Source: Escherichia coli
GTDB lineage: Bacteria; Pseudomonadota; Gammaproteobacteria; Enterobacterales; Enterobacteriaceae
DNA length: 64,000 bases
NCBI RefSeq assembly: GCF_044647545.1
Contig: NZ_CP172818.1
Direction: 5' to 3' (one strand)
Under the pieces are notes generated by a model that did no database searches, had not been told where the DNA came from, and saw only the letters and a list, made by a program, of their open reading frames with translations. Positions 1-64,000 of the stretch are shown piece by piece (the first letter of the stretch is position 1; each line of letters begins with the position of its first letter). The translations under genes and the position numbers were made by a program.

Positions 1-90
1 AAGATGGTGTTGGCGTTGCAATTTTACGAGGAGGATTCAGAAAAAAGCTGATTAGCCAGAGGGAAGCTCACGCCCCCCTCTTGCAAATAG

Positions 91-1176
91 TTACTGCACG
101 CGCGCCAGCGCCACGGCTTGTCCTAACTGCCAGACCGCCATTGCGTAATGGGTGCTGTGGTTATAACGGGTAATGGTGTAGAAGTTCGGCAGACCGTACC
201 AGTACTGGTAACCTGTTCCAACATCCAGACGCAGCAGGCTGGCTTGTTGATGGTTGCCCAGCGGCTGCTGTGGCGTTAAACCTGCCGCGGCAAGTTGTGA
301 AATGCTGTACCTGGTTTTGAAGCCATTTGGCAAGCCTGGAGCCTGACCGTTTGCCATCACCGCAACCTGATCACCTTTCACCCAGCCGTGCGCTTTGAAA
401 TAGTTCGCCACACTACCAATGGCATCAACCGGATCCCACAGGTTGATATGCCCGTCGCCGCTGAAATCTACCGCATATTGTTTGTAAGACGACGGCATAA
501 ACTGTCCGTAGCCCATCGCCCCGGCAAAGGAACCTTTCAGATTGAGCGGATCGTCCTGCTCGTCGCGCGCCATCAGCAGGAAGGTTTCCAGCTCGCCAGA
601 GAAATACTCCGCGCGGCGTGGGTAGTTAAATGACAGCGTTGCCAGCGCATCGAGGATGCGAGTTTTCCCCATCACGCGTCCCCAGCGGGTTTCAACGCCG
701 ATAATCCCGACGATAATTTCTGGCGGTACGCCATACACTTGCCATGCGCGATTCAGCGCATCTTCATACTGATTCCAGAAAACCACGCCGTTTTGCACGT
801 TGTCCGGCGTAATAAATTTTTTGCGATAACGCAGCCATGCGCCGTTCGGACCTGATGGCGGCTTCACCGATGTGGTTGGTGCCTGGTTATCCATCAGCCG
901 CAGTACCGAATCCAGACGTTTCGCCTGGGAGAGAATTTCCTGCAACTGCTGACGATTGAAACCGTGTTTGTTCACCATTTTGTCGATGAACTGCTGGGCA
1001 TTCGGGTTATTGGCGAAGTCACCGCCCATCTGCATCACATTGTGCTGCGGCTCAAGCAGGAAGCCGCCAGACGGCGTTCCGGTGGTCGTTTCAGTCTCAG
1101 TAGGTTTTGGCTTGCTGCTACAGGCGGCAAGCAACACAAAAAGGGGAAGCAATGTTACATAACGACGCTTGAACAT
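91..1176 (-). CDS. mltB: membrane-bound lytic murein transglycosylase B
   Basis: ORF 91..1281 trimmed to internal Met giving MFKRRYVTLLPLFVLLAACSS lipoprotein signal with lipobox Cys; 361 aa; recognised as MltB. Confidence 0.85.
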   Translation of the reverse strand: MFKRRYVTLLPLFVLLAACSSKPKPTETETTTGTPSGGFLLEPQHNVMQMGGDFANNPNAQQFIDKMVNKHGFNRQQLQEILSQAKRLDSVLRLMDNQAPTTSVKPPSGPNGAWLRYRKKFITPDNVQNGVVFWNQYEDALNRAWQVYGVPPEIIVGIIGVETRWGRVMGKTRILDALATLSFNYPRRAEYFSGELETFLLMARDEQDDPLNLKGSFAGAMGYGQFMPSSYKQYAVDFSGDGHINLWDPVDAIGSVANYFKAHGWVKGDQVAVMANGQAPGLPNGFKTRYSISQLAAAGLTPQQPLGNHQQASLLRLDVGTGYQYWYGLPNFYTITRYNHSTHYAMAVWQLGQAVALARVQ

Positions 1177-1414
1177 GAGGGGTCCATTTAACAGATTCAA
1201 CCAGGGGCAAGTATGGTAAAGCATCCCGCCCCGCACAAGGAAGCGGTAGTCACTGCCCGATACGGACTTTACATAACTCAACTCATTCTCCTCACTACCT
1301 TCTTTATATAAACTTTCAAAATAAAATATTTATCTTTCATTTTGCGATCAAAATAACACTTTTAAATCTTTCAATCTGATTAGATTAGATTGCCGTTTGG
1401 TAATAAAACAATAA

Positions 1415-2952
<1,538 letters not shown>

Positions 2953-2962
2953 AGGCTGAAAC

Positions 2963-4117
<1,155 letters not shown>

Positions 4118-4123
4118 TTAACA

Positions 4124-4148
4124 GCGGAGATCCGTTAAGGATCTCCGC
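4124..4148 (+). terminator. perfect 10-bp GC-rich inverted repeat (gcggagatcc/ggatctccgc, 5-nt loop) 7 nt after srlD stop; no U-run
   Basis: read directly in sequence; lacks a T-tract so may be an attenuator or processing hairpin rather than an intrinsic terminator. Confidence 0.4.
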
Positions 4149-4162
4149 GAGACTAATAGAAT

Positions 4163-4191
4163 GCCTGATGCGCTACGCTTATCAGGCCTAC
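4163..4191. repeat. REP (repetitive extragenic palindromic) element
   Basis: gcctgatgcgctacgcttatcaggcctac matches the E. coli REP/PU motif (GCCTGATGCG...CTTATCAGGCCTAC). Confidence 0.6.
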
Positions 4192-4222
4192 AGGACTTCC
4201 GCCACTACATTAAGGAGAAGTT

Positions 4223-4582
4223 ATGGTATCCGCACTCATCACCGTCGCCGTTATCGCCTGGTGTGCGCAACTGGCCTTAGGCGGCTGGCAAATTTCTCGT
4301 TTTAACCGTGCCTTCGACACACTATGCCAGCAAGGGCGGGTTGGCGTGGGCCGTTCCAGCGGGCGCTTTAAACCGCGGGTCGTGGTCGCCATCGCCCTGG
4401 ACGATCAGCAGCGCATCGTCGACACCTTGTTTATGAAAGGACTGACCGTCTTCGCCCGACCGCAAAAAATTCCCGCAATTACCGGTATGCATGCGGGTGA
4501 TTTACAGCCCGATGTGATCTTTCCCCATGATCCACTATCACAGAATGCTCTATCATTGGCGCTTAAACTGAAACGTGGATAA
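4223..4582 (+). CDS. gutM: glucitol operon activator
   Basis: 119 aa ORF between srlD and srlR, conserved position. Confidence 0.85.
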   Translation: MVSALITVAVIAWCAQLALGGWQISRFNRAFDTLCQQGRVGVGRSSGRFKPRVVVAIALDDQQRIVDTLFMKGLTVFARPQKIPAITGMHAGDLQPDVIFPHDPLSQNALSLALKLKRG

Positions 4583-4648
4583 TTTCGTTGTGAATGTTAC
4601 TTGCTTGCGAAGTTATCATTTTGAAACCTAAATCAGGTAATCACGCCC

Positions 4649-5422
4649 ATGAAACCTCGTCAGCGTCAGGCCGCCATTCTGGAGTATCTGCAAAAGCAGG
4701 GTAAATGCTCGGTTGAAGAATTGGCGCAATACTTTGACACCACAGGCACAACCATTCGCAAAGATCTGGTCATTCTGGAACATGCCGGAACCGTCATTCG
4801 TACTTATGGCGGAGTGGTGTTGAATAAAGAGGAATCCGATCCGCCTATCGATCATAAAACACTCATCAACACCCACAAGAAAGAGCTGATTGCAGAAGCT
4901 GCCGTTAGTTTTATCCATGATGGCGATTCGATCATTCTTGATGCTGGCAGTACCGTTTTGCAGATGGTTCCCCTGCTCTCGCGCTTTAATAACATCACAG
5001 TGATGACCAACAGCCTGCATATCGTCAATGCGCTATCCGAACTGGATAACGAACAAACTATCCTGATGCCAGGCGGAACATTTCGTAAAAAATCGGCCTC
5101 ATTTCACGGGCAACTGGCAGAGAATGCCTTCGAGCATTTCACCTTCGATAAATTGTTTATGGGCACCGACGGCATCGATCTCAATGCGGGCGTAACCACG
5201 TTCAACGAGGTTTATACCGTCAGTAAGGCAATGTGCAATGCCGCGCGCGAAGTGATTTTGATGGCGGACTCATCAAAGTTTGGCCGTAAAAGCCCCAACG
5301 TAGTTTGCAGTCTTGAAAGCGTCGATAAGCTAATTACCGACGCAGGTATCGATCCAGCGTTTCGTCAGGCGCTGGAAAAGAAAGGGATCGACGTGATCAT
5401 AACCGGAGAGAGCAATGAGTGA
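4649..5422 (+). CDS. srlR: DeoR-family glucitol operon repressor
   Basis: 257 aa ORF with N-terminal DeoR-type HTH ([26 protein letters not shown]). Confidence 0.9.
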
Positions 5423-6380
5423 AGCACTACTGAACGCGGGACGTCAGACGTTAATGCTGGAGTTGCAGGAAGCAAGCCGTTTACCGGAACGTCTGGGCGA
5501 TGATTTTGTTCGCGCCGCCAATATCATCCTGCACTGCGAAGGCAAAGTGGTGGTTTCGGGAATTGGCAAATCGGGCCACATTGGTAAGAAAATCGCCGCA
5601 ACGCTTGCCAGCACCGGCACTCCTGCCTTTTTTGTCCATCCGGCAGAGGCATTGCACGGCGACCTGGGGATGATCGAAAGCCGCGATGTGATGCTGTTTA
5701 TCTCTTACTCCGGTGGCGCGAAGGAACTGGATCTGATTATTCCGCGTCTGGAAGATAAATCTATCGCGCTGCTGGCGATGACCGGCAAACCGACGTCACC
5801 GCTGGGCCTGGCGGCGAAAGCGGTGCTGGATATCTCCGTAGAACGCGAAGCCTGTCCGATGCACCTTGCGCCGACCTCCAGCACCGTGAATACCCTGATG
5901 ATGGGTGACGCGCTGGCGATGGCGGTCATGCAGGCGCGCGGATTTAATGAAGAAGATTTTGCCCGCTCCCACCCTGCTGGAGCACTGGGCGCTCGCTTGC
6001 TGAATAAAGTGCATCATCTGATGCGCCGTGATGACGCTATCCCGCAGGTAGCGTTAACCGCCAGCGTGATGGATGCGATGCTGGAACTCAGCCGCACTGG
6101 TCTGGGGCTGGTGGCGGTATGTGACGCTCAACAACAGGTACAAGGCGTCTTTACCGACGGCGATTTACGTCGCTGGCTGGTTGGCGGCGGTGCACTCACC
6201 ACGCCAGTCAATGAAGCGATGACGGTCGGCGGCACCACGTTGCAATCGCAAAGCCGTGCCATCGACGCCAAAGAAATCCTGATGAAACGCAAAATCACCG
6301 CCGCACCGGTAGTGGATGAAAACGGCAAACTCACCGGCGCAATTAACCTGCAGGATTTCTATCAGGCCGGGATTATTTAA
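5415..6380 (+). CDS. gutQ: D-arabinose 5-phosphate isomerase (SIS + tandem CBS domains)
   Basis: 321 aa ORF with SIS motif [11 protein letters not shown]; overlaps srlR by 8 bp. Confidence 0.9.
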
Positions 6381-7891
6381 TCCTTCAGCCCCAGACGTTT
6401 CGCCAACCGATGCAAGTTGGCGACGTCGGTTTCCAGCATCCGTGCGCTGGCAGCCCAGTTGTGATGATTTTGTGCCAGTGCCTGACGAATGGTTTCACGC
6501 TGGAACGCTTCTGTCGCTTCACGCAGGTTTTGCTTAACGATAGGCACCGCCGCCGCTTCTGGCGGCGGCAACGTCACCTCAGGAAAAGCAAAATGTTGCG
6601 CTTCAAGAATCACTTCATCGCCGCTGCGGGTCGCTCTCGCCAGCACCACCGCCCGATGAATAGCATGTTCCAGTTCGCGCACGTTTCCCGGAAAACTGTA
6701 GTGTTGCAGTAAATTTCGCGCCCCGGCACTTAATACCACGCGGGAGAGCCCCAGCCGCAAACGACACTGCTCGCAGAAATACCCCGCCAGCAGAATGACA
6801 TCATCGCCCCGCTCACGCAGCGGCGGCACCGAAAGTGGGAACACGCTCAGGCGATGAAACAAATCGGCGCGGAATCGCCCTGCCAGCACCTCTTCGCGTA
6901 AGTCGCGGTTAGTCGCCGCCAGCACGCGCACATCGACCCGCAAACTGCGGTCATCGCCAACGCGCTGAATATCGCCATACTGCAACACCCTCAGCAGCTT
7001 GGCCTGCAATGCCAACGACAGCTCGCCGATCTCATCGAGAAACAGTGTGCCGTTATCCGCCATTTCAAACTTCCCGCTGCGGTTACTGATAGCGCCAGTA
7101 AACGCTCCTTTCACATGCCCGAACAACTCACTTTCCGCCACACTTTCCGGCAGTGCGGCACAGTTGAGATAGACCAGCGGATTCACCGCCCTTGGCGAGG
7201 TTTCATGAATCGCTTTCGCCACCAGCTCCTTACCGGTTCCCGTCTCACCGCTGATTAAGACGTTGAGATCGGACGCCGCCACAATCTCAATCTCTTTTTT
7301 CAATTGCGTCATGCCTGGCGACAAGCCAATCATCTGCGTCTGTTTCACCGCTTCAAACGGCGCGGCATCGCCCGGCAGCATATTCTGGCTTTCCAGTTGC
7401 TCAATCAGCAACGCATTGCTTAACGCTCCCGCCGCCAGCGCGGCAATCAGGCGTAACTCTTCGTCGCTGAAAACATCGAACTGATCGGGTTGCATCCCGT
7501 CGAGCGTCAATGCGCCGATCAGGTTTTGCCCGGCAAACAATGGCAGACCAACGCAGGCGTGAACCTTCAGACTCTCCTGCCCGGGAATCAAACCGTCATA
7601 GGGATCGGGCAATTCGCTGTCTGCGGGAAAGCGCACCACGTCCCCGGCGCGGGCAATCGCTTCCAGCCGTGGATGCCCTTCCAGCGCAAAGCGTCTACCG
7701 AGTACATCCTTCGCCAGCCCGTCGATGGCAAGCGGAATAAACTGCCGCGAGTCATAACGTAGCAACGCAGAGGCATCACACTCCAGCACCTGACGCAGCG
7801 TGGTGATCAGGCGCTGAAAACGATCCTGATGACCAATCCCACGCTGCAATTCGATGGCGATATTCGCCAGCACATCAACGGAAAAACTCAT
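6377..7891 (-). CDS. norR: sigma54-dependent NO-responsive transcriptional activator
   Basis: 504 aa ORF with GAF N-terminus, AAA+ domain with Walker A GETGTGKE and GAFTGA motif, C-terminal HTH. Confidence 0.92.
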
Positions 7892-7892
7892 C

Positions 7893-8030
7893 TTTGCCTC
7901 ACTGTCAATTTGACTATAGATATTGTCATATCGACCATTTTATTGATAGTCATTTTGACTACTCATTAATGAGCACAATTTTATTTATAGAGTAAAAACA
8001 ATCAGATAAAAAACTGGCACGCAATCTGCA
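7893..8030 (+). promoter_or_regulatory. norR-norV divergent control region: three GT-N7-AC NorR sites plus sigma54 -24/-12 element for norVW
   Basis: gtcaatttgac, gtcatatcgac and gtcattttgac seen at about 7895-7960; TGGCAC-N5-CTGCA at 8015..8030, about 48 bp upstream of norV ATG. Confidence 0.75.
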
Positions 8031-8077
8031 ATTAGCAAGACATCTTTTTAGAACACGCTGAATAAATTGAGGTTGCT

Positions 8078-9517
8078 ATGTCTATTGTGGTGAAAAATAA
8101 CATTCATTGGGTTGGTCAACGTGACTGGGAAGTGCGTGATTTTCACGGTACAGAATATAAAACGCTGCGCGGCAGCAGCTACAACAGCTACCTCATCCGT
8201 GAAGAAAAAAACGTGCTGATCGACACCGTCGACCATAAATTCAGCCGCGAATTTGTGCAGAACCTGCGTAATGAAATCGATCTGGCAGATATCGATTACA
8301 TCGTAATTAACCATGCTGAAGAGGACCACGCCGGGGCGCTGACCGAACTGATGGCGCAAATTCCCGATACGCCGATCTACTGTACAGCCAACGCTATCGA
8401 CTCGATAAATGGTCATCACCATCATCCGGAGTGGAATTTTAATGTGGTGAAAACTGGCGACACGCTGGATATCGGCAACGGCAAACAGCTCATTTTTGTC
8501 GAAACGCCAATGCTGCACTGGCCGGACAGCATGATGACTTACCTGACAGGCGACGCGGTGCTATTCAGTAACGATGCTTTCGGTCAGCACTACTGCGACG
8601 AGCATCTGTTCAACGATGAAGTGGATCAGACGGAGCTTTTCGAGCAGTGCCAGCGTTACTACGCCAATATCCTGACGCCGTTCAGCCGCCTGGTAACGCC
8701 GAAAATTACCGAGATCCTGGGCTTTAACTTGCCAGTCGATATGATAGCGACCTCTCACGGCGTGGTATGGCGCGATAACCCGACGCAAATTGTCGAGCTG
8801 TACCTGAAATGGGCGGCGGATTATCAGGAAGACAGAATCACCATTTTCTACGACACCATGTCGAATAACACCCGCATGATGGCTGACGCTATCGCCCAGG
8901 GGATTGCGGAAACCGACCCACGCGTGGCGGTGAAAATTTTCAACGTCGCCCGAAGCGATAAAAACGAAATCCTGACCAATGTCTTCCGCTCAAAAGGCGT
9001 CCTGGTCGGCACTTCGACGATGAATAATGTGATGATGCCGAAAATCGCCGGGCTGGTGGAGGAGATGACCGGATTACGCTTCCGTAACAAACGCGCCAGT
9101 GCTTTCGGCTCTCACGGCTGGAGCGGCGGTGCGGTGGATCGTCTTTCCACGCGCCTGCAGGATGCGGGTTTCGAAATGTCGCTTAGCCTGAAAGCCAAAT
9201 GGCGACCAGACCAGGACGCTCTGGAGTTATGTCGTGAACACGGTCGCGAAATCGCCCGTCAGTGGGCGCTCGCGCCGCTGCCGCAGAGCACGGTGAATAC
9301 GGTGGTTAAAGAAGAAACCTCTGCCGCCACGACGGCTGACCTCGGCCCACGGATGCAATGCAGCGTCTGCCAGTGGATTTACGATCCGGCAAAAGGTGAG
9401 CCAATGCAGGACGTTGCGCCAGGAACGCCGTGGAGTGAAGTCCCGGATAACTTCCTGTGCCCGGAATGCTCTCTCGGCAAAGACGTCTTTGACGAACTGG
9501 CATCGGAGGCAAAATGA
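8078..9517 (+). CDS. norV: anaerobic nitric oxide reductase flavorubredoxin
   Basis: 479 aa ORF: metallo-beta-lactamase-like di-iron domain, flavodoxin domain, C-terminal rubredoxin CxxC...CxxC (CSVCQWIY...CPECSLGK). Confidence 0.92.
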
Positions 9518-10647
9518 GCAACGGCATTGTGATCATTGGTTCGGGCTTCGCCGCCCGCCAACTGGTGAAAAATATTCGCAAACAGGACGCCAGTATTCCA
9601 TTAACTCTGATTGCCGCCGACAGCATGGATGAGTACAACAAACCTGACCTCAGCCATGTTATCAGTCAGGGGCAACGTGCCGATGACCTTACCCGCCAGA
9701 CGGCAGGTGAATTTGCCGAGCAGTTTAATCTGCGCTTGTTTCCGCACACCTGGGTAACGGATATCGATGCCGAAGCCCATGTGGTGAAAAGTCAGAATAA
9801 TCAGTGGCAATACGACAAGTTAGTGCTGGCAACCGGTGCCAGCGCCTTTGTCCCGCCAGTGCCCGGGCGTGAGTTAATGCTGACGTTAAATAGTCAGCAA
9901 GAGTATCGCGCCTGTGAAACGCAACTGCGGGATGCCCGACGCGTGTTGATTGTTGGCGGTGGCTTGATTGGTAGCGAGCTGGCGATGGATTTTTGTCGGG
10001 CAGGCAAAGCGGTCACGCTAATCGACAACGCTGCCAGTATTCTGGCGTCGTTAATGCCACCGGAAGTAAGCAGCCGCTTGCAGCATCGGTTGACGGAGAT
10101 GGGCGTTCATCTGCTGTTAAAATCTCAGTTGCAGGGACTGGAAAAAACAGATTCTGGCATTCTGGCAACGCTGGACCGCCAGCGCTGCATTGAAGTGGAT
10201 GCGGTAATTGCCGCCACCGGACTGCGCCCGGAAACCGCCCTGGCACGACGCGCCGGGCTGACGATTAATCGTGGCGTTTGCGTCGATAGCTATCTGCAAA
10301 CCAGTAATGCCGATATTTATGCGCTGGGCGATTGCGCGGAAATTAACGGTCAGGTATTGCCGTTCCTCCAGCCGATTCAACTTAGCGCAATGGTGCTGGC
10401 AAAAAATCTTCTCGGCAATAACACGCCGCTGAAACTACCGGCGATGCTGGTGAAAATCAAAACGCCGGAATTACCGCTGCATCTGGCAGGCGAAACCCAG
10501 CGTCAGGATTTACGCTGGCAAATTAATACCGAACGCCAGGGAATGGTTGCGCGCGGTGTTGACGATGCTGACCAGCTTCGCGCCTTTGTGGTCAGTGAGG
10601 ATCGGATGAAAGAGGCGTTTGGATTGTTGAAAACGTTGCCGATGTAG
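9514..10647 (+). CDS. norW: flavorubredoxin NADH reductase
   Basis: 377 aa ORF with N-terminal FAD-binding GxGxxG ([10 protein letters not shown]), 4-bp overlap with norV. Confidence 0.9.
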
Positions 10648-10659
10648 GCATGGTTTTCT

Positions 10660-10680
10660 CCCTCGCCCAAAGGGCGAGGG
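10660..10680. terminator. 9-bp stem hairpin (ccctcgccc-aaa-gggcgaggg) between convergent norW and hypF
   Basis: perfect inverted repeat read in sequence; T-run on upstream side only. Confidence 0.45.
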
Positions 10681-10697
10681 GACTGTCCGCGCTACTT

Positions 10698-12965
10698 TTA
10701 ACGCTTAGTTACGCCACATCCGCCACTATGCAGCATGCAGGAGCGCGCCGCAGCAATAACCCCCTGCCCCAGAGACAAGCCGCCATCACCCGCCGGTAAA
10801 CTCTGCGGAAAGAGTAATGTGAAATCAGCGAGATAATGCGCCAGGCGTGTACGCAGCAATCGGTTATGAATAACCCCACCGCTAAATACCAGCGTAGTGA
10901 TACCGCGCATCGTGGCCTGCTCACGCATCAACGCGGCAAAACCCTGCGCCAGCGCATCATGAAACGCCCACGCGCGTTGATTAACCGGTGCCTGCCAGTT
11001 CAGCCACTGCTGCCAGAAGGTGGCGAGATCCAGTTGATTGTCCACCAGCGGCATCGTCACCGGATGCGTCACTCCCTGGCTCGAAGCCGCCAGCGCCTCG
11101 AGGGCGCAAGCCGCTTCACCTTCATAACTTAACGTGGCTGGCGCACAGCCCAACGCCGCCGCTACGGCATCGAACAAACGTCCACACGATGATGCCAGCG
11201 GCGCGTTAATTCCACGCTCAATGGCCCGCGCCAGCACGCTCCAGTTTTGCTGTTGCACACTTGCCGTTTCAGGGTAATTCTGCCACTCCGGCACAAAGCG
11301 CAGGCACTGCGCCAGCAGGTTACGCCACGGCTGCTTTGCAGCCAAATCGCCCCCCGGAAGCGCCACCGCAGGCAAGCCGCCCAGGTGTTCACATTCGCGA
11401 TAGTTCACCCGCAGGCACTCGCCGCCCCATAAAGCGCCGTTCTCCCCCATACCGATACCGTCGAGCGTCAACGCAATGACATCACCGCCATCCAGCGGCC
11501 AGTGATGTTCTGCCAGACACGCCGCCGCATGAGCATGATGATGCAGCACCGTTTGCGTCGGCAGATTCATTTCGCGCGCCCACTGGCTGGAGACATAGCC
11601 CGGATGCGCGTCATGCACAACGTATTGCGGAGTGAAATCGTAGATGTTTTGCATCAGGCGTAACGCTTCGCGCCACTGCATCTGGATGCCATCGTCACTT
11701 AAATCGCCCAGATGCTGACTCAACACCGCTTGTTTACCGCGCACCAGGCAGAAGGTATTTTTCAGATCCGCGCCGAGACACAGCACAGGCGGAACATTTT
11801 TAAAGCCTGGAGGCAAAGCCAGCGCATCCGGCACATACCCCCGCGAACGGCGCAGCATTTCGCCGTTTTCGCGCACCACCGAATCATCCATCCGCTGCAC
11901 GATGTCGCGGTTATGTATCAAGAATCCGTCGGCAATCCCCTGCAAATCCGCCAGCGCCTGTTCGTTGCTGATAGCTGGTGGTTTACCGCTCAGGTTGCCG
12001 GAGGTCATCACCAGCGGGCATTGCAGTTCCTGTAACAGCAAATGTTGGAGCGGGTTCGCAGGCAACATCACCCCAACTTCGTTAAGGCCAGGGGCGATAT
12101 CATCACAAAGCTCAGGAACGTATTTTTTATCCACCAGAACAATCGGCGCGGCGGGCGTGGTAAGCAACTGGCGCGCAGCGTCAGGTAAACCGTCAGCCAC
12201 TGGCAACATGACCGCCAGCGGTTTCGCCGGGCGATGTTTGCGTGCCCGTAGTGTCGCCACCGCGTTACTGTTACGCGCATCGCAGGCGAGATGAAATCCG
12301 CCAATCCCTTTGATGGCGACAATGTTGCCCATTTTTAACTGTGCGATAGCCGCCTGTAATGCCGCCTCTTGTTCTGCATGTTCACCATGACTTACCCATT
12401 CAAGATGTGGGCCACACTCCGGGCAGGCCACCGGCTGGGCGTGGAAGCGACGATCGAGCGGGTCACAGTACTCTTTGTCACAAGCCGGACACAGCGGAAA
12501 CGCCGCCATCACGGTAAACGGGCGATCGTAAGGCATGGCGCGAATAATGGTGAAACGCGGGCCACAGTGGGTACAGTTGATAAACGGATAACGATAACGC
12601 CGCTCGCCTGGGGTATTCATTTCGGCAAGGCAAGCAGGGCAAGTGGCGGCATCCGGGACAATTTGCGTATTCATAGTGCCGCCTGTGCTCTGGCGGATAG
12701 TGAACTCAGTGGGCAGTTGTGACCAGATAAACGGCTCACGCTCGACGCTATCAATACGCGCCAGCGGCGGGCAGTGCTGATGCAACTGCACAAGAAACGT
12801 TTCCGGGTCTTCCAGCAGCCGGACTTCTACGCCATCGCCGTCATTACAGACATCGCCGTGAAGATTTAATTGCTGTGCCAGTTGCCAGACAAACGGACGA
12901 AAACCGACGCCCTGCACTTTGCCACGAATACGCAGTTGGACACCGCAAGATGTGTTTTTTGCCAT
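10698..12965 (-). CDS. hypF: hydrogenase maturation carbamoyltransferase HypF
   Basis: ORF 10698..13037 trimmed to [25 protein letters not shown] (acylphosphatase domain), followed by two CxxC-x18-CxxC zinc fingers, YrdC-like and Kae1-like domains. Confidence 0.88.
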
Positions 12966-13117
12966 TGAGTTATTCCCGCCATCATGAATTGCGTAACCCG
13001 CCCAGCCGGACACGACAGCGTCGTATCCGGCAATCACAGGTCGGCGATACTGCCCGCTTCGTATTCTACGAATATTTCCGGGAATTCCTTTGATGCCAGA
13101 ACAGTTCTGTAAGATTT

Positions 13118-13645
13118 TTAGAACATCAGCGCCGTACGGCGACGTTTTTCTGCGCTCAGTTGTTCAAGTTTATTACGATCGACACAAATCAGCGCATGGG
13201 TCGGGCAAGCCGCCATACACGCCGGGCCGTCTTCACGATGGTTACAGAGGTCGCATTTATTGGCTTCGGCTTTGTCAGCCCGTACGTTAAGCCCTGCGCC
13301 GCTGTTGCGAATCACCGGACGTACCACCACTTCCATCGCGCCATACGGGCAAGCCACAACGCAGGTTTTGCAACCAATGCAACGTTCCTGCATCACATGA
13401 ACAAACCCTTTATCACGGCTGATAGCACCATTCGGGCAGACGTTAGCGCACGGTGCATCTTCACACTGACGGCAGACTGTTGCCGTAGAAATGTTCACAC
13501 CTTTAATGACATGGATTCGCGGTAAAAAAGTTTCCGGGGTCAGCGATGCACAGTCCTGATTCTCCTGATGAGAAACCACGCACGCCACTTCACAGGTACG
13601 GCAACCAATACATTTACTCGCGTCAGCAATGATGAAACGGTTCAT
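13118..13645 (-). CDS. hydN: 4Fe-4S ferredoxin-type electron transfer protein
   Basis: ORF trimmed to [22 protein letters not shown]; multiple CxxCxxCxxxCP ferredoxin motifs. Confidence 0.88.
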
Positions 13646-13752
13646 CAAATTCTCCAGCAATGACAGTTAATGCGCCGATACATTCACAAATCATGCCAGT
13701 TTTTAATTTACTGTTATTTAAAGAAATTAAATTCTGTAATGCAGGAAAAACG

Positions 13753-13780
13753 ATGTCATCGACACTAGTGACGATGACAT
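13753..13780. promoter_or_regulatory. inverted repeat atgtcatcg-N10-cgatgacat upstream of hydN, candidate FhlA upstream activating sequence
   Basis: motif TGTCAT..CGACA read in sequence; related copies at 25421-25475 and 26095-26127; hydN-hypF is formate/FhlA regulated in E. coli (established). Confidence 0.45.
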
Positions 13781-13793
13781 GTGTTGACAATGT

Positions 13794-14804
13794 TTATTGC
13801 GAAAGAGCAATGAGGGAGCCGCGGCGGATCAGTTTTCCGCTGAAGGTTTTCGGCGGTGAGAAATCCCCGCCATCGAGCATAAAAATCAGCCGTCCAATAA
13901 TTTCCTGAATCATCTCAGTTACCGGAATTTTTACGCTGGAGAGCGCCGGAACGGTGTAGGGGGCAATTGCGATATCATCGAATCCGATAACTGACACCTG
14001 CTCTGGCACCGCTACGCCGCGCTCGTGCAACGCTTTCATCGCACCTATCGCCATATCGTCGTTACTGGCAACTAACGCGCTAAATTTAGCCCCACGTTCG
14101 AGCAACGTTTCTACCCCTTCGGCCCCGCTGGCGGGCGTCCATTTACCGTTAGCGATAAGTTTTTCATTGAGCGCAATACCATGCTGCGCCAGCGCGTCTT
14201 TATACCCGGCAAGACGTTCAACGCTGGTGGGGGAATCCATCGAGCCGGTAAGGAAAGCAATCTCCTGATGTCCGGCGTTTATCAACTCTGCCACGGCGTT
14301 AAAGCTGGTCTGTTTATGATCGCACCAGACGCTATGGCTGCTGTTTTTGCGCAGGCGGCGATTAAGCACCATTATCGGCTGACTGTGTGCGTCAATGATG
14401 TCATCAATCTCATCCACGCTTAAAAAACGCGGGTAAATCATAATGGCGTCGCAGCGCAAATCCAGCAGATACTGAATCGCCTGGCGCTCTTCTTCGGCGC
14501 TGTGTTTACCATCTGCCAATAGCAACTGTCGCCCTTTCTCTTCAGCCATTCGCGCGGCATGAAACAGTAGTTCACTAAAATAAATGCCGTGGTAAAGCGT
14601 GTTGGTCACTACCAGCCCCAGCGTCTGAGTACTCTTCGCCGACAGATTGCGCGCCAGCAAGTTTGGGCGGTAACCGCTCTCTTCTACCGCCTGAAACACG
14701 CGATCTTTAGTCTCCTGGCTGACGTAGCCATTACCTGAAAGCACGCGGGAAACGGTCGCTTTTGAAACCCCGGCGCGCTTCGCCACTTCCAGCATCGTCG
14801 TCAT
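13794..14804 (-). CDS. ascG: LacI/GalR-family repressor of the cryptic asc operon
   Basis: ORF 13794..14870 trimmed to MTTMLEVAKRAGVSKATVSRVLSG (LacI-type HTH). Confidence 0.85.
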   Translation of the reverse strand: MTTMLEVAKRAGVSKATVSRVLSGNGYVSQETKDRVFQAVEESGYRPNLLARNLSAKSTQTLGLVVTNTLYHGIYFSELLFHAARMAEEKGRQLLLADGKHSAEEERQAIQYLLDLRCDAIMIYPRFLSVDEIDDIIDAHSQPIMVLNRRLRKNSSHSVWCDHKQTSFNAVAELINAGHQEIAFLTGSMDSPTSVERLAGYKDALAQHGIALNEKLIANGKWTPASGAEGVETLLERGAKFSALVASNDDMAIGAMKALHERGVAVPEQVSVIGFDDIAIAPYTVPALSSVKIPVTEMIQEIIGRLIFMLDGGDFSPPKTFSGKLIRRGSLIALSQ

Positions 14805-15062
14805 CATTTTCATCCCTTTACACGCAATCAACGCAGTGTACTGCACCGTTTGCCGATTGTCCTTGCGCAATCGGCGGGAAAAATATTCAGGTGACCGGTT
14901 TCACAAATATAAAAAATGAACAATTAACTCTCTTGCTTATTTAGTGACAACTATTCATGATTTTGTGAAACCGGTTTCCTAATTCCGTTTCAGCATCGGC
15001 ATTTTCCGTCACGTCGACTGATAACAACTACATCTACCCTACTGATAACAGGATAAAATCCG

Positions 15063-17953
<2,891 letters not shown>

Positions 17954-17980
17954 GCAACTACCGTCGCACGAACCAGGAAA

Positions 17981-18005
17981 GCCCGATAAGCGTAGCGCAT
18001 CGGGC
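17981..18005. repeat. REP-like palindromic element downstream of ascB
   Basis: gcccgataagcgtagcgcatcgggc inverted repeat, REP-like. Confidence 0.45.
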
Positions 18006-18124
18006 AATCTGGGGTTTGGCATCAGAAAAAAAAAGCTGGTGGCCTGTGCAGGCAGCACTAAGCTCAATAAAAAAGCGCACATCCCTGTTCTGATGTTCAA
18101 TTCCCTGAATTCCTTACTGAAAAA

Positions 18125-18595
18125 CTACTCTTCTTCCACCGCTAACTGCGCGAAGCCGCCGTTCCCTTCCCAGCCTTCCAGACGTTGATAAACGGTTTCC
18201 ACCGCATCTTTAATCGGCTGGGTCATCGGGTAGTAAAAGCCGACGATATCCGGCTGGATGCCGAGGAAAATCACTTCGCCAATGTCTTCTTTCAACTGGT
18301 CGATAAGGTAGTTCAGCGGCATGTTATGGGTAGTCATCATAAACATCTCGGCGATATCATCCGGGTCGATGATGCGGATTTCGCCGGGGTTTAGCCCCAT
18401 ATCCGTGGCGTCAACAATCAGCAGTCGTGTAGGGCGCAGTTCACGGATAGCGACGATGTCGTTTTCCGGTGCGCTACCGCCGTCAATCACCACCCAGTTA
18501 CCTTTCGGTGCGGCGGCGCACTTTTCCGCCAGCAGCGGACCTGCGCCATCATCGCCCATCATGCTATTGCCAACACAGAGTAAAACGTCAGTCAC
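18125..18595 (-). CDS. hycI: hydrogenase 3 large-subunit maturation endopeptidase
   Basis: 156 aa [26 protein letters not shown], HybD/HycI protease family. Confidence 0.9.
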   Translation of the reverse strand: MTDVLLCVGNSMMGDDGAGPLLAEKCAAAPKGNWVVIDGGSAPENDIVAIRELRPTRLLIVDATDMGLNPGEIRIIDPDDIAEMFMMTTHNMPLNYLIDQLKEDIGEVIFLGIQPDIVGFYYPMTQPIKDAVETVYQRLEGWEGNGGFAQLAVEEE

Positions 18596-18998
18596 GCAGT
18601 CTCCTCACCATCAAATAGATGGCGTTTTCCTGATGAATATCATGCAGCATACTTAACAGCATTGTACTCCATTCTTTCTGCTGCGAAGTTTGCGCTGCCC
18701 GGGCTTTATCGAATGCGTTGGCCAGCATCGGCACATGGTTAATGTCGATGACGATCTCACCATATTTCGGCACGCCTTCCATTTTGCGGCGGGCTTCGCT
18801 GCCCGCCTCCAGAGTGGCAATCCATGCCAGATAGTCATCCCACGGGCAGGTAAGTGCCGCTTCCAGGCAATCGATAACCCCAAGGTGGTGACCAATCGCC
18901 AGGCTGTAATAGACCACCTGCTGCGCCTCGGCGGGCGTGGCATCGTTCTCATCAATAAATTTACGGCTCAGTTGACTGAACACCACCTTTTCAATCAT
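18588..18998 (-). CDS. hycH: formate hydrogenlyase maturation protein
   Basis: 136 aa ORF in conserved position, overlaps hycI by 8 bp. Confidence 0.88.
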
Positions 18999-19762
18999 CG
19001 GATACGCGCCTCTTCAACAACATGATTCAGATGGCTGACAATCTCGTTCAGACGCGGATCGTTTTCCGCTTCCAGCCAGCGTGCAACCTGTTCTTCGCCC
19101 TGCCCTAACTGTGTCAGGAAGTCATCGGCAATCTGACGACCGTAACGATAACCCGCCAGGCGGCGTGCTTCGCGATCCACTTTCACGCGCAGCGGCTGCA
19201 CCATATCGCCATGAAGGATTTCCGCCGGTTGTTCATCCTGCTCACCCGGGCCACGGGCGTGAATTTTCTGCTCCAGCAGGCCGAGCGCCATTGCAAAGCC
19301 GTACAGCGTGGCGGCTGGCGTTGGCGGGCACCCCGGAATGTAGACATCCACCGGGACGATTTTATCCGTACCGCCCCACACGCAGTAGAGATCGTGGAAA
19401 ATGCCACCGCTGTTACCGCAGGCACCGTAGGAGATACAGATTTTCGGGTCCGGCGCGGACTGCCACGCACGCAGCGCAGGGGATCGCATTGCACGGGTGA
19501 CCGCGCCGGTAAACAGTAAAATATCCGCATGACGCGGTGAAGGAACGACTTTAATGCCGAAGCGTTCTGCATCAAACAGCGGCGAAAGCGTGGCGAAAAT
19601 TTCGATTTCGCAGCCGTTGCAGCCGCCGCAGTCCACGCGGTAAACGTAGGCAGAACGTTTGATTTTTTTCAGTAACGACGCCTTCATGCTGGCGATGGAT
19701 TCATCCACCGTCATCGGGACCGGAATGCCGTTGGCGTCACGGGGGCCTAATAAATTGCTCAT
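18995..19762 (-). CDS. hycG: hydrogenase 3 small subunit (NuoB-like)
   Basis: 255 aa ORF with Cys-rich NuoB/PsbG-type Fe-S motifs ([12 protein letters not shown]). Confidence 0.9.
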
Positions 19763-20304
19763 CAGATGGCCTCTTTCATATGGCGAGTCAGTTCAATACG
19801 GTCGGACGGCACCAGGCATTTCTGGCGCTTACATTCCGGGCAAGTCTCAAAGCTTTCGCGGTGGTTTTCCGCGCGGCTGTCGCCGTTGTGCTTAAGCAGC
19901 GCAATGGCGTAGTCGATCTCTTTCTGGACGGCGAAAGGACGATTGCAGACGCGGCAGTTGCACAGCGCGAAGCGGGACTGTTGCAGGAAGTCTTCTTTCT
20001 TCCACACCGCCAGTTCGTATTCTTGCGACAGCTTAATCGCCGCCGTCGGACAGACTTCTTCACAGCGTCCACAGAAGATGCAGCGCCCGAGATTGAACTG
20101 CCACGCCAGCTCTCCTGTGGCGAGGTCAGTTTCAACCGTTAAGGCGTTTGACGGGCAGGCATTGACGCAGGCCGCACAGCCGATGCACTGCTGCGGGTTC
20201 TGCTCTGGCTTACCACGGAAGTTTTTATCAACCGCAATCGGCTCCAGCGGATAAGACGAGGTCGCCGTGCCGGTTTTGATAACTTTTTTGATAAAGGTAA
20301 ACAT
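19762..20304 (-). CDS. hycF: formate hydrogenlyase 4Fe-4S subunit
   Basis: 180 aa ORF with two CxxCxxCxxxCP motifs. Confidence 0.9.
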
Positions 20305-20313
20305 GGCGACTCC

Positions 20314-22023
20314 TTATTTCAGCGGCGAGTTTTTACGCTCAATGCTGTAGCGCTCGAGTTCTTTGTACGGCACCACTTTGCTCTTCTTCTTACGTACATC
20401 GACCACGGTCATGCGGTCGGTACAGGAGTAGCAAGGGTCCAGGCTACCGATAATCAACGGCGCATCGGAAACGGTGTTGCCGCGCAGCATGTAGCGCAGG
20501 GTCGGCCAGTTTGCGTAGGTCGCCGCACGGCAGCGCCAGCGGTACAGCTTCTGGTTGTCGCCGGTCATGCTCCAGTGGATATCGTCGCCGCGCGGCGCTT
20601 CGGCAAAGCCCAGCGCGAAACGGTGCGGAATGTAGGTAAAGCCTTCCACCATCAGCGGGCCGCCCGGCAGGTTATCCAGACCGTAATCGATCATATTCAG
20701 CGCGGTATAGACTTCGTTGATACGCACTTTCAGACGGGAAATAACGTCGCAGCCCTGCTCGCTGTGGACTTCCATTGGCAGCAGGCCATAACCAACAAAC
20801 GGGTGATCGGCACGGGTATCACGGGCGTGACCGCTGGCACGGACCATCGGGCCAACGTTACTGAAGTCGCGAGCGATTTCCGGGTCCAGACGACCAATAC
20901 CGACGGTGCGTTGTTCCATGTTCGGTGTGCTCAGCAGCACATCCACCAGCTCCTGCACTTCACGACGCATCTGTTGTGCCAGCTGGCGGGTCTGGATCAT
21001 GTCGTCTTTCAGCAGATCGCGACGAATCCCGCCGATCAGGTTCAGGCCGTAGGTTTTACGTGCACCGGTAAGGATCTCTGCCATTTTCATGGAGGTTTCA
21101 CGCACGCGGAAGAACTGCATAAAGCCGGAGTCGAAGCCGGTAAAGTGACAGGCGAGGCCGAGGTTGAGCAGATGCGAGTGCAGGCGTTCTACCTCCAGCA
21201 GAATGGCGCGGATCATCTGCGCACGTTCTGGCACCTGAATACCCATCGCGTTTTCCACCGACGTGGTGTAGGCGGTGCTGTGAGCAAAGCCGCAGATCCC
21301 GCACACACGGTCAGAGAGGAAGGTCACTTCGTTGTAACCCATGCGGGTTTCCGCCAGTTTTTCCATGCCGCGATGGACATAGAACAGGCGGTAGTCGGCG
21401 TCGATAATGTTTTCGCCATCGACGAACAGACGGAAGTGGCCCGGTTCGTCAGAAGTGACGTGCAGCGGACCAATCGGCACGACATTGTTTTTCTTGTCGC
21501 CCAGTTCGTTGATGAACTCGTAGGTTTCAGCATCGGTAGTCGGTGCCGGACGCTGACGATAATCCATGCTGTCTTTACGCAGCGGATAAAGTTCATCCGG
21601 CCAGTCATCCGGCAGCACCAGACGACGTTCATCCGGAAGCCCTACCGGAATCAAACCGTACATATCGCGCACTTCGCGCTCGCCCCACACCGCCGCCGGA
21701 ACGCGCGGTGTCACGGACGGATATTCCGGTTTGTTGGCGTCAACTTCGACGCGCACGGTTATCCAGCATTTGGTGCCCTTCTCCATCGACAGCACGTAGT
21801 AAACGGCGTAATGACCATTCAGTTTGCGTTCGTCGTTACCAAACAGCACCGACAGCCAGCCACCCTGCTTGTAATAGAGAAACTCCACCACTTCCGGCAG
21901 GTAGTTTACCTTCACGGTCACGGTCAGCTGATCTTTGGTCTGCCAGGCGTGGTCCAGCACGACGCCCGGAAATGCCTCATTCAGCGCGGCGAGATAATGT
22001 TGACCTAATTTTTCTTCAGACAT
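20314..22023 (-). CDS. hycE: hydrogenase 3 [NiFe] large subunit
   Basis: ORF 20314..22044 trimmed to MSEEKLGQHYL; NuoC/NuoD fusion-like large subunit, C-terminal extension removed by HycI. Confidence 0.9.
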   Translation of the reverse strand: MSEEKLGQHYLAALNEAFPGVVLDHAWQTKDQLTVTVKVNYLPEVVEFLYYKQGGWLSVLFGNDERKLNGHYAVYYVLSMEKGTKCWITVRVEVDANKPEYPSVTPRVPAAVWGEREVRDMYGLIPVGLPDERRLVLPDDWPDELYPLRKDSMDYRQRPAPTTDAETYEFINELGDKKNNVVPIGPLHVTSDEPGHFRLFVDGENIIDADYRLFYVHRGMEKLAETRMGYNEVTFLSDRVCGICGFAHSTAYTTSVENAMGIQVPERAQMIRAILLEVERLHSHLLNLGLACHFTGFDSGFMQFFRVRETSMKMAEILTGARKTYGLNLIGGIRRDLLKDDMIQTRQLAQQMRREVQELVDVLLSTPNMEQRTVGIGRLDPEIARDFSNVGPMVRASGHARDTRADHPFVGYGLLPMEVHSEQGCDVISRLKVRINEVYTALNMIDYGLDNLPGGPLMVEGFTYIPHRFALGFAEAPRGDDIHWSMTGDNQKLYRWRCRAATYANWPTLRYMLRGNTVSDAPLIIGSLDPCYSCTDRMTVVDVRKKKSKVVPYKELERYSIERKNSPLK

Positions 22024-22040
22024 GCTCAAACTCTCTTTAA

Positions 22041-22964
22041 TCACGCCGCCAGCAAGGAGACGAACGCTAAAAATGCAAAGCCAAACCCAGCCCAGGTAAT
22101 GCGCGGAGTAATATCAAGACGCAGACGGGCCATGCTGTTTTCGAACAGCGCGATAACCAGTACGCCGACCACCAGTTTGACGATGGCAATCACCAGTGCC
22201 AGCAGCAGCCCACCGACGGTGAAGGTTTCCATTTGTCCCCACGGAATAAACACCCCGACGAACATCTGCAACACCACCAGCTGTTTCAGGCTGATGCCCC
22301 ATTTCATGACGCCAAAACCGCTGCCGCTGTACTCAGAGAGCGGACCTTCCTGCAACTCCTGCTCGGCTTCCGCCAGGTCGAACGGCAGTTTGCCCATTTC
22401 GATAAAAGTGGCGAACGCACAGGCACAAAGCGCCAGCACCAGCGGGATGCTCTGGCTCAGTGGCCAGTGATAAACGGTGTCGGTGATGTTGCTGATGTTG
22501 GTGGAACCGGCAACCTGTGCGGCGACCCACAGACCAAGCAGCAGCATCGGTTCAACCAACACGCCAAGCATCGCTTCACGGCTCGCGCCGATAGCGGTAA
22601 ACGGGCTACCGGTATCCAGACCAGAAATGGCAAAGAAGAAACGCGCGATGGCGAAGAGATACAGTAAGGTGATCAAATCGCCCAGTTGCGGCAGCGGAGA
22701 ACCCACGGTCACCACCGGCAGCGCAGTGGCGATAGTCAGCATGACGCCCACCATCACATACGGCGTCAGGCGGAACACCCAGCCGGAGGCATCCGGGCCA
22801 ACGCTCTGGCGACCCAGCAGTTTGATAATGTCGCGATACTCCTGCAACACGCCCGGCCCGCGACGGTTATGCAAGCGGGCGCGCGCCACGCGGGTTATAC
22901 CGGAGAGCAGCGGCGCAACGGCAAATAACACCAGCGCCTGAATTAACGGATATAAAACACTCAT
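22041..22964 (-). CDS. hycD: formate hydrogenlyase membrane subunit (NuoH-like)
   Basis: 307 aa polytopic ORF. Confidence 0.9.
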   Translation of the reverse strand: MSVLYPLIQALVLFAVAPLLSGITRVARARLHNRRGPGVLQEYRDIIKLLGRQSVGPDASGWVFRLTPYVMVGVMLTIATALPVVTVGSPLPQLGDLITLLYLFAIARFFFAISGLDTGSPFTAIGASREAMLGVLVEPMLLLGLWVAAQVAGSTNISNITDTVYHWPLSQSIPLVLALCACAFATFIEMGKLPFDLAEAEQELQEGPLSEYSGSGFGVMKWGISLKQLVVLQMFVGVFIPWGQMETFTVGGLLLALVIAIVKLVVGVLVIALFENSMARLRLDITPRITWAGFGFAFLAFVSLLAA

Positions 22965-22966
22965 TC

Positions 22967-24793
22967 TCAGGCTCCTCGTGAAACAATAATCACCACCAGC
23001 ACCGCCAGTTCAACCAGCGCCATCCGGCGGAACAGCAACGCACTCCCCTCGCACTGCCAGCCCGGCACCAGCGACACCGGATTCAGCCATTTGCGTAGTT
23101 TCAGCACCGGCGCAAACGCCTGTTTCACCGGCATGGCAAAACCGTGAGCGGTAATCACCATTGATTTTTCATGATCGTAGCCGCACACCCAGGCCGCGCC
23201 GCGGGAACGCGACGGCAAACGATCGCCTTTGCAAATCGCCATAATGATGAATGGCAGCAGCGGGCAGGCAATCAGCAGCAACGTGATCATGGGTTGAGAA
23301 ACGGTGGTGTTAGCAGGCTCCAGCGGCAGAGGTACAGCAGCAGAGAGCATCGGCAGTAGCCACGGCGCAGCAACACCGCCAATTACGCAGCAAATCGCCA
23401 GTGCCACTACGCTTACGCTCATCAGGAGCGGCGCACAGGTGGCGTTTTCGGCCTCTTTGGTACGCGGCGCGCCGAGGAAAGTAACGCCATAAACTTTCGC
23501 CATACACATCACCGCCAGCGCACCGGTAATTGCCAGCCCCACGGCAAGCAGCGGCCCGAGAAGACGGGCAACAAACGCGCCACTATTGCTCAGTTTGAAG
23601 AAGGATTGATAGATAACCCATTCCCCGGCAAACCCGTTCAGCGGCGGCAGCGCAGCCATTGCCATCAGCCCGACTAACATGGCGATGGAGATAACCGGCA
23701 TTTTCTTGCCAATACCACCGAGTTTTTCGATATCGCGATGACCGGTACGGAACCAGACGCTCCCCGCCCCGAGGAAAAGCACGCTTTTGAACAGGCTATG
23801 GTTAAGCAGATGGTACAGACCACCAACCAGACCAAGGGCAATCAGCGCCGGTTGTTCGAGCGCGATACCCGTTACGCCAGCGCCCAGCCCCAGCAGGATA
23901 ATGCCGATATTTTCCAGGGTGTGGTAAGCCAGCAGGCGCTGGATGTTATGCTCCATCAGCGCATACAGACCACCGACGAACGCGGTGATCATACCGAGCA
24001 CCAGCAGCGCGATCCCCCACCACAGCGGTGCGTTACCGCCCAGCAGTGACAGGGTTAAAATGCCCAGCAGGCCAATTTTCATGACTACCGTAGAAAACAA
24101 CGCGGCAGCTGGCGCAGAGGCGTTAGCATGTGCCTGCGGCACCCAGCCGTGCAGCGGAATAATCCCTGCCAGCAGACCAAAGCCAATCACACCGAGCAGC
24201 CAGATATCGGAACCGAGCGGCAGCTGTTGCATACGCATATCCAGCAGGCGCAGATCCAGCGTGCCGTAACGCTGCCACAGCAGCCAGCAAGCAATCGCCA
24301 GCAGCAGAGTGCCAAGACGTCCCAGAGCAAACCACAGTTTGCCCTCTTTGCTGTTGCTGGTGAGGAACACCGCACACAGGGCCATGATTTCGGCCATTAC
24401 CACGAACATGCCGAGGTTGCTGGCGATGACGGCACAGACGGCGGCAGCCATCAACATATTGATCTGCAAGCCGTTGCACTTCACCTGCGCGTGGCGATGC
24501 CAGTCAATGTTGTAGAGGCTGATAAACAGACCGCACAGACCGAGCGTAATCAGCCAAATCGCGTTAAGCGGAGAGATTTGCACATCGTAGCTTACCAGCG
24601 ACAGCGCACCGCTCACGCCAACCGCGCCAGTCAGCACTGTGAAGCCCGCGGCTGCCGTATACAGGCCACCCACCGCGCCGCCAATTCCGGCTATCCAGCC
24701 GCTTAGCGCCTTTTGAAAAGAAAAGAGAAATGCCAGAACAGCGGCGGCGACAAACCACGCCACGCCGCTATTGATCAGGGAAATTGCGCTCAT
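22967..24793 (-). CDS. hycC: formate hydrogenlyase membrane subunit (NuoL/antiporter-like)
   Basis: 608 aa polytopic ORF. Confidence 0.9.
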   Translation of the reverse strand: MSAISLINSGVAWFVAAAVLAFLFSFQKALSGWIAGIGGAVGGLYTAAAGFTVLTGAVGVSGALSLVSYDVQISPLNAIWLITLGLCGLFISLYNIDWHRHAQVKCNGLQINMLMAAAVCAVIASNLGMFVVMAEIMALCAVFLTSNSKEGKLWFALGRLGTLLLAIACWLLWQRYGTLDLRLLDMRMQQLPLGSDIWLLGVIGFGLLAGIIPLHGWVPQAHANASAPAAALFSTVVMKIGLLGILTLSLLGGNAPLWWGIALLVLGMITAFVGGLYALMEHNIQRLLAYHTLENIGIILLGLGAGVTGIALEQPALIALGLVGGLYHLLNHSLFKSVLFLGAGSVWFRTGHRDIEKLGGIGKKMPVISIAMLVGLMAMAALPPLNGFAGEWVIYQSFFKLSNSGAFVARLLGPLLAVGLAITGALAVMCMAKVYGVTFLGAPRTKEAENATCAPLLMSVSVVALAICCVIGGVAAPWLLPMLSAAVPLPLEPANTTVSQPMITLLLIACPLLPFIIMAICKGDRLPSRSRGAAWVCGYDHEKSMVITAHGFAMPVKQAFAPVLKLRKWLNPVSLVPGWQCEGSALLFRRMALVELAVLVVIIVSRGA

Positions 24794-25401
24794 TTAGCCT
24801 CTCCACTTTGAGCCTGCTGAAACAAGGTGAGATCGCCAAAGTCCGTGTTAAAAGTCAGCTCACGCTTACGTTTGCTGACGCGGGCGATATCGGTGTTATC
24901 CACCAGATGCAGGGCTTTAGTCGGGCACATCCGCACGCAGGCCGGACCTTGTTCATCAAAACTACAAAGGTCACATTTGACGGCGATCGCGCGAATACCT
25001 GGCACCCAGTCAAGCAATGTGCTGACACGCGCCGGAGCAGGCGGTGCCGGTGGCGCTTTCGGGGTATTGGCGTTTGCCGGAATATCCAGCGGACGGCTGC
25101 CGGAAAATTCAATTGCGCCAAACGGGCAGGCGATGCCGCACAGTTTGCAGCTTACGCACAGACTTTCATTCAACTGCACGGCCCCATCAACGCGGGTGAT
25201 GGCGTTAACCGGGCAAACCACCGCACAGGGCGCATCTTCACAGTGGTGACAGAGCTGCGGCGCAGATTCTTTTTCATTGAGCATCACTCGCAGGCGCGGC
25301 ATTGATTGCAGGCCGTGCTGGCGATGCGTCTCTGAACAGGCGGCCTCACAGGTGTGGCAGCCGATACAGAGCGTGGAGTCAGCAATTACAAAACGATTCA
25401 C
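24790..25401 (-). CDS. hycB: formate hydrogenlyase 4Fe-4S ferredoxin subunit
   Basis: 203 aa ORF with four Cys clusters (CIGCHTCEAAC etc). Confidence 0.9.
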   Translation of the reverse strand: MNRFVIADSTLCIGCHTCEAACSETHRQHGLQSMPRLRVMLNEKESAPQLCHHCEDAPCAVVCPVNAITRVDGAVQLNESLCVSCKLCGIACPFGAIEFSGSRPLDIPANANTPKAPPAPPAPARVSTLLDWVPGIRAIAVKCDLCSFDEQGPACVRMCPTKALHLVDNTDIARVSKRKRELTFNTDFGDLTLFQQAQSGEAK

Positions 25402-25420
25402 CAGGCATTCCTCAGGTGAT

Positions 25421-25475
25421 TGTCATTTTTGACGAAAACATGCCGATGAAATGTCATTTTCGACACTCATCGACA
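25421..25475. promoter_or_regulatory. tandem tgtcattttt-gacg / tgtcattttcgaca-ctcatcgaca motifs in hycB-hycA intergenic region, candidate FhlA site
   Basis: motif read in sequence; an FhlA site between hycA and hycB is described for E. coli (established). Confidence 0.5.
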
Positions 25476-25525
25476 CGCCCATCCCCAAACAGGCGTAACG
25501 CCTGCAAAACGGGCAAAGCCTCAGC

Positions 25526-25987
25526 TCATGCTGCCGGGCTTTGTCCCTTTACCAGTTGGCTTAAATTCACCGGCACATTGTTTTCAATGGCGGTGTATAA
25601 GCTGTCGTAAACGCCAGCGATTTTTTCGAGATAGTGTTCCAGAACCTGTTCGCGATCGCGGATGTTGACCTTGCCATCAATCATGCCGTCAATGCTCAGT
25701 TGCGCCTGCGCAATCCGCTGTTTGTCTTCACCCTCTTTCGTTTCGACGTAATACTCGATGGTGTGGCTGTTAAAGCCATCCGCCAGGGTGACGTAAATAC
25801 GAAAATGTTCAAAAAGGACGAAACAGAGTTCTTTGTCCGGCGCGCAGCTCATGGCGTGATGCAGGCGCGCTTTCGATAACGTGATCCCCTGAACCAGCGA
25901 ATTGCAGTAGATGTGCCACTGGTCCTGTAGGCGACGATGCCGCTGTGCGATGTAATCGGCTTTCTCGCTTATTTCCCAAATAGTCAT
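25526..25987 (-). CDS. hycA: formate hydrogenlyase regulatory protein (anti-activator)
   Basis: 153 aa ORF MTIWEISEKADYIAQRHRRLQDQW, first gene of hyc operon. Confidence 0.9.
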   Translation of the reverse strand: MTIWEISEKADYIAQRHRRLQDQWHIYCNSLVQGITLSKARLHHAMSCAPDKELCFVLFEHFRIYVTLADGFNSHTIEYYVETKEGEDKQRIAQAQLSIDGMIDGKVNIRDREQVLEHYLEKIAGVYDSLYTAIENNVPVNLSQLVKGQSPAA

Positions 25988-26023
25988 TGTCAGGTTACCC
26001 GTTTAACAGAGATGCCAGCTTTA

Positions 26024-26039
26024 AGCATTTTTTATGCCA
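26024..26039 (-). promoter_or_regulatory. sigma54 -24/-12 promoter of hyc operon
   Basis: minus-strand TGGCAT-aaaaa-ATGCT about 40 bp upstream of hycA start. Confidence 0.6.
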
Positions 26040-26094
26040 ACTTTTAATTCATTGTTATTAAAACGATTTTTAAGCTAAAGATGAATTTCGTCGC

Positions 26095-26127
26095 CGTGTC
26101 GACGTGTCATTTCGACATCATCGACAT
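26095..26127. promoter_or_regulatory. gtgtcgacgtgtcatttcgacatcatcgaca: shared FhlA UAS candidate for divergent hyc and hyp promoters
   Basis: same TGTCATTTCGACA-type motif as 25421-25475 and 13753-13780. Confidence 0.55.
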
Positions 26128-26152
26128 TATTCACCGCAGGGATAATCAACAC

Positions 26153-26168
26153 TGGCACAATTATTGCT
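26153..26168 (+). promoter_or_regulatory. sigma54 -24/-12 promoter of hyp operon
   Basis: TGGCAC-aatta-TTGCT 31 bp upstream of hypA ATG. Confidence 0.7.
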
Positions 26169-26198
26169 TGTAGCTGGCAATAGTTAATGGGAGGCGAT

Positions 26199-26549
26199 AT
26201 GCACGAAATAACCCTCTGCCAACGGGCACTGGAATTGATCGAACAGCAGGCCGCAAAACACGGCGCAAAACGCGTAACTGGGGTCTGGCTCAAAATTGGC
26301 GCATTTTCTTGTGTCGAAACCAGCTCTCTTGCCTTTTGTTTTGATCTGGTTTGCCGCGGCAGCGTGGCGGAAGGTTGTAAACTGCACCTCGAAGAACAAG
26401 AGGCCGAATGCTGGTGTGAAACATGCCAACAGTATGTGACGCTACTGACCCAGCGCGTCCGCCGCTGTCCACAGTGTCATGGCGACATGCTACAAATTGT
26501 GGCAGACGACGGTTTACAGATTCGGCGGATAGAAATAGACCAGGAGTGA
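26199..26549 (+). CDS. hypA: hydrogenase nickel incorporation protein HypA
   Basis: ORF trimmed to MHEITLCQRALELIEQ; C-terminal zinc motif CxxC-x12-CxxC. Confidence 0.9.
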   Translation: MHEITLCQRALELIEQQAAKHGAKRVTGVWLKIGAFSCVETSSLAFCFDLVCRGSVAEGCKLHLEEQEAECWCETCQQYVTLLTQRVRRCPQCHGDMLQIVADDGLQIRRIEIDQE

Positions 26550-26552
26550 GCG

Positions 26553-27425
26553 ATGTGTACAACATGCGGTTGCGGTGAAGGCAACCTGTATATCGAGGGT
26601 GATGAACATAACCCTCATTCCGCGTTTCGTAGCGCGCCATTTGCCCCGGCGGCACGCCCGAAGATGAAAATCACCGGCATTAAAACGCCTGAATTTACCC
26701 CCAGCCAGACTGAAGAAGGCGACCTGCATTACGGTCATGGCGAAGCGGGCACTCACGCGCCGGGCATGAGCCAGCGTCGGATGCTGGAAGTCGAAATTGA
26801 CGTGCTGGACAAAAATAACCGTCTGGCTGAACGCAACCGCGCGCGCTTTGCTGCCCGCAAGCAACTGGTGCTCAACCTGGTTTCCAGCCCTGGTTCCGGT
26901 AAAACCACCCTGCTGACGGAAACCTTAATGCGCCTGAAAGACAGCGTTCCGTGCGCGGTTATTGAAGGCGATCAGCAAACCGTGAACGATGCCGCACGCA
27001 TTCGTGCTACCGGCACACCAGCGATTCAGGTGAATACCGGTAAAGGCTGCCATCTCGACGCTCAGATGATTGCCGACGCCGCACCGCGCCTGCCACTGGA
27101 CGATAACGGTATTCTGTTTATCGAAAACGTTGGCAACCTGGTATGCCCGGCCAGCTTCGATCTCGGTGAAAAACACAAAGTGGCGGTGCTTTCCGTTACC
27201 GAAGGTGAAGACAAACCGCTGAAATATCCGCACATGTTTGCCGCCGCCTCGCTGATGCTGCTCAACAAAGTTGACTTGCTGCCGTATCTCAATTTCGACG
27301 TTGAGAAGTGCATCGCCTGCGCCCGTGAAGTCAATCCAGAAATTGAAATCATCCTTATTTCCGCCACCAGCGGCGAAGGGATGGACCAGTGGCTGAACTG
27401 GCTGGAGACACAGCGATGTGCATAG
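26553..27425 (+). CDS. hypB: hydrogenase nickel-binding GTPase HypB
   Basis: 290 aa ORF; N-terminal [10 protein letters not shown] metal site, P-loop GSGKTTL. Confidence 0.9.
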
Positions 27426-27688
27426 GCGTTCCCGGCCAGATCCGCACCATTGACGGCAACCAGGCGAAAGTCGACGTCTGCGGCATTCAGCGCGATGTCG
27501 ATTTAACGTTAGTCGGCAGCTACGATGAAAACGGTCAGCCACGCGTAGGCCAGTGGGTACTGGTTCACGTTGGCTTTGCCATGAGCGTAATTAATGAAGC
27601 CGAAGCGCGCGACACTCTCGACGCCTTACAAAACATGTTTGACGTTGAGCCGGATGTCGGTGCGCTGTTGTATGGCGAGGAAAAATAA
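27416..27688 (+). CDS. hypC: hydrogenase maturation chaperone HypC
   Basis: ORF trimmed to [15 protein letters not shown] (conserved N-terminal Cys2); 90 aa. Confidence 0.88.
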
Positions 27689-28809
27689 TGCGTTTTGTTG
27701 ATGAATATCGCGCGCCGGAACAGGTGATGCAGTTAATTGAGCATCTGCGCGAACGTGCTTCACATCTCTCTTACACCGCCGAACGCCCTCTGCGGATTAT
27801 GGAAGTGTGTGGCGGTCATACCCACGCCATTTTTAAATTCGGCCTCGACCAGTTGCTGCCGGAAAACGTTGAGTTTATCCACGGTCCCGGTTGCCCGGTG
27901 TGTGTACTGCCGATGGGTAGAATCGACACCTGCGTGGAGATTGCCAGCCATCCGGAAGTCATCTTCTGTACCTTTGGCGACGCCATGCGCGTACCAGGGA
28001 AACAGGGTTCGCTGTTACAGGCAAAAGCGCGCGGTGCCGATGTGCGCATCGTTTACTCGCCGATGGATGCGTTGAAACTGGCGCAGGAGAATCCAACCCG
28101 CAAAGTGGTGTTCTTCGGCTTAGGTTTTGAAACCACCATGCCGACCACCGCCATCACTCTGCAACAGGCAAAAGCCCGCGATGTGCAGAATTTTTACTTC
28201 TTCTGCCAGCACATTACGCTCATCCCAACACTGCGCAGTTTGCTGGAACAGCCGGATAACGGTATCGACGCGTTCCTCGCGCCCGGCCACGTCAGTATGG
28301 TGATTGGCACTGATGCCTATAATTTTATCGCCAGCGATTTTCATCGTCCGCTGGTGGTGGCTGGTTTCGAACCGCTTGATCTACTGCAAGGCGTGGTCAT
28401 GCTGGTGGAGCAGAAAATAGCGGCCCACAGCAAGGTAGAGAATCAGTATCGTCGGGTGGTGCCGGATGCCGGTAACCTGCTGGCGCAACAGGCGATTGCC
28501 GATGTGTTCTGTGTCAACGGCGACAGCGAATGGCGCGGCTTAGGCGTGATTGAATCTTCTGGTGTACACCTGACGCCGGATTATCAACGATTCGATGCCG
28601 AAGCGCATTTCCGCCCGGCACCGCAGCAGGTCTGCGATGACCCGCGCGCACGTTGTGGAGAAGTATTAACGGGCAAATGTAAGCCGCATCAATGCCCGCT
28701 GTTTGGTAACACCTGTAATCCTCAAACCGCGTTTGGTGCGCTGATGGTTTCCTCCGAAGGAGCGTGCGCCGCGTGGTATCAGTATCGTCAGCAGGAGAGT
28801 GAAGCGTGA
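27688..28809 (+). CDS. hypD: hydrogenase maturation Fe-S protein HypD
   Basis: 373 aa ORF with CGxH, GPGCPVC and C-terminal CxxC-x-CPxxGxC motifs. Confidence 0.9.
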   Translation: MRFVDEYRAPEQVMQLIEHLRERASHLSYTAERPLRIMEVCGGHTHAIFKFGLDQLLPENVEFIHGPGCPVCVLPMGRIDTCVEIASHPEVIFCTFGDAMRVPGKQGSLLQAKARGADVRIVYSPMDALKLAQENPTRKVVFFGLGFETTMPTTAITLQQAKARDVQNFYFFCQHITLIPTLRSLLEQPDNGIDAFLAPGHVSMVIGTDAYNFIASDFHRPLVVAGFEPLDLLQGVVMLVEQKIAAHSKVENQYRRVVPDAGNLLAQQAIADVFCVNGDSEWRGLGVIESSGVHLTPDYQRFDAEAHFRPAPQQVCDDPRARCGEVLTGKCKPHQCPLFGNTCNPQTAFGALMVSSEGACAAWYQYRQQESEA

Positions 28810-29816
28810 ATAATATCCAACTCGCCCACGGTAGCGGCGGCCAGGCGATGCAGCAATTAATCAACAGCCTGTTTATGGAAGCCTTTGCCAACCCATGGCT
28901 GGCAGAGCAGGAAGATCAGGCCCGTCTTGATCTGGCGCAGCTGGTAGCGGAAGGCGACCGTCTGGCGTTCTCCACCGACAGCTACGTCATCGACCCGCTG
29001 TTCTTTCCTGGTGGCAATATCGGCAAGTTGGCGATTTGCGGCACCGCGAACGACGTAGCGGTCAGTGGCGCTATTCCGCGTTATCTCTCCTGTGGATTTA
29101 TCCTTGAAGAAGGATTACCGATGGAGACGCTGAAAGCCGTTGTGACCAGCATGGCAGAAACCGCCCGCGCGGCAGGCATTGCCATCGTTACTGGCGACAC
29201 TAAAGTGGTGCAGCGCGGCGCGGCAGATAAACTGTTTATCAACACCGCTGGTATGGGCGCAATTCCGGCGAATATTCACTGGGGCGCACAGACGCTAACC
29301 GCAGGCGATGTATTGCTGGTTAGCGGTACACTCGGCGACCACGGGGCGACTATCCTTAACCTGCGTGAGCAGCTGGGGCTGGATGGCGAACTGGTCAGCG
29401 ACTGTGCGGTACTAACGCCGCTTATTCAGACGCTGCGTGACATTCCCTGCGTGAAAGCGCTGCGTGATGCCACCCGTGGTGGTGTAAACGCGGTGGTACA
29501 TGAGTTCGCGGAAGCCTGCGGTTGTGGTATTGAAATTTCAGAAGCGGCACTGCCGGTTAAACCTGCTGTGCGCGGCGTTTGCGAACTGCTGGGACTGGAC
29601 GCCCTTAACTTTGCCAACGAAGGCAAACTGGTGATCGCCGTTGAACGCAACGCGGCAGAGCAAGTGCTGGCAGCGTTACATTCCCATCCACTGGGAAAAG
29701 ACGCGGCGCTGATTGGTGAAGTGGTGGAACGTAAAGGTGTTCGTCTTGCCGGTCTATATGGCGTGAAACGAACCCTCGATTTACCACACGCCGAACCGCT
29801 TCCGCGTATATGCTAA
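28806..29816 (+). CDS. hypE: hydrogenase maturation carbamoyl dehydratase HypE
   Basis: 336 aa ORF, PurM-like fold, C-terminal PRIC. Confidence 0.9.
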   Translation: MNNIQLAHGSGGQAMQQLINSLFMEAFANPWLAEQEDQARLDLAQLVAEGDRLAFSTDSYVIDPLFFPGGNIGKLAICGTANDVAVSGAIPRYLSCGFILEEGLPMETLKAVVTSMAETARAAGIAIVTGDTKVVQRGAADKLFINTAGMGAIPANIHWGAQTLTAGDVLLVSGTLGDHGATILNLREQLGLDGELVSDCAVLTPLIQTLRDIPCVKALRDATRGGVNAVVHEFAEACGCGIEISEAALPVKPAVRGVCELLGLDALNFANEGKLVIAVERNAAEQVLAALHSHPLGKDAALIGEVVERKGVRLAGLYGVKRTLDLPHAEPLPRIC

Positions 29817-29889
29817 TAAAATTCTAAATCTCCTATAGTTAGTCAATGACCTTTTGCACCGCTTTGCGGTGCTTTCCTGGAAGAACAAA

Positions 29890-31968
29890 ATGTCATATAC
29901 ACCGATGAGTGATCTCGGACAACAAGGGTTGTTCGACATCACTCGGACACTATTGCAGCAGCCCGATCTGGCCTCGCTGTGTGAGGCTCTTTCGCAACTG
30001 GTAAAGCGTTCTGCGCTCGCCGACAACGCGGCTATTGTGTTGTGGCAAGCGCAGACTCAACGTGCGTCTTATTACGCGTCGCGTGAAAAAGACACCCCCA
30101 TTAAATATGAAGACGAAACTGTTCTGGCACACGGTCCGGTACGCAGCATTTTGTCGCGCCCTGATACGCTGCATTGCAGTTACGAAGAATTTTGTGAAAC
30201 CTGGCCGCAGCTGGCCGCAGGTGGGCTATACCCCAAATTTGGTCACTATTGCCTGATGCCACTGGCGGCGGAAGGGCATATTTTTGGTGGCTGTGAATTT
30301 ATTCGTTATGACGATCGCCCGTGGAGTGAAAAAGAGTTCAATCGCCTGCAAACATTTACGCAGATCGTTTCTGTCGTCACCGAACAAATCCAGAGCCGCG
30401 TCGTTAACAATGTCGACTATGAGTTGTTATGCCGGGAACGCGATAACTTCCGCATCCTGGTCGCCATCACCAACGCGGTGCTTTCCCGCCTGGATATGGA
30501 CGAACTGGTCAGCGAAGTCGCCAAAGAAATCCATTACTATTTCGACATTGACGATATCAGCATTGTCTTACGCAGCCACCGTAAAAACAAACTCAACATC
30601 TACTCCACTCACTATCTTGATAAACAGCATCCCGCCCACGAACAGAGCGAAGTCGATGAAGCCGGAACCCTCACCGAACGCGTCTTCAAAAGTAAAGAGA
30701 TGCTGTTGATTAATCTCCACGAGCGGGACGATTTAGCCCCCTATGAACGCATGTTGTTCGACACCTGGGGCAACCAGATTCAAACCTTGTGCCTGTTACC
30801 GCTGATGTCTGGCGACACCATGCTGGGCGTGCTGAAACTGGCGCAATGCGAAGAGAAAGTATTTACCACTACCAATCTGAGCTTACTGCGCCAGATTGCC
30901 GAACGTGTGGCAATCGCTGTCGATAACGCCCTCGCCTATCAGGAAATTCATCGTCTGAAAGAACGGCTGGTTGATGAAAACCTCGCCCTGACCGAGCAGC
31001 TCAACAATGTTGATAGTGAATTTGGCGAGATTATTGGCCGCAGCGAAGCCATGTACAGCGTACTTAAACAAGTTGAAATGGTGGCGCAAAGTGACAGTAC
31101 CGTGCTGATCCTCGGTGAAACTGGTACAGGTAAAGAGCTGATTGCCCGCGCGATCCATAATCTCAGTGGGCGTAATAATCGCCGCATGGTCAAAATGAAC
31201 TGCGCGGCGATGCCTGCCGGATTGCTGGAGAGCGATCTATTTGGTCATGAGCGTGGGGCTTTTACCGGTGCCAGCGCTCAGCGCATTGGTCGTTTTGAAC
31301 TGGCGGATAAAAGCTCACTATTCCTCGATGAAGTGGGCGATATGCCGCTGGAGTTACAGCCGAAGTTGCTGCGTGTATTACAGGAACAGGAGTTTGAACG
31401 TCTTGGCAGCAACAAAATCATTCAGACGGACGTACGTTTAATTGCCGCGACTAACCGCGATCTGAAAAAAATGGTCGCAGACCGAGAGTTCCGTAGCGAT
31501 CTCTATTACCGCCTGAACGTATTCCCGATCCACCTGCCGCCACTACGCGAGCGTCCGGAAGATATTCCGCTGCTGGCGAAAGCCTTTACCTTCAAAATTG
31601 CCCGTCGTCTGGGGCGCAATATCGACAGCATTCCTGCCGAGACGCTGCGCATCCTGAGCAACATGGAATGGCCGTGCAACGTGCGTGAGCTGGAAAACGT
31701 CATTGAGCGCGCGGTATTGCTAACACGCGGCAACGTGCTGCAGCTGTCATTGCCAGATATTGCTTTACCAGAACCTGAAACGCCGCCTGCCGCAACGGTT
31801 GTCGCCCAGGAGGGCGAAGATGAATATCAGTTGATTGTTCGCGTGCTGAAAGAAACCAACGGCGTGGTTGCCGGGCCTAAAGGCGCTGCGCAACGTCTGG
31901 GGCTGAAACGCACGACTCTGCTGTCACGGATGAAGCGACTGGGAATTGATAAATCGGCATTGATTTAA
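29890..31968 (+). CDS. fhlA: formate hydrogenlyase sigma54-dependent transcriptional activator
   Basis: ORF 29854..31968 trimmed to MSYTPMSDLGQQGLF; two GAF domains, AAA+ with GETGTGKE and GAFTGA, C-terminal HTH. Confidence 0.92.
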   Translation: MSYTPMSDLGQQGLFDITRTLLQQPDLASLCEALSQLVKRSALADNAAIVLWQAQTQRASYYASREKDTPIKYEDETVLAHGPVRSILSRPDTLHCSYEEFCETWPQLAAGGLYPKFGHYCLMPLAAEGHIFGGCEFIRYDDRPWSEKEFNRLQTFTQIVSVVTEQIQSRVVNNVDYELLCRERDNFRILVAITNAVLSRLDMDELVSEVAKEIHYYFDIDDISIVLRSHRKNKLNIYSTHYLDKQHPAHEQSEVDEAGTLTERVFKSKEMLLINLHERDDLAPYERMLFDTWGNQIQTLCLLPLMSGDTMLGVLKLAQCEEKVFTTTNLSLLRQIAERVAIAVDNALAYQEIHRLKERLVDENLALTEQLNNVDSEFGEIIGRSEAMYSVLKQVEMVAQSDSTVLILGETGTGKELIARAIHNLSGRNNRRMVKMNCAAMPAGLLESDLFGHERGAFTGASAQRIGRFELADKSSLFLDEVGDMPLELQPKLLRVLQEQEFERLGSNKIIQTDVRLIAATNRDLKKMVADREFRSDLYYRLNVFPIHLPPLRERPEDIPLLAKAFTFKIARRLGRNIDSIPAETLRILSNMEWPCNVRELENVIERAVLLTRGNVLQLSLPDIALPEPETPPAATVVAQEGEDEYQLIVRVLKETNGVVAGPKGAAQRLGLKRTTLLSRMKRLGIDKSALI

Positions 31969-32011
31969 CAGATGTGTTATACTCGATCAACATTCAATGA
32001 AAGGAGGCAGT

Positions 32012-32059
32012 ATGGCAGTTTCAGCAAGAAATCAATTAACCGGAACAGTTACGCAGTAG
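32012..32059 (+). pseudogene. 15-codon ORF with molbindin (Mop/TOBE)-like N-terminus MAVSARNQLTGTVTQ behind a strong RBS; truncated
   Basis: aaggagg 6 nt upstream of ATG; MxxSARNxLxGxV is the typical start of Mop domains; in-frame TAG after 15 codons. Confidence 0.35.
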
Positions 32060-32139
32060 CAATGGGCGCTTGAATGATGAAGTAGAACCGACGCCGCAGG
32101 TGTGCAAAACTTGCAATTGTTACACACAGCAGCCAGCAG

Positions 32140-32390
32140 GCTCTTGGCCGGGAAAAAGGAAAAAAAGGCGCCCCCCCGAAAAAGCCCCCGGGGGGAAACG
32201 CGGAAAAGAAAAGCGGGGGGGAAACTCCCCCCCCCCACCCGCTGCGCGGCGCGCGGGCAAACACCCGCGAAGGGCGGGGGGAGCCCCCTCCAAAAAAAAA
32301 AAGGGGGGGTTTTAAAATGGGGGGGAAAAAAAAAAAAAAGGAAGGAAAAAAAAACCCCCTAAAAAAAAAACACCAAAAAGGAAAAATTTG
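32140..32390. repeat. low-complexity block dominated by homopolymer runs (A up to 14, C up to 10, G up to 7)
   Basis: read directly; composition atypical for E. coli chromosome; resembles degraded base-calls. Confidence 0.8.
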
Positions 32391-32412
32391 CCGGAGAGTA
32401 TGGCTCTCCGGC
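32390..32412 (-). terminator. intrinsic terminator candidate for ygbA
   Basis: gccggagag-tatgg-ctctccggc hairpin 5 nt after ygbA stop, followed on the minus strand by a T-rich tract. Confidence 0.55.
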
Positions 32413-32416
32413 AGAT

Positions 32417-32761
32417 TTATTTCTTTGGACGATATTTTTCTGGCAACTCCGGCACCGGACGCTTGTCATCGATGAGATGACGCACGGTTAAGATCGGATG
32501 ACGCCACAGCATTCGCGGCCCGGCCCAACGCATAATCTGTTTCATCTCTTCACGCTTTGCTGGCTGGTAACAGTGCACCGGACACTGCTTACAGGCTGGT
32601 TTCTCTTCGCCGAACACACATTTATCCAGCCGCTTTTGCGCGTAGGCAAACAGCGCGTCGTAATGCTCCGGCTCCGCTGACGCCTGCGGGCATTTCGCTT
32701 GATAAAGATCGATCATTTTTTTAATCGTCAGTTTTTCACGAGAGATACGCTTGCCGGACAT
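32417..32761 (-). CDS. ygbA: Cys-rich small protein YgbA (nitrous oxide-stimulated promoter family)
   Basis: 114 aa ORF with CxxxC...CxxC...CxxCxxHC cysteine pattern. Confidence 0.85.
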   Translation of the reverse strand: MSGKRISREKLTIKKMIDLYQAKCPQASAEPEHYDALFAYAQKRLDKCVFGEEKPACKQCPVHCYQPAKREEMKQIMRWAGPRMLWRHPILTVRHLIDDKRPVPELPEKYRPKK

Positions 32762-33047
32762 GCTGCCTCCATACTCTTAAGGTGTATTTATATTACAACT
32801 TAATTTGAAAGGGGACTATGGCTCTGAAGGAGGAGGTTTATTCAACCGACGCAATTTTGCGTACTTGCTTCATAAGCATCACGCAAAAGCTGCAAAACAG
32901 CATCTTTCCCGGAATCACCATCAAGAACTCGCCGTTCGCTTCTTCCCCTGAAATGATTAACTCCGGTATCATGTGCGCCTTATGTGATAACAACGAAAAT
33001 AAAAACCATCACACCCCATTTAATATCAGGGAACCGGACATAACCCC

Positions 33048-35609
33048 ATGAGTGCAATAGAAAATTTCGATGCCCATACGCCCATGATGCAGCAGTATCT
33101 CAAGCTGAAAGCCCAGCATCCCGAGATCCTGCTGTTTTACCGGATGGGCGACTTTTATGAACTGTTTTATGACGACGCAAAACGGGCGTCGCAACTGCTG
33201 GATATTTCACTGACCAAACGCGGTGCTTCAGCGGGAGAGCCAATCCCGATGGCGGGGATTCCCTACCATGCGGTGGAAAACTACCTCGCCAAACTGGTGA
33301 ACCAGGGCGAATCGGTTGCTATTTGTGAACAGATTGGCGATCCGGCGACCAGCAAAGGGCCGGTCGAGCGCAAAGTTGTCCGTATCGTTACGCCGGGCAC
33401 CATCAGCGATGAAGCGCTGTTGCAGGAACGTCAGGACAACCTGCTGGCGGCTATCTGGCAGGACAGTAAAGGTTTCGGCTACGCAACGCTGGATATCAGT
33501 TCCGGTCGTTTTCGCCTGAGCGAACCGGCGGACCGCGAAACGATGGCGGCAGAACTGCAACGTACGAATCCAGCGGAATTACTGTATGCGGAAGATTTCG
33601 CCGAGATGTCGCTGATTGAAGGTCGCCGCGGCCTGCGTCGTCGCCCGCTGTGGGAGTTTGAAATCGACACCGCGCGCCAGCAGTTAAACTTGCAATTTGG
33701 CACTCGCGATCTGGTCGGTTTTGGCGTCGAGAACGCGCCGCGCGGACTTTGTGCCGCCGGTTGTCTGTTGCAATATGCGAAAGATACCCAACGCACGACC
33801 CTGCCGCATATTCGTTCTATCACTATGGAACGTGAGCAGGACAGCATCATTATGGATGCCGCGACGCGTCGTAACCTGGAAATCACCCAGAATCTGGCGG
33901 GTGGTGCGGAAAATACGCTGGCTTCTGTGCTCGACTGCACCGTCACGCCGATGGGCAGCCGTATGCTGAAACGCTGGCTGCATATGCCAGTGCGCGATAC
34001 CCGCGTCTTGCTTGAGCGCCAGCAAACTATTGGCGCATTGCAGGATTTCACCGCCGAGCTGCAGCCGGTACTGCGTCAGGTCGGCGACCTGGAACGTATT
34101 CTGGCGCGTCTGGCTTTACGAACCGCTCGCCCACGCGATCTGGCCCGTATGCGTCACGCTTTCCAGCAACTGCCGGAGCTGCGTGCACTATTAGAAAATG
34201 TCGAAAGCGCACCGGTACAGGCGCTGCGTGAGAAGATGGGCGAGTTTGCCGAACTGCGCGATCTGCTGGAGCGGGCCATTATCGACACACCGCCGGTACT
34301 GGTGCGCGACGGTGGTGTTATCGCGCCGGGCTATAACGAAGAGCTGGATGAGTGGCGGGCGCTGGCTGACGGCGCGACCGATTATCTGGAGCGTCTGGAA
34401 ATCCGCGAGCGTGAACGTACCGGCCTGGACACGCTGAAAGTCGGCTTTAACGCGGTTCATGGTTATTACATTCAGATCAGCCGTGGACAAAGCCATCTGG
34501 CACCCATCAACTATATGCGTCGCCAGACGCTGAAAAACGCCGAACGCTACATTATTCCAGAGCTAAAAGAGTATGAAGACAAAGTACTCACCTCGAAAGG
34601 TAAAGCACTGGCACTGGAAAAACAGCTTTATGAAGAGTTGTTCGACCTGCTGTTGCCGCATCTGGAAGCGTTGCAACAGAGCGCGAGCGCGCTGGCGGAA
34701 CTCGACGTGCTGGTGAACCTGGCGGAACGGGCCTATACCCTGAACTACACCTGCCCGACCTTTATTGATAAACCTGGCATTCGCATTACCGAAGGCCGCC
34801 ATCCAGTGGTTGAACAGGTACTGAACGAACCGTTTATCGCTAACCCGCTAAACCTGTCGCCACAGCGCCGCATGTTGATCATTACCGGTCCGAACATGGG
34901 CGGTAAAAGTACCTATATGCGCCAGACCGCGTTGATTGCGCTGATGGCGTATATCGGCAGCTACGTACCGGCGCAAAAAGTCGAGATTGGCCCGATCGAC
35001 CGTATCTTTACCCGCGTAGGCGCGGCAGACGATCTGGCATCCGGGCGTTCAACCTTTATGGTGGAGATGACCGAAACCGCCAATATTTTACATAACGCCA
35101 CCGAATATAGTCTGGTGTTGATGGATGAGATCGGGCGTGGAACGTCCACTTACGATGGTCTGTCGCTGGCGTGGGCATGCGCGGAAAATCTGGCAAATAA
35201 GATCAAAGCGTTGACGCTGTTTGCTACCCACTATTTCGAGCTGACCCAGTTACCGGAGAAAATGGAAGGCGTCGCCAACGTGCATCTCGATGCGCTGGAG
35301 CACGGCGACACCATTGCCTTTATGCACAGCGTGCAGGATGGCGCGGCGAGCAAAAGCTACGGCCTGGCGGTTGCAGCTCTGGCAGGCGTGCCAAAAGAGG
35401 TTATTAAGCGCGCACGGCAAAAACTGCGTGAGCTGGAAAGCATTTCGCCGAACGCCGCCGCTACACAGGTTGATGGTACGCAGATGTCCCTGCTTTCTGC
35501 GCCAGAAGAAACGTCGCCTGCGGTCGAGGCACTGGAAAACCTCGACCCGGATTCACTGACTCCGCGTCAGGCGCTGGAGTGGATTTATCGGTTGAAGAGT
35601 CTGGTGTAA
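33048..35609 (+). CDS. mutS: DNA mismatch repair protein MutS
   Basis: 853 aa ORF; N-terminal mismatch-binding GDFYELF, Walker [10 protein letters not shown]. Confidence 0.95.
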
Positions 35610-35615
35610 TAACAA

Positions 35616-35642
35616 TTCCCGATAGTCTTTTGCTATCGGGAA
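35616..35642 (+). terminator. 10-bp stem hairpin after mutS (ttcccgatag-tcttttg-ctatcgggaa)
   Basis: read in sequence 7 nt after mutS stop; no strong U-run. Confidence 0.45.
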
Positions 35643-35714
35643 TATTAACGACAACTGACGAATCAAATAAAAATACCCTGTATAATAGGAAATCTTATTT
35701 TACAGGGTAAAACC

Positions 35715-36371
35715 ATGCCATCTACACGCTATCAAAAAATTAATGCCCATCACTATCGTTATATATGGGCCGTTGGTGATATTCATGGTGACTATCAATT
35801 ATTACAATCCCGCTTACATCAACTCTCTTTTTGCCCTGAAACCGACTTACTTATTTCCACAGGCGATAATATTGATCGTGGGCCGAAGAGTCTTAACGTG
35901 CTGCACCTGCTAAACCAACCCTGGTTTACGTCGGTTAAAGGCAACCACGAAGCGATGGCGTTGGATGCATTCGAAACTGGCGATGGAAATATGTGGCTTG
36001 CCAGCGGTGGTGACTGGTTTTTCGATTTAAATGATTCAGAGCAACAAGCGGCAATAGATCTGTTGCTGAAATTCCATCACCTTCCACATATTATTGAAGT
36101 TACTAACGACAACACAAAATATGTCATCACACATGCAGATTATCCGGGGAATGAATATCTCTTTGGTAAAGAAATAGCGGAGAGCGAATTACTCTGGCCT
36201 GTTGATCGTGTGCAGAAATCGCTTAATGGCGAGTTACAACAAATAAACGGCGCTGATTATTTTATATTTGGACATATGGTGTTTGATAACATTCAGACGT
36301 TCGCAAACCAGATTTATATTGATACCGGATCGCCGAAAAGCGGGCGGCTGTCATTTTATAAAATAAAGTAG
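35715..36371 (+). CDS. pphB: serine/threonine protein phosphatase 2 (calcineurin-like metallophosphatase)
   Basis: 218 aa ORF with GDIHGD and GDNIDRGP metallophosphatase motifs. Confidence 0.9.
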   Translation: MPSTRYQKINAHHYRYIWAVGDIHGDYQLLQSRLHQLSFCPETDLLISTGDNIDRGPKSLNVLHLLNQPWFTSVKGNHEAMALDAFETGDGNMWLASGGDWFFDLNDSEQQAAIDLLLKFHHLPHIIEVTNDNTKYVITHADYPGNEYLFGKEIAESELLWPVDRVQKSLNGELQQINGADYFIFGHMVFDNIQTFANQIYIDTGSPKSGRLSFYKIK

Positions 36372-36372
36372 T

Positions 36373-36398
36373 CTCATGCTTCTTCTGTGAAGCATGAG
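36373..36398. terminator. 10-bp perfect hairpin (ctcatgcttc-ttctgt-gaagcatgag) between convergent pphB and ygbI
   Basis: read in sequence 2 nt after pphB stop. Confidence 0.5.
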
Positions 36399-36399
36399 T

Positions 36400-37150
36400 A
36401 ACCGAGATGTTCTGCAGGCCCCTACTCATTTTTCGCTACCAGCAAAGAGAGATCCTGCTTCGCCAGCACGCAACTGGCGCTCTCCGGCGAAGCCGCATAT
36501 CTAATAATCTGATCAAACTAGTAATGGTAACGCCAGCCATGTCGCCACCTGACCATATTTCGTCGCATCACAGACCAAAACTCGCTGGCGGCTGGCACTG
36601 GCAATCGCCCGTTTCACCGTGACTTTATCTTTCCGCTGGCGTAAATCCCCCGCACACTCCATGACGATGCAGAAATAAAAACCTGATCAATCATCAGGCT
36701 GCGCAGCATGGTCGCAGCGGCTTCCCCGACACAGGAACGGTTTTCCCGACACACTGCACCGCCAGTGTGAATAATTGTGCAATTACTGTTGTCAGCAAGT
36801 AGTTCGCAATAACGAAATCGTTTGTGACCACAGTCAGTGACTCCATGTGAATCAGATGCTGTGCTATCGCTAACGTGGTCGTTCCCGCATCCAGATAGAT
36901 ACAACTTTCCGGCTGAACAGACTTTTGCCGCCAGCTTGCCAATAGCCGCTTTTTGCGTCATTGCCAGCGCAGTTTTACCTAAGTTCGCCATGCGCCACGC
37001 GTCCCGGAGACTGGACGCCTCCGGACACCCAGCACAACGGCTCCCTGCTGCTCCAGTTTTTGTAAATCCCGACGAATGGTCATATGTGACACATTACTCA
37101 TTCTGTCCGTTAGTTCAGCAATACTGACAATGCCTTTTTCAGCTTATCTC
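36400..37150 (-). pseudogene. ygbI: DeoR-family regulator YgbI, reading frame broken in several places
   Basis: minus-strand translation gives DeoR HTH fragment VSHMTIRRDLQKLEQQGAVVLGV and a C-terminal sugar-binding fragment (ORF 36614..36991) in different frames separated by stops. Confidence 0.5.
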
Positions 37151-37382
37151 AAGGATCATCTGGCGACGCTCTACGGGTATCAACTTTTGCTCCTTCCTTT
37201 GTCCTGCTGACATTCTACGCTATTTGCCTGCGAAACGTGCGCGGCGCAACTAACGCTTAGTTCACATAAAATAACACACAATGTTAATTTATGTGAATCA
37301 GCTCACCATATCGTTATCTTCCAGCGCTTATATTCACAATATCAAACAAAATATCACTTAAATTAACCAACAAGGAGAGCAG

Positions 37383-38291
37383 ATGAAAACGGGATCTGAG
37401 TTTCATGTCGGTATCGTTGGCTTAGGGTGAATGGGAATGGGAGCAGCACTGTCATGTGTCACGAGCAGGTCTTTCTACCTGGGGCGCAGACCTGAACAGC
37501 AATGCCTGCGCTACGTTGAAAGAGGCAGGTGCTTGCGGGGTTGCTTGATAACGCCGCGACGTTTGCCGAAAAACTGGACATTATGCTGGTGCTGGTGGTA
37601 AATGCGGCCCAGGTTAAACAGGTGCTGTTTGGTGAAACGGCGTTTGCACAACATCTGAAACCCGGTACGGCAGTAATGGTTTCTTCCACTATCGCTAGTG
37701 CTGATCGCGCAAGAAATTGCTACCGCTCTGGCTGGATTCGATCTGGAAATGCTGGATGCGCCAGTTTCTGGTGGTGCAGTAAAAGCCGCTAACGGTGAAA
37801 TGACTGTCATGGCCTCCGGTAGCGATATTGCCTTTGAACGACTGGCACCCGTGCTGGAAGCCGTTGCCGGAAAAGTTTATCGCATAGGTGCAGAACCGGG
37901 ACTAAAGAGTTCGACCATTAAAGTTCTTCACCAGTTAGCGGGCGTACATATTGCTGCCGGAGCCGAAGCGATGGCACTTGCAGCCCGTGGGATCCCGCTG
38001 GATGTGATGTATGACGTCGTGACCAATGCCGCCGGAAATTCCTGGATGTTCGAAAACCAGATACGTCATGTGGTGGATGGCGATTACACCCCGCATTCAG
38101 CCGTCGATATTTTTGTTAAGGATCTTGGTCTGGTTGCCGATACAGCCAAAGCCCTGCACTTCCCGCTGCCATTGGCCTCAACAGCATTGAATATGTTCAC
38201 CAGCGCCAGTAACGCGGGTTACGGGAAAGAAGACGATAGCGCAGTTATCAAGATTTTCTCTGGCATCACTCTACCGGGAGCGAAATCATGA
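37383..38291 (+). pseudogene. ygbJ: 3-hydroxyisobutyrate dehydrogenase-family enzyme YgbJ (putative L-threonate dehydrogenase) with premature stop and compensating frameshifts
   Basis: ATG 37383 then GIVGLG Rossmann start, TGA at codon 16 (37428); middle segment readable in frame of ORF 37529..37792 and C-terminal 197 aa in ORF 37698..38291; total span 909 nt equals an intact 302-aa gene. Confidence 0.55.
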
Positions 38292-39454
38292 TCAAGATTG
38301 GCGTTATCGCCGATGATTTTACCGGCGCGACGGATATCGCCAGTTTTCTGGTGGAAAACGGTCTACCAACGGTACAAATTAACGGTGTTCCAACAGGTAA
38401 AATGCCGGAAGCAATCGACGCACTGGTGATCAGCCTGAAAACGCGCTCCTGTCCAGTGGTTGAAGCCACACAGCAATCGCTGGCGGCTCTGAGCTGGTTG
38501 CAACAGCAAGGTTGCAAACAGATCTATTTCAAATACTGCTCTACTTTCGACAGTACGGCGAAAGGTAATATTGGCCCGGTTACCGATGCCTTAATGGATG
38601 CTCTCGACACGCCGTTTACGGTCTTCTCTCCGGCCCTGCCGGTCAACGGACGTACGGTTTATCAGGGGTATTTGTTCGTAATGAATCAACTGCTGGCCGA
38701 ATCCGGGATGCGCCATCACCCGGTAAATCCCATGACCGACAGCTATCTTCCCCGTCTGGTTGAAGCGCAATCCACAGGGCGCTGCGGCGTCGTTTCGGCA
38801 CATGTTTTCGAACAAGGTGTGGATGCCGTTCGTCAAGAGCTGGCTCGCTTACAGCAAGAGGGCTACCGCTACGCGGTGCTTGATGCGCTGACCGAACACC
38901 ATCTGGAAATTCAGGGAGAAGCCTTGCGCGATGCCCCACTGGTAACGGGCGGTTCTGGTCTGGCGATTGGCCTGGCCCGGCAGTGGGCGCAAGAAAACGG
39001 TAACCAGGCTCGCAAAGCAGGGCGTCCGCTCGCTGGGCGCGGCGTAGTGCTCTCCGGTTCATGCTCTCAAATGACCAACCGCCAGGTAGCACATTACCGT
39101 CAAATTGCACCAGCCCGTGAAGTTGATGTGGCACGCTGCCTCTCAATTGAAACTCTGGCCGCTTATGCACACGAACTGGCAGAGTGGGTTCTGGGCCAGG
39201 AAAGTGTACTTGCTCCACTGGTTTTTGCCACCGCCAGCACTGACGCATTGGCAGCAATTCAACAGCAATACGGTGCACAAAAAGCCAGTCAGGCAGTAGA
39301 AACACTGTTTTCTCAACTAGCGGCGCGGTTAGCAGCGGAAGGCGTGACACGCTTTATTGTCGCAGGCGGTGAGACCTCCGGCGTAGTCACACAGAGCCTG
39401 GGAATAAAAGGGTTTCATATTGGCCCAACCATTTCCCCGGCGTGCCGTGGGTAA
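38288..39454 (+). CDS. ygbK: four-carbon acid sugar kinase family protein YgbK (putative 3-oxo-tetronate kinase)
   Basis: 388 aa ORF MIKIGVIADDFTGATDIASFL (DUF1537 N-terminus); 4-bp overlap with ygbJ stop. Confidence 0.8.
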   Translation: MIKIGVIADDFTGATDIASFLVENGLPTVQINGVPTGKMPEAIDALVISLKTRSCPVVEATQQSLAALSWLQQQGCKQIYFKYCSTFDSTAKGNIGPVTDALMDALDTPFTVFSPALPVNGRTVYQGYLFVMNQLLAESGMRHHPVNPMTDSYLPRLVEAQSTGRCGVVSAHVFEQGVDAVRQELARLQQEGYRYAVLDALTEHHLEIQGEALRDAPLVTGGSGLAIGLARQWAQENGNQARKAGRPLAGRGVVLSGSCSQMTNRQVAHYRQIAPAREVDVARCLSIETLAAYAHELAEWVLGQESVLAPLVFATASTDALAAIQQQYGAQKASQAVETLFSQLAARLAAEGVTRFIVAGGETSGVVTQSLGIKGFHIGPTISPACRG

Positions 39455-39545
39455 ACGCACTGGATAAGCCTGTCTCACTCGCCCTTAAATCTGGCAACTT
39501 CGGTGATGACGCCTTTTTTTCACGAGCCCAAAGAGAGTTTTTATC

Positions 39546-40184
39546 ATGAGCGATTTCGCAAAAGTAGAGCAGTCTTTGCGAGAGGAGATGACGCGGATTG
39601 CCAGTTCATTCTTTCAGCGCGGCTATGCAACCGGTTCGGCTGGCAATCTGTCGCTGCTTTTACCTGACGGGAATTTACTGGCGACACCGACAGGTTCATG
39701 CCTGGGCAATCTCGATCCGCAGCGGCTTTCCAAAGTCGCCGCGGATGGCGAATGGTTAAGTGGTGACAAACCCTCGAAAGAGGTGCTCTTTCATCTGGCG
39801 CTGTATCGCAACAATCCGCGCTGTAAAGCGGTGGTGCATTTGCACAGCACATGGTCGACGGCGCTTTCCTGCCTGCAAGGGCTGGACAGCAGCAACGTTA
39901 TTCGTCCGTTCACACCATACGTGGTGATGCGGATGGGAAATGTCCCGCTGGTGCCTTATTACCGACCGGGCGATAAACGCATCGCACAGGATCTGGCGGA
40001 ACTGGCAGCAGACAATCAGGCTTTTTTACTGGCAAATCATGGCCCAGTGGTTTGCGGTGAAAGCCTGCAAGAAGCCGCCAACAATATGGAAGAGCTGGAG
40101 GAAACGGCAAAGCTGATTTTTATTCTCGGTGACCGCCCGATCCGTTATCTGACCGCAGGTGAAATTGCGGAATTAAGGAGTTAA
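39546..40184 (+). CDS. ygbL: class II aldolase/adducin-family protein YgbL (putative 3-oxo-tetronate 4-phosphate decarboxylase)
   Basis: 212 aa ORF, class II aldolase fold signature (HLHS, GS). Confidence 0.8.
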
Positions 40185-40188
40185 TGCA

Positions 40189-40965
40189 ATGCCTCGTTTT
40201 GCAGCTAATTTATCCATGATGTTCACCGAAGTGCCTTTTATTGAACGCTTCGCCGCAGCGCGAAAAGCCGGGTTCGATGCTGTGGAATTTCTGTTTCCCT
40301 ATAACTACTCCACCCTGCAAATCCAAAAGCAACTGGAGCAAAACCATCTGACACTGGCGCTGTTCAATACCGCTCCCGGAGATATTAATGCGGGGGAATG
40401 GGGATTATCCGCCCTTCCCGGACGTGAGCACGAAGCACACGCAGACATCGACCTGGCACTGGAATATGCATTGGCGCTCAATTGTGAACAAGTCCATGTG
40501 ATGGCAGGCGTCGTGCCCGCTGGCGAAGATGCTGAACGGTACCGGGCAGTATTTATCGATAATATCCGCTACGCTGCCGACCGCTTTGCGCCACACGGCA
40601 AGCGAATATTAGTTGAAGCACTCAGCCCCGGCGTTAAGCCTCATTATCTCTTCTCCAGCCAGTATCAGGCACTGGCTATTGTTGAAGAGGTTGCGCGAGA
40701 TAACGTGTTTATTCAACTAGATACTTTTCATGCGCAAAAAGTAGATGGCAACCTGACGCATTTAATCCGCGACTACGCCGGGAAATATGCGCACGTACAA
40801 ATTGCCGGACTACCTGATCGACATGAACCGGACGATGGAGAAATCAACTATCCGTGGCTGTTCCGCCTGTTCGATGAGGTGGGATATCAGGGCTGGATCG
40901 GTTGTGAATATAAACCTCGTGGCCTCACCGAAGAAGGGCTTGGCTGGTTTGACGCCTGGCGCTAA
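40189..40965 (+). CDS. ygbM: hydroxypyruvate isomerase-like TIM-barrel protein YgbM (putative 2-oxo-tetronate isomerase)
   Basis: 258 aa ORF, xylose isomerase-like TIM barrel. Confidence 0.8.
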
Positions 40966-41053
40966 TTCGTTAAATCCCTAATTACAACGTACCCATACAT
41001 CCCCCCATCTACGGATGGGGTAGGTTAACTATAACTTTCAGACAGGGTTTCCC

Positions 41054-42418
41054 ATGTCCACAATTACATTGTTATGCATTGCGTTAGCTGGCGTAATCAT
41101 GCTGTTGCTGCTGGTCATCAAGGCAAAGGTACAACCATTCGTTGCTTTGCTCCTCGTCAGCCTGTTAGTCGCACTTGCGGCAGGTATACCGGCGGGCGAA
41201 GTGGGTAAAGTGATGATCGCCGGGATGGGCGGTGTGCTTGGTTCCGTCACTATTATTATTGGTCTGGGCGCTATGCTGGGGCGTATGATCGAACACTCTG
41301 GTGGTGCAGAGTCACTGGCTAATTATTTCAGTCGCAAGTTAGGTGACAAACGAACTATCGCTGCGCTGACTCTGGCAGCGTTCTTCCTCGGTATTCCCGT
41401 CTTCTTTGATGTCGGCTTTATTATTCTTGCGCCAATCATTTACGGTTTTGCCAAGGTTGCCAAAATATCGCCACTCAAATTTGGCCTGCCTGTCGCTGGG
41501 ATCATGCTCACTGTTCACGTGGCGGTACCGCCGCATCCAGGCCCTGTCGCCGCAGCGGGGTTACTCCACGCAGACATCGGCTGGCTAACCATCATCGGTA
41601 TTGCGATTTCTATTCCCGTAGGGGTTGTTGGCTACTTTGCAGCGAAAATAATCAATAAGCGCCAATATGCGATGTCAGTAGAAGTACTGGAACAGATGCA
41701 ACTGGCTCCGGCCAGTGAGGAAGGCGCGACAAAATTAAGCGATAAAATAAATCCACCGGGCGTCGCGCTGGTCACCTCGCTAATTGTTATTCCTATCGCG
41801 ATTATCATGGCGGGTACGGTTTCCGCAACACTGATGCCGCCTTCGCATCCCCTGCTTGGTACGCTACAGCTGATCGGCTCACCAATGGTAGCTCTAATGA
41901 TTGCGCTGGTGCTGGCATTCTGGTTATTGGCTTTACGTCGCGGCTGGAGCTTACAACACACCAGCGACATTATGGGCTCAGCGCTTCCTACTGCGGCGGT
42001 AGTGATTTTGGTTACTGGTGCTGGAGGGGTATTTGGCAAAGTGCTGGTGGAATCGGGCGTCGGCAAAGCCCTTGCCAACATGCTACAAATGATTGACCTG
42101 CCTCTGTTACCAGCCGCATTTATTATTTCACTGGCGCTGCGTGCATCGCAGGGGTCAGCAACCGTAGCAATACTGACAACCGGCGGGTTACTCTCAGAAG
42201 CGGTGATGGGATTGAATCCGATTCAGTGCGTATTGGTGACGCTGGCAGCCTGCTTTGGTGGGCTTGGTGCGTCACATATTAATGACTCAGGGTTCTGGAT
42301 TGTGACCAAATATCTGGGGTTGTCGGTAGCAGACGGTCTGAAAACCTGGACAGTGTTAACGACCATTCTCGGTTTTACCGGATTCTTAATTACCTGGTGC
42401 GTATGGGCGGTAATTTGA
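41054..42418 (+). CDS. ygbN: GntP-family acid sugar transporter
   Basis: 454 aa polytopic membrane ORF. Confidence 0.85.
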   Translation: MSTITLLCIALAGVIMLLLLVIKAKVQPFVALLLVSLLVALAAGIPAGEVGKVMIAGMGGVLGSVTIIIGLGAMLGRMIEHSGGAESLANYFSRKLGDKRTIAALTLAAFFLGIPVFFDVGFIILAPIIYGFAKVAKISPLKFGLPVAGIMLTVHVAVPPHPGPVAAAGLLHADIGWLTIIGIAISIPVGVVGYFAAKIINKRQYAMSVEVLEQMQLAPASEEGATKLSDKINPPGVALVTSLIVIPIAIIMAGTVSATLMPPSHPLLGTLQLIGSPMVALMIALVLAFWLLALRRGWSLQHTSDIMGSALPTAAVVILVTGAGGVFGKVLVESGVGKALANMLQMIDLPLLPAAFIISLALRASQGSATVAILTTGGLLSEAVMGLNPIQCVLVTLAACFGGLGASHINDSGFWIVTKYLGLSVADGLKTWTVLTTILGFTGFLITWCVWAVI

Positions 42419-42424
42419 CCTTAA

Positions 42425-42457
42425 TAAAAAGGTCCGATGGGCATCGGACCTTTTATT
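42425..42457. terminator. bidirectional intrinsic terminator between ygbN and rpoS
   Basis: aaaa-ggtccgat-gggc-atcggacc-ttttatt: 8-bp GC-rich stem flanked by A-run and T-run. Confidence 0.8.
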
Positions 42458-42511
42458 GTGCACAGAAAAGGCCAGCCTCATAAGAGACTGGCCTTTATGA
42501 CAGATGCTTAC

Positions 42512-43504
42512 TTATTCGCGGAACAGCGCTTCGATATTCAGCCCCTGCGTTTGCAGGATTTCGCGCAAACGGCGCAGGCCTTCAACCTGAATCTGGCGAA
42601 CACGTTCACGGGTGAGGCCAATTTCACGACCTACATCTTCCAGTGTTGCCGCTTCGTACCCCAGCAAACCGAATCGACGTGCCAGTACTTCACGCTGTTT
42701 GGCGTTCAGCTCGAACAGCCATTTGACGATGCTCTGCTTCATATCGTCATCTTGCGTGGTATCTTCCGGACCGTTCTCTTTTTCATCGGCCAGGATGTCC
42801 AGCAACGCTTTTTCGGAATCACCACCCAGCGGGGTGTCTACCGAGGTAATGCGCTCGTTAAGACGAAGCATACGGCTGACGTCATCAACTGGCTTATCCA
42901 GTTGCTCTGCGATCTCTTCCGCACTTGGTTCATGGTCCAGTTTATGGGACAACTCGCGTGCGGTTCGCAGGTAAACGTTCAGCTCCTTTACGATGTGAAT
43001 CGGCAAACGAATAGTACGGGTTTGGTTCATAATCGCCCGTTCGATCGTCTGGCGAATCCACCAGGTTGCGTATGTTGAGAAGCGGAAACCACGTTCCGGG
43101 TCAAACTTCTCTACCGCGCGGATCAGCCCCAGGTTGCCCTCTTCGATAAGATCCAGCAAAGCCAGACCACGATTGCCATAACGGCGGGCAATTTTTACCA
43201 CCAGACGCAAGTTACTCTCGATCATCCGGCGGCGAGAGGCAACATCTCCACGCAGTGCGCGACGCGCAAAATAAACTTCTTCTTCGGCCGTTAACAGTGG
43301 TGAATAACCAATCTCACCAAGGTAAAGCTGAGTCGCGTCCAGCACACGCTGTGTGGCTCCCTGCGATAACAGTTCCTCTTCGGCCAAATCGTTATCACTG
43401 GGTTCCTCTTCTACTAAGGCCTTTTCGTCAAAAACCTCAACTCCGTTCTCATCAAATTCCGCATCTTCATTTAAATCATGAACTTTCAGCGTATTCTGAC
43501 TCAT
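42512..43504 (-). CDS. rpoS: RNA polymerase sigma factor sigma-S (sigma38)
   Basis: ORF 42512..43540 trimmed to [17 protein letters not shown]; sigma70-family regions 2-4; 330 aa. Confidence 0.93.
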
Positions 43505-43566
43505 AAGGTGGCTCCTACCCGTGATCCCTTGACGGAACATTCAAGCAAAAGCCTGGTTCCGCCGAT

Positions 43567-44706
43567 TTATCGCTGCGGCAAATAACGCAGCGGGTTTACG
43601 GATTTCCCCTTGTAACGAATTTCAAAATGCAAGCGTGTTGAACTGGTTCCGGTGCTACCCATGGTTGCTATTTTTTGCCCCGCCTTCACTTCTTGTTGTT
43701 CCCGGACCAGCATTGTGTCGTTATGGGCGTAGGCACTCAGGTAATCATCATTATGTTTGATGATAATCAGATTACCGTAGCCGCGCAGCGCGTTACCGGC
43801 ATAAACAACGCGGCCATCTGCAGTCGCGATAATTGCCTGTCCTTTGCTGCCTGCGATATCAATCCCCTTGTTGCCCCCCTCAGAAGCGCCAAAGGTTTCG
43901 ATCACTTTGCCCTCAGTCGGCCAGCGCCAGGTGGAGATAGGCGTACTGGTTGATGTACTGCTGACAGTCGGCTCGGTTGTGCTTGCTGTTGGTACCGTTA
44001 CAGGCGCTGTGACCGTGGTCGCAGTTGGCTTGTTGTTCGGCAACATTTTGTTAGCACTCTGTTCACCCGAAGACTCAGAATACGTAATTGTCGGTTGCGA
44101 AGCAACAGCAACGGTGGAATTTTGTGCAGGCTTGATCACAACTCCTTGCTCTGCTGCGTCGGCCTGGGTAATGGCATTTCCGCCAGTGATTGGCGTACCG
44201 GAAGCATTCCCCACCTGTAAGGTCTGACCGACGTTCAGCGCATATGGTGCCTGAATATTGTTGCGCTGAGCAAGGTCACGGAAATCGTTGCCAGTAATCC
44301 AGGCGATATAGAAAAGTGTGTCGCCTTTTTTCACGGTGTATGTACTGCCGCTATAACTGCCTTTCGGAATGTTCCCATACTGACGGTTGTAGACGATTCG
44401 TCCGTTTTCCATCTGTACCGGCTGCTGAGCTACTGGCTGCACAGGCTGGATTTGCGGTTGTTGAGTAGCCTGAATTTGTGGCTGCTGTACCGGCTGAATT
44501 TGCGGTTGCTGCGCTGTAGACGTCGTCCCCATTTTCGACGGCGGCGTAATCAACATACCAGAATTGGTATTTGTAGGCGCATTGCCATTAACGGAGCTGA
44601 CCGGTGCCGGTGGATTTGAAGTGTCAGAACAGCCTGCCAGCCATAGCGAAACCAGTGACAAAGCCGCAATGCGGCGAACGGTGAATTTTGGGCTTCCCGC
44701 GCTCAT
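43567..44706 (-). CDS. nlpD: LysM/M23-peptidase lipoprotein, amidase activator NlpD
   Basis: 379 aa ORF with lipobox LAGCS, QPQIQ repeats, LysM and C-terminal M23 domain; rpoS promoter known to lie within this gene. Confidence 0.92.
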
Positions 44707-44845
44707 TTATCCCCCAGGAAAAATTGGTTAATAACCAGTGACATAATTACCGTGCAAGGCACCATACTGAACACTGGAAAAGATGTTCACGATACGCTGA
44801 CTTGCGGCAAAATAACCAGGAAAAATCCAGGTATTTCCTCACGTT

Positions 44846-46207
<1,362 letters not shown>

Positions 46208-46227
<20 letters not shown>

Positions 46228-47257
46228 AATCACCTGTTGTGTTGATAAGTTCCCTGACAACGCTGGTTGCAAAACTACCCGCCGGAAGCCAGAAACGGAT
46301 TTCTACGGTGACGTCATCCCACCAGTTCCAGCTTAATTGTTGCGGATACAGCAGCATCGCTCTGCGCGCGGCTTCAACTTTTTCGCGCACCAGTAAGGCT
46401 TGTAATTCAGTTTCTGCGGCGACAGCTGCTTGTTCGAATGCCAGCGCTTCACGCTGAGTTCCCCATTCGCCACTGCCCGGCAATGCGGCGGTTATCATCA
46501 GCTCTTTATCGTTGACGCGACGCTGTAATTCCACCAGTTCTTCGGTGGTTGCGACAAACCAGCTACCACGTCCGGCTAATTGTAGCGCATCGCCGTCAAC
46601 AACTTGATTAACGTCTGCTTTTTTGAGGCGCTCAGCAACAATCTGATTAAACAACGCACTGCGGGCTGCCGACAACCAAAAACTCCGTTTATTGCGATCG
46701 CGCACCGGAGTATTGGTTTGCGCCCAGCGCAGCGCGCCCTGCAAGTTGCTACCGCCAATCCCAAAACGTTGGGCACCGAAGTAGTTCGGTACACCTTTTA
46801 CGCAAATATCGATCAGACGTTGTTCAACGTCATCGCGATTGCTCACTTCGCGCAGAACCAGGGTAAAGGCGTTACCTTTCAGCGCGCCTAAACGCAGCTT
46901 GCGCTTGTGCCGCGCATACTCCAGCACCTGGCAGCCTTCCAGTTGAAAGGCGCTCAGATCGGGCATCTCTTTGCCCGGCACGCGAGCGCATAACCACTGT
47001 TCCGTAACAGCATGTTTGTCTTTTTGCCCAGCGAAGCTGACTTCACGGGAATGAATTTTCAGGAATTTCGCCAGTGCATCCGCCACAAAACGGGTATTGC
47101 AGCCGTTTTTGAGGATTCTAACCAGAATATGCTCACCTTCACCATCAGGCTCAAAGCCCAAATCTTCCACCACCACAAAGTCTTCCGGATTGGCTTTCAG
47201 CAGCCCGGTGCCTTGCGGTTTACCGTGGAGGTAAGTGAGATTATCAAACTCAATCAT
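46208..47257 (-). CDS. truD: tRNA pseudouridine13 synthase
   Basis: 349 aa [30 protein letters not shown]. Confidence 0.9.
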
Positions 47258-47733
47258 TTTGTTGCCTTAATGAGTAGCGCCACCGCTTCACAGGCAATCC
47301 CTTCCCCACGTCCGGTAAATCCAAGTTTTTCCGTAGTAGTGGCTTTCACGTTAACATCATCCATATGGCAGCCGAGATCTTCGGCAATAAACACGCGCAT
47401 TTGTGGAATGTGCGGCAACATCTTCGGTGCCTGAGCGATGATAGTGACATCGACGTTGCCAAGGGTATAACCCTTCGCCTGAATACGACGCCAGGCTTCG
47501 CGTAGCAGCTCGCGGCTGTCGGCACCTTTAAATGCCGGATCGGTATCCGGGAACAGTTTGCCGATATCCCCCAGCGCCGCCGCGCCAAGCAATGCATCGG
47601 TCAACGCATGGAGCGCCACATCGCCATCAGAATGCGCCAGCAATCCTTTTTCGTAAGGAATGCGTACGCCACCAATGATAATTGGGCCTTCACCGCCAAA
47701 GGCGTGTACGTCAAAACCGTGTCCAATTCGCAT
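47254..47733 (-). CDS. ispF: 2-C-methyl-D-erythritol 2,4-cyclodiphosphate synthase
   Basis: 159 aa [16 protein letters not shown]. Confidence 0.93.
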
Positions 47734-48443
47734 TATGTATTCTCCTGATGGATGGTTCGGGTGAGGTAAAACTCGGCCAGTGCCAAATCTTCCGGGCGCG
47801 TGACTTTAATGTTATCCGCGCGGCCTTCGACCAACTGCGGATGAAATCCGCAATATTCCAGCGCCGAGGCTTCGTCGGTAATGGTAGCGCCTTCATTTAG
47901 AGCGCGCGTCAGGCAGTCATGTAACAGCTCACGAGGGAAAAATTGCGGCGTCAGCGCGTGCCATAAGCCGTTGCGATCAACGGTATGAGCAATGGCATTT
48001 TTGCCCGGTTCGGCACGTTTCATCGTATCGCGCACTGGTGCGGCGAGGATCCCCCCCGTGCGGCTGGTTTCGCTCAACGCCAACAGGCGCGCGAGGTCAT
48101 CCTGATGCAGACAAGGACGAGCGGCATCATGCACCAATACCCACTGCGCGTCGCCAGCGGCTTTCAAACCTGCCAGCACGGAATCGGCACGCTCATCACC
48201 GCCATCTACAACGGTGATTTGCGGATGATTCGCCAGAGGAAGTTGTGCAAAACGGCTATCGCCAGGACTTATGGCAATGACGACATGTTTCACCCGGGGA
48301 TGCGCCAGCAGCGCATGCACCGAGTGTTCAAGAATGGTTTGATTACCGATTGAGAGATATTGCTTAGGACATTCCGTTTGCATTCGACGGCCAAATCCGG
48401 CCGCCGGAACCACGGCGCAAACATCCAAATGAGTGGTTGCCAT
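47733..48443 (-). CDS. ispD: 2-C-methyl-D-erythritol 4-phosphate cytidylyltransferase
   Basis: 236 aa ORF with [10 protein letters not shown] motif; 1-bp overlap with ispF. Confidence 0.93.
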
Positions 48444-48461
48444 GTTAATTCCTGGGCTGAT

Positions 48462-48773
48462 TTATCGATTGTTTTGCCCCGCAGACTGTGCGCGCTTCGA
48501 CGCGTCAGGCACCAGACGATAAAAAGTTTCGCCCGGCCTGGTCATGCTGAGTTCATTACGCGCACGCTCTTCGAGCGCCTCCTGGCCGCCATTGAGATCG
48601 TCAATTTCGGCAAAAAGTTGATCGTTTCGCGCTTTAAGTTTCGCGTTTGTAGCTTGCTGTGCCGCCACATCATCATTGACGCGGGTATAGTCATGTATAC
48701 CGTTCTTACCGAACCACAGCGAATACTGTAGCCAGACCAGAATAGCCAGCAACAGCAGCGTTAGTTTACCCAT
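48462..48773 (-). CDS. ftsB: cell division protein FtsB
   Basis: 103 aa ORF, N-terminal TM helix followed by coiled coil. Confidence 0.9.
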
Positions 48774-48966
48774 CCTGCCCCCTGAAAAACGGCATCATCA
48801 TCCCATGCATCCGAAGACGACTCTACATCCTCTGTTGGGGATACCGCGACAACGCGGGCAAATGTACCACATTTGTCCATTGTTACGTATACCCAGGGCG
48901 TGCAGAACATAATCTCATTATTAGTTACGGTTTGAATTATGAACAGAGGAGACAAGAAAGTACAAA

Positions 48967-49290
48967 TTAGCCCAGTAGCCACATAAACAGTGCGCCAAAC
49001 ATAATGCCTACTGTCACCAGGGTGAAAACAATACTGTAGCGTAGCTTTCCGTCCATCAATGAATGCAGCGCAATCCCCACCACTACCGCGACAGGCATCA
49101 GTGCCAGAAAGAAAGGCCAGGTGTAGATAAAGAAGAACAGCGTGTTAGAGCCATAAATCAACATCGGCATCGCCAGCGCAAATAACCATGAGATAAAACC
49201 GACCACGGCACCAGGCAGTGACCATGTGGTTTCTTCATCCTCAGTAAGGCTGTCGTTATTTGTTAGTGTAATGTTATGGCTATTACGCAT
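48967..49290 (-). CDS. ygbE: small inner-membrane protein YgbE
   Basis: 107 aa ORF with three hydrophobic segments. Confidence 0.8.
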   Translation of the reverse strand: MRNSHNITLTNNDSLTEDEETTWSLPGAVVGFISWLFALAMPMLIYGSNTLFFFIYTWPFFLALMPVAVVVGIALHSLMDGKLRYSIVFTLVTVGIMFGALFMWLLG

Positions 49291-49339
49291 ATTTGATCCT
49301 GTTACTTTGACGAACCGGGCATGGAAACCCGGTGGTGTC

Positions 49340-49945
49340 TCAGGATCTGATAATATCGTTCTGTCTCAACAGATCTAATAATTGCTGTACCAAATTTGTT
49401 ACTAATTGTTCACCATTGAGATGAATTTCTGCCGATTCAGGCGCTTCGTAAACGGAATCTATTCCCGTAAAGTTGCGCAGTTCACCGGCACGCGCTTTCT
49501 TATATAAGCCTTTTGGATCGCGGGCTTCGCAAATCGCCAGCGGTGTATCGACAAACACTTCGATAAAGCGCCCTTCTCCTACGCGTTCGCGAACCATCTG
49601 GCGTTCGGCGCGGTGTGGCGAGATAAATGCGGTCAGCACCACCAGTCCGGCTTCAACCATCAAATTCGCCACTTCACCGACGCGACGGATATTCTCTTTA
49701 CGATCGGCATCGCTAAAACCGAGATCGCTGCATAATCCGTGGCGAACATTGTCGCCATCCAGCAGATACGTACTGACGCCGAGTTTATGTAACGCCTCCT
49801 CCAGCGCCCCGGCGACCGTTGATTTACCGGACCCGGAGAGGCCGGTAAACCACAGCACTACACCACGATGACCGTGGTGTAGCTCGCGTTGTTGCACAGT
49901 GACTGGATGGCTATGCCAGACGACGTTTTCGTCATGCAGCGCCAT
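49340..49945 (-). CDS. cysC: adenylylsulfate (APS) kinase
   Basis: 201 aa ORF with P-loop GLSGSGKST. Confidence 0.93.
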
Positions 49946-51372
49946 TATTTATCTCCCAGCAAATCGCGCGCGCCCCAGTGCGGAAAGTGGCGGCGAACCA
50001 GAGCATTCAATTCCAGTTCGAATACACTGAATTGAGATGGCGCAGCAGTTGCCTGGCTAACTGGCTCGTGCACCATACCGGCACCTACGGTCACATTGCT
50101 CAGGCGATCGATTAAAATCAGCCCACCGGTCACCGGATTTTGCTGATAACGATCTAACACCAGTGGCTCGTCAAAGGTGAGATCTACCAGGCCGATGCCG
50201 TTCAGCGGCAGGTTTTCAACTTCGCGTTGGGTAAGGTTATTAATATCAACCTGATAACGAATACCATCAACACGAGCACGCGTCTTCTTACCGGCAATTT
50301 TGATGTCATAACTCTGGCCCGGGGAAAGCGGCTGTTCCGCCATCCATACCACATCCACCGACGCGCTCTGCACAGCCGGTAACGCTTCGTCTGCCGCCAG
50401 CAGCAGATCGCCACGGCTGATGTCGATCTCATCCGTCAGCACCAGGGTGATCGCTTCTCCGGCAAAGGCTTCTTCGCGATCGCCATCAAAAGTCACGATC
50501 CGCGCGACGTTTGATTCCACACCAGAGGGCAGCACTTTGACACGTTGCCCGACTTCCACGCGACCGGATGCCAGCGTTCCGGCGTAGCCACGAAAATCGA
50601 GATTCGGACGGTTAACGTACTGCACCGGGAAGCGCATTGGCTGAGCATCCACCACTCGCTGGATCTCCACGGTTTCCAGCACTTCTAGCAGTGTCGGACC
50701 GCTGTACCACGGCATACTTTCACTTTGCGAAGCCACGTTGTCGCCTTCCAGTGCGGAGAGCGGCACAAAGCGGATATCCAGATTACCCGGCAGCTGCCCG
50801 GCAAAAGTCAGATAATCTTCACGAATACGGGTGAACGTCTCTTCACTGTAATCCACCAGATCCATTTTGTTGATCGCCACGACCAGATGTTTGATCCCCA
50901 ACAGTGTGGAGATAAAACTGTGACGACGGGTTTGATCGAGCACGCCTTTACGGGCATCGATCAGTAAGATCGCCAGTTCACATGTCGATGCGCCAGTCGC
51001 CATATTGCGGGTGTACTGCTCGTGCCCTGGGGTGTCGGCGATAATAAATTTACGCTTCTCGGTAGAGAAATAGCGGTAGGCCACATCAATAGTGATGCCC
51101 TGTTCGCGCTCAGCTTGCAGGCCGTCCACCAGCAGTGCCAGATCCAGCTTTTCGCCCTGGGTGCCGTGACGCTTACTGTCGTTATGCAGCGATGAGAGCT
51201 GATCTTCGTAGATTTGGCGGGTATCGTGTAGCAGGCGACCAATCAGGGTACTTTTGCCGTCATCGACGCTACCACAGGTCAGAAAACGCAGCAGGCTTTT
51301 ATGTTGTTGCGCAATCATCCAGGCTTCGACGCCGCCTTCATTGGCGATTTGTTGTGCAAGTGCGGTGTTCAT
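49945..51372 (-). CDS. cysN: sulfate adenylyltransferase subunit 1 (GTPase)
   Basis: 475 aa ORF, EF-Tu-like GTPase motifs GSVDDGKST and DTPGH. Confidence 0.93.
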
Positions 51373-51373
51373 C

Positions 51374-52282
51374 TTAAAAATACCCCTGACGTTTTTTCAG
51401 CTCCATAGACCCCGCCTGGTCGCGGTCAATCACGCGGCCCTGACGTTCACTGGTGGTGGAAACCAGCATCTCTTCGATGATCTCCGGCAGTGTTTGTGCA
51501 TTTGACTCCACCGCACCGGTCAGCGGCCAGCAGCCCAGCGTACGGAAACGCACCATCCGTTTTTTAATCACTTCGCCCGGTTGCAGGTCGATACGGTTGT
51601 CATCAATCATCATCAACATACCGTCGCGTTCCAGAACCGGACGTTCCGCAGCGAGATACAGCGGCACAATGTCGATATTTTCCAGCCAGATGTATTGCCA
51701 GATATCCTGCTCGGTCCAGTTAGAGAGCGGGAAGACGCGGATGCTTTCGCCTTTGTTAATTTGCCCGTTGTAGTTGTGCCACAGCTCCGGGCGCTGATTT
51801 TTCGGATCCCAGCGATGGAAGCGGTCACGGAAAGAGTAGATTCGCTCTTTAGCGCGGGATTTCTCTTCGTCACGACGTGCGCCACCGAAGGCGGCATCAA
51901 AACCGTATTTGTTCAGCGCCTGTTTCAGGCCTTCAGTTTTCATAATATCGGTATGTTTCGCGCTGCCGTGTACGAATGGATTAATCCCCATCGCCACGCC
52001 TTCCGGGTTTTTATGCACCAGCAGCTCGCAGCCGTAGGCTTTCGCCGTACGATCGCGGAACTCATACATCTCGCGGAATTTCCAGCCGGTATCGACATGC
52101 AGCAACGGGAAAGGCAGCGTACCTGGATAAAACGCCTTGCGCGCCAGATGCAGCATGACGCTGGAATCTTTACCGATAGAGTAGAGCATCACCGGATTTG
52201 AGAATTCTGCAGCCACCTCGCGAATAATGTGGATGCTTTCCGCCTCCAGTTGCCGCAGGTGAGTAAGTCGTTTTTGATCCAT
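51374..52282 (-). CDS. cysD: sulfate adenylyltransferase subunit 2
   Basis: 302 aa ORF, PAPS reductase-like fold, SIGKDS motif. Confidence 0.93.
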
Positions 52283-52533
52283 AACCGTTCCTTTGCAATA
52301 CCGCTATTTTCTTGCCATCAGATGTTTCGACTATAGGGAGCGCAGGAGAACGAATGAAATTACCAATTAGAATGAGTAGTTCCTTAACGGAATAACGATT
52401 TGGCAAAGCTAATGTCAAAAAGTGCTTAAGGCACCAGATTTCGGGCGTTTAGGAAGATTTGAAATTGTTTTAGCGCATCGGCAGTTTCATACTATGGCGG
52501 TAAAAAAATTTGCATGGTATTTAAGGACTCACT

Positions 52534-53571
52534 ATGTTTTCCGCATTGCGCCACCGTACCGCTGCCCTGGCGCTCGGCGTATGCTTTATTCTCCCCGTAC
52601 ACGCCTCGTCACCTAAACCTGGCGATTTTGCTAATACCCAGGCACGACATATTGCTACTTTCTTTCCGGGACGCATGACCGGAACTCCTGCAGAAATGTT
52701 ATCTGCCGATTATATTCGCCAACAGTTTCAGCAAATGGGTTATCGCAGTGATATTCGGACATTTAATAGTCGGTATATTTATACCGCCCGCGATAATCGC
52801 AAGAGCTGGCATAACGTGACGGGAAGTACGGTGATTGCCGCTCATGAAGGCAAAGCTCCGCAGCAGATTATCATTATGGCGCATCTGGATACTTACGCCC
52901 CGCTGAGCGATGCTGACGCCGATGCCAATCTCGGCGGGCTGACGTTACAAGGAATGGATGATAACGCCGCAGGTTTAGGTGTCATGCTGGAATTGGCAGA
53001 ACGCCTGAAAAATACGCCTACCGAGTATGGTATTCGATTTGTGGCGACCAGCGGCGAAGAGGAAGGGAAATTAGGCGCTGAGAATTTACTCAAGCGGATG
53101 AGTGACACCGAAAAGAAAAATACGCTGCTGGTGATTAATCTCGATAACTTAATTGTTGGCGATAAATTGTATTTCAACAGTGGTGTAAAAACCCCTGAAG
53201 CAGTAAGGAAATTAACGCGCGACAGGGCACTGGCAATTGCGCGTAGTCATGGAATTGCCGCAACGACCAATCCGGGTTTGAATAAAAATTATCCGAAGGG
53301 TACTGGCTGTTGTAATGACGCCGAAGTTTTCGACAAAGCCGGTATTGCGGTACTTTCGGTGGAGGCGACCAACTGGAATCTTGGAAATAAGGATGGTTAT
53401 CAGCAACGCTCAAAAACACCGGCCTTCCCGGCGGGAAATAGCTGGCATGATGTAAGGCTTGATAATCAACAGCATATTGATAAGGCGCTTCCTGGAAGAA
53501 TAGAACGTCGTTGCCGTGATGTTATGCGGATAATACTACCGCTGGTGAAGAAACTGGCGAAGGCGTCTTGA
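52534..53571 (+). CDS. iap: alkaline phosphatase isozyme conversion aminopeptidase (M28 family)
   Basis: 345 aa ORF with signal peptide and M28 peptidase metal-binding motifs. Confidence 0.9.
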   Translation: MFSALRHRTAALALGVCFILPVHASSPKPGDFANTQARHIATFFPGRMTGTPAEMLSADYIRQQFQQMGYRSDIRTFNSRYIYTARDNRKSWHNVTGSTVIAAHEGKAPQQIIIMAHLDTYAPLSDADADANLGGLTLQGMDDNAAGLGVMLELAERLKNTPTEYGIRFVATSGEEEGKLGAENLLKRMSDTEKKNTLLVINLDNLIVGDKLYFNSGVKTPEAVRKLTRDRALAIARSHGIAATTNPGLNKNYPKGTGCCNDAEVFDKAGIAVLSVEATNWNLGNKDGYQQRSKTPAFPAGNSWHDVRLDNQQHIDKALPGRIERRCRDVMRIILPLVKKLAKAS

Positions 53572-53652
53572 TGGGTTTGAAAATGGGAGCTGCGAGTTCT
53601 ACCGCAGGGGCGGGGAATTCTAAGTGATATCCATCATCGCATCCAGTGCGCC

Positions 53653-54418
53653 CGGTTTATCCCCGCTGGCGCGGGGAATCGCCGGAAAATATTCATGATG
53701 GGGGTGGTTATGGCGGTTTATCCCCGCTGGCGCGGGGAATCTCGGGGCCGCCGTGTTCACATTTGCCTAATTTCCCGGTTTATCCCCGCTGGCGCGGGGA
53801 ACTCTATCATAAACGAGGTGAATTTATGGAAACTGTACGGTTTATCCCCGCTGGCGCGGGGAACTCGTTAGTTTTCGAAAAAATTGTTTTCTTACGCTGG
53901 TTTATCCCCGCTGGCGCGGGGAACTCAATTATTGTCGTGGACAAATGCCGGTGTTATTGCGGTTTATCCCCGCTGGCGCGGGGAACTCATTCGAGACAAT
54001 CTCTCAAAATTAATGAAATCGGTTTATCCCCGCTGGCGCGGGGAACTCCAGGTATCAAGAAATAATCGAAGCCTTCATGACGGTTTATCCCCGCTGGCGC
54101 GGGGAACTCAATTGATTGCTGGGTGATATTGGAAAATGTTGCGGTTTATCCCCGCTGGCGCGGGGAACTCCTACCGTACAGATCCTGACCGGATATTATT
54201 TTTTTGCGGTTTATCCCCGCTGGCGCGGGGAACTCCGACGTTCGACGAAATGCGCGATGGCGGTCGGCGGTTTATCCCCGCTGGCGCGGGGAACTCTTCT
54301 GCGTCCCCGATGTCTGGCCCGACTGGTCCGGTTTATCCCCGCTGGCGCGGGGAACTCTATATGACCGGAACACTTCCGCCTGACGTTTGCGGTTTATCCC
54401 CGCTGGCGCGGGGAACTC
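53653..54418 (-). CRISPR. type I-E CRISPR array: 13 copies of 29-bp repeat (minus-strand GAGTTCCCCGCGCCAGCGGGGATAAACCG), 12 spacers
   Basis: repeat starts on + strand at 53653, 53714, 53776, 53838, 53898, 53960, 54020, 54081, 54142, 54207, 54268, 54329, 54390; distal repeats degenerate; spacers about 31-33 nt except one of 36 nt. Confidence 0.97.
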
Positions 54419-54523
54419 TCTAAAAGTATACATTTGTTCTTAAAGCATTTTTTCCCATAAAAACAACCCACCAACCTTAATGTAACATTTCCTTATTATT
54501 AAAGATCAGCTAATTCTTTGTTT
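54419..54523 (-). promoter_or_regulatory. AT-rich CRISPR leader between cas2 stop and first repeat
   Basis: 105 bp AT-rich tract adjacent to consensus repeats; the degenerate repeat is at the opposite end. Confidence 0.8.
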
Positions 54524-55727
<1,204 letters not shown>

Positions 55728-55742
55728 TTTATTACACCTAAA

Positions 55743-56342
55743 TCACAGTGGAGCCAAAGATAGCAAGCCACATCCCATCGATTTAGCTGGCCCAATACCT
55801 TGCTGTACAAGATCTATTAACGCTGGCGCGTCGTTGATGGTGATCACCCCTTCAAAGCAAACCGTTTGAATCTTTCCACTTTTACCATCACCAGAAAAAT
55901 ACTGTGGCCGTTCCGATATGGGATGCACATCTTCAACGCGCGCCGCATTGCCCAATTTACGTTGCAACCACGCGATTTGTTCTGCTTCTTTTATTAACGG
56001 AACCCGACAGCGTTTAATATTCCCTTTACTGTCCAGGCGCTTTTGATTGTCGAGAATAGTTTTGATCGGATTTGCCCGAAGCCGAAAATAGAGTGGAACA
56101 CCAACCTGAAGTTGAAATTCAACCTGTTTAGTTTTAATGACTGTCGCAACGGCAGTTGAAACAGGCATTTGCGCTGACTGCAATAAAACATGACAGCCTT
56201 CTGGTGTGTTTCGCTTCTCAACATGAAAAAGAAAATCACGAGCAGCATCCGGTCTGTTTGGAAATAAATGCCATAATCCCTGGTGAAGTTGGTAAAGATC
56301 CCTGCTCCAGGCCCTGGCAATGATGACTTTACTGAGATACAT
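55743..56342 (-). CDS. casE: Cascade pre-crRNA endoribonuclease CasE (Cas6e/Cse3)
   Basis: 199 aa ORF MYLSKVIIARAWSRDLYQLHQGLW. Confidence 0.93.
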   Translation of the reverse strand: MYLSKVIIARAWSRDLYQLHQGLWHLFPNRPDAARDFLFHVEKRNTPEGCHVLLQSAQMPVSTAVATVIKTKQVEFQLQVGVPLYFRLRANPIKTILDNQKRLDSKGNIKRCRVPLIKEAEQIAWLQRKLGNAARVEDVHPISERPQYFSGDGKSGKIQTVCFEGVITINDAPALIDLVQQGIGPAKSMGCGLLSLAPL

Positions 56343-57003
56343 CCATACCTCCTTTAATCACATACCATTCTCGGGAAGCAAATTGTCGAGGTAAGGTGAT
56401 CATCGGTTCGTCGCGCGCCGTAAATTTTAAATAATGCCCTGTAACTGATTCCTCACTATAAATATCGCCGCCAACGGGCTCATAATTTAATAGCGCCTTC
56501 TGAGGATCCGATGCCTTACATGTCCCCAAAAAAAGCGGGTGTGTTAGTGGGCAACTTCTCCGCCCCAGGTAGGGTGTATACCGAGGCTTTAATACTGCTT
56601 TTTCAAGTTCTGAGATAACCATCGTTGCATGGGGTGTTAACCAGAGAGCGACGGTAAAGGAGGCATCACATAAATATTCGCGCCATGTTTGAATCGTTTC
56701 ATGACTTTTCAAACCACGGTAATCTTCTCGCGCTCCAAGGACTGTATGGTAATCACGCAACCCCGTTACAGACACACGACGATCGTCAAGAATGAGTTCA
56801 TCGCAGCGCACTGCAAATTGCACACTCTCTGATAACGCCTGTAATGAAGAAGTATCATCACGTTGGATCCCAAGACAAGCACCGAGTAGCCCTAATAACC
56901 CGCTTCGGGTCGGAAATCTTCCGGTAGGTCGCGTTCCTTCAAAGGTCGGCTGCCCCCAGGCTTGCATTGGCCCAGCAAGCCGCAAGATCAAATAAGATCT
57001 CAT
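56329..57003 (-). CDS. casD: Cascade subunit CasD (Cas5e)
   Basis: ORF trimmed to MRSYLILRLAGPMQAWG; 224 aa. Confidence 0.92.
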   Translation of the reverse strand: MRSYLILRLAGPMQAWGQPTFEGTRPTGRFPTRSGLLGLLGACLGIQRDDTSSLQALSESVQFAVRCDELILDDRRVSVTGLRDYHTVLGAREDYRGLKSHETIQTWREYLCDASFTVALWLTPHATMVISELEKAVLKPRYTPYLGRRSCPLTHPLFLGTCKASDPQKALLNYEPVGGDIYSEESVTGHYLKFTARDEPMITLPRQFASREWYVIKGGMDVSQ

Positions 57004-57005
57004 GT

Positions 57006-58097
57006 TCACGCCTCGCCATTATTACGAACCCAGGATTTTAACTGTTCTAAAGTAGGCATTTGTTTAACTTGAGCAGTAATTGGGTCTACATCAGATAAGC
57101 TGAATTGCGCAGCAGCTCCGTTCAGACCATATCCATTGGCAACGCGATCCCAATATTGATTAAAAGCCTGTATAGACGGTTGCAAAAAGCCATCTTTCGC
57201 TTTAACCGCTTTTTCAAAAGCATTTGCCATAGAAAGTGGCATATCGGAGAAATTAACCATTACCATATCCGCAGGGTTAAAAGCGGCATAAGTACGCTGT
57301 TTTGCTCCAGGGACCTCTGTTGCCAGCATATGAACAACATGGGTTGCAATTTCCAGAGCCTGCTCCCTGGAGGCACCACCTAAATTTTCCTGAAGTTGAG
57401 CGAGGTTAATGTTGGCATAACGATAAAAAACACCCGATGAAAATTCCTGAGTTCCCAGATGTGCAGAACCTTGTTCCTGTAAATCATCTACAGCGGTGAA
57501 CCAGTCAATATCAGAATCAACCTGATGAGTAGTGATCGCATGCGCAATGGACATTGCACCATCAACTTTTCCCAACTCACTCATCATGCCGCTGGTTGCC
57601 ATTCTTCCACTAAGCGCAATATCAACACCCTGCTGTAAATTCACACGTATGGCGGCAATATCTTCCTTAAGAACTTTGAGCAGCTTTTTATCATCCAGAT
57701 TATCAGCCTCTGCTTTTGCAACCTGCTCACAGAACCAGGCTATTTCTCCCACAACCCAGGGAGTAACCGCATCGGCAGAAATCTTTTCGGCTTCATCAAC
57801 TAATTTACCGGAGAGCAGCGCTAATGTCTTATCGATGATTTTTTGGTCAAAACGTTCACCAAGTTTTTGCCGAAGAACATCACGTAATTGTGCAAGATGA
57901 ATTGTTCTGAGACTGGATTCACCAATATTTTGTGCGTAATAATCACTTTTACGCATCGCACGTTTAAGGCTTTGACTTGAAATTCTTACTCGTCTTTTCC
58001 CGCCGAAAATAGCGTCTTTCTGCATGTTCATATCGTCGCGGTTCAGACATGAAGGGCTGTGAGAAATCAGAACATGAATATTGATAAAGTTAGACAT
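57006..58097 (-). CDS. casC: Cascade backbone subunit CasC (Cas7e/Cse4)
   Basis: 363 aa [25 protein letters not shown]. Confidence 0.93.
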
Positions 58098-58109
58098 AGA
58101 AAGGTTTCC

Positions 58110-58592
58110 TTACGCATTTTTGTTTGTGGTCAATACAAAATCTTCCAGAAGTTGCTGGCGTTCGCGCTTTCCCCACCAGGTCAACATCCTGGCCATTAAT
58201 GGCCAGTCAAGTACGGGTTCGGCGTGAGTAAGTAATCGACGTAACTGGACCATATCGGCTGTTCTGTCAGCCCGAATTAATTGAAAGATACGGCGCTCGT
58301 TAATTCTTCCACTATTGGCTAAAGCTCTTCCCAACGAGATACCTGTTGTTTGCTCCGGTTTTTTGTCCTGATGTCGGATGACATTCTTTCCTGCGCTCAG
58401 GCAAAACACCATGCGCAAAAGAGCCTGCTGGTGACGTGGGTTTTCCCAACCAAAAGGTTGCACCAGCCTATAAAACGCAGGGATATCGCGTAATTCATCA
58501 GGTTCTGAAACACGTCTAATTTGCGCACATGCTCCATTATCCAGTTGTTGCCAGGCTCGATATAAAGCCATTGCATCAATTTCATCAGCCAT
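58110..58592 (-). CDS. casB: Cascade small subunit CasB (Cse2)
   Basis: 160 aa ORF MADEIDAMALYRAWQQL. Confidence 0.93.
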   Translation of the reverse strand: MADEIDAMALYRAWQQLDNGACAQIRRVSEPDELRDIPAFYRLVQPFGWENPRHQQALLRMVFCLSAGKNVIRHQDKKPEQTTGISLGRALANSGRINERRIFQLIRADRTADMVQLRRLLTHAEPVLDWPLMARMLTWWGKRERQQLLEDFVLTTNKNA

Positions 58593-60093
58593 TTGATGGC
58601 CCTCCTTGCGGTTTTAACTCCCGTAAATGTTTGTATAGCGTGGCGCGGGCAAGCGCTAATGTGCTTATTAATTTAGGATGATGTGCATAGGGAGCTTCAG
58701 ATTGATTAAATAGCATTTCACACAATTGATGAAGTTTGTCTCGTAAATCAGCTATTACCTCATCAGCTTGGGAAAAATTAATATTCGCCAGTACATCGGG
58801 AATTAATAATTCACTCTGTCGATAGAAATGCCTTTCTGCAGTCTCATGAACAGAGACTCCGGCCCCTTTGAAATCTTTATTTTTAAACCCTTCTGCAAAG
58901 GTATATAACGCCTTGCGTAAGGCTGTTTTATATCCCAAACCAACAGTCACTATTTCGTTTATCACATTGCCGTATTGTTGCCACCCCTGATTAAACATCA
59001 ACACATCATGACGCCGTTCAAGAATAGATGCTTGATTATTACGATATCCCCCCATAATCAATTCAAGAGGACTTTGCGGCGCAATATTTCTGAATTGATT
59101 CACAACCGCCGCCACGCGATTTCCATTTTCATTTTGAATAATCTTATCTACCACAACTCGGCTGATTTGTGTCCATGATGGTGCGGAGGTGGTGAAAGCA
59201 AGAAATTTTTCCTCAACCTCCCCTTTCTTGACTGTTACCAGACAAGGGGAATGCGGATGGGGCCATAGCCCATTAACTGTAAAGGTAAATTTTTCCTTAA
59301 GAAAACCGGTATAACGCAAATTGCTTTCCTGTCCACAGCAAGAACATTTACCAATCCCAATGGGATCGCATAATTCAATATGCGCTGGTTGCCAGAATAA
59401 GCCACGGACAAACCCAATTGACGAAGCTGGCACAGATTCATTGGGTTTGACAGGCTTAACCCAGGTAGGTTGGTTTTCCGTATGTAATTCATTGGGAAAT
59501 TGTTTTTGAAGACGAGGTATTGTGAGGACATTGAGTAATACCGTCGAGCGAAGATCGATCCCACATACGAAGGTGGTTATAGGTGTTCCTCCACGTAAAC
59601 CGCTTTTAAAGCCACCACCAAAACCAGGTGCCTGATTCGCCTGGTTGAATAACGCAATCGCAGTGCATCCACCACATAATGCTTCACCCTGCCCCGGTTG
59701 ATTGACAAATGCACAATTCGTCGCGCCGCTTACCCCAGCCAACAGTTTTTCCATTGGAGTCACATCATTTGCTTTGACACCTTTGGTCTGCATAAAGGGA
59801 TGTTCTGCGTGATTAAGGTAGAACATATCTATCCACGGCGCGATGAGTTGTTGAAACTCATCTTCAGTGAGCGGATTCATTATGCGATGTCGAAATTCAA
59901 CGTCATCTTTTGCCGGGGCGATAATTTGCCCAATGCAAACCAGCAGTGCTAAAGCGGCCAGTTCCATATCGTCACGGGGCAAACTTAATCGCCACTGATC
60001 TCTACTGCAGTATAGCGATTGCAGATTTATGATTTGGACTTCCCCCCCGTTTCGCGGGCGTACAGGGATCCAGTTATCAATAAGCAAATTCAT
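58585..60093 (-). CDS. casA: Cascade large subunit CasA (Cse1)
   Basis: 502 aa ORF MNLLIDNWIPVRPRNGGEVQIINLQSLY. Confidence 0.93.
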   Translation of the reverse strand: MNLLIDNWIPVRPRNGGEVQIINLQSLYCSRDQWRLSLPRDDMELAALALLVCIGQIIAPAKDDVEFRHRIMNPLTEDEFQQLIAPWIDMFYLNHAEHPFMQTKGVKANDVTPMEKLLAGVSGATNCAFVNQPGQGEALCGGCTAIALFNQANQAPGFGGGFKSGLRGGTPITTFVCGIDLRSTVLLNVLTIPRLQKQFPNELHTENQPTWVKPVKPNESVPASSIGFVRGLFWQPAHIELCDPIGIGKCSCCGQESNLRYTGFLKEKFTFTVNGLWPHPHSPCLVTVKKGEVEEKFLAFTTSAPSWTQISRVVVDKIIQNENGNRVAAVVNQFRNIAPQSPLELIMGGYRNNQASILERRHDVLMFNQGWQQYGNVINEIVTVGLGYKTALRKALYTFAEGFKNKDFKGAGVSVHETAERHFYRQSELLIPDVLANINFSQADEVIADLRDKLHQLCEMLFNQSEAPYAHHPKLISTLALARATLYKHLRELKPQGGPSNG

Positions 60094-60507
60094 TTGTTCT
60101 CCTTCATATGCTCCGACATTTCTCCTGCATTTCTATACGTCGGCACACTTCCGTTATCGGTAAAAACAAAGAAAAAATACGGCGTAATTAATTCAATAAT
60201 CACATTCACTGCAAAAATATATTCATTGGTTTAATACAATTAACCTATGCATATATTAAGATGTGTTGAATTGTTTAAAGACAATAATGCATGCATTTCA
60301 AATCTGCAAGTTATTCGTTTTATTATCAAAGAAATTTTTAGTTATAATAATTACCATAAATTTTATTACATAAAATATTCATACTGTGAATATAAAATCT
60401 CATACCGGGAAATTAAAAGAAGATGTACATTGTGCACCTTCCCTACTTAAGTAGGGATAAACCGTTATTGGTCTTGTTATCGTCATTGATACCAATCATT
60501 CCCGAAG
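60094..60507. promoter_or_regulatory. AT-rich casA-cas3 intergenic region; expected site of Pcas promoter and H-NS/LeuO control
   Basis: 414 bp, strongly AT-rich, upstream of casA; contains 16-bp perfect palindrome ccctacttaagtaggg at 60441..60456; regulatory roles are from established K-12 literature, not read from sequence. Confidence 0.6.
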
Positions 60508-63174
60508 TTATTTGGGATTTGCAGGGATGACTCTGGTCATCCCTTCATCCCGAGTGTAGGTAATAACAATATTATTACCCTGCCAGATCCATCCATCCTG
60601 ATTCTGTTTCCCTTCCAGCCAAAGTACCCCATCTTCATCTACTACTTCAGAAAAATTACGTTTCCAGGTGAAGGGTACATTGACGCGATTAAGTGCTAAC
60701 GCCTCATACTGCTGTTCATGACTTAGGTCCTCGTAGACCTGGCCATCGAGCAGTTGTTTACCTGAAGACGTTTGTAAATAAGGCAATAATGGCAGGCTCA
60801 TTTCCCCATCCCTCGTTACCGCAAGAATTGTTTCATCGTTATCCTGCAAGCTATATTCTTCAGCCCACTGCAGAACCTTGCGAGCCTTGAACCTCTTTTC
60901 ACACTCAGCACTTTCATACTTATCCATGCCTTTGATGACCCATTCTGGCTCATCCATTTCAGCATCATCGTAAATGCTATCCAGCCATTGCCGGTAGGCA
61001 TCAGGGAAAAATAAGGATGCTCCATTAAGTTCCTCAATATGTTGCTGCGTCCGCCACATGACTCTAACGTTGCTATAAATATGCTCATGTCGTCCGTAAC
61101 CTTCGCCATCAGGCAGCAAAACGCTGGCAAGAGGAACCTCAAAACCAGCGGGACGATATTTGCGATGATGGCGATGTAAACGGCCCAATCGTTGGAAAAG
61201 TAAATCTGCGGGGCAATGCTGAGTAATTAACCAATCAAAATCAACGTCGAGTGATTGTTCCACGACCTGGGTGGCGACAAGTATCCGTCCAACATTTCGC
61301 TTCCCATTTTTGCCGAAATTGCTAATAACTCGATTCTCTTTTTCACGACGATCGTTCAGCGTAAAGCGCGCATGAAACAAATCTATATCTACTTGCGTGT
61401 TATTTAGTTCCTTTAACCGTTGGTGGCATAGTTGTGCAACATCAACCAAATTGCAGATAAGACAGACTTGTGCACCCGCATTTGCCGCTACGATCATTCG
61501 CTCTAACATCCTAAGGTCAGGTAACATGTCAGCTAAATAAATAGGTTCTGGCCGAATCGAAAAGCGGGGCGGGAGTTGTTCTGAATGAGCTAACAGATCA
61601 AAACGTTGTGCACCATTCACACCTCGCCAGTTAATGAGTGGATATGCGGAGTTATTTTCCTCTGGATCTGTATGCAGACCATAAGTATCCAGAAGTTTCT
61701 GTTTTTGTTTCATTGGTAGAGTTGCGGAAAGAAGAATAACACTCCCCCCCACATCAGCCTGAGCCTTGAGCACAGCCTCCAGCAAGCCGTTCATATACGT
61801 GTCGTAAGCATGAACTTCATCAACAATTAAAACACTTCGACCAATTCCCAAACCACGGATAAAGCGGTGTTTAACTGGCAATACCGATATCAACACCTGA
61901 TCAATCGTGCAAACGCCGATTTGCCCAAGAAACACTTTCTTATTGCTTTGTGACAACCACTGACAACACTGAACCCATGCTTCTTCTTGCCCCTGCTCAG
62001 TAAATGCGCGTGATTTTATTGATTGAAAAAGGTGGTTAAAACGTGAATTACCATGAGCAAGAATAAGATTTGGGGAGGTAAATAAACGGCTCGCGTTCGC
62101 TTCCATTCTGCTGAGCATTGCATTTGCAGTAGCTTGTGTAGGGAGGGCAAAAATAACACTATCCGCAAGTTGTTGGTCAATAAGTTTCCAGGCATAGGCC
62201 AGCGCTGTTTCGGTTTTACCTGATCCCGTAGGTGCCTCAATCACCGTCAGCCCGGGAGCTGCAGGAAGAGCATCAACTAACACTTGTAATTGTCTGGGTT
62301 GATAGCCATTGTCCAGTAGAGCATGAACACCTTCATAACATCGCTTATTTGATACAAGGCCGCTCAACTCCAATACCCGGCTCGCATCCTGCTGTCGGTC
62401 CTGGAAATACGTTCTTAGAGCATTTATGTTGGAAGGTGCATCCTCTTTAAACAGAAAGGTATTCGTTGTAGTCCAGGAGCCTAACCAGTCAGCAAGCGAG
62501 CAAAAACCTGCTAACAGTGATGAACAATCAGGTGGTATATCGTTTATAGATAACCCGGCTGGCGTTAAAAATAATGCTTCGAGTACAGATATCCACTCCT
62601 CACGAGCCTGTTTATCTTGCGCAGCATAAGATGCCAGAGAAGCTGGCATTTCCCAACGCGACTTATCTTGATCCTGGGAATGTAATATAAAACCATGATG
62701 TCCTGTAACGGCCTCTACCCATGGAAACCAGGACTCATAAGGATGAGGAGCGGCATCAAAAAAACTGAAAAAATCCCCGGGAGATTGCTCTGAAAGTGAA
62801 TCCTGGTTAAACCAATACAGACCGGCTGCACCATGATTAAATTTACGGCACATTTGTGTTGATGGACCATTAAGTGATGGCGTTGCAGGATTTAATTTCA
62901 GCCAACTTTCTGCTGATTTATATTGGAATCGTATATCAAACTTTCCGATATCATGAAGGGCAATGAAAAATAACAGCCAGGCTTTCACCATCTGTTTTGA
63001 TAGCATTTCATTTTGGCAAAAAGCATTTTGTAGTACGACTGATTGTTCCCACCAGCAATCTGCAACAGCTGCAACATCCAGGCAATGATAAATCAACAGA
63101 TGAATATCATTTCCTTTCGTCAGGCTTTTTGAGGATTTCCCCCAGTAATGACATATATATTTAAAAGGTTCCAT
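60508..63174 (-). CDS. cas3: CRISPR-associated nuclease/helicase Cas3
   Basis: 888 aa ORF with N-terminal HD nuclease motif (ALHDIGKFD) and SF2 helicase Walker A (APTGSGKTE) and DEVH box (LIVDEVHAYD). Confidence 0.95.
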   Translation of the reverse strand: MEPFKYICHYWGKSSKSLTKGNDIHLLIYHCLDVAAVADCWWEQSVVLQNAFCQNEMLSKQMVKAWLLFFIALHDIGKFDIRFQYKSAESWLKLNPATPSLNGPSTQMCRKFNHGAAGLYWFNQDSLSEQSPGDFFSFFDAAPHPYESWFPWVEAVTGHHGFILHSQDQDKSRWEMPASLASYAAQDKQAREEWISVLEALFLTPAGLSINDIPPDCSSLLAGFCSLADWLGSWTTTNTFLFKEDAPSNINALRTYFQDRQQDASRVLELSGLVSNKRCYEGVHALLDNGYQPRQLQVLVDALPAAPGLTVIEAPTGSGKTETALAYAWKLIDQQLADSVIFALPTQATANAMLSRMEANASRLFTSPNLILAHGNSRFNHLFQSIKSRAFTEQGQEEAWVQCCQWLSQSNKKVFLGQIGVCTIDQVLISVLPVKHRFIRGLGIGRSVLIVDEVHAYDTYMNGLLEAVLKAQADVGGSVILLSATLPMKQKQKLLDTYGLHTDPEENNSAYPLINWRGVNGAQRFDLLAHSEQLPPRFSIRPEPIYLADMLPDLRMLERMIVAANAGAQVCLICNLVDVAQLCHQRLKELNNTQVDIDLFHARFTLNDRREKENRVISNFGKNGKRNVGRILVATQVVEQSLDVDFDWLITQHCPADLLFQRLGRLHRHHRKYRPAGFEVPLASVLLPDGEGYGRHEHIYSNVRVMWRTQQHIEELNGASLFFPDAYRQWLDSIYDDAEMDEPEWVIKGMDKYESAECEKRFKARKVLQWAEEYSLQDNDETILAVTRDGEMSLPLLPYLQTSSGKQLLDGQVYEDLSHEQQYEALALNRVNVPFTWKRNFSEVVDEDGVLWLEGKQNQDGWIWQGNNIVITYTRDEGMTRVIPANPK

Positions 63175-63532
63175 TAATAGCCTCCCTGTTTTTTTAGTAT
63201 TATCGATGATATCAGTGGACTATTTTTCGATGCTGCTCATAAATATCGAATTACAGTGATATACACATGTCTTGCCTCCCTGCAAAGAAGAGACTAACAT
63301 CCGAATTGCTTAGGTTCGAACGCTGGCCTCAGGTTGATAGAAATATCGCCTGGGGCTTTTGTCCATCTGGTACCTCGCGAATGCTTAATGCCAGACAGCC
63401 TCAAGCACCCAACGCCATTCTATACCTGTTAATTCTTCCAACGACGTTCACGTTTAAAATCAGGAATGCTGCTCGCAAAATAAAAACGCCCCCATCATTT
63501 CTGACAGAGGCGTTTAATTTATCCGGCAATAT

Positions 63533-64000
63533 TTACCCTTCGTGTAATCCACATTCCCTTTTTAAGCCAAAGAAACGCGTTTCTTCTTCCGCCATGCCGG
63601 GTTCCCATTTACGGGTTGTATGGGTATCGCCCACCGATAAATATCCTTCGTCCCATAATGGGTGATATTTCAGGCCATGTTTTTGCAGGTACTGATATAT
63701 CGTTCGGTTATTCCAGTCGATAATCGGCAGCACTTTAAATACGCCACGCTGAATTGCCAGCACCGGTAAATTGGCGCGGCTGCCGGATTGTTCACGGCGC
63801 AGGCCAGCAAACCACGTTTGCGCATTCAGTTCTTTCAGCGCCCGGTTCATCGGTTCGACTTTGTTGATGTCATTGTACTTTTCAATGCCTTCAACGCCCT
63901 GCTCCCACAGTTTGCCGTAGCGTGCTTCCTGCCAGGCGGCGCTTTCAGTAGCACGGTACACTTTCAGGTTGAGCTTGAGTTTGTCCGTTAACTCGTCAAT
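63533..64000 (-). CDS. cysH: phosphoadenosine phosphosulfate reductase, C-terminal part (N-terminus lies beyond window end)
   Basis: ORF 63533..63961 and upstream in-frame sequence match CysH C-terminus (...ECGLHEG); truncated by window edge. Confidence 0.9.

Follow-up and report, generated by a model that had tools for sequence, protein, structure and literature searches.

The window, that is, the whole 64,000-nt stretch of DNA that was analysed, carries a type I-E CRISPR-Cas locus in which casA (58585-60093) and cas3 (60508-63174, stop codon at 60508-60510) both lie on the minus strand. The cas3-casA gap spans positions 60094-60507 (414 bp) and is AT-rich, with a GC content of 30.0 % vs 52.1 % in the whole window; in both its extent and its composition the description given by the first-pass annotation was exact. 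The window comes from an E. coli other than K-12: the sequence of the gap is 100 % identical to that of strain FDAARGOS_497 and 98.6 % identical to that of MG1655, and the gap is present in 1,133 of 5,426 complete E. coli genomes. One E. coli strain has lost the cas genes entirely, and casA is a pseudogene in several sampled genomes. The CRISPR array of the locus, which contains 13 repeats (53653-54418, minus strand), was used to define the sequence and the orientation of the repeat.

Positions 60441-60456 of the gap, CCCTACTTAAGTAGGG, are their own reverse complement. This perfect palindrome had been placed about 50 bp beyond the cas3 stop codon, and the distance from its end to the stop codon is indeed 51 nt. 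Taken alone, it is mildly unusual and constitutes weak evidence, because the window contains three perfect 16-nt palindromes where about one is expected (64,000 x 4^-8); the chance of such a palindrome inside a 414-bp AT-rich stretch is approximately 0.6-2 %. These counts are what could be said in favor of a chance palindrome in AT-rich DNA. Against it stand an adjoining 8-nt handle, a second repeat in register, a PAM-flanked target and conservation in distant genera, all described below, and we regard its probability as practically negligible; the explanation is refuted by the count of an 11-mer that includes one arm of the palindrome and by the spacer-target matches across lineages.

This 11-mer, GGGATAAACCG, consists of the 3' arm of the palindrome and the next eight bases and is found 13 times in the window (0.03 expected): twelve of these are minus-strand copies within the CRISPR array, and one, on the plus strand, is at the palindrome. 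The eight bases following the palindrome, ATAAACCG (60457-60464), are identical to the last 8 nt of the locus repeat GAGTTCCCCGCGCCAGCGGGGATAAACCG, which form the crRNA 5' handle. The plus-strand segment 60436-60464, further called psiR1, is a degenerate CRISPR repeat: 19 of its 29 positions are identical to the locus repeat, including the last 11 nt, and the differences are confined to the loop and the inner part of the stem. The stem-loop of psiR1 is formed by the palindrome, and psiR1 is predicted to fold with the dot-bracket of the true repeat (a stem of 7 bp, a tetraloop, a tail of 8 nt), at a folding energy of -10.3 vs -15.1 kcal/mol.

Downstream of psiR1 on the plus strand there is a 31-nt spacer-like guide, psiS (60465-60495, TTATTGGTCTTGTTATCGTCATTGATACCAA), flanked on its other side by a second, more degenerate repeat, psiR2 (60496-60524, TCATTCCCGAAGTTATTTGGGATTTGCAG). 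psiR2 is identical to the locus repeat at 14 of 29 positions, retains TTCCC and GGGAT in register and has a dot-bracket identical to that of the repeat; its loop holds the cas3 stop codon. The start-to-start distance between psiR1 and psiR2 is 60 nt, and the array units in the window are 60-65 nt apart. The whole segment psiR1-psiS-psiR2 (60436-60524) occupies the last 72 nt of the gap and 17 nt of cas3. Directly 3' of psiR2, within the coding end of cas3, lies a further plus-strand hairpin (60520-60547), an inverted repeat TGCAGGGATGAC/GTCATCCCTTCA with 92 % complementarity. The repeat, its handle, the spacing and the second fold together indicate that the anatomy is that of a mini-array oriented opposite to the cas genes. 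Hence, judging from the sequence, the palindrome is most likely the stem-loop of a decayed CRISPR repeat in a two-repeat mini-array antisense to cas3. A functional CRISPR array was considered and rejected: the identity of the repeats is only 19/29 and 14/29, and only one spacer is present, which seven E. coli genomes share save for two point changes. No IHF site is reported for the mini-array by Shmakov et al. 2023 (PMC10120712). A permissive Rfam search of positions 60000-60700 returned only chance-level matches of the snoRNA type (E >= 1).

The first-pass annotation had offered two functions for the palindrome, a protein-binding site in DNA, discussed below, and the stem of a cas3 terminator. 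The latter can be stated more broadly, as the palindrome and the neighboring hairpins forming a cas3-sense terminator or stabilizing the 3' end of the cas3 mRNA, and in this form it may coexist with a regulatory role of the mini-array. A perfect palindrome necessarily produces a hairpin in the cas3-sense RNA as well (located 51 nt beyond the stop codon, with a dG of about -10 kcal/mol), the cas3-sense strand folds well (z = -5.0), and about 20 nt further on a second weak hairpin is followed by the U-rich CUUCUUUUAAUUU. However, the palindrome stem is followed by AAGG, not by a U-tract, and a search of the minus strand for terminator-like sites found none; the flank that is conserved in relatives is the asymmetric ATAAACCG, on the other strand. 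Pairing of the stem in relatives is slightly better on the plus strand (115 vs 110 of 119 cells), a slight preference that folding energy, being blind to strand (z of -4.5 and -5.0 for the two strands), does not register. Besides, a terminator leaves psiR2, the spacing and the match between the spacer and its target unexplained. We consider this explanation quite unlikely.

The remainder of the gap is occupied by promoters and regulator sites. The presence of the divergent promoters Pcas and anti-Pcas in this region of K-12, mentioned in the first-pass annotation, agrees with the reviews PMC10011333 and PMC7074321, in which both promoters are silenced by H-NS. Relative to the transcription start site (TSS) of Pcas, a study of LrhA (PMC12968389) places two LeuO/LrhA sites of nearly identical palindromic sequence, site I at +40 to +55 and site II at -116 to -101, and a palindromic core has been described in LeuO site IIa (Fragel 2019). 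The gap contains two such motifs: ATATTCA-N5-TGAATAT at 60375-60393 (centre 60384), which we took as the core of site II, and its near-copy ATATTCA-N5-TTAATAC at 60219-60237 (centre 60228), taken as site I, in the casA 5' UTR. They are 156 nt apart vs 155 nt expected. Since the two motifs match the published site positions, the Pcas start is placed at about 60275, a position derived from the LeuO/LrhA sites and not from a mapped 5' end. The putative core promoter (60275-60309, minus strand) would then include the -35 hexamer TTGCAG (60309-60304) and the -10 hexamer TATTGT (60286-60281), both of them weak (3/6 and 4/6, respectively).

Promoter-like hexamer pairs on the plus strand at 60297-60351, with predicted starts at about 60333 and 60355-60358, are candidates for anti-Pcas; further plus-strand starts are predicted at about 60386 and 60405. 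All these starts are upstream of psiR1. The promoter and terminator predictions that had been proposed as a check of the palindrome gave no terminator on the minus strand and fixed no start: sigma-70-like sites in the gap are many and weak, lie on both strands and are not more numerous than in shuffled sequences.

To find a target of psiS, both strands of the 64-kb window were scanned with every sixth position ignored, because Cascade flips those bases out. Five sites besides psiS itself match the full seed, and only one of them, in the same gap, has a valid I-E PAM. Here the AAG PAM (60308-60310, plus strand) is followed by TTATTCGTTTTATTATC, the predicted protospacer extending over 60311-60342 and its paired part over 60311-60327. 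psiS matches this sequence at positions 1-5, 7-8, 10-11 and 13-17, with no pairing beyond. The site is located 154 nt upstream of psiS and 218 nt from casA, which is itself the gene downstream of the target. In composition-preserving shuffles of the gap, an equally good match to PAM and seed arises with P ~1e-4, and none of 2000 shuffled psiS spacers did as well. If the TSS is at about 60275, the PAM overlaps the putative -35 hexamer of Pcas and the protospacer spans approximately -36 to -67. The predicted target would then cover the putative -35 region of Pcas; it also overlaps at least the hexamers of the upstream anti-Pcas candidate (-10 at 60321-60326), and the earlier of the predicted plus-strand starts overlap the protospacer.

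For a comparison across lineages, we collected relatives of the K-12-type CasA and looked up their contigs, adding one scan of a genome collection. psiR1 was found on the anti-cas strand near the cas3 stop codon in most loci with a gap of at least 200 bp, the hosts being an Escherichia-like metagenome contig, Salmonella, Xenorhabdus, Citrobacter amalonaticus, Pantoea, Marinomonas, Edaphovirga, Izhakiella and others; one locus (L024) has a psiR2-like unit alone and one (L023) has neither. Loci in which cas3 and casA overlap or are separated by 30-97 bp have no such element; in particular, the other E. coli I-E variant, with its 97-bp cas3-casA gap, lacks a repeat-like unit. The gap of locus L007 has no near match among E. 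coli genomes. The 5' handle is kept in psiR1 of ten lineages, and psiR2 is found at +60 to +62 in L007, L011, L013 and L021 and at about +49 in L019. The 5' arm of psiR2, which lies outside the cas3 coding sequence, still pairs in relatives (CCCGAA/TTTGGG, CCCAAG/TTTGGG, CCCCGC/GCGGGG); conservation of its 3' half is partly due to the coding constraint on cas3. By eye, a hairpin of changed sequence is kept at the position of 60520-60547 in L005, L007, L011 and L013.

The spacers of different lineages are unrelated (TTATTGG..., TTGCTTT..., ACCGTGA..., TAGTTCT..., TAATTAT..., AGCGTAA... and others). Nevertheless, among the 14 lineages with a long cas3-casA gap there are 13 in which the lineage's own spacer has an AAG-flanked match to 6-7 of the 7 seed positions upstream of its own casA, always on the same strand as the corresponding psiR1 and 53-125 nt upstream of it. 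The P-value obtained with shuffled spacers is at most 0.0025 in 13 of 15 loci and 0.0245 in L020. [quoted passage not shown] The exception is the Salmonella copy closest to K-12 (L005/L006), in which psiR1 is degraded and no target is present; therefore, the element can be lost.

Next, the stem was considered in a set of 17 repeat-like sequences. Stem cells form pairs in 96.6 % of cases vs 35-63 % in slid controls, and compensatory double changes were observed in 16 cells, a number reached by none of 500 shuffles. Positions T5, CCC6-8, GGG19-21 and T23 are invariant in this set, and A22 is nearly so. The base of the repeat stem is the part that Cas6e recognizes.

These data bear on the suggestion that the palindrome is a double-stranded DNA site of a dimeric regulator, such as LeuO, CRP, LrhA or another factor. 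The perfect dyad symmetry and the crowding of the gap with regulator sites are compatible with it. Yet the motifs assigned to LeuO/LrhA are elsewhere, with centres at 60228 and 60384, and the inner half-sites and the centre of the palindrome vary among relatives (TAC-TTAA-GTA, CGC-TGAT-GTG, CAT-CTTC-ATG and others) with pairing kept and with the asymmetric 3' flank ATAAACCG retained. Moreover, six cells contain pairs of the G.U type, which are meaningless for duplex DNA. Variation of the half-sites with maintenance of pairing argues for an RNA structure rather than a DNA recognition sequence, and we find the DNA-site explanation very improbable. Instead, the palindrome hairpin is probably bound by Cas6e, as RNA. 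Overall, the feature singled out by the first-pass annotation is real and correctly located, but its interpretation is wrong.

At a shorter evolutionary distance, psiR1, psiR2, the PAM and the seed (psiS nt 1-8) are invariant in seven E. coli genomes, whose gaps contain 15 variable sites. psiS and its target form two linked haplotypes in these genomes, with 14 matching positions in each.

One alternative to a regulatory element is an evolutionary fossil, the remnant of a decayed array beside cas3 that is perhaps transcribed but regulates nothing in E. coli. In its favor, the two repeats have degenerated (19/29 and 14/29), the Salmonella copies L005/L006 have decayed further and have no target, the E. 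coli system is silent in laboratory conditions and the casA pseudogenes mentioned above occur in several sampled genomes; in addition, stand-alone repeats arise sporadically, as stated by Shmakov et al. 2023 (PMC10120712). However, a fossil is not expected to retain a PAM-flanked seed match that has changed in step with the spacer across 13 lineages, nor to preserve hairpin pairing by compensatory changes, nor to remain invariant in E. coli next to bases that vary. Thus we consider a fossil unlikely. Comparative evidence makes it quite probable, in contrast, that psiR1-psiS-psiR2 is a regulatory mini-array of the CreR type that guides Cascade to repress its own operon.

The kind of element is already known (CreA/CreR, regulatory mini-arrays), and the E. 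coli instance was predicted in 2023. Shmakov et al. 2023 (PMC10120712, NAR) predicted an E. coli I-E mini-array opposite cas3 with an AAG-flanked target over an H-NS site just upstream of Pcas. Its description coincides with ours in the location between cas3 and cas8e/casA, the strand opposite to cas3, the two repeat-like units of which the spacer-proximal one is better conserved, the AAG PAM and the mismatch at every sixth position; the LeuO and CRP sites that it places between the target and the mini-array agree with the geometry derived here independently. We infer from this text that psiR1-psiS-psiR2 is the predicted element: identity of the exact sequence is taken from the verbal description, every stated feature of which fits. 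The studies differ in that the E. coli case of Shmakov et al. is computational, with the experiment performed in an I-F1 system, and in that the accessible text of that paper does not mention the anti-Pcas transcript. Our analysis is therefore not a discovery of the element; its contribution consists in a correct annotation, in statistical and phylogenetic support obtained independently, in placing the target with respect to Pcas, and in the suggestion that anti-Pcas RNA is the precursor.

An experimentally studied relative is the I-E CreR of Salmonella enterica ATCC 51960, which represses its cognate casA promoter about 8.6-fold via the MG1655 Cascade; this repression is lifted by competing crRNAs or AcrIE8 (Liu et al. 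2023, bioRxiv 10.1101/2023.03.10.532045). The Salmonella and E. coli elements share psiR1 with the 8-nt 5' handle, psiR2 with a hairpin and a 3' handle, a guide with partial complementarity to a site that lies upstream of casA and is flanked by AAG, and the lack of an evident toxin partner. [quoted passage not shown] Locus L013 (guide TAGTTCTC...) is nearer to the Salmonella CreR than the E. coli element is. Our literature search retrieved no experimental work on the native E. coli element.

Two further systems are comparable in principle. CreA of CreTA (Li et al. 2021; Cheng et al. [quoted passage not shown] 2021) is also a natural non-canonical guide with which an effector represses its own promoter; unlike the mini-array, it involves a single-protein effector and a guide derived from the tracrRNA, with no degenerate repeat-spacer-repeat. 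A phage-borne ("Cracr") version of the mini-array was sought in 50,697 phage records, which contained chance-level partial matches only.

A candidate for the precursor of the guide RNA is the anti-Pcas transcript of K-12. Two reviews (PMC7074321, PMC10011333), from 2020 and 2023, describe anti-Pcas, after Pul 2010, as a divergent H-NS-repressed promoter "just downstream of cas3" and its RNA as 150-200 nt long, opposite to the cas genes, with an overlap into the end of cas3 and a high degree of predicted structure; its role is given there as unknown, with interference with cas3 termination or translation as suggestions. The promoter within the gap, the strand and the overlap with the end of cas3 are the same for the anti-Pcas transcript and for the RNA expected here. 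Since psiR1-psiS-psiR2 constitutes the last 72 nt of the gap and 17 nt of cas3, a plus-strand RNA of 150-200 nt that overlaps cas3 must contain it. In folds of the candidate plus-strand transcript, the two repeat hairpins are followed by a strong third hairpin, that at 60520-60547, which was formed in all plus-strand folds and is possibly the 3' structure of the antisense RNA. By this reasoning, anti-Pcas RNA probably is the CreR precursor, and our literature search found no paper connecting the two. We see about even chances that anti-Pcas RNA is the native CreR precursor and that Cascade loaded with it could silence the Cascade operon and, if the upstream promoter candidate is real, the production of its own guide.

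The following sequence of events can be proposed. The plus-strand promoter in the gap (anti-Pcas of Pul et al. 2010) would transcribe the mini-array into the 3' end of cas3, and Cas6e would bind both hairpins and cleave at their 3' bases. The product would be a crRNA-like RNA of about 60 nt, composed of the AUAAACCG handle, the 31-nt guide and a 21-nt hairpin handle. Cascade may then take up this RNA and bind the AAG-flanked site at 60308-60327; as this site abuts the putative -35 hexamer of Pcas, bound Cascade would block transcription of casABCDE12. With approximately 14-15 of the first 17 relevant positions paired, the R-loop would be incomplete and Cas3 would not be licensed, and therefore repression rather than self-cleavage would be expected. 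Real crRNAs or anti-CRISPR proteins would divert Cascade and relieve the repression.

Published observations on short matches are relevant here. In vivo, the AAG PAM and at least five seed nucleotides are enough for Cascade binding, and interference needs 18-25 bp; binding at short matches is usually transcriptionally inert (Cooper et al. 2018, PMC5904413). The strains used for ChIP-seq in that study carry (delta-cas3 Pcse1)::PJ23119, a replacement that deletes both the mini-array and its target (Cooper 2018, PMC5904413), and therefore their ChIP-seq data say nothing on the model. As the K-12 system is silenced by H-NS, any effect of CreR would be of consequence only once this silencing is lifted.

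Type I-E CRISPR has E. coli K-12 as its reference organism, and the silence of the K-12 system has long been a puzzle. If the model is true, a feedback layer, Cascade repressing its own promoter, would lie beneath the control by H-NS, LeuO and CRP, serving as a second, H-NS-independent layer of silencing, and the orphan anti-Pcas transcript would gain a function; anti-CRISPR proteins or a surge of crRNA would be expected to de-repress the cas genes. It would also mean that the element may have been overlooked in engineered strains (CB386 and its derivatives), in which the gap is deleted and artificial promoters are put in its place. Finally, the MG1655 hosts in which foreign CreRs are assayed still carry their own copy of the mini-array.

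In the window, psiR2, the second repeat of the cas3-casA mini-array, is followed directly on its 3' side by a strong hairpin, GGGATGAC-tctg-GTCATCCC (60520-60547, plus strand), which lies within the 3' end of cas3. A by-eye comparison of four of the sampled cas loci (L005, L007, L011 and L013) has shown that a hairpin is kept at the equivalent position with an altered sequence, and it persists although the same region encodes the Cas3 C-terminus. The antisense RNA could have this hairpin as its 3' structure.

The spacing of the two repeats differs in three loci from Pantoea and Izhakiella (L019, L020 and L027), where psiR1 is followed after only about 20-24 nt by the start of psiR2, and thus the guide is below the normal spacer length of 32 nt. 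Short guides are on record for other CreR and Cracr RNAs.

Two Salmonella enterica genomes (L005 and L006; GCA_900456175.1 and GCA_036855835.1) harbor a cas operon of the K-12 type, with a CasA identity of 77%. Instead of cysH and iap, its neighbors are NERD/UvrD-helicase and LAGLIDADG genes, and this different genomic context suggests that the operon has been transferred horizontally. In these genomes psiR1 has decayed: its stem is bulged and its handle reads GTAAACCA. No PAM-flanked target was found for their spacer.

Inactivated cas genes were seen in three E. coli genomes: casA is truncated in O145 RM9467-C1 (L029) and has an internal stop in FMU073332 (L031), while cas3 is frameshifted, next to an IS421 copy, in AST85 (L004). 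In the first two genomes the mini-array and its target are still intact; AST85 carries the other E. coli I-E variant, which is without the mini-array. In this variant an annotated Hok/Gef-family toxin gene (locus positions 6317-6469 in L002, L003 and L004) sits between cysH and cas3, or between cysH and iap, and it is still present in L003, where all cas genes are lost. The K-12 record (L001) has no annotation of this gene.

The (delta-cas3 Pcse1)::PJ23119 replacement in standard engineered E. coli CRISPR strains removes both the mini-array and its target (PMC5904413), and MG1655 delta-hns, the host in which a Salmonella CreR was tested, retains the native mini-array (bioRxiv 10.1101/2023.03.10.532045). 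Either circumstance could alter the reading of published experiments.

Elsewhere in the window, the two leader-distal repeats of the CRISPR array (53653-53742, minus strand) have degenerate 5' ends, with 26/29 identity; such degeneracy is common among terminal CRISPR repeats. Besides the palindrome in the cas3-casA gap, the window contains two perfect 16-nt palindromes, TGGCCATTAATGGCCA within casB (58190-58205) and AAGAAACGCGTTTCTT near the cysH start (63570-63585).

Follow-up and report, generated by a model that had tools for sequence, protein, structure and literature searches.

Sok RNAs of hok/sok type I toxin–antitoxin loci pair with the leader of the hok mRNA, block its translation, and mark the duplex for RNase III. 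Full-length hok mRNA is itself kept inert by tac–fbi closure. The hok/sok locus of plasmid R1 resembles the locus described here in the architecture of its leader and Sok RNA. The hokB/sokB, hokC/sokC, and hokE/sokE loci of Escherichia coli K-12 are matched by the same leader covariance model (84–118 bits), and they have in common with our locus the tail, hairpin, and U-tract of Sok, a sok −35 element lying over the hok Shine–Dalgarno (SD) sequence, and a TAnnAT −10 element at a constant distance from GGGTGC. These paralogues share just 41–46 of ~59 Sok positions with SokX, however, and they keep the toxin open reading frame (ORF), with IS elements flanking or splitting several of the loci.

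Closer still are the hok/sok loci adjacent to cysH. As reported by Almendros et al. (2014, PMC3903273), hok/sok is found in every strain other than carriers of cas-E2, and specific intergenic segments accompany each cas variant. A 2025 survey (PMC12736100) found that ~90% of uropathogenic strains have both hok and sokX adjoining cysH, and that the rest have sokX only, like K-12. Because these two papers report cas-E2 or K-12-like strains that lack hok and have sokX, the arrangement analyzed below was already known: the remnant is real, explained, and ordinary, and of the K-12 type described previously. Added here are its anatomy at the level of single bases, the precise position of the break, the strand in which the corresponding Rfam model is written, and a test that speaks against the hok promoter being the cas3 promoter.

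The window, that is, the whole stretch of E. coli DNA analyzed, is 64,000 nucleotides in length. The noncoding gap of interest spans 358 bp (63175–63532), exactly as delimited in the first-pass annotation, and lies between the cas3 ATG (63174) and the cysH stop codon (63533). The gene ends on either side had been called divergent; instead, both genes are on the minus strand in tandem, with the stop of cysH at one edge of the gap and the start of cas3 at the other. The 3′ part of cysH (PAPS reductase, 63533–64000, minus strand) is located upstream of the interval and runs off the window end, while cas3 (60508–63174, minus strand), a K-12-type ‘E2’ variant of 888 amino acids, is located downstream, as assigned from the ORF list and RefSeq annotation. 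In FDAARGOS_497, which is 100% identical to the window, RefSeq annotates cas3 and cysH and nothing between them. The locus tags of NZ_CP033850.1, identical to the window, skip from EGY17_RS03000 (cas3) to RS03010 (cysH), PGAP having called no sokX. Unlike this PGAP annotation, the curated record of K-12 includes sokX.

K-12 MG1655 has the same locus, the same 358-bp spacer, and the same breakpoint as the window. As the spacer is of equal length in the two and has no indels, a K-12 coordinate equals the window coordinate plus 2824045. By this offset, MG1655 sokX (b4701; 2887353–2887411, plus strand), which the first-pass annotation had placed in this interval, maps to 63308–63366 on the plus strand of the window. 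The intergenic regions are 96.4% identical, with 13 substitutions, two of which are in the SokX 5′ tail (63309 and 63312) and one right after the sokX −10 element (63301). It is from K-12 that all the expression evidence discussed below is drawn. We assign a probability of roughly 90% to the interval being composed of the cysH terminator, the 5′ half of a hok/sok locus, and the promoter and 5′ UTR of cas3.

An Rfam scan of window positions 60000–64000 yielded a match to RF01794 (‘sok’) running from 63410 to 63254 on the minus strand. The match covers the entire model (1–157 of 157) and scores 102.6 bits against a gathering threshold of 59 (E = 2.3e-23), far above chance. The truncated K-12 orthologue and the intact O157 locus have similar scores (103.7 and 105.3 bits, respectively). 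A hok/sok-type remnant had been suspected in the first-pass annotation, and this is confirmed both by the match and by the orthologous locus in most E. coli, which is an intact Hok/Gef gene adjoining cysH. The same annotation would have abandoned the remnant if the interval had neither a covariance-model match nor transcription; both were found, the latter in K-12 as a Term-seq 3′ end inside sokX.

RF01794 is named ‘sok antitoxin’, is 157 nt in length, and ends at the hok start, whereas annotated Sok RNAs are ~59 nt. In every case the match is on the hok strand: hokC is on the minus strand and sokC on the plus, hokB on the minus and sokB on the plus, hokE on the plus and sokE on the minus, and K-12 sokX is on the plus strand with its match on the minus. 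The model also matches the hok strand of O157 hokX. Since RF01794 always lies opposite the annotated Sok RNAs, it describes the hok mRNA leader, the target of Sok, and SokX is its complement. This creates an annotation trap: with the ‘sok’ model in the hok mRNA sense, Rfam-driven annotation puts ‘sok’ on the wrong strand and makes it nearly three times too long. A study of EHEC that gives ‘sok_15/sokX’ as 152 nt is an example of such mislabeling.

The remnant of the hok mRNA 5′ leader extends from 63410 to 63266 on the minus strand (the Rfam alignment continues to 63254) and is 96% identical to intact leaders. It retains the ‘tac’ sequence at its 5′ end (GGGUGCUUGAGGC), the region targeted by Sok, the start of a mok-like upstream ORF (63300), and, for hok, the SD (GGGAGG) and ATG (63268–63266). 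The predicted fold of the leader in the window is not unusual (z −1.8) and has no partner for 5′–3′ closing. The mok-like frame beginning at the ATG at 63300 (63220–63300, minus strand) is 26 codons long in the window, encodes MLVSSLQGGKTCVYHCNSIFMSSIEK, and extends into cassette sequence to a stop within the cas3 promoter's CRP site; in O157 and CFT073 this frame has 12 codons and stops 2 nt past the hok ATG.

A putative hok promoter −10 element, TAGAAT (63417–63422, minus strand), is located 6 nt upstream of the leader start. When four hokX alleles are aligned with hokC, hokB, and hokE, the TAnnAT motif is invariant and at a fixed distance from an invariant GGGTGC. The −35 region (~63440–63445) is poor and variable. 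The hok promoter may be active in its truncated context, as judged from these conserved elements. A scan for consensus promoters returned a sole match, TTAATA/TATTAT on the plus strand at 63174–63203, against 1.8 expected from shuffled sequences; as this is fewer than the shuffles average, the match was dismissed as a promoter. The scan missed the hok and sokX promoters because their hexamers are nonconsensus, the hok promoter having a weak −35. The terminator scan detected no terminator-like site between 63410 and the cas3 ATG.

Intact cysH-adjacent hok/sok loci occur in E. coli that have cas-E1 or no cas genes (O157:H7 and CFT073; WP_000956458.1), and alignment of these with the window places the breakpoint between 63265 and 63266. 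From cysH onward, across the terminator, promoter region, and leader and as far as ...GGGAGGCAAGACATG, identity is ~96%; none is seen beyond. The hok start codon is the last homologous triplet, with identity to O157 and CFT073 stopping after ...GGCAAGACATG. On the other side, the iap-side flank of CFT073 matches window 52445–53582, and homology restarts at 63266. Hence the K-12-type cas-E2/CRISPR cassette spans 53583–63265, and ~9.7 kb of cas genes and CRISPR stand in place of 263 bp of the ancestral arrangement, namely the Hok coding sequence and 3′ UTR. The type I-E CRISPR array is located at 53653–54418 (minus strand) and has 13 repeats of GAGTTCCCCGCGCCAGCGGGGATAAACCG, the two at the low-coordinate end being degenerate with three mismatches each. 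It was found by a pattern search, and Tandem Repeats Finder was blank at 52–56 kb.

The window lacks the coding sequence, 3′ UTR, fold-back element, and terminator of hok. The locus of O157:H7 and CFT073 goes on with an intact ORF that adjoins cysH and encodes a 50-amino acid Hok/Gef protein (PF01848, 39.1 bits), and with a mok-like upstream ORF of 12 codons; the window has neither. Past the leader in the window are just the hok ATG and four unrelated codons, forming a relic ORF in which the start codon is fused to cassette sequence (ATG TGT ATA TCA CTG TAA, encoding MCISL; 63251–63268, minus strand). That no Hok-like peptide could be recognized by eye in the first-pass annotation holds up, as tblastn with HokX identified no Hok-like coding sequence in the whole 64 kb (best E = 0.25), and neither PF01848 nor any other Pfam family matched the four small ORFs of the intergenic region. 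A displaced 3′ piece of hok beyond the cas/CRISPR cassette was also considered, and none was detected in the window by blastn with the CFT073 and O157 loci or by tblastn with HokX.

Also present in the intact loci are a hairpin in the 3′ UTR and a fold-back element that pairs with the 5′ end. For the intact hok mRNA of O157 (359 nt), 5′-to-3′ closure is predicted (−137.8 kcal/mol, z −5.3), with 5′ GGGUGC..GAGGCU pairing with 3′ GGUCUCC..GCACCC. In contrast, long-range tac–fbi pairing is absent from the window, where the 3′ UTR is deleted and the leader has no counterpart.

SokX (63308–63366, plus strand) is composed of a variable 5′ tail (63308–63324), a conserved hairpin (63325–63356), and a U-tract. 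The predicted fold has the tail single stranded, followed by the long hairpin and U-tract (−22.7 kcal/mol, z −3.6), and the hairpin is the consensus hairpin common to SokB, SokC, and SokE. The putative sokX promoter (63272–63300, plus strand), read from the sequence, has a −35 element TTGCCT (63272–63277), a 17-nt spacer, and a −10 element TAACAT (63295–63300), with the annotated start of sokX (63308) 8 nt past the −10. The −35 element overlaps the hok SD and sits just 6 nt from the breakpoint. Its TTG is invariant in all paralogues, and the promoter shows no polymorphism in six alleles. This invariance, the position of the start, and SokX expression in K-12 argue for a functional promoter. 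The K-12 and window SokX sequences are identical at 57 of 59 nt, with the promoter hexamers, hairpin, and U-tract all unchanged. Polymorphism in the locus is densest in the 5′ tail, the part that recognizes the target, where 8 of 17 nt (63309–63325) vary among six alleles.

Expression of SokX in K-12 is documented by several approaches. Three listings in the Term-seq data of Adams et al. (2021, supplementary file 1) give a plus-strand 3′ end at 2887407; this corresponds to window 63362, which is inside sokX and directly past GGGGCUUUUGU. An RNA-seq survey of K-12 saw SokX under all conditions, and SokX shows up as a structured-RNA signal in Ribo-seq. SokX is thus like other Sok RNAs in being a cis-antisense RNA with a promoter and terminator of its own that overlaps the hok leader.

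The remaining 91 bp of the interval (63175–63265, minus strand) form a cas-E2-specific segment upstream of cas3 that is unrelated to hok and absent from O157 and CFT073. This segment contains a −10 element GATAAT (63204–63199), the cas3 transcription start site (TSS; 63195), an SD sequence GGGAGG (63186–63181), and a CRP footprint (~63212–63240), all on the minus strand. The TSS was mapped from K-12 SMRT-Cappable-seq (2887240), in which it is the sole one listed for cas3 (b2761). The footprint was mapped by DNase I in K-12 MG1655, in which it covers −38 to −66 from the cas3 ATG and has the sequence ATGAGCAG-N7-AAATAGCCCGCTG (PMC7019758). Since the TSS and the CRP footprint are both within the cassette segment, cas3 possesses a promoter of its own past the breakpoint, and the hok promoter was rejected as the main cas3 promoter. 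Input from the hok promoter to cas3 does not appear in the SMRT-Cappable-seq data, a method that short or rare transcripts would escape. The Cappable-seq supplement has no entries across the range, and the K-12 Term-seq tables have no minus-strand 3′ ends in 28872xx–28875xx. Within the CRP footprint, the window has AAATAGTCCACTG in place of the AAATAGCCCGCTG of K-12, B2C, and a metagenome-assembled (MAG) contig, owing to substitutions at 63216 and 63219. It might be that cas-E2 sub-lineages differ in CRP control of cas3.

At the opposite end of the interval is the predicted intrinsic terminator of the cysJIH operon (stem-loop 63484–63515, U-tract to ~63477, minus strand), identified by a terminator scan and by its fold. 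The minus-strand sequence is AAACGCCTCTGTCAGAAATGATGGGGGCGTTT TTATTTTGCG, which forms a stem of 14 pairs (6 G-C) with a loop of 4, followed immediately by the U-tract TTATTTTGCG. It folds with −23.1 kcal/mol (z −5.1), and 0 of 200 shuffled sequences fold as well. The first-pass annotation had proposed a cysH terminator hairpin at ~63481–63515, which agrees to within 3 nt with the stem found here (63515 to 63484); the hairpin and U-tract begin 17 nt past the cysH stop codon on the same strand and are of textbook form. Consistent with this, K-12 SMRT-Cappable-seq lists cysJIH as an operon without cas3. The K-12 Term-seq tables have no minus-strand 3′ end at this terminator, and cysJIH was possibly poorly expressed in the media used. 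Two sub-threshold Rfam matches over 63475–63575, to ctRNA_p42d (24.9 bits against a gathering score of 50) and Spot_42 (19.7 bits against one of 80), reflect a generic terminator hairpin and were set aside.

The truncated arrangement is present in ~21% of complete E. coli genomes (1100–1175 of 5426). Megablast with window 63100–63600 matched 5425 of the 5426 genomes, with 1100 covering at least 80% of the query. The remaining matches start only at window 63266, and a ‘Hok/Gef family protein’ is annotated there beside cysH. With a junction-spanning query (63150–63300), 1175 genomes spanned the junction, and all 23 sampled rows among the partial matches began exactly at 63266. The window also matches the sequence of primer cas3E2-R of Almendros et al. 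(2014, PMC3903273). A contig search with a cassette-specific 28-mer returned one contig, JAEWTL010000007.1 (3294 bp), labeled ‘MAG: Bacillota bacterium’, which is 96.3% identical to and colinear with window 60194–63452 (cas3 with the hok leader in its truncated form). Its true source is almost certainly Escherichia, by mis-binning or contamination; being E. coli-like, it is uninformative as a donor arrangement from another species.

Between the window and K-12, divergence amounts to 4.1% for cas3, 2.2% for the 91-bp segment, 3.45% for the leader, 7.8% for the hok promoter region, and 2.6% for cysH. The divergence in cas3 suggests that the two represent separate cas-E2 sub-lineages, and as the junction is identical despite this divergence, the truncation predates the split of the sub-lineages. 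Six alleles (four truncated and two intact) show no variation in the −35 and −10 elements of sokX, in the hairpin and U-tract of its RNA, or in the −10, SD, and ATG of hok; polymorphic sites concentrate in the SokX 5′ tail and in the stretch upstream of the hok −10. Several variants common to truncated and intact alleles suggest recombination. The invariant elements and shared junction are compatible with some constraint and equally with short divergence or recombination, six alleles being too few to distinguish these.

Inactivation of hok loci by IS elements is seen independently in other strains and at other loci. In strain E2, a partial IS-type gene (integrase core domain) lies between the hok coding sequence and the sok/cysH side, and in strain PSJ-42, IS1 accompanies a deletion of the leader and sok at the cysH locus. 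In K-12, IS186 abuts hokC and hokE, and IS150 splits hokA/sokA.

We propose that the ancestral state was a complete hok/sok type I toxin–antitoxin locus (‘hokX/sokX’), as in most E. coli, and that the cas-E2/CRISPR cassette took the place of all that lay 3′ of the hok ATG. Retained are the putative weak hok promoter, the leader up to the hok ATG, and the convergent sokX with its promoter and terminator (63272–63362, plus strand). With the Hok coding sequence gone, no toxin can be made. The sole perfect target of SokX would be a leader transcript coding for a peptide of at most five residues. Following the hok/sok paradigm, this leader, devoid of fbi, may stay permanently open to SokX binding and to cleavage by RNase III. 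For its transcription, cas3 has a CRP-dependent promoter of its own that lies past the breakpoint. As no toxin is made and SokX is nonetheless transcribed and terminated in K-12, the likeliest status of SokX is that of an orphan antitoxin RNA. The remnant as a whole most likely has no role beyond this orphan RNA and a dead leader, absence of a selected function being the default reading.

Two other explanations would give the remnant a role, and we regard each as very improbable. In one, it has been co-opted for control of cas3, such that transcripts starting at the hok promoter (~63410) read through or interfere with the CRP-dependent cas3 promoter, and SokX, through its complementarity to the leader, sets the fate of a long-leader cas3 mRNA by way of RNase III or occlusion of the relic SD. 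The intact hok −10 and leader are in keeping with this, as are the lack of a terminator-like site between 63410 and the cas3 ATG, the sparing of the complete sokX promoter by just 6 nt at the breakpoint, and the maintenance of the junction across cas-E2 sub-lineages; regulators of cas3 transcription had also long escaped identification, and immunity is limited by cas3 (PMC4782391). However, the single cas3 TSS in K-12 is 215 nt downstream of the predicted hok start, minus-strand Term-seq 3′ ends are absent from 28872xx–28875xx, and CRP-dependent activity maps to the 91-bp cassette segment. The hok −35 is poor, and hok promoters are weak by design, which also counts against co-option. That the hok promoter and leader together with SokX constitute a second, antisense-controlled input to cas3 in cas-E2 strains is no better than a long shot.

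The other explanation, which we hold to be just as improbable, is that SokX is kept as an ‘anti-addiction’ or cross-protecting antitoxin acting in trans, which damps the hokB and hokE mRNAs or re-acquired hokX alleles. SokX is expressed though its toxin is lost, and its nearest relative is SokB (46 of 59 identical columns), whose tail GCUAGGUUC is resembled by the window 5′ tail GCUUAGGUUC. Moreover, the duplexes predicted for SokX with the hokB and hokE leaders have energies of −68 to −79 kcal/mol, as compared to −53 to −61 kcal/mol for other noncognate pairs, these energies ignoring intramolecular structure. Cognate duplexes, though, reach ~−120 kcal/mol, and most of the cross-pairing energy comes from the conserved hairpin rather than the recognition tail, which is the most polymorphic part of SokX. 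Over-expression of SokX was also without phenotype in a screen of biofilm, motility, and fimbriae (PMC4606813). An orphan SokX RNA facing a dead leader thus remains the reading we prefer.

If the hok leader and SokX did provide an input to cas3, a type I antitoxin RNA would be linked to the level of the CRISPR interference nuclease, and this would bear on why Cas3 limits CRISPR immunity in K-12-type strains. On the preferred reading, the value of the analysis is mostly one of housekeeping: the 358-bp ‘noncoding’ gap is fully accounted for, and the locus is another case in which a chromosomal hok locus has been disarmed and its antitoxin RNA survives.
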